A stretch of DNA of 64,000 nucleotides, from NCBI RefSeq assembly GCF_023055435.1, contig NW_025964383.1, positions 17,360,001-17,424,000 of the forward strand. The letters run 5' to 3'. The DNA is from Haliotis rufescens (Eukaryota). This document shows positions 1 through 64,000 of the stretch, one piece after another. The first letter of the stretch is position 1. Each line of letters opens with the position of its first letter. The notes beneath the pieces were generated by a model. The model was given only the letters and a program-made list of their open reading frames with translations, ran no database searches and was not told the DNA's origin. A program made the translations under genes and the position numbers.

Positions 1-422
1 ATATCTCGCAGATCAATATCATATGGGGTTGTGGTTCGTCTGTCTAAATCCTTTTGCTATAGGATCGGCATGGATACGGAAAACGAATTGCAACGTTCCA
101 AACTGTATTTAATGTTATGGTGCAACCATTACATTGGAATCTCTTCTTCTCCATCATACCTAATGTCCAAATGTGTTTCATTTCAATTGATCTTATATTC
201 AATAGTCTGTATCTTTTTCCTATTTCAAAGAATAGATTAAGGACGATATCTGCGAATGATTGCCATACTCAGAACCAAGTAAAATGATCGAAGGCTTGGT
301 ATTGTGAGATACCATCTCAAATTAACCTTTTCTCTCTCTCACAAACTTTCTATACGAATGATGTCTTCAAGATGTCGTGAGCGTGTCAGCAAATGATCAA
401 GATTATAATATCGACTTCATTA

Positions 423-428
423 TTTATT
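423..428 (-). terminator. Poly(A) signal AATAAA of the array gene (present in every unit)
   Basis: TTTATT on the + strand ~150 nt downstream of the TAA stop. Confidence 0.55.
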
Positions 429-579
429 TCCTCAGCATATTCATCAACAAACAAATGTGGTTTACAATATAATAGGATGCCCTTTGCACACTGTCAGGCA
501 ACATTTGTGTACAATAACAAAAAATGAATAACAAGGTAAATGCAGCACTAGTTGATGTGGATGGGACTTGTGATTTCCC

Positions 580-1201
580 TTAGGCGTTTCTATGAAGTGC
601 ACTGTCGTCTACAGACAAAGCTCGACTGAGAGTCGTCATATCGTAGCTGCTGTCGTTGCTGTATAGGTCTCCCTGGTCTTCGTCGTCCTCACTATATGAG
701 CTGTCGGACAAGAGTTCCGTGAAGGAAGCTTCATCATCATTGAAAGAGGTATCTGCATTCCAGTCCGCCTCCGAATCACTCTCTGCAGCAGCATCTTTGG
801 TGATGGCGTTTACACAGGCTTGCACCTCTTGCCACTTGAGTTGTCTGTAGATGGTAAACATCTCCTTGACACCTTCCAGCACCCATCGTCTCTGGATCAG
901 CTGTTCACCTCGGATTATGCAGTTGTTGGAGGAGTTGGCTGTCATCTTCCGCATCAGATGGTAGACTTGGGTATCTGAAAACAATAAAACGGGTAATTAG
1001 AAATCTCGCTAAATGTGTTCACAACAATGTCATTTTATTTTGTTCAATTCTAAAATTCAGTGTGATACCAATATTGCCATGTTTGCAGGGGACTGAAAAA
1101 GAGCACAGTTCATATTTACCTAATGTCAGGATCTCTTTCACTGCATTGTCGTGGGCAATAAGGAGACGTCTCAGCTTGATGGCAACTTGAACTGGATCCA
1201 T
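580..1201 (-). CDS. Orphan 158-aa protein, copy 1. Exon 1 1201-1120, intron 1119-975, exon 2 974-580; helical N-terminus and acidic Ser/Asp/Glu tail
   Basis: Donor TTAG|GTAAAT and acceptor TTATTGTTTTCAG|AT are both phase 1 and join MDPVQ...KEILTL-D-TQVYHLMRK... in frame. TATA upstream, AATAAA ~150 nt after the stop. Confidence 0.8.
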
Positions 1202-1347
1202 TTTCTAGGGCCTTCGGACACAACACTAGAATGCAGTCGGATGAAATACTACAGGAATTCAGTAGCGCCAAATTTGGATAATTGGAAAGTAGATGTGTTC
1301 GTTCTCACGGATTGAGATGAAGTGAAGGACTCCAGTCCGTGCAAAAT

Positions 1348-1603
1348 ATTTATACTGACCCTTAGTATAAACATAGTAGTGGAGATTTATAGATCAAAGA
1401 GAGCATTTTCGAAGCCAGTGGCGAGATCAAAGCTACACTGCAACTTCATTAGGCTTTGATCCGAAAGGAATCTCACTGTCCACTTGAGAAACCAATCAAC
1501 TTCTTGTCAAAACAAGTTTCCGTATAAAGGGAGAGGTCTGAGAAGAGTTCAACCAATCTAGTCCTGTTATCTCCAGAGATTATCAATCATTGTTAATTGA
1601 TTA
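1348..1603 (-). promoter_or_regulatory. Putative promoter of the array gene: TATA box, three TCF/LEF motifs, CCAAT boxes, paired-homeodomain palindrome
   Basis: TATAAAT at 1354-1348 (-); AGATCAAAG at 1391-1399 and 1424-1432; CTTTGATC at 1454-1461; AACCAATC near 1490 and 1551; TAATTGATTA at 1594-1603. All are retained in the four units. Confidence 0.55.
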
Positions 1604-3143
1604 AATCGGGATTGATCAAACGGCGCAGTACGTTGTGATACTTAAAAATCCGATGTGGTTACTTTCGCATCCACAGAAACCAAGTCACAGAAACTTGTAT
1701 CAGCTTGGAAATCGTGTGATGCTTCTCTGAACGTTTAGTTTCAATTAAAAAACCCGAGAAAACCATGTCCACAATCCTAAGAAATCCTTACTCTGGTAGG
1801 CAAAGGCAAAGTGAATAAATGTACAGTCAAATCTTGAACTTATTGTACACATCTGTTTGAGGTCGTAAATGCTATGATAATCTGACCATTTTCCCAACCC
1901 GTCTTACATGATCGAAATACAGCACGTATGTTTTGAAGCATTTCAAATACTATTTTTTATGAATACCATCATCATGGTATAATTGAAGCAGCTCATTTGG
2001 CTTAAGTATCTGGATATTAACCATCTTAGAAGCTTTTGGGTGGACGTCGGCTACTTAAAAGGTTACTATATAAATAAATAAATAGGCATGTACAATAAAG
2101 TTTATGTGTGTTAAATGATCTAGAGACATCATCTTCAGTGTATAACTGTCATGTTTTTGGGAGAATTACAAAGCACGGTGTCATGATTTATATCTTTGAA
2201 TACAGAATGCTGTTAAAGCACATGATGGAAATTGGAGTATGTTGCTAGATAAACATAAGGAGATGTTTACCAGGTTAATAAGCACGTTGTTAGCATTGTT
2301 TTTGAAAGATGCCCACTGTTTCATGTCAGGATATTCTGATCTTTACTTTTTAGTGCTTTCAGCGGAATAGTATTCATCAAGTGCTGACTTGGATCAGAAA
2401 TGTTATTTGGCCTGTGTTGATGTCAATGTTTCAATTTCCTTTTGTTTTCCATGCTGTGTATATTGACAATTTTTAACATGCATGACTCTCTCCTTAAGCA
2501 CTTGGGCATGTACATTTCAAAAGGAAAGAGAAACAATTAAATGCTCTGATAATATGAAATACAACCTGACATATATCTCTCTCAGATCAATATCATATGG
2601 GGTTGTGGTTCGTCTGTCTAAATCCTTTTGCTATAGGATCGGCATGGATACGGAAAACGAATAGTCACGCTCGAAACTGTATTTAATGTTATGGTGCAAC
2701 CATTACATTGGAATCTCTTCTTCTCCATCAATACCTAATGTCCAAATGTGTTTCATTTCAATTGATTAGTCTGTATCTTTTTCCTATTTCAAAGAATAGA
2801 TTAAGGACGATATCTGCGAATGATTGCCATACTCAGAACCAAGTAAAATGATCGAAGGCTTGGTATTGTGAGATACCATCTCAAATTAACCTTTTCTCTC
2901 TCTCACAAACTTTCTATACGAATGATGTCTTCAAGATGTCGTGAGCGTGTCAGCAAATGATCAAGATTATAATATCGACTTCATTATTTATTTCCTCAGC
3001 ATATTCATCAACAAACAAATGTGGTTTACAATATAATAGGATGCCCTTTGCACACTGTCAGGCAACATTTGTGTACAATAACAAAAAATGAATAACAAGG
3101 GAAATGCAGCACTAGTTGATGTGGATGGGACTTGTGATTTCCC

Positions 3144-3765
3144 TTAGGCGTTTCTATGAAGTGCACTGTCGTCTACAGACAAAGCTCGACTGAGAGTCGT
3201 CATATCGTAGCTGCTGTCGTTGCTGTATAGGTCTCCCTGGTCTTCGTCGTCCTCACTATATGAGCTGTTGGACAAGAGTTCCGTGAAGGAAGCTTCATCG
3301 TCATTGAAAGAGGTATCTGCATTCCAGTCCGCCTCCGAATCACTCTCTGCAGAAGCATCTTTGGTGATGGCGTTTACACAGGCTTGCACCTCTTGCCACT
3401 TGAGTTGTCTGTAGATGGTAAACATCTCCTTGACACCTTCCAGCACCCATCGTCTCTGGATCAGCTGTTCACCTCGGATTATGCAGTTGTTGGAGGAGTT
3501 GGCTGTCATCTTCCGCATCAGATGGTAGACTTGGGTATCTGAAAACAATAAAACGGGTAATTAGAAATCTCGCTAAATGTGTTCACAACAATGTCATTTT
3601 ATTTTGTTCAATTCTAAAATTCAGTGTGATACCAATGTTGCCATGTTTGCAGGGGACTGAAAAAGAGCACAGTTCATATTTACCTAATGTCAGGATCTCT
3701 TTCACTGCATTGTCGTGGGCAATAAGGAGACGTCTCAGCTTGATGGCAACTTGAACTGGATCCAT
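3144..3765 (-). CDS. Orphan 158-aa protein, copy 2 (exons 3765-3684, 3538-3144)
   Basis: Same splice sites and intact frame; D>N in LLSNSS. Confidence 0.8.
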
Positions 3766-5688
3766 TTTCTAGGGCCTTCGGACACAACACTAGAATGCAG
3801 TCGGATGAAATACTACAGGAATTCAGTAGCGCCAAATTTGGATAATTGGAAAGTAGATGTGTTCGTTCTCACGGATTGAGATGAAGTGAAGGACTCCAGT
3901 CCGTGCAAAACATTTATACTGACCCTTAGTATAAACATAGTAGTGGAGATTTATAGATCAAAGAGAGCATTTTCGAAGCCAGTGGCGAGATCAAAGCTAC
4001 ACTGCAACTTCATTAGGCTTTGATCCGAAAGGAATCTCACTGTCCACTTGAGAAACCAATCAACTTCTTGTCAAAACAAGTTTCCGTATAAAGGGAGAGG
4101 TCTGAGAAGAGTTCAACCAATCTAGTCCTGTTATCTCCAGGGATTATCAATCATTGTTAATTGATTAAATCGGGATTGATCAAACGGCGCAGTACGTTGT
4201 GTTACTTAAAAATCCGATGTGGTTACTTTCGCATCCACAGAAACCAAGTCACAGAAACTTCTATCAGCTTGGAAATCGTGTGATGCTTCTCTGAACGTTT
4301 AGTTTCAATTAAAAAACCCGAGAAAACCATGTCCACAATCCTAAGAAATCCTTACTCTGGTAGGCAAAGTGAATAAATGTACAGTCAAATCTTGAACTTA
4401 TTGTACACATCTGTTTGAGGTCGTAAATGCTATGATAATCTGACCATTTTCCCAACCCGTCTTACATGATCGAAATACAGCACGTATGTTTTGAAGCATT
4501 TCAAATACTATTTTTTATGAATACCATCATCATGGTATAATTGAAGCAGCTCATTTGGCTTAAGTATCTGGATATTAACCATCTTAGAAGCTTTTGGATG
4601 GACGTCGGCTACTTAAAAGGTTACTATATAAATAAATAAATAGGCATGTACAATAAAGTTTATGTGTGTTAAATGATCTAGAGACATCATCTTCAGTGTA
4701 TAACTGTCATGTTTTTGGGAGAATTACAAAGCACGGTGTCATGATTTATATCTTTGAATACAGAATGCTGTTAAAGCACATGATGGAAATTGGAGTATGT
4801 TGCTAGATAAACATAAGCACGTTGTTAGCATTGTTTTTGAAAGATGCCCACTGTTTCATGTCAGGATATTCTCATCTTTACTTTTTAGTGCTTTCAGGGG
4901 AATAGTATTCATCAAGTGCTGACTTGGATCAGAAATGTTATTTGGCCTGTGTTGATGTCAATGTTTCAATTTCCTTTTGTTTTCCATGCTGTGAACATTG
5001 ACAATTTTTAACATGCATGACTCTCTCCTTAAGCACTTGGGCATGTACATTTCAAAAGGAAAGAGAAACAATTAAATGCTCTGATAATATGAAATACAAC
5101 CTGACATATATCTCTCTCAGATCAATATCATATGGGGTTGTGGTTCGTCTGTCTAAATCCTTTTGCTATAGGATCGGCATGGATACGGAAAACGAATTGC
5201 AACGTTCCAAACTGTATTTAATGTTATGGTGCAACCATTACATTGGAATCTCTTCTTCTCCATCATACCTAATGTCCAAATGTGTTTCATTTCAATTGAT
5301 CTTATATTCAATAGTCTGTATCTTTTTCCTATTTCAAAGAATAGATTAAGGACGATATCTGCGAATGATTGCCATACTCAGAACCAAGTAAAATGATCGA
5401 AGGCTAGGTATTGTGAGATACCATCTCAAATTAACTTTTTCTCTCTCTCACAAACTTTCTATACGAATGATGTCTTCAAGATGTCGTGAGCGTGTCAGTA
5501 AATGATCAAGATTATAATATCGACTTCATTATTTATTTCCTCAGCATATTCATCAACAAACAAATGTGGTTTACAATATACTAGGATGCCCTTTGCACAC
5601 TGTCAGGCAACATTTGTGTACAATAACAAAAAATGAATAACGAGGTAAATGCAGCACTAGTTGATGTGGATGGGACTTGTGATTTCCC

Positions 5689-6314
5689 TTAGGCGTTTCT
5701 ATGAAGTGCACTGTCGTCTACAGACAAAGCTCGACTGAGAGTCGTCATATCGTAGCTGCTGTCGTTGCTGTATAGGTCTCCCTGGTCTTCGTCGTCCTCA
5801 CTATATGAGCTGTCGGACAAGAGTTCCGTGAAGGAAGCTTCATCGTCATTGAAAGAGGTATCTGCATTCCAGTCCGCCTCCGAATCACTCTCTGCAGAAG
5901 CATCTTTGGTGATGGCGTTTACACAGGCTTGCACCTCTTGCCACTTGAGTTGTCTGTAGATGATAAACATCTCCTTGACACCTTCCAGCACCCATCGTCT
6001 CTGGATCAGCTGTTCACCTCGGATTATGCAGTTGTTGGAGGAGTTGGCTGTCATCTTCCGCATCAGATGGTAGACTTGGGTATCTGAAAACAATAAAACG
6101 GGTAATTAGAAATTTTTCTCGCTAAATGTGTTCACAACAATGTCATTTTATTTTGTTCAATTCTAAAATTCAGTGTGATACCAATATTGCCATGTTTGCA
6201 GGGGACTGAAAAAGAGCACAGTTCATATTTACCTAATGTCAGGATCTCTTTCACTGCATTGTCGTGGGCAATAAGGAGACGTCTCAGCTTGATGGCAACT
6301 TGAACTGGATCCAT
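5689..6314 (-). CDS. Orphan 158-aa protein, copy 3 (exons 6314-6233, 6083-5689)
   Basis: Same splice sites; a 4-nt insertion falls inside the predicted intron; T>I in MFIIY. Confidence 0.8.
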
Positions 6315-8206
6315 TTTCTAGGGCCTTCGGACACAACACTAGAATGCAGTCGGATGAAATACTACAGGAATTCAGTAGCGCCAAATTTGGATAATTGGAA
6401 AGTAGATGTGTTCGTTTTCACGGATTGAGATGAAGTGAAGGACTCCAGTCCGTGCAAAACATTTATACTGACCCTTAGTATAAACATAGTAGTGGAGATT
6501 TATAGATCAAAGAGAGCATTTTCGAAGCCAGTGGCGAGATCAAAGCTACACTGCAACTTCATTAGGCTTTGATCCGAAAGGAATCTCACTGTCCACTTGA
6601 GAAACCAATCAACTTCTTGTCAAAACAAGTTTCCGTATAAAGGGAGAGGTCTGAGAAGAGTTCAACCAATCTAATCCTGTTAACTCCAGGGATCATCAAT
6701 CATTGTTAATTGATTAAATCGGGATTGATCAAACGGCGCAGTACGTTGTGTTACTTAAAAATCCAATGTGGTTACTTTCGCATCCACAGAAACTTCTATC
6801 AGCTTGGAAATCGTGTGATGCTTCTCTGAACGTTTAGTTTCAATTAAAAAACCCGAGAAAACCATGTCCACAATCCTAAGAAATCCTTACTCTGGTAGGC
6901 AAAGGCATGGTGAATACATGTACAGTCAAATCTTGAACTTATTGTACACATCTGTTTGAGGTCGTAAATGCTATGATAATCTGACCATTTTCCCAACCCG
7001 TCTTACATGATCGAAATACAGCACGTATGTTTTGAAGCATTTCAAATACTATTTTTTATGAATACCATCATCATGGTATAATTGAAGCAGCTCATTTGGC
7101 TTAAGTATCTGGATATTAACCATCTTAGAAGCTTTTGGGTGGACGTCGGCTACTTAAAAGGTTACTATATAAATAAATAAATAGGCACGTACAATAAAGT
7201 TTATGTGTGTTAAATGATCTAGAGACATCATCTTCAGTGTATAACTGTCATGTTTTTGGGAGAATTACAAAGCACGGTGTCATGATTTATATCTTTGAAT
7301 ACAGAATGCTGTTAAAGCACATGATGGAAATTGGATAAACATAAGCACGTTGTTAGCATTGTTTTTGAAAGATCCCCACTGTTTCATGTCAGGATATTGT
7401 GATCTTTACTTTTTAGTGCTTTCAAGGGAATAGTATTCATCAAGTGCTGACTTGGATCAGAAATGTTATTTGGCCTGTGTTGATGTCAATGTTTCAATTT
7501 CCTTTTGTTTTCCATGCTGTGTACATTGACAATTTTTAACATGCATGACTCTCTCCTTAAGCACTTGGGCATGTACATTTCAAAAGGAAAGAGAAACAAT
7601 TAAATGCTCTGATAATATGAAATACAACCTGACATATATCTCTCTCAGATCAATATCATATGGGGTTGTGGTTCGTCTGTCTAAATCCTTTTGCTATAGG
7701 ATCGGCATTGATACGGAAAACGAATTGTCACGCTCGAAACTGTATTTAATGTTATGGTGCAACCATTACATTGGAATCTCTTCTTCTCCATCAATACCTA
7801 ATGTCCAAATGTGTTTCATTTCAATTGATTAGTCTGTATCTTTTTCCTATTTCAAAGAATAGATTAAGGACGATATCTGCGAATGATTGCCATACTCAGA
7901 ACCAAGTAAAATGATCGAAGGCTAGGTATTGTGAGATACCATCTCAAATTAACCTTTTCTCTCTCTCACAAACTTTCTATACGAATGATGTCTTCAAGAT
8001 GTCGTGAGCGTGTCAGCAAATGATCAAGATTATAATATCGACTTCATTATTTATTTCCTCAGCATATTCATCAACAAACAAATGTGGTTTACAATATAAT
8101 AGGATGCCCTTTGCACACTGTCAGGCAACATTTGTGTACAATAACAAAAAATGAATAACAAGGTAAATGCAGCACTAGTTGATGTGGATGGGACTTGTGA
8201 TTTCCC

Positions 8207-8828
8207 TTAGGCGTTTCTATGAAGTGCACTGTCGTCTACAGACAAAGCTCGACTGAGAGTCGTCATATCGTAGCTGCTGTCGTTGCTGTATAGGTCTCCC
8301 TGGTCTTCGTCGTCCTCACTATATGAGCTGTCGGACAAGAGTTCCGTGAAGGAAGCTTCATCGTCATTGAAAGAGGTATCTGCATTCCAGTCCGCCTCCG
8401 AATCACTCTCTGCAGAAGCATCTTTGGTGATGGCGTTTACACAGGCTTGCACCTCTTGCCACTTGAGTTGTCTGTAGATGGTAAACATCTCCTTGACACC
8501 TTCCAGCACCCATCGTCTCTGGATCAGCTGTTCACCTCGGATTATGCAGTTGTTGGAGGAGTTGGCTGTCATCTTCCGCATCAGATGGTAGACTTGGGTA
8601 TCTGAAAACAATAAAACGGGTAATTAGAAATCTCGCTAAATGTGTTCACAACAATGTCATTTTATTTTGTTCAATTCTAAAATTCAGTGTGATACCAATA
8701 TTGCCATGTTTGCAGGGGACTGAAAAAGAGCACAGTTCATATTTACCTAATGTCAGGATCTCTTTCACTGCATTGTCGTGGGCAATAAGGAGACGTCTCA
8801 GCTTGATGGCAACTTGAACTGGATCCAT
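8207..8828 (-). CDS. Orphan 158-aa protein, copy 4 (exons 8828-8747, 8601-8207)
   Basis: Same splice sites, intact frame. Confidence 0.8.
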
Positions 8829-10083
8829 TTTCTAGGGCCTTCGGACACAACACTAGAATGCAGTCGGATGAAATACTACAGGGATTCAGTAGCGCCAAAT
8901 TTGGATAATTGGAAAGTAGATGTGTTCGTTCTCACGGATTGAGATGAAGTGAAGGACTCCAGTCCGCGCAAAACATTTATACTGACCCTTAGTATAAACA
9001 TAGTAGTGGAGATTCATAGATCAAAGAGAGCATTTTCGAAGCCAGTGGCGAGATCAAAGCTACACTGCAACTTCATTAGGCTTTGATCCGAAAGGAATCT
9101 CACTGTCCACTTGAGAAACCAATCAACTTCTTGTCAAAACAAGTTTCCGTATAAAGGGAGAGGTCTGAGAAGAGTTCAACCAATCTAGTCCTGTTATCTC
9201 CAGGGATGATCAATCATTGTTAATTGATTAAATCGGGATTGATCAAACGGTGCAGTACGTTGTGTTACTTAAAAATCCGATGTGGTTACTTTCGCATCCA
9301 CAGAAACCAAGTCACAGAAACTTCTATCAGCTTGGAAATCGTGTGATGCTTCTCTGAACATTTTGTTTCAATTAAAAAACCCGAGAAAACCATGTCCACA
9401 ATCCTAAGAAATCCTTACTCTGGTAGGCAAAGGCAAAGTGAATAAATGTACAGTCAAATCTTGAACTTATTGTACACATCTGTTTGAGGTCGTAAATGCT
9501 ATGATAATCTGACCATTTTCCCAACCCGTCTTACATGATCGAAATACAGCACGTATGTTTTGAAGCATTTCAAATACTATTTTTTATGAATACCATCATC
9601 ATGGTATAATTGAAGCAGCTCATTTGGCTTAAGTATCTGGATATTAACCATCTTAGAACCTTTTGGGTGGACGTCGGCTACTTAAAAGGTTACTATATAA
9701 ATAAATAAATAGGCATGTACAATAAAGTTTATGTATGTTAAATGATCTAGAGACATCATCTTCAGTGTATAACTGTCATATCTTTGCCGAGCAGGCATGC
9801 ATATTAATACAGATTTTCTAGGGTTGTTATATATGTGCAATTCAGAAAGAGGTAGAGTTACTTGATAGGTTTAAACAATGACATGATGATTTTACAGAAT
9901 TTGGACAGTTTTCTCAATGTTCCTAGTCGTGAATTATTTAAAAATAAAACAGAAACTAATATCAACTGGGAAATCCAGCGATGTTTCTCTTAACGTTTAG
10001 TTTTAATGCATAATAGCGACAAAACAATTTCCATAATTATAAGAAATTTCTACTAAAGGAGGGGAAGTAGGTGTATTGAATAT

Positions 10084-10312
10084 GGTGTTCCACAGTCGCC
10101 TGAAGGACCGCTGTTCGCTGTGGCGAGTGACCCTTAGGTGTGGCAGAACATGATTGTGGGTTCGCATCTCGGTTCCCTCTGATTATGTTTCTAGGTTTGT
10201 CAGTACCATATCCATGTTCGTGGGTGACTAAAAGTGAAAAGTCAATCGGTTTTCTTACACATGAAGTAAGTTGACATGCCGCCGTGTCACTGAGATAATG
10301 GCCAAGGCGGCG
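10084..10312 (+). mobile_element. Degenerate SINE, family A (tRNA-derived head, V-like core)
   Basis: GATTATGTTTCTAGGTTTGTCAG core shared with better-preserved copies. Confidence 0.7.
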
Positions 10313-10571
10313 TTCTTGTGAGTGGACTGGTGGAAAACCTTTTTACAGGAAATATATCAAGAAGCGCGCAAGACGTAAAAGTATTTATATCGTCGCCCAT
10401 TCTTTTAACCAATCTGAATACCACCTTGCTGGCATGGTATGGGGCTATATGAGGTCCAGAAGAGAAGAAACACCATTTTATATATGTGCCATACTTTGTA
10501 ATTTACAAAAAAGTAATGGATGCTTTGAAAGTGAATGCCCCTTCGACAAATACTTTACAATAACACATATA

Positions 10572-11591
10572 TACGCTCCCAAAAAAGAAACGCATTTGTG
10601 AATTTTCACATATTTAATTTGCTATGTTCAAAGAAGGATAACCCATTTAATACAACATTATTTGCAGCCAGATTGCACAATAAGAAATGCAAAATGTCAG
10701 TAATCACAAATATGACAATGAAAGTTCCATAAGTGATGACGTCTGTTTACAAGTGGGCGTTAGTTCTCAGTACCTATTGTGTCTACCACCTGAAGATGAA
10801 GTCTTTGGATCCGAGCTTGTGGAATCTTATCCCACTCGTCCTGCAACGCGTGTCTCGGGTGTCTGGAGTGACATTGACCTACCTGTCTGTAATATTATGT
10901 GGGTTATCTTCAATCACAGGTAACTGTTGTATCTTTTAAAGATAGACTCACTGACTGGGAGCAATCTAGTTTAATCCTAGAGGGGACATTACACTGCCCA
11001 TCGAGGTCGTCCCACAAATGCCCCCCCCCTCCCCACTCCAACACCATGACACTACCTGCGCCATATCTGTTAACTTGGGTGACGCAATTATGGGCAAAAC
11101 GTCCATTCATCCACCCCGGCGTTGAAGCAAACAACCTGATTCAATAGCAAAACAAACGTGTCTTCAGTGTCGCAGATTCCAGATTCATCATTGAACCCGT
11201 CGACGTCGATGTAGCCGTCTCAGCACTGGGCCAAAATAGGGTATTGAAGCTCATAGTCCAGCCTCTCGTAAACTTGGCGTGTCGAGTCGAGTGGCATTTC
11301 GTTTTTTGATCCAATACATATTTGAATACAATGCGGTTTTAAATAAGCGGTATCACTGCTCACTGCTCACGATTCCTTCACATTGCAAACAGTTCTTTCT
11401 CCATGACATGACAATTTGTACTATCTGACGCAGACGCATAACAGTTAAAAACGGCGCGTTTTGACACGCTGAAACCTTTCCATGAGCATAAAGTGCCATA
11501 ATTTCTTTTGTAAAAATGTTATAATCCCCACACCCGTTCTGAAAAACAATTGAAATTGACTCTTTCCATGCGTTTGTTTGGGGGGTTGCTA
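10572..11591 (-). mobile_element. Internally deleted Tc1/mariner transposon remnant
   Basis: Minus-strand fragments RFAHNCVTQVNRYGAGSVMV, HLWDDL and LQDEWDKIPQARIQRL; degenerate TIR CAAAAAAGAAACGCAT / ATGCGTTTGTTTGG. Confidence 0.75.
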
Positions 11592-11751
11592 AAATAACAA
11601 TAAATATACAGCAGATACAACATATCTTATTGAGGAAATAATAGTAAAGTTAATAATGATGCGTCTGTAATATACCTTTACACTTCGAGTCAGATGGGTT
11701 TGTTGAGTAAATGGGTCACGTTTCACACTGAATTACATTGAGTTAAGAGTG

Positions 11752-12010
11752 AGTGAGATGGGTTTAGCGCCGCTTTTAACAGTATTCCAGTTATATCACG
11801 GCGTGTCAGCTTAATGTGAAGCCCGAAGTGATGCAGGTCTCAGACGTTTACCATTTCGTTGAAACACTGGTATGGTGCTGACAAACCTAGAAACATAATC
11901 GGGGCGAACCAGGATTCGCGCCCACAATCATAGGTTTCTGGTGTGCCCAAGGGATGCAACTCTGCACAGAGAATCGCGGCGCCTAAAACGAGTGGGCCAC
12001 CCGTGCCCCC
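11752..12010 (-). mobile_element. SINE family A, full length
   Basis: tRNA-like head, (ACTC)n tail, 12-bp TSD GAGTTAAGAGTG at 11740-11751 and 12011-12022. Confidence 0.9.
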
Positions 12011-13009
12011 GAGTTAAGAGTGGCGACTAGGGGTTGTCAAGTTGTGCCATTTATCATCAGAAGCGGCGTTTATCGAGAGGCTATATTTACATAAAGCTGG
12101 GTTCAAATTCGGTAATCTGAATAGTTGAGACAGTATCAGTTAGCGCCTGCAGACATACAGTTTTGTTTGGATTTAAAGGATTATGTATATTCCCCCTGTA
12201 CATCGGACATAACATATACCGATCAATGAAGTTAGGGATCATTGATATTTTGGGGGATTTGTAGTAAAGAGTTTCTTTAAACGTGTACGGTATATACAAA
12301 TAGTTCATGATCCCTAACGTTTTTTGTACCGTATGTATTCCCTGATTTATCTTAGACTCAGGCTATGCACATAATGGTCAGTGGTAAAGGCCATTTTTCC
12401 TAATTCTATTGGTAATAAAGACCACTTCGTTCCACTGTCTGTTCGTCAGGTGATAAATACCGGTACTTGATTTTCCCGTTTGCTTAAAAAGGCCCGTTCT
12501 CACCAATTCTCATGCTGTTAAAGGCTATATTTTCCCAATTCGCCATGTGATAAAGCTTATTTGTCTTATTTTCTTAGGTGACGAAGGCTAGTTCTTGTCC
12601 ATTCGTCAGGTGAAAAATGTTACCTTTGTCCCTTCATTGGAAGATAATACACGTTGTTGTCCCACTGATCATGTGATATAAGCCCATTCACACCAATACG
12701 GGCGAGCGCTGTGTGTGATATGACAACTTACATAATGCTGTCAGTAGATTGATATCCCATGCACTGGACAAGCTAGCAATGGCTAACAAAATTACCCATC
12801 ATCTTTAACTTGAAATACAAAGTGTAATATACAAATTCCTTTGCTTCTTCTTTCAAATACATTCTTAATTCTACCCGCATATAGTCTTCAAAGTGCTAAC
12901 ACTGAATGTTTATCAATATCACAGTCACTATAACTAAACTGTTTGCACCGACATTAATTACACATTAATTACATGTTGTTGGTTCGCATACAATAACCTA
13001 AACAGACTG

Positions 13010-13117
13010 AAGAGTGCCAGTTGACCCTGATCCGCGCCGATTATGATCCTTGGACTGACAACAGTACCCGTCCACGTGGTTTTCACAAAAGTTGGTTAAC
13101 CATGACCTGTGCTTCAC
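13010..13117 (+). mobile_element. Fragment of a further SINE-like repeat (family E; second copy ~15311-15438)
   Basis: Shared AAGAGTGCC...GATTATGATCCTTGGACTGACAAC...CATGACCTGTGCTTCAC. Confidence 0.55.
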
Positions 13118-13454
13118 ATAGATATACTATTCCACATTTAAAGATGAGTGAGTGAGTGAGTGTGGGATCTGTATGTGTGTGATTGGCTGCCTGGAGGTGG
13201 TGTCATACAAATTGTATCCCATATTGCCATTGATCAGGATCATGTTCAGCTTTATTTAGGAATGGAAAGGACACAATAAAGGAATGGACACAATTCGAGC
13301 CACCAGCTGCTCAACTCACTCACTCACTCACTCACTCACTCGTGGTTTATCGACATTGATATGTGATCACAGTGGAAGTCCACTTTATACAACAAACAAT
13401 CATGATAATGGACTGAGTGTCTTTGTTTGATCACATATATAGATATCTCACATT

Positions 13455-13584
13455 NNNNNNNNNNNNNNNNNNNNNNNNNNNNNNNNNNNNNNNNNNNNNN
13501 NNNNNNNNNNNNNNNNNNNNNNNNNNNNNNNNNNNNNNNNNNNNNNNNNNNNNNNNNNNNNNNNNNNNNNNNNNNNNNNNNNNN
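13455..13584. other. Assembly gap (N run)
   Basis: Ns. Confidence 1.
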
Positions 13585-13906
13585 AGGCATCACGTTACAT
13601 ATCACTAAATTTGCATCAAGTCAAAATGAAAGGCAGTTCTCTCCTCAGGAGCATCTGGAGGGTTCCGTAGTTGGAGAGTGTTGTCGTGGCAACAGAGATA
13701 GTTTCCTAGAAGTACAAATGTAAATTAGATATGGCTACTGATACAAGGATAAATCAAATTCATCATGTATTAAGTGTATGTTTGCAGTTTGCAGAGATGA
13801 TGAAGAGAAAGTGTGTGTGACAACAAACGTAACTGTTTCCCCTTTTAGTGAAATGTTCGGGACAGAAAAAACATATACTAATATTTAGTACAATTGTTAG
13901 GGAGAT

Positions 13907-14115
13907 GGGGCACGGGTGGCCCAGTCGTCTAAGGCGCCGCGATTCGCTGTCCTTTGGGCACGCCAGAAACCTATGATTGTGGGTTCGAGTCCCGGTTCGC
14001 CCCGATTATGTTTCTAGGTTTGTCAGCACCATAACCGTGTTCATGGGTTTCACAGATGTGGTAAACATCTGAGACCTGCATCACTTCTGGCGTTCAACCC
14101 AACTCATCCGCTCAC
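13907..14115 (+). mobile_element. SINE family A (internally deleted)
   Basis: GGGGCACGGGTGGCCCAGTCGTCTAAGGCG head, GGTTCGAGTCC B box. Confidence 0.85.
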
Positions 14116-14862
14116 TGTTGGGAAGATTTATTTATTTCTAACCAAATACATGGACGCCAGTCACTCACTTGGACAAAAAATTCCTCAAACAAATAATTGT
14201 AGACGAAAGGTTTGCATTACATTTTAACAAACCGTACGGTATCTTACTTTTGACGCTGAACTTGATTCAAATAACTGGGTTACCTGGAAATTTGACACTT
14301 TGGAACACCACATAGCTCACATCCTTTTCAAATTCCTGCGAAATAAGGAAGTGGCGTCCATCTTGAAACGCGGTTGACGGGAGAGAGCTGTGGTCCTATA
14401 AATAAAAAATAAGTATTTCGTTAGTTTATCCTAGCACATTGGTAAAATCAATAGTTTCTTGAAAGTAGTGATTGGCACGTACAAAACAGTAATAATACTC
14501 TATTGGTAATAACCATACGAAATAGTTTACCAACAACTCGACTGTTCCGTCTGCACGTGCTGTGACGTCATACACGTGACCCTTAACCTCGTGACTGAAG
14601 GTGATGGTCATCACTGGAGGCATCTGTGTTTCTGAAATGCTCGTGCAGGACAGGAAAGTCTCTGAAAAGTAGAACAAATTTATCTAATTAGGAATTAACT
14701 GTTGTGAGTTGCTGATTGTTGCGTCACGCCGCTTTCAGCACTATTCCAGCATTATCACGGCGGGGGCTACCAAAATGGGATTCACACATCGTGCCCATGT
14801 GGGGAAACCCGAGCCTTCAGCGTGACGACTGAACACCCTAACATCCCTTTATATATAGTAGG

Positions 14863-15216
14863 ACCGCCTCCGTGGTCTAATGGTAGAGCGTCCGCCCGGA
14901 GAGCGGAAAGTCCGGGGTTCGATCCCCGACCGCGTTATACCCAAAGACGTTAAAAGATGGTACTTGTTGTAACCCTGCCTGGCGCTCGGCATTAAGGGGC
15001 TAAAACAAGGACTGGTCGGCTCGGAGTCAGTATACTGTGTCTGAGTGGGATATTCATGTTAAACTGCGGCATGGTATCTCAGTGAGCTAGCACTATTAAT
15101 CGGCATCAGTCCAGACTAGTACAAGCAGCCACACAAACACACACACGTACATGCACGTGGCTATATAAGTGCAATAATCTTGGACGCGACGTTAAACCCC
15201 ATTTCACCTCACCACC
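14863..15216 (+). mobile_element. SINE family C (Meta/MESC-like core), full length
   Basis: tRNA-like head, AAAGACGTTAAAAGATGGTAC core, 14-bp TSD TTATATATAGTAGG at 14849-14862 and 15217-15230. Confidence 0.9.
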
Positions 15217-15228
15217 TTATATATAGTA

Positions 15229-15630
15229 GGTGAGGTGAAATTGGGTTTAACGTCGCGTCCAAGGTTATTGCACTTATTTTCGACGTGTATGCAGTAACCT
15301 CAACAGAATAAAGAGTGCCGGTTGACGCTGATCGGGGGTTCGTATCCCATATCCGCGCCGATTATGATCCTTGGACTGACAACGGTACCGTTCACGTGGG
15401 TTTCACAAACGTCGGCTCACCATGACCTGTGCTTCACTGCTTGTACAAGTCCGGAATCAAACACAGTATACTGTGCCGACCAATACTTGTTTTTTCCCCT
15501 TAATGACGAGCGCCAGACAGGGTAACAACAAGTACCATCATTTTGAGTCTTTTGGTATGACGCGGCGGGGATCGAACCCCGGACCTTCTGCTCTCTGGGC
15601 GGACGCTCTACCACTAAAACACGGAGGCAG
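15229..15630 (-). mobile_element. SINE family C, inverted; middle replaced by a family E fragment
   Basis: Reverse-complement tail at 15229-15290 and head at 15440-15630. Confidence 0.8.
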
Positions 15631-17625
15631 TCCTGTATATAGTCATGCCAATGCAGCAGAATAATTGGTTTGTTTCAAAGACAACTGTACACCATTGAGC
15701 GTGCTAACATTGTTCAAGCATTTTCCACCTTATGTTTTTTCATTTCAGAGCACATGCTGGATTGTTCGAGACAAACTATTCTTTTCAATCGATCTCGACG
15801 CAAGAATCCATGTTTTTATAATCATTTATTAATTTATTAAATTTAAAGAAAAGTGGGACATGTGTGTTTCGCAAGCCATCCTTTACCTGAGAAATTCAAT
15901 ATTACGTGACTATTAAAAACTAATATAATAACAAAAAATATCCACCAAAAGTATCGATCAATGAAAACATTTCTATACAAAATCAAGTTGATATCTCATG
16001 CTTACCTAAATTACCTCACACCACACATGGCCAAGAGCGATAAAACCCAGCACGTTAGCCTTCAATCAGTGCTAGAGTATAATGAAAGTCCTTTACGTGT
16101 TACTATACCAATAAAAATCAAGTCTTTGGCAATGTTAAAGCAATATATCAGAGATACAAGTATGACTGTAGCTCAAATCCTCGACCCACCCAGCATTGAC
16201 AACTACATTAAACATTTTCCAACGACTGGGTGACGGAAAATGGGTAATGGTCGAGCCTTGGACAAACGAGTGGTTGATAGCATGATCAACGATGACGCAA
16301 AACTACATCACACAAGCTTTTACTGGATCCTCATCGACAACTTCTATATTCTTAGGACCTAGACATCCCCGGAATCCACACCTGTACATAACTAAAACGA
16401 ATCTGAAATCTGAATCACAGTAAGAGTAAGTGACTAAATAGAGTTTTACGCCGCGTTTGACCCTTTTTCAGCAACAACACGATGTAAGAACACCAGTAAT
16501 AGGCTTCAAACGTGCGGGAATAAAACCCGAGTGTTCTGCTTGTCGAGCGATCGCATTTAACCACAAACCACGAACGTTACCTCCAACACAAACAGCTTAC
16601 CACGTATTCTCTGTTTCTGATCTGCTCCGGTGACAAACGTGAGGCGAGGTGGATCCCCTACAGCAGACAGATGCTGGTTACTACGCGTACTGATAAGTAC
16701 ATTCGATGTCTGTGGCGCCGACATCGGTTGGTGTTTGACGAAAACTGCTTGAGTAACACGCCACGTCTACAGGACAACACAGAATGAAATAGTTCAAACG
16801 TACGCTAAACATACATGCGGAAGTCGCTTATCAATAACGCATACCTGATGTACCGAGTAAAAGCTATTTCAGGGCAATACTGTCGTCATTTACGACGTTG
16901 AACAAACGCTAGCCATTGGCTGAGATACCAATGCAATTGGTAACACACGACGTATTAGGCATTCACACATAAACATGTAGAGAGCAGTAAATTCTTCAAG
17001 TGTTCCAAGGAATACCAACCACTGAGCTGCACTTCGGAGAACATCGACTGCCTGTAATAGAAAGTTTACTAAGAAATTTCGTCAGATTTATTAATAGATG
17101 TTACGCAGTACGTTTAATGTAGGTTACGACAGGTGCGTGTATGTACTGTCACGAAAGTGTATATATACCGTGCAGTTGTATCTTGATGTCTATAAATAAC
17201 CATGACTGTAGCCTGTGACCTACTTAGACACACATATACGATACATGCTATGAGGGCTCGGGCGTTGCTGGTGTTCAAGTATCGACAACACTTCTCTGTA
17301 TGTTGCATTTATTGATTGTGAAATGTATTACCAATTATATAAATTTAAATTTTGAATATAAAAATACATATTAAATAAATCAAAACGCATTATAAACATA
17401 CATACAGGCGCACACACACATAAATATATTTATATCAAAATATATATATATGCATATACATAACACACAAGTAAACACGATACACGCACGCACGCACGCA
17501 CGCACGCGCGCGTAAAGCTGTGAGAGAACAATAGCTTCCCAACAGGCATCTGTCCACTGTCCGAAACCATATTGGTTGAAGTCGCGAAGGGTCATCAGAC
17601 GTCCCTTGTTAAATGCTCGTCGTCA

Positions 17626-17930
17626 GAGTGAGTGAGTGAGTGAGTGAGTGAGTGAGTGAGTGAGTGAGTGAGGTTTAACGCCGCTTGTAACAGTATTCCA
17701 GTTATATCACGGCATGTCAGCTTAATGTGAGAGGAAAGCCCGATGCAGGTCTCAGACGTTTACCACTTCGGTGAAACCCACGAGCACAGTATGGTGCTGA
17801 CAAACCTAGAAACATAATCGGGGCGAACCGGGATTCGAACCCACAATCAAAGGTTTCTGGCGTGTCCAAAGGACGCAACTCTGCACAACGAATCACGGCG
17901 CCTTAAACGACGAGGCCACCAGTGCCCCAC
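17626..17930 (-). mobile_element. SINE family A inserted into a Tc1 fragment (17520-17960)
   Basis: (GAGT)n tail, full core and head; flanks match the Tc1 remnant at 19423-19580. Confidence 0.85.
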
Positions 17931-18349
17931 CCATCGTCAGTGTATGGATCGACGTCACTCGTGTAATCTACTTTGACCTCTCAACAACTCTTCCTTGTAT
18001 AACTTATATCCGCTCATATCATATCATTTGTTTGAAGCCTGTAATCGATCAGTCAAGATTAGATATTAGCCGGATTTAACAGACTGAGTATTACAGCAGC
18101 ACTTCAATTTCCTCATTTCAAGTGTTTGTTCTTTTACTGCGTATCTAAAACGGTTGCTCGGTTATAAAAGTCAGCTCGGTCATTCAATGAAAATGATGCA
18201 GGATATATGAATTAATAAATAGTACTATATTCATTTGAAACATAAAGGTGTATATACACCTAGAAATTAATTAAGAACCCTTGACAAAATGAAGAACAGT
18301 TATTAAATTCAAGTTTCATGATACTCATTCATTGAATGGCTGTCGGTCT

Positions 18350-18949
18350 GGTGAGGTGAGGTGAAATGGGGTTTAACGTCGCGTCCAAGATTATTGCACT
18401 TATATAGCGACGTGCATGTACGTGTGTGTGTTTGTGTGGCTGCTTGTACTAGTTCGGACTCTGCACAACGAATGTAGGTTACGACAGGTGCGTGCATGTA
18501 CTGTCACGAAAGTGTATATATACCGTGCTGTTGTATATTGATGTCTATAAATAACCATGACTGTAGCATGTTACCTACTTAGATAAACATATACGATACA
18601 TGCTATGAGGGCTCGGGCGTTGCTGGTGTTCAAGTATCGACAACACAGCGACAGCGACGTGCATGTACGTGTGTGTGTTTGTGTGGCTGCTTGTACTAGT
18701 CCGGACTGATGCCCATTTATAGTGCTAGCTCACTGAGATACCATGCCGCAGTTTAACATGAATATCCCACTCAGACACAGTATACTGACTCCGAGCCGAC
18801 CAGTCCTTGTTTTAGCCCCTTAATGTCGAGCGCCAGACAGGGTAACAAGTACCATCTTTTAACGTCTTATGGTATGACGCGGTCGGGGATCGAACCCCGG
18901 ACCTTCCGCTCTCCGGGCGGACGCTCTACCACTAGACCACGGAGGCGGT
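18350..18949 (-). mobile_element. SINE family C with a complex internal insertion/duplication
   Basis: Reverse complement of 14863-15216 plus foreign sequence at 18461-18652. Confidence 0.9.
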
Positions 18950-19056
18950 TTGGAGTATAGTCATGACAATAACTGACTGTGTCGCCCAAACACACAGACA
19001 CATGAACGTGAAGCATGATACCTTCGAGTTTCAGGAAAAGTACTTTGATATTGATG

Positions 19057-19283
19057 CGGGGCGGTCGGGTTGCCTAGTGGTTAAAACGTTCGCACGTCAC
19101 GCCGGGTTCGATTCCCGACATGGGTACAATGTGTGAAGCCCATTTCTGGTGTCCCCCGCCGTGATATTGCTGGAATATTGCTAAAAGCGTCGTAAAACCA
19201 TACTCACTCACTCACTCACTCCTTACCCGGGTCTTCGGCGTGACGAGCGAACGCTTTAACCACTAGGCTACCCGACCGCCCCA
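19057..19283. mobile_element. SINE family B (tRNA-Asp-like head) 19057-19220 (+), followed by an inverted head fragment 19226-19283 (-)
   Basis: GGGGCGGTCGGGT...GTCACGCC...GGTTCGATTCCC...(ACTC)n. Confidence 0.9.
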
Positions 19284-19284
19284 G

Positions 19285-19670
19285 ACTCGTAAGGAGAAGA
19301 CACCGACAGACACGTGAAGTAAAGAATCGTCCATGACCAGGGCCACCCCTAAAAACAACTGTACGTGAAGACAGTGCTCTAGCACGCCTTGTGAGGTGGC
19401 AACCCTTTGCTTCTAGTGAAGATGTGAGAGAACAATACCTTCCCAACAGGCATCTGTCCACCAGAACTGTCCGTAACCGGCGAAACCATATGGGTTAAGT
19501 CACGAGGGGTCATCAGACGTAACTTGTTAAATGCTCATCGTTAAAGACTTCGACTGGAGTAGTGTATGGCCCGACGTCATTGGAATCTCAGGACGTGGCT
19601 ACGGATTCATTGGTCAGATGAAAGCAGATTCTTGCTGCACGTCATAGATGGGCGAATGTGGGCATGAAGC
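19285..19670 (+). pseudogene. Tc1 transposase fragment
   Basis: TTVREDSALARLVRWQPF...LSTRTVRNR...WNLRTWLRIHWSDESRFLLHV with stops; paralogous to 31989-32987. Confidence 0.85.
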
Positions 19671-19930
19671 GGACTTTGTTGATGCATGTCATCTTATTAT
19701 CCCATTTGCGCTAATCGATGCTCTTGACGTCAATCATTAAATTGCCTGGTCAAGGCTCGATTATTCACAGACCAACGTTATATTGCAATACGTGATTATT
19801 TGCTTTGAAATGTCTAATTAATAAACTCTCTAATAATCTACATAAATCCTTTCCTTTAGAACAATTGCAAAATAGAAAATAAATTACATCTTTCGACCTA
19901 CGTTTATTTATTTTTTTATTTATTTATTTA

Positions 19931-20100
19931 GGACGGTAGGGTAGCCTAGTGGTTAAAGCATTCGCTCGTTACGCCGAAGACCCGGGTTCGATTCCCGACA
20001 AGGGTACAATGTGTGAAGCCCATTTCTGGTGTCCCCCGCCGTGATATTGCTGGAATATTGCAAAAAGCGGCGTAAAACCATACTCACTCACTCACTCACT
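19931..20100 (+). mobile_element. SINE family B
   Basis: Matches the family consensus; inserted in (TTTA)n. Confidence 0.9.
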
Positions 20101-20179
20101 ATTTATTTATTTATTTAAGGTGGGATTGTTTGAAATCCTAGTCATGTGTTTACAGCTAACTGTGTCTGGCATGTATTTA

Positions 20180-20400
20180 TGTTTGTTTGTTTGTTGTTTT
20201 ACGCCGCACCAATATTCCAGCTATATGACGGCGGTCTGTAAATAATCGAGTCTGGACCAGACAATGCAAAGACATGCTTCAACCAAGTCAGCAAGCCTGA
20301 CCACCCGATCCCGTTCGTCGCCTCTTGCGACAATCATAGTCGCTTTTTACGGCAAGCATCGGTTGCTGAAGACCTATTCTCACCTGGATCTTCACGGGTC
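20180..20400 (-). mobile_element. SINE family D (Nin/Deu-like core, 3' part)
   Basis: Reverse complement of GACCCGTGAAGATCC...GTCGCAAGAGGCGAC...TGGTCCAGACTCGATTATTTACAGACCGCCG tail. Confidence 0.8.
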
Positions 20401-20936
20401 ATTTGATGTCTGAATTAGCGTGCATTGTGGACGTAAACAAACATGCATGGCGTGATTGCGTTCCTACCCCTCAAAGACGGTACAACACATAAAATACGTT
20501 GTATTATCCGACACTGTAAATGCAACGGAAACGCCGATGTGAAATCGATAACTGATACAGAAAACCCATTAACCCACTGACAAAGTCCAGTGAACGTACC
20601 AACAGTTTCGTAACTCATTGCATAACTGAAGTTAGAATATTCGATAAAGCTTCAACCACCTGCTGTCTTAGTGCCGCGTCTTGACTGGATGGCAGATGTT
20701 TTACAGTTTAACCATTTTGTCAAAGCGGGTTGTGTTACATTTAGCTCGAGTCCTTGGACTCTAAACAGGAAACGGTAAGACCTCTTTGTCTTCTGACTGT
20801 GACTTCCCATACTTACCTTTTCGATCATTATTTTGTTTATCGAAATAGGAAAACTATTTAGGCTTTTTCTATGCAACTTTCGTTGTCAAAAACATATGCG
20901 TGTGCATGAACGAGTTAACATGTTTCATGTATATGT

Positions 20937-21109
20937 GGGGGCGGTCGGGTATCCTAGTGGTTAAAGCGTTCGCTCGTCACGCCGAAGACCCGGGTTCTAT
21001 TCCCGACATGGGTACAATGTGTGAAGACAATTTCTGGTGTCCCCCGCCGTAATATTGCTGGAATATTGCTAAAAGCGGCGTAAAACCATACTCACTCACT
21101 CTCTCACTC
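20937..21109 (+). mobile_element. SINE family B
   Basis: Consensus match with (ACTC)n tail. Confidence 0.9.
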
Positions 21110-22017
21110 ATGTGTGTGTGTGTGTTTGCGTGTATACACTCGTTCTATTCACAGTGTATGACTACGGCTTGAAATTAATTGCATTGACCAGATAAACCAG
21201 TGATTGACATTATGAGCAACGATCCACACCTTTGGGGCACGATGACATGTGAATCAGTCCTCGCTAGGGGAGTCCTCCTTATGAATAACGCAGGAGTTTG
21301 TGCTGTATACTGCAAGTGGAATCGCTTGAGCAGGGAAGAAATACAGGGTTATCTATTTTAATATTTAAGATAATATTTAATATTATTTGCCTGTGTCAGC
21401 ATCTTTCCCACGCTGAGAGAGCTGAACTTTGGCGTGCGTGTTTCTTTGGATGATATCCTATTTTGTCCACAGAAAGAATTTAGTCTTAGTGTCAAGTCCA
21501 CAGCATTTAAGAAGAACTATTTAACATCAATGGTGACAGCATATATTTTTCAAGTGGCCGTTTTGTGTTGACATTTAAAACTGTTAAATGCATATCCAGC
21601 TGAGCTATGACGCCGTTGCTCTATTTCTAAACATTTCTTTTGTGGTTCCTGTTGCGTTTGTTTCAACGTTATTTTCAATTCAGAAGTTTGTTGTGACCCG
21701 TTCTGACGACCAGCAATATAATACGTGATTATTTACTATGAAATGTCTCATAAATGAACTCTGTCATTTTTTACTTTTATGTGTATCCTTTAGAACAATT
21801 GCAAAAGCTTGAGATGGTAAAGAAATCTTTCGACCTACGTGTAATTATTTATTTGTTATATTTGTTTAAAAGTGATCAGTAACAGCATTTGATTTTCTAT
21901 TTGGTTGCAATTAAAACTTTACCAATTCGATTATTTCTTACACTGTTCTTGTGGTGAACATTTGCTGGATTGTTTCTACATTATACAGGAAGACCGCTAC
22001 ACCTCACAGAGCTAACC

Positions 22018-25000
22018 ATGAGGCTTCAAGAGAAGAGGTACCCTCTACTGATACTGCTTATTCCCGTGTGGTTCAGTTCTGCTGAAAGAAGACGTGTTCC
22101 TTTTAAGAACTGCCTTTCAACAAGAACTGACAATGACTTCACCACAATCAAGCCGGCCAGAAGTAGGATCGAGTGTTCTGTGATCTGTCTGAATGAGCCG
22201 GACTGTCTGTCAGCCTCCTACTGCAAGACTACCGATGGCTACGCCTGTCACCTGAGCGGAATGTATTCAGACGGGAACTGTTCCGGGCTTGTTGAGGATG
22301 GGAACTGCACTGTGACTGTACTTGTGAGTTATCTTTTGCTTTTGTGCAAAATCATAAGTTTGTCTAAACTTCCAGAATCCGGTGTATCAAATCTAAATCC
22401 AATGATCATTTTTCAAGTGATTTGATGTAGTTAAGGCCCTTTTTTGTTACAATATAGATTTTGATTATTAAGCAAATCTTCGTCGTCTAAGGCGCCGCGA
22501 TTCGCTGTGCAGAGTTGCGTCCCTTGGGCATGCCAGAAACCTATGATTGTGGGTTCGAATCCCGGTTCGCCCCAATTATGTTTCAAGGTTTGTCAGCACC
22601 ATACCCGTGCTCGTGGGTTTCACCGAAGTGGTAAACGTCTTAGACCTGCATCACTTCGGGCTTTCCTCTCACATTAAGCTGACACGCCGTGATATAACTG
22701 GAATACTGTTAAAAGCTACGTCAAACCCAACTCACTCACTCACTCACTCACTCACTCAACTTATCCTGGCTAACCAAGTTTTCGGTCCGCACGACATTGA
22801 ATCTAACTGATGTCAATACATCGATACATTAATTCGTTTGGCCTTTGATCCATATTCAGTCTCCACAAGGTGTAGAAATATGACTGTTATAAGTTCGCGT
22901 GATAGTGTTAATGGGTTTCACGTATGGTTACTAAAGAAATATGTGTTTTTGTTTGTTGTTAGCTACACAAACTTCAATGCCTTCAATGTCTGTGAAAACA
23001 TAGGCGGTGACCAATGAGACAACAGACAAACGACCTTGACCATGTCTTTAAGAAATAAAGTTTGCTCTACCCCCATGTAATTAAGAAATAAACGACTTGT
23101 GGTCGGTGTATTTAGTACAATAAAACACTGCAGGAGCATAAACACCTCGGGGCTGCACATTGTATCTATTATAGTTGAAGTACGAGGACGATTGCACTCC
23201 GGCGCAGTGGAGACACAGCATAACACCAATGCCTCAGGTTAATTTGCATATCACGTGACCGCACTTTTCTCTTGTTTGTAAACAAACGCGCTTTTTCAGA
23301 AATCAGTATTGAACGGACTAATGCAAGTATTTGGAGGCGCTTTACATATTGTTTTGCATAATTATATAGATATGCTACTACAACTGCGACAGTGAGTTGC
23401 ATGACGTTATATATTTATGCATCAAAGTGACCGTATCGCTAGCTCTCCGTTGGGCTTCGATGACAGCACGTGGAGCCGTACAACCAATGTAAACAAACGA
23501 TAACTACGCAAAAACAAGTAGATATTCACGTATTTGCGTACTTTCTTAATGAACCGTAACCACTCTTTGACATTTGTTTATGACAATGTGTAGACTTGTC
23601 AAACATGAAACGGATGAATAGCATATGCAATATCTTGAATGAACCGTTAAAGATGTGACGAATCGTCACATGGCGCTGGCCTGTGGCAGCAGTACTATGC
23701 TGGCTGGCTGCCGGCCGCATGGAACTCTGGGTAGGATAGTGCCGAGTACTTTGACGTTATAATAGTTCCCGGCAAAACTTTACTTTCTTATTCTATATAA
23801 GATACCTACGCGGTAAGCTCAAAGAACAATGAAGAACGAAGCGTTTTTCATTTCACGATAAAACATTGTTCCATCAAGACGTCATTTCTGGAGATTCGGA
23901 CATGCGATCGCAACTTGATAGATGTAGCTGGGCACCGTAGATAAACGCAATGGCCGAACGGTCGTTTCCAAAAGTGGGAGAGATATGACAATCGGTATTG
24001 GGAGAAAAGGAACAGATAATCGACGAGAAAAGTGTGAGAATATGCTGGAAAGACTAAATTTAACCCCCTGTTCATAGAATGGACTTGTCCGACATTTCCG
24101 CGGTCAACTCCATGCAGGGAGTCATCATTATTGAAATTCGGGTAAATATTTTTAAGGCGTGTATCCTTAACGAGGCTCACGTAAAGTTGATATCTCATAT
24201 AAGAAATAAACGACTCGTGGTCGTTGTTTATCGTACACTAAAACACTGCAGGGAGAATAAACCATGAGGGGCGCAGCTCGTCCTTTATTTCTTAATCAAG
24301 GGGGTAGAGCAAACTAGTTTACTTTTCTTAGAATCTGCCGAATTTATAATTTAACCTTGTGTTTTATTTGAGATGGGTTTAAAAAGAAACTTGAGCTCGG
24401 CCCTCTGACAGGTATAACTGCCAAGCCGTTCCACCTATAACCTTACGTTGAGAGAAAATTAAAGCACTTTTAGCCGAATAAAACACGACTACAATGGGTA
24501 GTTAATGGTTTAATTAAGCCCCACTTTATTATAAGAAGGATTAATATTTACGTTTTTATAATAATTTGGTTCAGTTTAATCATTTGACTCGAAACATTCC
24601 ACACGTTCATTGTTGGGCCGAGGTAACGCGAGTAAACAAACCGACGTTCCGTGTCTCTGGTTATTGTGAGTTGAGATGTTTTCTGTCGTGAAAGTTGCAA
24701 CTTGTTACCCCGATGATGTCAGCAGACTTTAGCAACTGCAAGCCATAAAAAAATGTGCCTCTGGTTATTGTGAGTTGAGGTGTTTTCTGTCGTGAAAGTT
24801 GCAACTTGTTACCCCGATGATGTCAGCAGAATGTAGCAACTGCAAGCCATGAAAAAGTCTGCCTCCCCAGTTGGTTGCACTGCATGCTACCCTGAATCGA
24901 CATGAATGCCCGATAGTGAGCAGCCGGTGTACATGTGTCATGAAAGTCTTCATGAATTGCTCATGCCTGTGTCATCATGAATTGCTCATGTCTGTCATCA

Positions 25001-28000
25001 TGAATTGCCCATGTCTGTGTCATCATGAATTGCTCATGTCTGTCATCATGAATTGCTCATGCCTGTGTCATCATGAATTGCTCATGCCTGTGTCATCGTG
25101 AATTGCTAATGCCTGTCATCATGAATTGCTCATGCCTGTGTCATCATGAATTGCTCATGCCTGTGTCATCGTGAATTGCTAATGCCTGTCATCATGAATT
25201 GCTCATGCCTGTGTCATCATGAATTGCTCATGTCTGTCATCATGAATTGCCCATGCCTGTGTCATCATGAATTGCTCATGTCTGTCATCATGAATTGCTC
25301 ATGCCTGTGTCATCATGAATTGCTCATGCCTGTGTCATCGTGAATTGCTAATGCCTGTCATCATGAATTGCTCACGCCTGTGTCATCATGAATTGCTCAT
25401 GCTTGACATCATGAATTGCTCATGCCTGTGTCATCATGAATTGCTCATGCCTGTGTCATCATGAATTGCTCATGCCTGTGTCGTCATGAAGTGCTCATGC
25501 CTGTCATCATGAATTGCTCATGCCTGTGTCATCATGAACTGCTCATGTCTGTCATCATGAATTGCTCATGCCTGTGTCATCACGAATTGCTCATGCCTGT
25601 GTCATCATGAATTGCTCATGCCTGTCATCATGAATTGCTCATGCCTGTGTCATCATGAATTGCTCATGCCTGTTTTATCACGAATTGCTCATGCCTGTGT
25701 CATCGTGAATTGCTCGTGCCTGTGTCATCATGAATTGCTCATGCCTGTGTCATCATGAATTGCTTATGCCTGTGTCATCACGAATTGCTCATGCCTGTGT
25801 CATCATGAATTGCTCATGCCTGTGTCATCATGAATTGCTCATGCCTGTGTCATGAATTGCTCATGCCTGTGTCATCATGAATTGCTCATGCCTGTGTCGT
25901 CATGAATTGCCCATGCCTGTCATCATGAATTGCTCATGCCTGTGTCATCATGAATTGCTCATGTCTGTGTCATCATGAATTGCTCATGCCTGTCATCATG
26001 AATTGCTCATGCCTGTGTCATCATGAATTGCTCATGCCTGTCATCATGAATTGCTCATGCATGTGTCTTCATGAATTGCTCATGCCTGTGTCATCATGAA
26101 TTGCTCAAGCCTGTGTCATTATAAATTGCTCATGCCTGTGTCATCATGAATTGCTCATGCCTGTGTCATCATGAATTGCTCATGCCTGTGTCTTCATGAA
26201 TTGCTCATGCCTGTGTCATCATGAATAGCTCATGCCTGTGTCATCATGAATTGCTCATGTCTGTGTCAACATGAATTGCTCATGCCTGTGTCATCATGAA
26301 TTGCTCATGCCTGTGTCATCATGAATTGCTCATGCGTGTCATCATGAATTGCTCATGCCTGTGTCATCATGAATTGCTCATGTCTGTGTCATCATGAATT
26401 GGTCATGCCTGTCATCATGAATTGCTCATGCCTGTGTCATCATGAATTGCTCATGCCTGTGTCATCATGAATTGCTCATGCCTGTGTCATCATGAATTGC
26501 TCATGTCTGTGTCATCATGAATTGCTCATGCCTGTGTCATCATGAATTGCTCATGCCTTTGTCATCACGAATTGCTCATGCCTGTCATCATGAATTGCTC
26601 ATGCCTGTGTCGATAGACAGCCTTTATTCCTAGGGCAGCAACCCCCTCCTCGGACAATACTCTGGCTGCAGCGGCACGGACACATGTTTGAATGTTTGGG
26701 ATATGGGGTATGAGAGATGGTTGACATCATCTTGACATATTTCTTCCCAAGTGATAACAGTCAATTATTCGACAAGTTTAAAGAAACTATTTCGCCGATA
26801 ATTGAGGTGGACGCGCCATTTTGATTAACAGTAATGAAAGGACAATGTTACCAGGGATAGGATCCAGAATGTTTGTTTTTTTACATTTCAACAAAATTTA
26901 CAGTGTGGAGATCCGTAAACAAGTGAAAAGTGTGTGGCCTAAGTCTGTAACAATCCTTCTTCACAGGTGAATCCATGCGAAAATGTGTGGCCTAAGTCTG
27001 TAACAATCCTTCTTCACAGGTGAATCCATGCGAAAATGTGTGGCCTAAGTCTGTAACAATCCTTCTTTACAGGTGAATCCATGCGAAAATGTGTGGCCTA
27101 AGTCTGTAACAATCCTTCTTCACAGGTGAATCCATGCGAAAATGTGTGGCCTAAGTCTGTAACAATCCTTCTTCACAGGTGAATCCATGCGAAAATGTGT
27201 GGCCTAAGTCTGTAACAATCCTTTTTCACAGGTGAATCCATGCGAAAATGTGTGGCCTAAGTCTGTAACAATCCTTCTTCACAGGTGAATCCATGCGAAA
27301 ATGTGTGGCCTAAGTCTGTAACAATCCTTCTTCACAGGTGAATCCATGCGAAAATGTGTGGCCTAAGTCTGTAACAATCTTTCTTCACAGGTGAATCCAT
27401 GCGAAAATGTGTGGCCTAAGTCTGTAACAATCCTTCTTCACAGGTGAATCCATGCGAAAATGTGTGGCCTAAGTCTGTAACAATCCTTCTTCACAGGTGA
27501 ATCCATGCGAAAATGTGTGGCCTAAGTCTGTAACAATCCTTTTTCACAGGTGAATCCATGCGAAAATGTGTGGCCTAAGTCTGTAACAATCCTTCTTCAC
27601 AGGTGAATCCATGCGAAAATGTGTGGCCTAAGTCTGTAACAATCTTTCTCCACAGGTGAATCCATGCGAAAATGTGTGGCCTAAGTCTGTAACAATCCTT
27701 CTCCACAGGTGAATCCGTGCGAAAATGTGTGGCCTAAGTCTGTAACAATCTTTCTCCACAGGTGAATCCATGCGAAAATGTGTGGCCTAAGTCTGTAACA
27801 ATCTTTCTTCACAGGTGAATCCATGCGAAAATGGGGGAACGTTCCACCCCGGAAACAGGACCTGTCAATGTGTTGATGGCTTCGTCGGGGATTACTGCCA
27901 CAGGCGCTACCGAGGTTTGTAATACATTGCCTTTGCCATGGGTAGCCCAGTCACCAAGGCGCCGCAATTCGCGATGAAGAGTTTTGTCCCCTGAGCACGC

Positions 28001-30626
28001 CAGAATCCTATGATCCCGGGTAATATAAACTATTTGTTAAGGATATTCGCTGTCCAGTTGGGAGATACATTTTACAGGATGTTCGGAGATGTTGAGGTAC
28101 GTAAAGGGTGCGATTTGGGTGGTAGTTGTGGTTGGCACTCGGCGATTTGGGCATGGGACTGACGCATATTAACTCCTATTTCAAGCTATGATAAACTGAA
28201 GAAAACATGGGAGCGTGTGTGTTCTGCACTATCGTAATAGGTATAGCGTAGTTTAAATAGCAGGTGTTTGTGTTGAGACAATGAAGTGGAAGAAGTTGAT
28301 CTTGTTACATACACGCTTCACTTCTCTCCCAAAATGACGACGAAATGAGTCCTAATATCACTCAAGTCAGTGAGTCTGGACAATACTACTCAACTCCCCA
28401 TAGGGATACTGTGCTAGCTCACACTCTTACGAAAGTCGGGGGCCAACAACGTATAAAAGTTTTTGCTTTTGTTTCTTATGAAATGAAGCTTAACATATGC
28501 CAAGTCCAGCCCAAATTGTATTTGTACGTGCATCTGGACATTCAGAATATCCTTATCAAATATTGAGTAGTATATATCGAAATGAGGCCTGGGAATATTT
28601 TTATTAGCTTGCTTCAGAATTTTGACGAAACCCTCGGTCGGTTGCACCAATAACGTTATTTCATTACCTGCATGAGTGATATGGTGGTTTCATTTACAAT
28701 TGAGTGAGTAAGTATGATTTTACGCCGCTTTTAGCAATATTCCAACAATAAACCACTTAAACCACTAGGCTACCCGACCGCCCCCATTTACAATTGACTT
28801 GCCTGTGCATGTGTTTGTGACGGGTGCAATCGGTGGGGCAGGATACGCTCACCTTTTCGTGAACACATGGTAGGATCACTTTTTGATAGTAATTCATAAA
28901 CAAGTCGGATTCGAACAATCGGCTATGCTATTAGCAGATATTTCCTATGATTATTGAAAATATTATCTAATCCGGGATCTTGTCCCCATTATCCGCATGC
29001 CTTTGCGATTCGTGTTTCAAGAAGGAAATTCTGTAATTAAAATGCTAGTGTCGGTGTTCGTTATTTAGATCAACAATGAAGTGTAACTTTAGCATTCTGT
29101 TAGTGAACCCATGGCTAAATATTTAATATTGAAATGCAACAATAACGTCATATTTCACATGTCTGGAAATTATTTAGCAGTCACCTTTACACTTCACACA
29201 ACTTCATATATTCAGAGGGGGTAAGAGTGGCCCAGTCGTAATTCGTTGTGCAGAGTTGCATCCCTTGGGCACGCCAAAAAGTATGATCGTGGGTTCGGAT
29301 CCCGGTTAAGCCTGATTATCTTTCTAGGTCAGTCAGCACCACACCCGTACTCGTGGGTTCACCAAAGACGTAAACGTCGGAGACCCAACTCACTCACTCA
29401 CCCTTATACACCTTATACACCCTTATTCTCGTGAACATGTCCTTTTCTGAAGGGTTATGAAAATTGATAAGTCTATAAAGATCCTCCAGAGAACTATCAT
29501 TTGCCAGTTCTAATAATTCTTAATGTTGTCGTAAATGTCCATTTCTAGGACTTAACTTTTTGTTCTTTGCATTTGCCTCAAATAAGAACGCGTAAGCACT
29601 ATTAGAATCTGATGAATACAACTCCGCATTCCTAACGATCCAGGTTGTTAAAACAAGATGACCAGGATGTACATGTACTCACGACCCGTAAAGATCCGGG
29701 TAGAATAGCTCTTTAGCAACCCATTCTTGCCGTAAAACGGGATCGGGTGGACAGGCTCGCTGACTTGGTTGATACATGTCATCGATCCCAATTGCGTGGA
29801 TCGATGCTCATGTTGTCAATCACGGTCTTATCTCGTCCAGACTCGATTATTTACAGACCGCCGTCATATAGCTGGAATATTGCTGAGTGCGGCGTAAAAC
29901 AACAAACCAACCGACTATTCTGTACGCTTGTTTCTGTCTTTCACTTCAGATTGCTCGGAGGCACCAGAAAGGACAACACCAGGAAGGACAGATCAGTACC
30001 TCATTCAGCCGTGGGGGAGCACTCAAGTATTCGAGTGGTTTTGTAACCCTGTGTCTTCAAATTTAACAGCTGTTATACAGTTTGTGGATTTTTTTAACTA
30101 TAATCTTAAACTGACGTGGCAGCAGATGAGAAACGGCGTTCCACTTGACACACTGTTTTTTTTCCTTGGCCTTGAACAGCTATACCGCTTAACCAGTCAG
30201 GGAGTGTACGATTTGCTTGTCACACTTAATGCTGCTGGCGAGGATATTGGCCTTGTGTTGTACACAAACTTCCGTGTAGACTCAGAGGTAGAGGGTTATG
30301 TCTGGCATTGGGATTCCTTCCACAATGATCAAAGTAGTGGTTACATAGGCAGTGATCAGTATTTAGATGGGTTTGGAGGTGCAGGGGATTTAACCAAGAA
30401 CTTGAATGGAGCACGCTTTGGTACTTTTGACCGTGACGTGAACGACTGTGCCCGCATGAACAACGCTTCGTGGTGGTACAATCCAGTTGGTTGCGCAGCT
30501 ATTGGACTTGATGATCTATCATGGCCGACCAACCGACGTGGGACAGTTAAACTAGAGCACATGGATGCTGTTCTATTGTGGTTAGTTCCAAGACAATGGT
30601 ATATCGAAGATGACCTTGTCCTTTGA
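22018..30626 (+). CDS. Secreted PAN/Apple-EGF-fibrinogen-related-domain (FReD) protein, ~360 aa. Exons 22018-22323, 27815-27914, 29950-30626
   Basis: Signal peptide MRLQEKRYPLLILLIPVWFSSA; PAN motif SRIECSVICLNEPDCLSASY...CHLS; donor CTT|GTGAGT (phase 0). EGF exon VNPCENGGTFHPGNRTCQCVDGFVGDYCHRRYR; donor GAG|GTTTGT (phase 1). Acceptor TTCAG|AT gives DCSE...FFLGLEQLYRLT...YTNFRV...FGTFDRDVNDCA...WWY. An acceptor at 21988 implies an upstream 5'-UTR exon. Confidence 0.88.
22480..22757 (+). mobile_element. SINE family A (intronic)
   Basis: Consensus match. Confidence 0.9.
23048..24331. mobile_element. Non-autonomous element with inverted termini, possibly Crypton-associated; relatives at 56275-56620 (+) and 56890-57400 (-)
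   Basis: AGTTTGCTCTACCCCC...TTAAGAAATAAA versus TTTATTTCTTAA...GGGGGTAGAGCAAACT; internal block TATTGGGAGAAAAGG...GGGAGTCATCATTATT is shared with the 56-57 kb copies. Confidence 0.6.
24655..24866. repeat. 104-bp direct duplication
   Basis: CTCTGGTTATTGTGAGTTGAG... at 24655 and 24759. Confidence 0.9.
24900..26760 (-). pseudogene. Crypton-like tyrosine recombinase (DUF3504-type) C-terminal remnant split by a minisatellite
   Basis: SLGKKYVKMMSTIS [frameshift] CVRAAAARVLSEEGVAALGIKAVYRHRHEQFM [array] KTFM resembles the Crypton pattern LGKNxLxxMMxxIS...NHCVRATA...IxxVTGHRxExSLxxY. Confidence 0.55.
24950..26611. repeat. 25/23-bp minisatellite CATCATGAATTGCTCATGCCTGT(GT), ~67 copies
   Basis: Read directly. 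Confidence 0.98.
26931..27833 (+). repeat. 53-bp minisatellite, 17 copies, each containing the EGF-exon 3' splice site
   Basis: CAG|GTGAATCC junctions at 26967 + 53n up to 27815. Confidence 0.98.
28704..28784 (-). mobile_element. SINE family B, internally deleted
   Basis: 13-bp TSD CATTTACAATTGA at 28691 and 28785. Confidence 0.85.
28805..28885 (+). mobile_element. LINE 3'-end-like fragment (CR1-Zenon-like); second copy ~47026-47095 (-)
   Basis: GGTGGGGCAGGATACGCTCACCTTTTCGYGAACAC is present twice; family assignment is from memory. Confidence 0.4.
29217..29402 (+). mobile_element. SINE family A (degenerate)
   Basis: Head, core and tail recognisable. Confidence 0.75.
29682..29912 (+). mobile_element. 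SINE family D
   Basis: GACCCGTAAAGATCCGGG...GCGGCGTAAAACAACAAACCAACC. Confidence 0.85.
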
Positions 30627-30731
30627 TAAGGTTATGCATCTTATATAAGGGGTTGAGCTTGATTTGTAAACTCAATGTTTCGAACTAGAACTTTGTGATC
30701 GTTTTTTGATTGATATATAAACATGCCCATA

Positions 30732-31298
30732 CGTGAAGATCCGGGTTAGAATTGATCTTCAGCAACCCATGCTGGTCTCCCCCAGTGAAGATCAAGGTTA
30801 GAATTCATCTTCAACAACCGATGCTTGTCGTAACTGACGGGATCGGGTGGTCAGGCTCGCTGACTTGGTTGATGCATGTCATCGTATTTATTTACAGACC
30901 GCCGTCTTTAGCTGGAATATTGCCGAGTGCGGCGTTAAACAAAAAAAACAACAACACTTATGTCCAAGTAGTCTACTTTAATGAGAGCCATCCACCATGC
31001 CTTGATTTTTTTTACAAAGCAGGAGCACAGAAGGTCCAGTCGTCTGAGGTGCCGCAATTCGATGTGCAGAGTTGCGTCCCTTGTGCATACCAGAAACCTA
31101 TGATCGTGGGTTCGAATGACGGTTCGCCCCGATTATGTTTCTAGATTTATCAGCACCATACCCGTGCTCGTGGGTTTCACCAAAGCGGTAAACGCCTTGG
31201 TCCTGCATTACTTGGGCTTTCCTCCACATTAAGCTGACACGCCGCGATAACTGGAATAATGTTAAAAGAGGCGTTAACCCCACTCACTCACTTACTCA
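30732..31298 (+). mobile_element. SINE family D (30732-30955) and SINE family A (31021-31298)
   Basis: Consensus matches. Confidence 0.85.
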
Positions 31299-31988
31299 TG
31301 ATGATCATGGTTCTTATTTATATGCAAAATAATAACTTTTCTGCTGGATATGTTTTAAAACGAGACACTTTGCTGTGGAAACAACCGATGATGCAATTGT
31401 GGATAATGACTTAACAAATACTGAATATTAAGATGTCTCAAATCATCACATCTTTTAGTACCACATACTCAGTTGTAAATGGGAATGTTGTGTGTGGAAA
31501 TTTCAGCTCTGATACAGCAGCCCTCTGTTTTCTGGCTGGGAAATAGGTCAGCGACATCACTACACGGCAGCATCCATTTTAATGAGTAAGGTGATGACGT
31601 GACAGGACACCCATCCTTTTCTACCCCCCAAAACCACCCCACCCTATATGGGGAATCGAACGTGGACCTTCGGGGTGACAAGCGACACCACCGCCCGGGA
31701 GAAATTGTTACCCAAATATACACAAAGAAAAAAGCTGAGCACACCCTAATATATTTCATTATTGCTTGGTCCCAATATTTGTAACAGTCATGAAAGATAT
31801 AATTACGGGAAGAATTATGTTTTCTCGAGATGATGTAACCAGTCATGCGTGACGAAAGTTCACGTGCCATGCATGGTATGCCTAAGCTTACACTTCCCGT
31901 GCAGCATCGCTGGAAGCAGTAAATCCAAACGTTAAGATTGCTTTCTTAAGCTCGGTTTTAAACAGTTATTCCATGACATTGTGTGACC

Positions 31989-32987
31989 ATGGCACGAAGG
32001 CGATTGTCAAACGCCACAAGATGGCAAATAATCGGCATGCATAACGCAGGAACGTCTTGTAAGGCCATTGGTCGGAATTTGGGGTATCATCACTCTGTCG
32101 TAAGCCGTTTAGTCGAGAAACATGCTCAGACAGGTGATGTACAGGACCGTCCCAGATCCGGAAGACCTCCTGTGACGACATATCGCGAAGACAGGGACCT
32201 TCTTCGTCTCATACGCCGAGAACCCTTTTTAGCAAGTACTCGTCTGAAACAGCTGTGGTTGCTAAATCGTCGTTTTAGCACCAGAACCGTCAGGAACCGA
32301 CTGAAAGCAGCAAGACTGATGACTAGACGAGTCATAAAGCGTCCCTTGTTGAGAGATCATCACAAAGCTGCTCGTTTAGCATGGTGTATTGCGCGACAGA
32401 ACTGGAATCTGAGAACTTGGTGTCGGATCCATTGGTCAGACTAAAGTCGCTTTCTGCTTCACGTCACTGATGAAAGAACGAGAATTTAGAGGCATCGGAA
32501 CCCGGCCTACACCCCCAGGAACATTAAACCGACTGTTGAAGACGGCGGGGGCTCGGTAATGGTTTAGGGGTGATTCTCTCATGATGCAGGTTGGATTTGG
32601 TCACCATTAGGAGCAACTTAACAGGGGCTCAGTACATCCGGGGCGTTTTGAGGCCAGTCGTCGTTCCTCATTTTGACAACAACCAACTTGCTACTCGACC
32701 TCAGTACATGGATGACAATGCCAGGCCGCATCGTTCGCATGCAGTCGTGGATTACATGAGGGCCAATGCAATAACGACTCTACCCTTGCCTTGAACATGT
32801 TTGGGATATTCTGGGGCGGCGCATACACGCACGAGATCCTCCTGTACACGATGTACGCCAATTGGAGGCAGCATTGCATCAAGTGTGGTTGTTGTTGACC
32901 CATCAACAGATCCAACGTCTGACTGGAGGCATGAGACGTAGGGTGGAATGCGTCATCTGGGCACGTGGTGGTTATACCCGCCACTGA
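31989..32987 (+). pseudogene. Tc1-family transposase pseudogene (element ~31720-33143)
   Basis: HTH MARRRLSNATRWQIIGM...DRPRSGRP, WSD*SRF, GGGSVMV*, MDDNARPHR, EHVWDILGRR, GGYTRH; several stops and frameshifts. Confidence 0.92.
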
Positions 32988-34068
32988 TCTGTTTCACGTG
33001 TCATGTCAAGTAGAGACTTTAAGGAACAATTTCACATGAAACTTCTAACGTAACTCGTTTACATAATCCCGCAGCTCCATACTTTTAAGGTATTGTCTAA
33101 GGTCAAAAACTGTACCTGTGTTACCCTGATGTTTTTGTCAGTAAATGTCAATCACAACTCACCAATATCTTCTTTATTTGTTGTCAAATGTCTGTTCTAT
33201 CCAATGACATTGGTATCGCCCAGCTCCTGTGGTCAGTCATCCAATGCCGTGATTTTAGCCATTTGTCATGACTCAGAACTATGGGGTGTGTTTAACTCTT
33301 TTCTTTGTGTATAGAAGCTTCACGTCTTCATGTTAACTTATTGTCCTCCATATATGACGCGTAATTTCTCAGAATGTACTTCATTCTCTAGCAGCCTTAA
33401 GTGGCTGGAGTCCTTGGCGTTCATACGTTTGGACAATGGGACCTAAGTGTATGGGATGGAAATATGTGTATTGTCAATATGTTCAAAGTGTGTTTTTTCA
33501 TCTACTCTGATATATATGTTGTACATATAAGATGTATATAAGACGCCTTGAATTCCATCACTCTTTTTAGATATTTATCCACAATCATAAGAGGAGACAG
33601 TTTTTCGAATGTCCAAACTGGCTTGGCGCTTTCGTAATAAATAGAATAAAACCGTAGCTATGCTGTGAAATAATCTTTATATTCGAAATACTAAAATCAT
33701 ATAATCAATTTATATTTACATGTGTGGTGATGATATATTACTTTTTTAATGTTGACATTCATCGATAGTGCACTATAACCTTACAGGATGGACATCACTT
33801 TTAACAACGCGAACATATCATGTATTTGTCTGTGGTGTTTGATGTAAATGACGCAATACTTTCATATGTATTCCATGCTACGAATCAGTGTTTTTATGTT
33901 TCATTTTAAGTGTCGTTTCCATGCATACATTCTCCATTAAACGTCGGAGGTCGTACCTATTTCGCCAGGTTTTTTCGGGAGAAGGCGTTTTTTTATGTAT
34001 TTATCAATATCTCTCCTCGATGTCTCTTCGTTTCGTCGATTGAACCTAGTTGCATTCTTAAATTTATA

Positions 34069-34306
34069 GGAGGCACGGGTGGCCTCCTAAGTCGAAGGCG
34101 CCTCAATCCGCTGTGAAGAGTTGCCAGAAACCTGTTGTCCCCGATTATGTTTCTAGGTTTGTCAGCACCATACCCGTGCTCGTGGACTTCACCAAAGTGG
34201 TAAATGTCCGAGACCTGCATCACTTCGAGCTTCCCTCCCACTTCAAGCTGACACGCCGTGATATGACTGGAATACTGTTAAAGGCGACGTTGCACCTCAC
34301 TGACTC
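34069..34306 (+). mobile_element. SINE family A
   Basis: Consensus match. Confidence 0.85.
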
Positions 34307-35452
34307 TTAGATTTAGAGGTTACAAAGAGGCCAGGCTTTGCTTCGGCAGCATGACGTGGTACTATATACACTCACCAGTAAAGTGTTGAACGTGCCTTTT
34401 GCTATTTGTCATTTTATACATTTTTAAGCTTTTATTTTTTAACTATTTCTTTGGCGGCAAGTCGGATTCATATTGAAATGGAAAGATTAATTTCTGAAGT
34501 ATACTTCATTAATTTGTCAGTAATTTTTATGAAACTCGACTTCTGAGTCGAACCGAAATACTTTGACATACAATTCACTTGACCTTCAATGTCCAGCGAT
34601 TTCGAAGGTCGAGTGTTATAAACCTACTGAACAGAACAGTGTAGTTCAAAACACTTTTCATCATAGTATTCACACTATACTAATGCCAAGATGTGGCGAG
34701 CTTTTAATGCTCTGTATCACTATTTTCTTGTCAAGTGTTTTACCAATTTGAATATCTGAGTTATACACCTCTCAGTATATTTTATCACATGTTTGATTTT
34801 TAATTTAAAATACTTTAAGTCCGCCATATTATATCCAGAAAAAAAACTGTACTGGTGTTTAGTGAGTGCTCAAAGAGTACTTATAGACGGTTAGATATTT
34901 TTTAATGTAATTTCCTTTAAATATTAAAAAAAAAAAAAAAAAAAATTATCATAAAAAATAACAACTGAAAGTTATCTTAGACATCTTATATTTGAAAATA
35001 AACAAATTTGTTTTTTGGTCACAAATTTACATATAAAACAAGGTATAGTCATGTGGCTGCAAATTCATTTCTTACCCTTGTCTTTATTCAATCATTTATA
35101 TTTACACAAAATTACCTAGCCACAGATTAATTTTTACAAAATGTTGCAGGAATGAGTAATGGTTAAATAGACATGATCTAATTGAACATCAGCTCTTTTA
35201 ATTTTTTATCACAAAAAAACAAACTCAGTTTATACACCTTATATGTAAACTGTGCTTAGTCCTTTGGCTATGCTGAAAGCGACATAGACTAATACTCACC
35301 TTACATAACATATATTTGCTTGTCTGAAATCAGTAAACTATTATCAAATTATTTGTTTATTGTGTTTGTGTCACACCATATTGTTCAAACTGTATGCCGA
35401 CAACCTGTGAATGATTGGATCTGGATCAGATAATCTCATTAAATGAAAAAGT

Positions 35453-35968
35453 GTACGAGAAACAACAGTCTTTGTCCTGTACAAGAAACAACAGTCTTTG
35501 TCCTGTACAAGAAACAAAAGTCTTGTCCTGTACACGAAACAACAGTCTTTGTCCTGTACAAGAAACGACAGTCTTGTCCTGTAAAAGAAACCACAGTTTT
35601 TATCCTGTACAAGAAACCACAGTTTTTATCCTGTACAAGAAACCACAGTTTTTGTCCCGTACAAGAAACAACAGTCTTGTCCTGTACAAGAAACAACAGT
35701 TTTTGTCCTGTACAAGAAACAACTGTTACAGTCTTCGTCCTGTACAAGAAACCACAGTTTTTGTCCTGTTCAAGAAACAACAGTCTTGTCCTGTACAAGA
35801 AACAACAGTTTTTGTCCTGTACAAAAAACAACAGTCTTGTCCTGTACAAGAAACAACAGTTTTTATCCTGTACAAGAAACCACAGTTTTTGTCCAGTACA
35901 AGAAACAACTGTTACAGTCTTTGTCCTGTACAAGAAACAACAGTTTTTGTCCCGTACAAGAAACAACA
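35453..35968. repeat. ~25-26-bp minisatellite ACAAGAAACAACAGTYTTTGTCCTGT, ~20 copies
   Basis: Read directly. Confidence 0.95.
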
Positions 35969-37598
35969 GATATGTGCTTCATTAGAAGGTACCATATTTA
36001 GCGAATATTTCGTATTAGTTAGGCACGCTTAACTCTAGACTACCAAACTGGTTGAAGATATGTGCTTCATTAGTAGGTACCATGGGTAGCGAATATTTCC
36101 TAGTAGTTAGGCATGCTTAACTCTAAACTACAGTAGTGGTTGAAGATATGTGCTTCATTAGAAGGAACCATGTTCAGCGAATATTTCCTAGTAGTTAGGC
36201 GTGCTTAACTCTAAACTACAGTAGTGGTTGAAGATATGTGCTTCATTAGAAGGTACAATAATCAGAGAATATTTCCTAGTAGTAAGGCACGCTTAACTCT
36301 ATACCACTGAACTGGTTGAAGATATGTGCTTCATTAGAAGGTACCATAGGTAGCGAATATTTCCTAGTAGTTAGGCATGCTTAACTCTAAACTACAGTAG
36401 TGGTTGAAGATATGTGCTTCATTAGAAGGAACCATGTTTAGCGAATATTTCCTAGTAGTTAGGCACGCTTAACTCTAAACTACAGTAGTGGTTGAAGATA
36501 AGTGCTTCATTAGAAGGTACCGTATTTAGCGAATATTTCCAAGTAGTTAGGCATGCTTAACTCTATACTACCGAACCGGTTGAAGATATGTGCTTCATTA
36601 GAAGGTACCATGGGTAGCGAATATTTCCTAGTAGTTAGGCGTGCTTAACTCTAAACTACCGAACTGATTGAAGATATGTGCTTCATTAGAAGGTACCATG
36701 GGTAGCGAATATTTCCTAGTAGTTAGGCACGCTTAACTCTATACCACTGAACTGGTTGAAGATATGTGCTTCATTAAAAGGTACCATGTTCAGCGAATAT
36801 TTCCTAGTAGTTAGGCGTGCTTAACTCTAAACTACAGTAGTGGTTGAAGATATGTGCTCCATTAGAAGGTACAATAATCAGAGAATATATCCTAGTAGTA
36901 AGGCCCCGTTAACTCTATACCACTGAACTGGTTGAAGATATGTGCTTCATTTGAAGGTACCATGTTTAGCGAATATTTCCTAGTAGTTAGGCACGCTTAA
37001 CTCTATACTACCGAACTGTTTGAAGGTATGTGCTTCATTAAAAGGTACCATGTTTAGCGAATATTTTCTAGTAGTTAGGCATGCTTAACTCTAAACTACA
37101 GTAGTGGTTGAAGATATGTGCTCCATTAGAAGGTACAATAATCAGAGAATATTTCCTAGTAGTAAGGCCCCGTTAACTCTATACCACTGAACTGGTTGAA
37201 GATATGTGCTTCATTTGAAGGTACCATGTTTAGCGAATATTTCCTAGTAGTTAGGCACGCTTAACTCTATACTACCGAACTGTTTGAAGGTATGTGCTTC
37301 ATTAAAAGGTACCATGTTTAGCGAATATTTTCTAGTAGTTAGGCATGCATAACTCTAAACTACAGTAGTGGTTGAAGATATGTGCTTCATTAGAAGGAAC
37401 CATGTTGAGCGAATATTTCCTAGTAGATAGGCACGCTTAACTCTACACTACAGTAGTGGTTGAAGATAAGTGCTTCATTAGAAGGAACCATGTTTAGCGA
37501 ATATTTCCTAGTAGTTAGGCATGCTTAACTCTATACTACAGTAGTGGTTGAAGATATGTGCTTCACTAGAAGGAACCATGTTTAGCGAATATTTCCTA
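35969..37598. repeat. 88-bp minisatellite, ~18.5 copies
   Basis: GATATGTGCTTCATTAG at 35969, 36057, 36145 and onward. Confidence 0.97.
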
Positions 37599-37684
37599 TA
37601 TATTTTACGAGCGTTTCTTAAGGCTGTCGTCACGCACTAATATACGTCATATCAAGTGAGTGAGTGAGTGAGTGAGTGAGTGAG

Positions 37685-64000: not shown

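Follow-up and report, generated by a model that had tools for sequence, protein, structure and literature searches.

Minisatellites that straddle an exon-intron boundary have been described in several human genes, on the donor side. [quoted passage not shown] 2006, PMC1557585). A literature search on acceptor-side minisatellites found only a two-copy case in CBS and a brief mention of FAM20C. In the former, 844ins68, the acceptor is duplicated and the distal copy is strongly favoured (PMC2630376, PMC1802585), a choice that PMC1802585 attributes to G runs lying between them. For the latter, one sentence in PMC5941971 mentions a VNTR over an intron-exon junction, with the side unstated.

Here, we analyzed a 53-bp array over an acceptor in an abalone gene, using a 64,000-nt stretch of genomic DNA (the window). 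A literature search for abalone reports found nothing on the 53-bp array. The features of the gene are as follows, with a slash marking splice junctions.

22018..22323, plus strand: first coding exon, with a hydrophobic N-terminus and a PAN-like domain; donor CTT/GTGAGT, with its GT at 22324.
22324..27814, plus strand: intron of 5,491 nt, containing the 53-bp array and two other tandem repeats.
24946..26611, no strand: unrelated 25-bp minisatellite of 68 copies in the same intron (Tandem Repeats Finder), ending 320 nt before the 53-bp array.
26925..26933, plus strand: left edge of the array, GAAAAGTG, a short direct repeat resembling the exon-side GAAAATG at 27827-27833.
26932..27833, plus strand: 53-bp minisatellite of 17 copies (Tandem Repeats Finder and unit alignment), present in sequencing runs X5, X14 and X16.
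27815..27914, plus strand: EGF-like exon of 100 nt, beginning at acceptor 17; donor GAG/GTTTGT at 27915.
29950..30626, plus strand: last coding exon, with a fibrinogen C-terminal domain and the stop codon.

Joined via acceptor 17, the three exons encode a protein of 360 residues with a PAN-like/EGF/fibrinogen build. The last exon matched Fibrinogen_C (PF00147) with an E value of 1.2e-15 and 58.4 bits against a curated Pfam cut-off of 22, and the PAN_1 (E, 0.0087) and EGF (E, 0.001 to 0.003) matches fell below their curated cut-offs; the label "lectin" would thus derive solely from the fibrinogen domain. The hydrophobic N-terminus is likely a signal peptide. Because an acceptor-like site (between 21988 and 21989, within window positions 21966-21995) precedes the ATG by 29 nt, the ATG exon is probably not the first one, and an untranslated first exon probably lies upstream. 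Among 71 candidate homologues, 8 proteins matched, and the five with names all came from Haliotis and shared this build. Neither the window's own protein nor a close orthologue turned up among these 8 matches or among 2 matches from 32 candidates, which left no annotated gene model to show the junction. Elsewhere, the window holds a Tc1/mariner-like transposase remnant (31977-32960, plus strand; HTH_Tnp_Tc3_2, E value of 8.8e-13; frame broken by stops) and two single-exon frames, one for a family 10 glycosyltransferase (fucosyltransferase; 45450-46655, minus strand, 401 residues) and one claudin-like (Claudin_2; 61654-62571, plus strand, 305 residues).

Tandem Repeats Finder placed the array at 26925-27833, with 17.1 copies and 98% matches. 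As the first-pass annotation had described, the 53-bp unit joins 35 nt of intron end to 18 nt of exon start, so that each copy runs from a branch-like TAAC through a pyrimidine tract and CAG into the beginning of the EGF-like exon. The resulting 17 acceptors, CAG/GTGAATCC, are spaced exactly 53 nt apart from 26967 to 27815, which bears out the claimed 17-fold amplification. All 16 decoys (26967-27762) retain their AG, and AG/GT stands at the acceptor in 17 of 17 units; the segment 26967-27814 begins with GT and ends with AG, also as claimed. Head-to-tail units within the 10- to 100-bp range, in several copies of high identity and with an edge unit lying across a real boundary, are among the features of F7/CBS-type minisatellites, and these were found here. 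Unit 17 spans an acceptor that 28 paralogues have at the same place. Only 4 of the 53 columns vary among the 17 units, and three of these are C/T differences in the pyrimidine tract, too few to interpret in terms of selection. Since every unit carries the same branch, tract and AG signals, only downstream context can distinguish the 17 acceptors. A genome search with the unit, which skips common words, matched it at this locus only among 37 hits, and a dispersed repeat family was rejected on these grounds. Four further long minisatellites occur in the window (35452-35969, 35968-37598, 40239-41797 and 44095-44930), which together with the one at 24946-26611, listed first, have periods of 25, 26, 88, 49 and 58; two of them adjoin at 35968.

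Splicing of exon 1 to any of acceptors 1 to 16 leads to a stop at residue 120 (16/16), preceded by the tail VNPCENVWPKSVTI(L/F)(L/F)(H/Y)R, and the claim that only the acceptor at 27815 yields the full protein therefore stands. In these decoy messages, the stop lies at least 96 nt before the last junction. Under the 50- to 55-nt rule, a stop that far upstream of the last junction marks a message for decay, and rare mis-spliced messages would be removed by nonsense-mediated decay (NMD). Two other fates or explanations of the decoys were discarded. No polyadenylation signal (AATAAA or ATTAAA) occurs within the array, which argues against decoys acting as terminal exons. Masking by RNA structure was rejected because the predicted accessibility of the last 12 intron bases was low (0.0001 to 0.0135) for all 17 acceptors; it was highest at unit 17, although not decisively.

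The first-pass annotation had named an assembly artefact as a possible explanation of the array, and this was rejected on the basis of contigs from other sequencing runs. Because unit and exon first diverge at 27834, 27804 is the point at which a 31-mer graph has to split once one or more further units are present. In run X5 (study P2, same organism label), whose study differs from that of the possible source runs, the contig with the EGF-like exon begins exactly at 27804 and shows no differences over 630 nt. In run X14 (organism B), two contigs contain a joint at which the sequence goes back 53 nt, and in both X14 and X16 (organism C), contigs depart from the exon sequence at 27833 and run on into a unit with variants of their own. 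Since the X16 contigs do not cover the exon beyond 27838, the link between the X16 array and this exon is one of sequence only. The exon contig of X7, one of the four DNA runs compared, begins at 27848 and is uninformative on the array. Thus, the 53-bp repeat is genuine and common to three organism labels. Short-read contigs show presence and give no copy number, and the same applies to the summed contig depth over the unit, which greatly exceeded the single-copy level in X14 and X16. Around exon 3, X14 and X16 differ from the window at 22 of ca. 815 and 26 of ca. 793 bases, respectively (ca. 97% alike).

In order to place the array in its family context, paralogues were compared. The first coding exon had 42 matches in the genome and the EGF-like exon had at least 35 close matches (46 in all); the genome holds at least 35 to 40 genes of a single three-exon PAN-like/EGF/fibrinogen build, clustered on contigs C605, C604, C54, C84, C168, C14 and C468 of genome G000, with intact copies beside broken ones. 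The gene sets of C54 and C84 are nearly identical, and these contigs may represent two haplotypes. A literature search on this gene family found no paper. The AG lies at the same place in 29 of the 30 EGF-exon loci fetched, and the exon starts with GT in 15 of the 29 with an intact acceptor, since it usually opens on a valine codon; 13 of these 15 loci carry no junction array. AG/GT is therefore a family trait, and any duplication over this acceptor would yield GT...AG units. The +5 base of the 15 exon-start GT hexamers is A in 14 cases, C in one and G in none. The family's donors, in contrast, all have G at that position (exon 1, 30 of 30; exon 2, 30 of 30).

This family comparison bears on the proposal of the first-pass annotation that the array may correct itself by re-splicing. 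In such a recursive scheme, exon 1 would be joined to a decoy and the rebuilt donor CTT/GTGAAT would then jump to acceptor 17, restoring the 360-residue frame. On paper, the scheme is geometrically sound (a zero-length exon yields the full product), exons starting with a partial donor can be re-spliced (PMC6224609), and the rebuilt junction does differ from the real donor CTT/GTGAGT by the single base that had been claimed, at +5. However, that site has neither -1G nor +5G. A -1G permits any base at +5 and a +5G any base at -1 (PMC11732430), so that it fits neither donor class, and all 60 family donors have +5G. We used pairing energy with the 5' end of U1 as a crude measure of donor strength: the rebuilt site reached -1.7 kcal/mol, against -5.5 for the real exon-1 donor and a range of -4.8 to -12.3 kcal/mol for the 60 family donors, weaker than every one of them. 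Recursive splicing is held back by the exon junction complex and proceeds efficiently only from a strong rebuilt site (PMC6224609); of the hallmarks of an RS-exon, the AG/GT is present here and the strong rebuilt 5' site is absent. Moreover, the first 19 nt past acceptor 17 are the same as those past the decoys. Because the identical junction forms at the correct acceptor, a rebuilt donor able to rescue decoys would likewise remove the EGF exon from the correct product, with a frameshift as the result. The exon-start GT, finally, is shared with the 13 array-free loci counted above. We consider self-correction highly improbable, and the proposal was not upheld. In-frame micro-exons of 18 or 33 nt were also rejected, their internal donors being too weak (-1.9 and -1.3). 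The link that had been drawn to the AGGT model of intron gain fared no better: that model (Hellsten et al. 2011, PMC3265369) requires the motif to lie inside coding sequence and the intron to exceed ca. 60 nt, whereas the abalone AG belongs to an existing intronic acceptor and any retained whole unit leads to the residue-120 stop.

The picture differs for the unspliced array, in which CAG/GTGAAT paired with U1 at -8.4 against -7.7 for the true exon-2 donor, by the same crude measure, and so within the range of real donors. The array might then leak: acceptors 14 to 16 or 53-nt poison exons would be partly used, with the 120-residue stop and NMD as the outcome, and the full-length output would depend on copy number, much as in the VNTR rheostat that the first-pass annotation had suggested. 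Units could be defined as poison exons because each CAG/GTGAAT has an acceptor 53 nt upstream, unlike in single-copy paralogues, and every such path ends at the same stop. CAG/GTGAAT also fits the AG//GUNNN class, in which -1G allows any +5 base (PMC11732430), partial use of pseudo-sites has a precedent in CBS intron 13 and 6-16 (PMC1557585), and the array is common to three organism labels. On the other hand, none of the 60 real family donors lacks +5G, and under exon definition only the last few acceptors would compete, so that copies beyond about four would matter little. The frequency of such arrays, moreover, matches chance (see below). On balance, a leaky array seems unlikely. Its strongest form, in which 16 poison cassettes serve as a heritable copy-number dial on one immune-type fibrinogen protein and are kept as such by abalone lineages, we regard as improbable.

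Chance expectation was assessed from the minisatellite content of the genome and from the splice sites of the paralogues. In one paralogue (G000:C604:316354-316452, minus strand), the EGF-exon donor is covered by an array of 26 units of 48 bp, and this array is also flanked by microhomology, of 6 nt. In that paralogue (L034/L011/L151, with the following 1.25 kb), the unit is in frame, encodes 16 residues and repeats the EGF C-terminal DYCQRRYR, in an open frame of 516 residues; with a Cys replaced by Trp in the EGF exon and the last exon frameshifted, this copy may be decaying. Background density was taken from 40 blocks of 10 kb at round coordinates on six contigs, which is not a random draw. 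Minisatellite density is high: arrays with a period of 20 to 200 and at least 5 copies make up 18% of the DNA in the 40 blocks. Two blocks, L132 and L133 (G000:C2:7000001-7010000 and 12000001-12010000), consist wholly of a 179-bp satellite with 96 to 97% matches and lie 5 Mb apart; they are possibly part of a centromeric array. Leaving them out (38 blocks), arrays of at least 10 copies account for 7 to 13% of the sequence, and any one ancestral position has a probability of falling in a seed unit of 0.27 to 0.48% (0.58 to 0.77% with looser limits and all 40 blocks). We then considered 116 paralogue sites, that is, 29 each of exon-1 donors, exon-2 acceptors, exon-2 donors and exon-3 acceptors. 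After two were dropped as unplaceable (L042 and L106), 114 remained, although some paralogues may be allelic duplicates. An array was found at 1 of these 114 sites, the C604 donor, against 0.31 to 0.54 expected by chance. The frequency of junction arrays thus matches chance.

Taking these results together, the array is probably a locus-specific junction minisatellite, born by slippage, in which the last acceptor is picked and the 16 decoys are near-neutral. Both arrays, the 53-bp one and the 48-bp one of C604, end in a short direct repeat common to intron and exon, the pattern expected of birth by slippage. The founding duplication likely arose at the direct repeat formed by the left edge of the array and GAAAATG: a 53-bp duplication at GAAAA(G/T)G microhomology would have been followed by unequal exchange or slippage that expanded the array. 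Acceptor 17 would then be chosen by exon definition together with the donor 100 nt downstream. From acceptors 17 to 12, the exon length to the donor at 27915 grows from 100 to 153, 206, 259, 312 and 365 nt, and with an upstream intron of 5.5 kb exon definition would favour the last acceptor. Exon definition is established for vertebrates and flies, and its application to a mollusc is an extrapolation. Selection on the decoys would be weak, as the family has dozens of members. Several observations count against this near-neutral reading. CAG/GTGAAT is a plausible donor of the AG//GU class and pairs better with U1 than does the donor of exon 2; none of the 16 decoys has lost its AG, and the array is kept in three labels that are ca. 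97% alike in exon 3; pseudo-sites are used in CBS intron 13 and 6-16; and the G runs credited for the distal choice in CBS are absent from the 53-bp unit.

No transcript of the gene was found, and for that reason we infer the choice of acceptor 17. Among 24 runs, none was listed as RNA containing the gene, and two runs of related species guessed to be RNA (X17 and X18) gave no contigs on the EGF exon, neither of which is proof of absence. The gene might therefore be silent or decaying, with the array unconstrained whatever the spliceosome would do with it. The family undergoes birth and death (paralogue L042 has lost the EGF acceptor and several others have stops), the C604 paralogue combines its donor array with the two lesions described above, and 3 of the 6 exonic differences listed between samples alter a residue. 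Nevertheless, those listed differences (at least 6) are a small part of those present, and the gene keeps an open frame of 360 residues, canonical splice sites and the family cysteines, and exon 3 is free of gaps in the contigs that cover it in four of four other DNA runs. We regard a silent or decaying gene as quite improbable.

If the near-neutral reading is true, the locus is a curiosity with one practical use, as a natural test of exon definition in a mollusc: 17 identical acceptors differ only in their distance to the downstream donor, and the C604 paralogue, with 26 repeated donors on the same exon, allows the mirror-image test within one genome. From the base rate, many junction arrays are to be expected in minisatellite-rich genomes, which matters for gene annotation. 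Wider interest would arise only if copy number tunes output.

Compared with known systems, the closest likeness is to the arrays of human F7 intron 7 (a 37-bp VNTR), CBS intron 13, 6-16 (IFI6), LAMIN B2 and PDGF, in which, as here, the edge unit spans the exon-intron boundary. Copies of the splice site number 5 to 9 in F7 and up to 25 pseudo-sites in 6-16 (PMC1557585), against 17 acceptors here. The F7-type arrays repeat a donor, with the real site first, whereas the abalone array repeats an acceptor, with the real site last; splicing was measured in the former, whereas the acceptor choice in the latter is read from sequence. The C604 paralogue is the direct donor-side equivalent of the F7-type arrays. 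In CBS 844ins68, an acceptor and exon start are duplicated as in abalone, and use of the upstream site would likewise disrupt the protein, but there are two copies and G runs, as opposed to 17 copies of a unit without G runs and an exon that starts with GT. A duplication over the intron 1/exon 2 boundary of potato RdRp founded a new intron (Ma et al. 2016, PMC4974935) and, like that of abalone, inherited branch site, tract and acceptor; it depended on a good cryptic donor (GTAAG) carried along in the exon part of the copy, while the in-frame donors of the abalone unit are as weak as given above and no gain of an intron is shown. RS-exons (Blazquez et al. 2018, PMC6224609) resemble the abalone exon in having a partial donor at their start and a 5' site rebuilt after the first splice, but here the rebuilt site is very weak, the intron is only 5.5 kb long and re-splicing would damage the correct product. 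By analogy with several human genes, the extra acceptors are likely to be mostly ignored rather than to form a self-correcting device, and on our best reading the 17-copy array would be the acceptor-side mirror of the human F7/CBS repeats.
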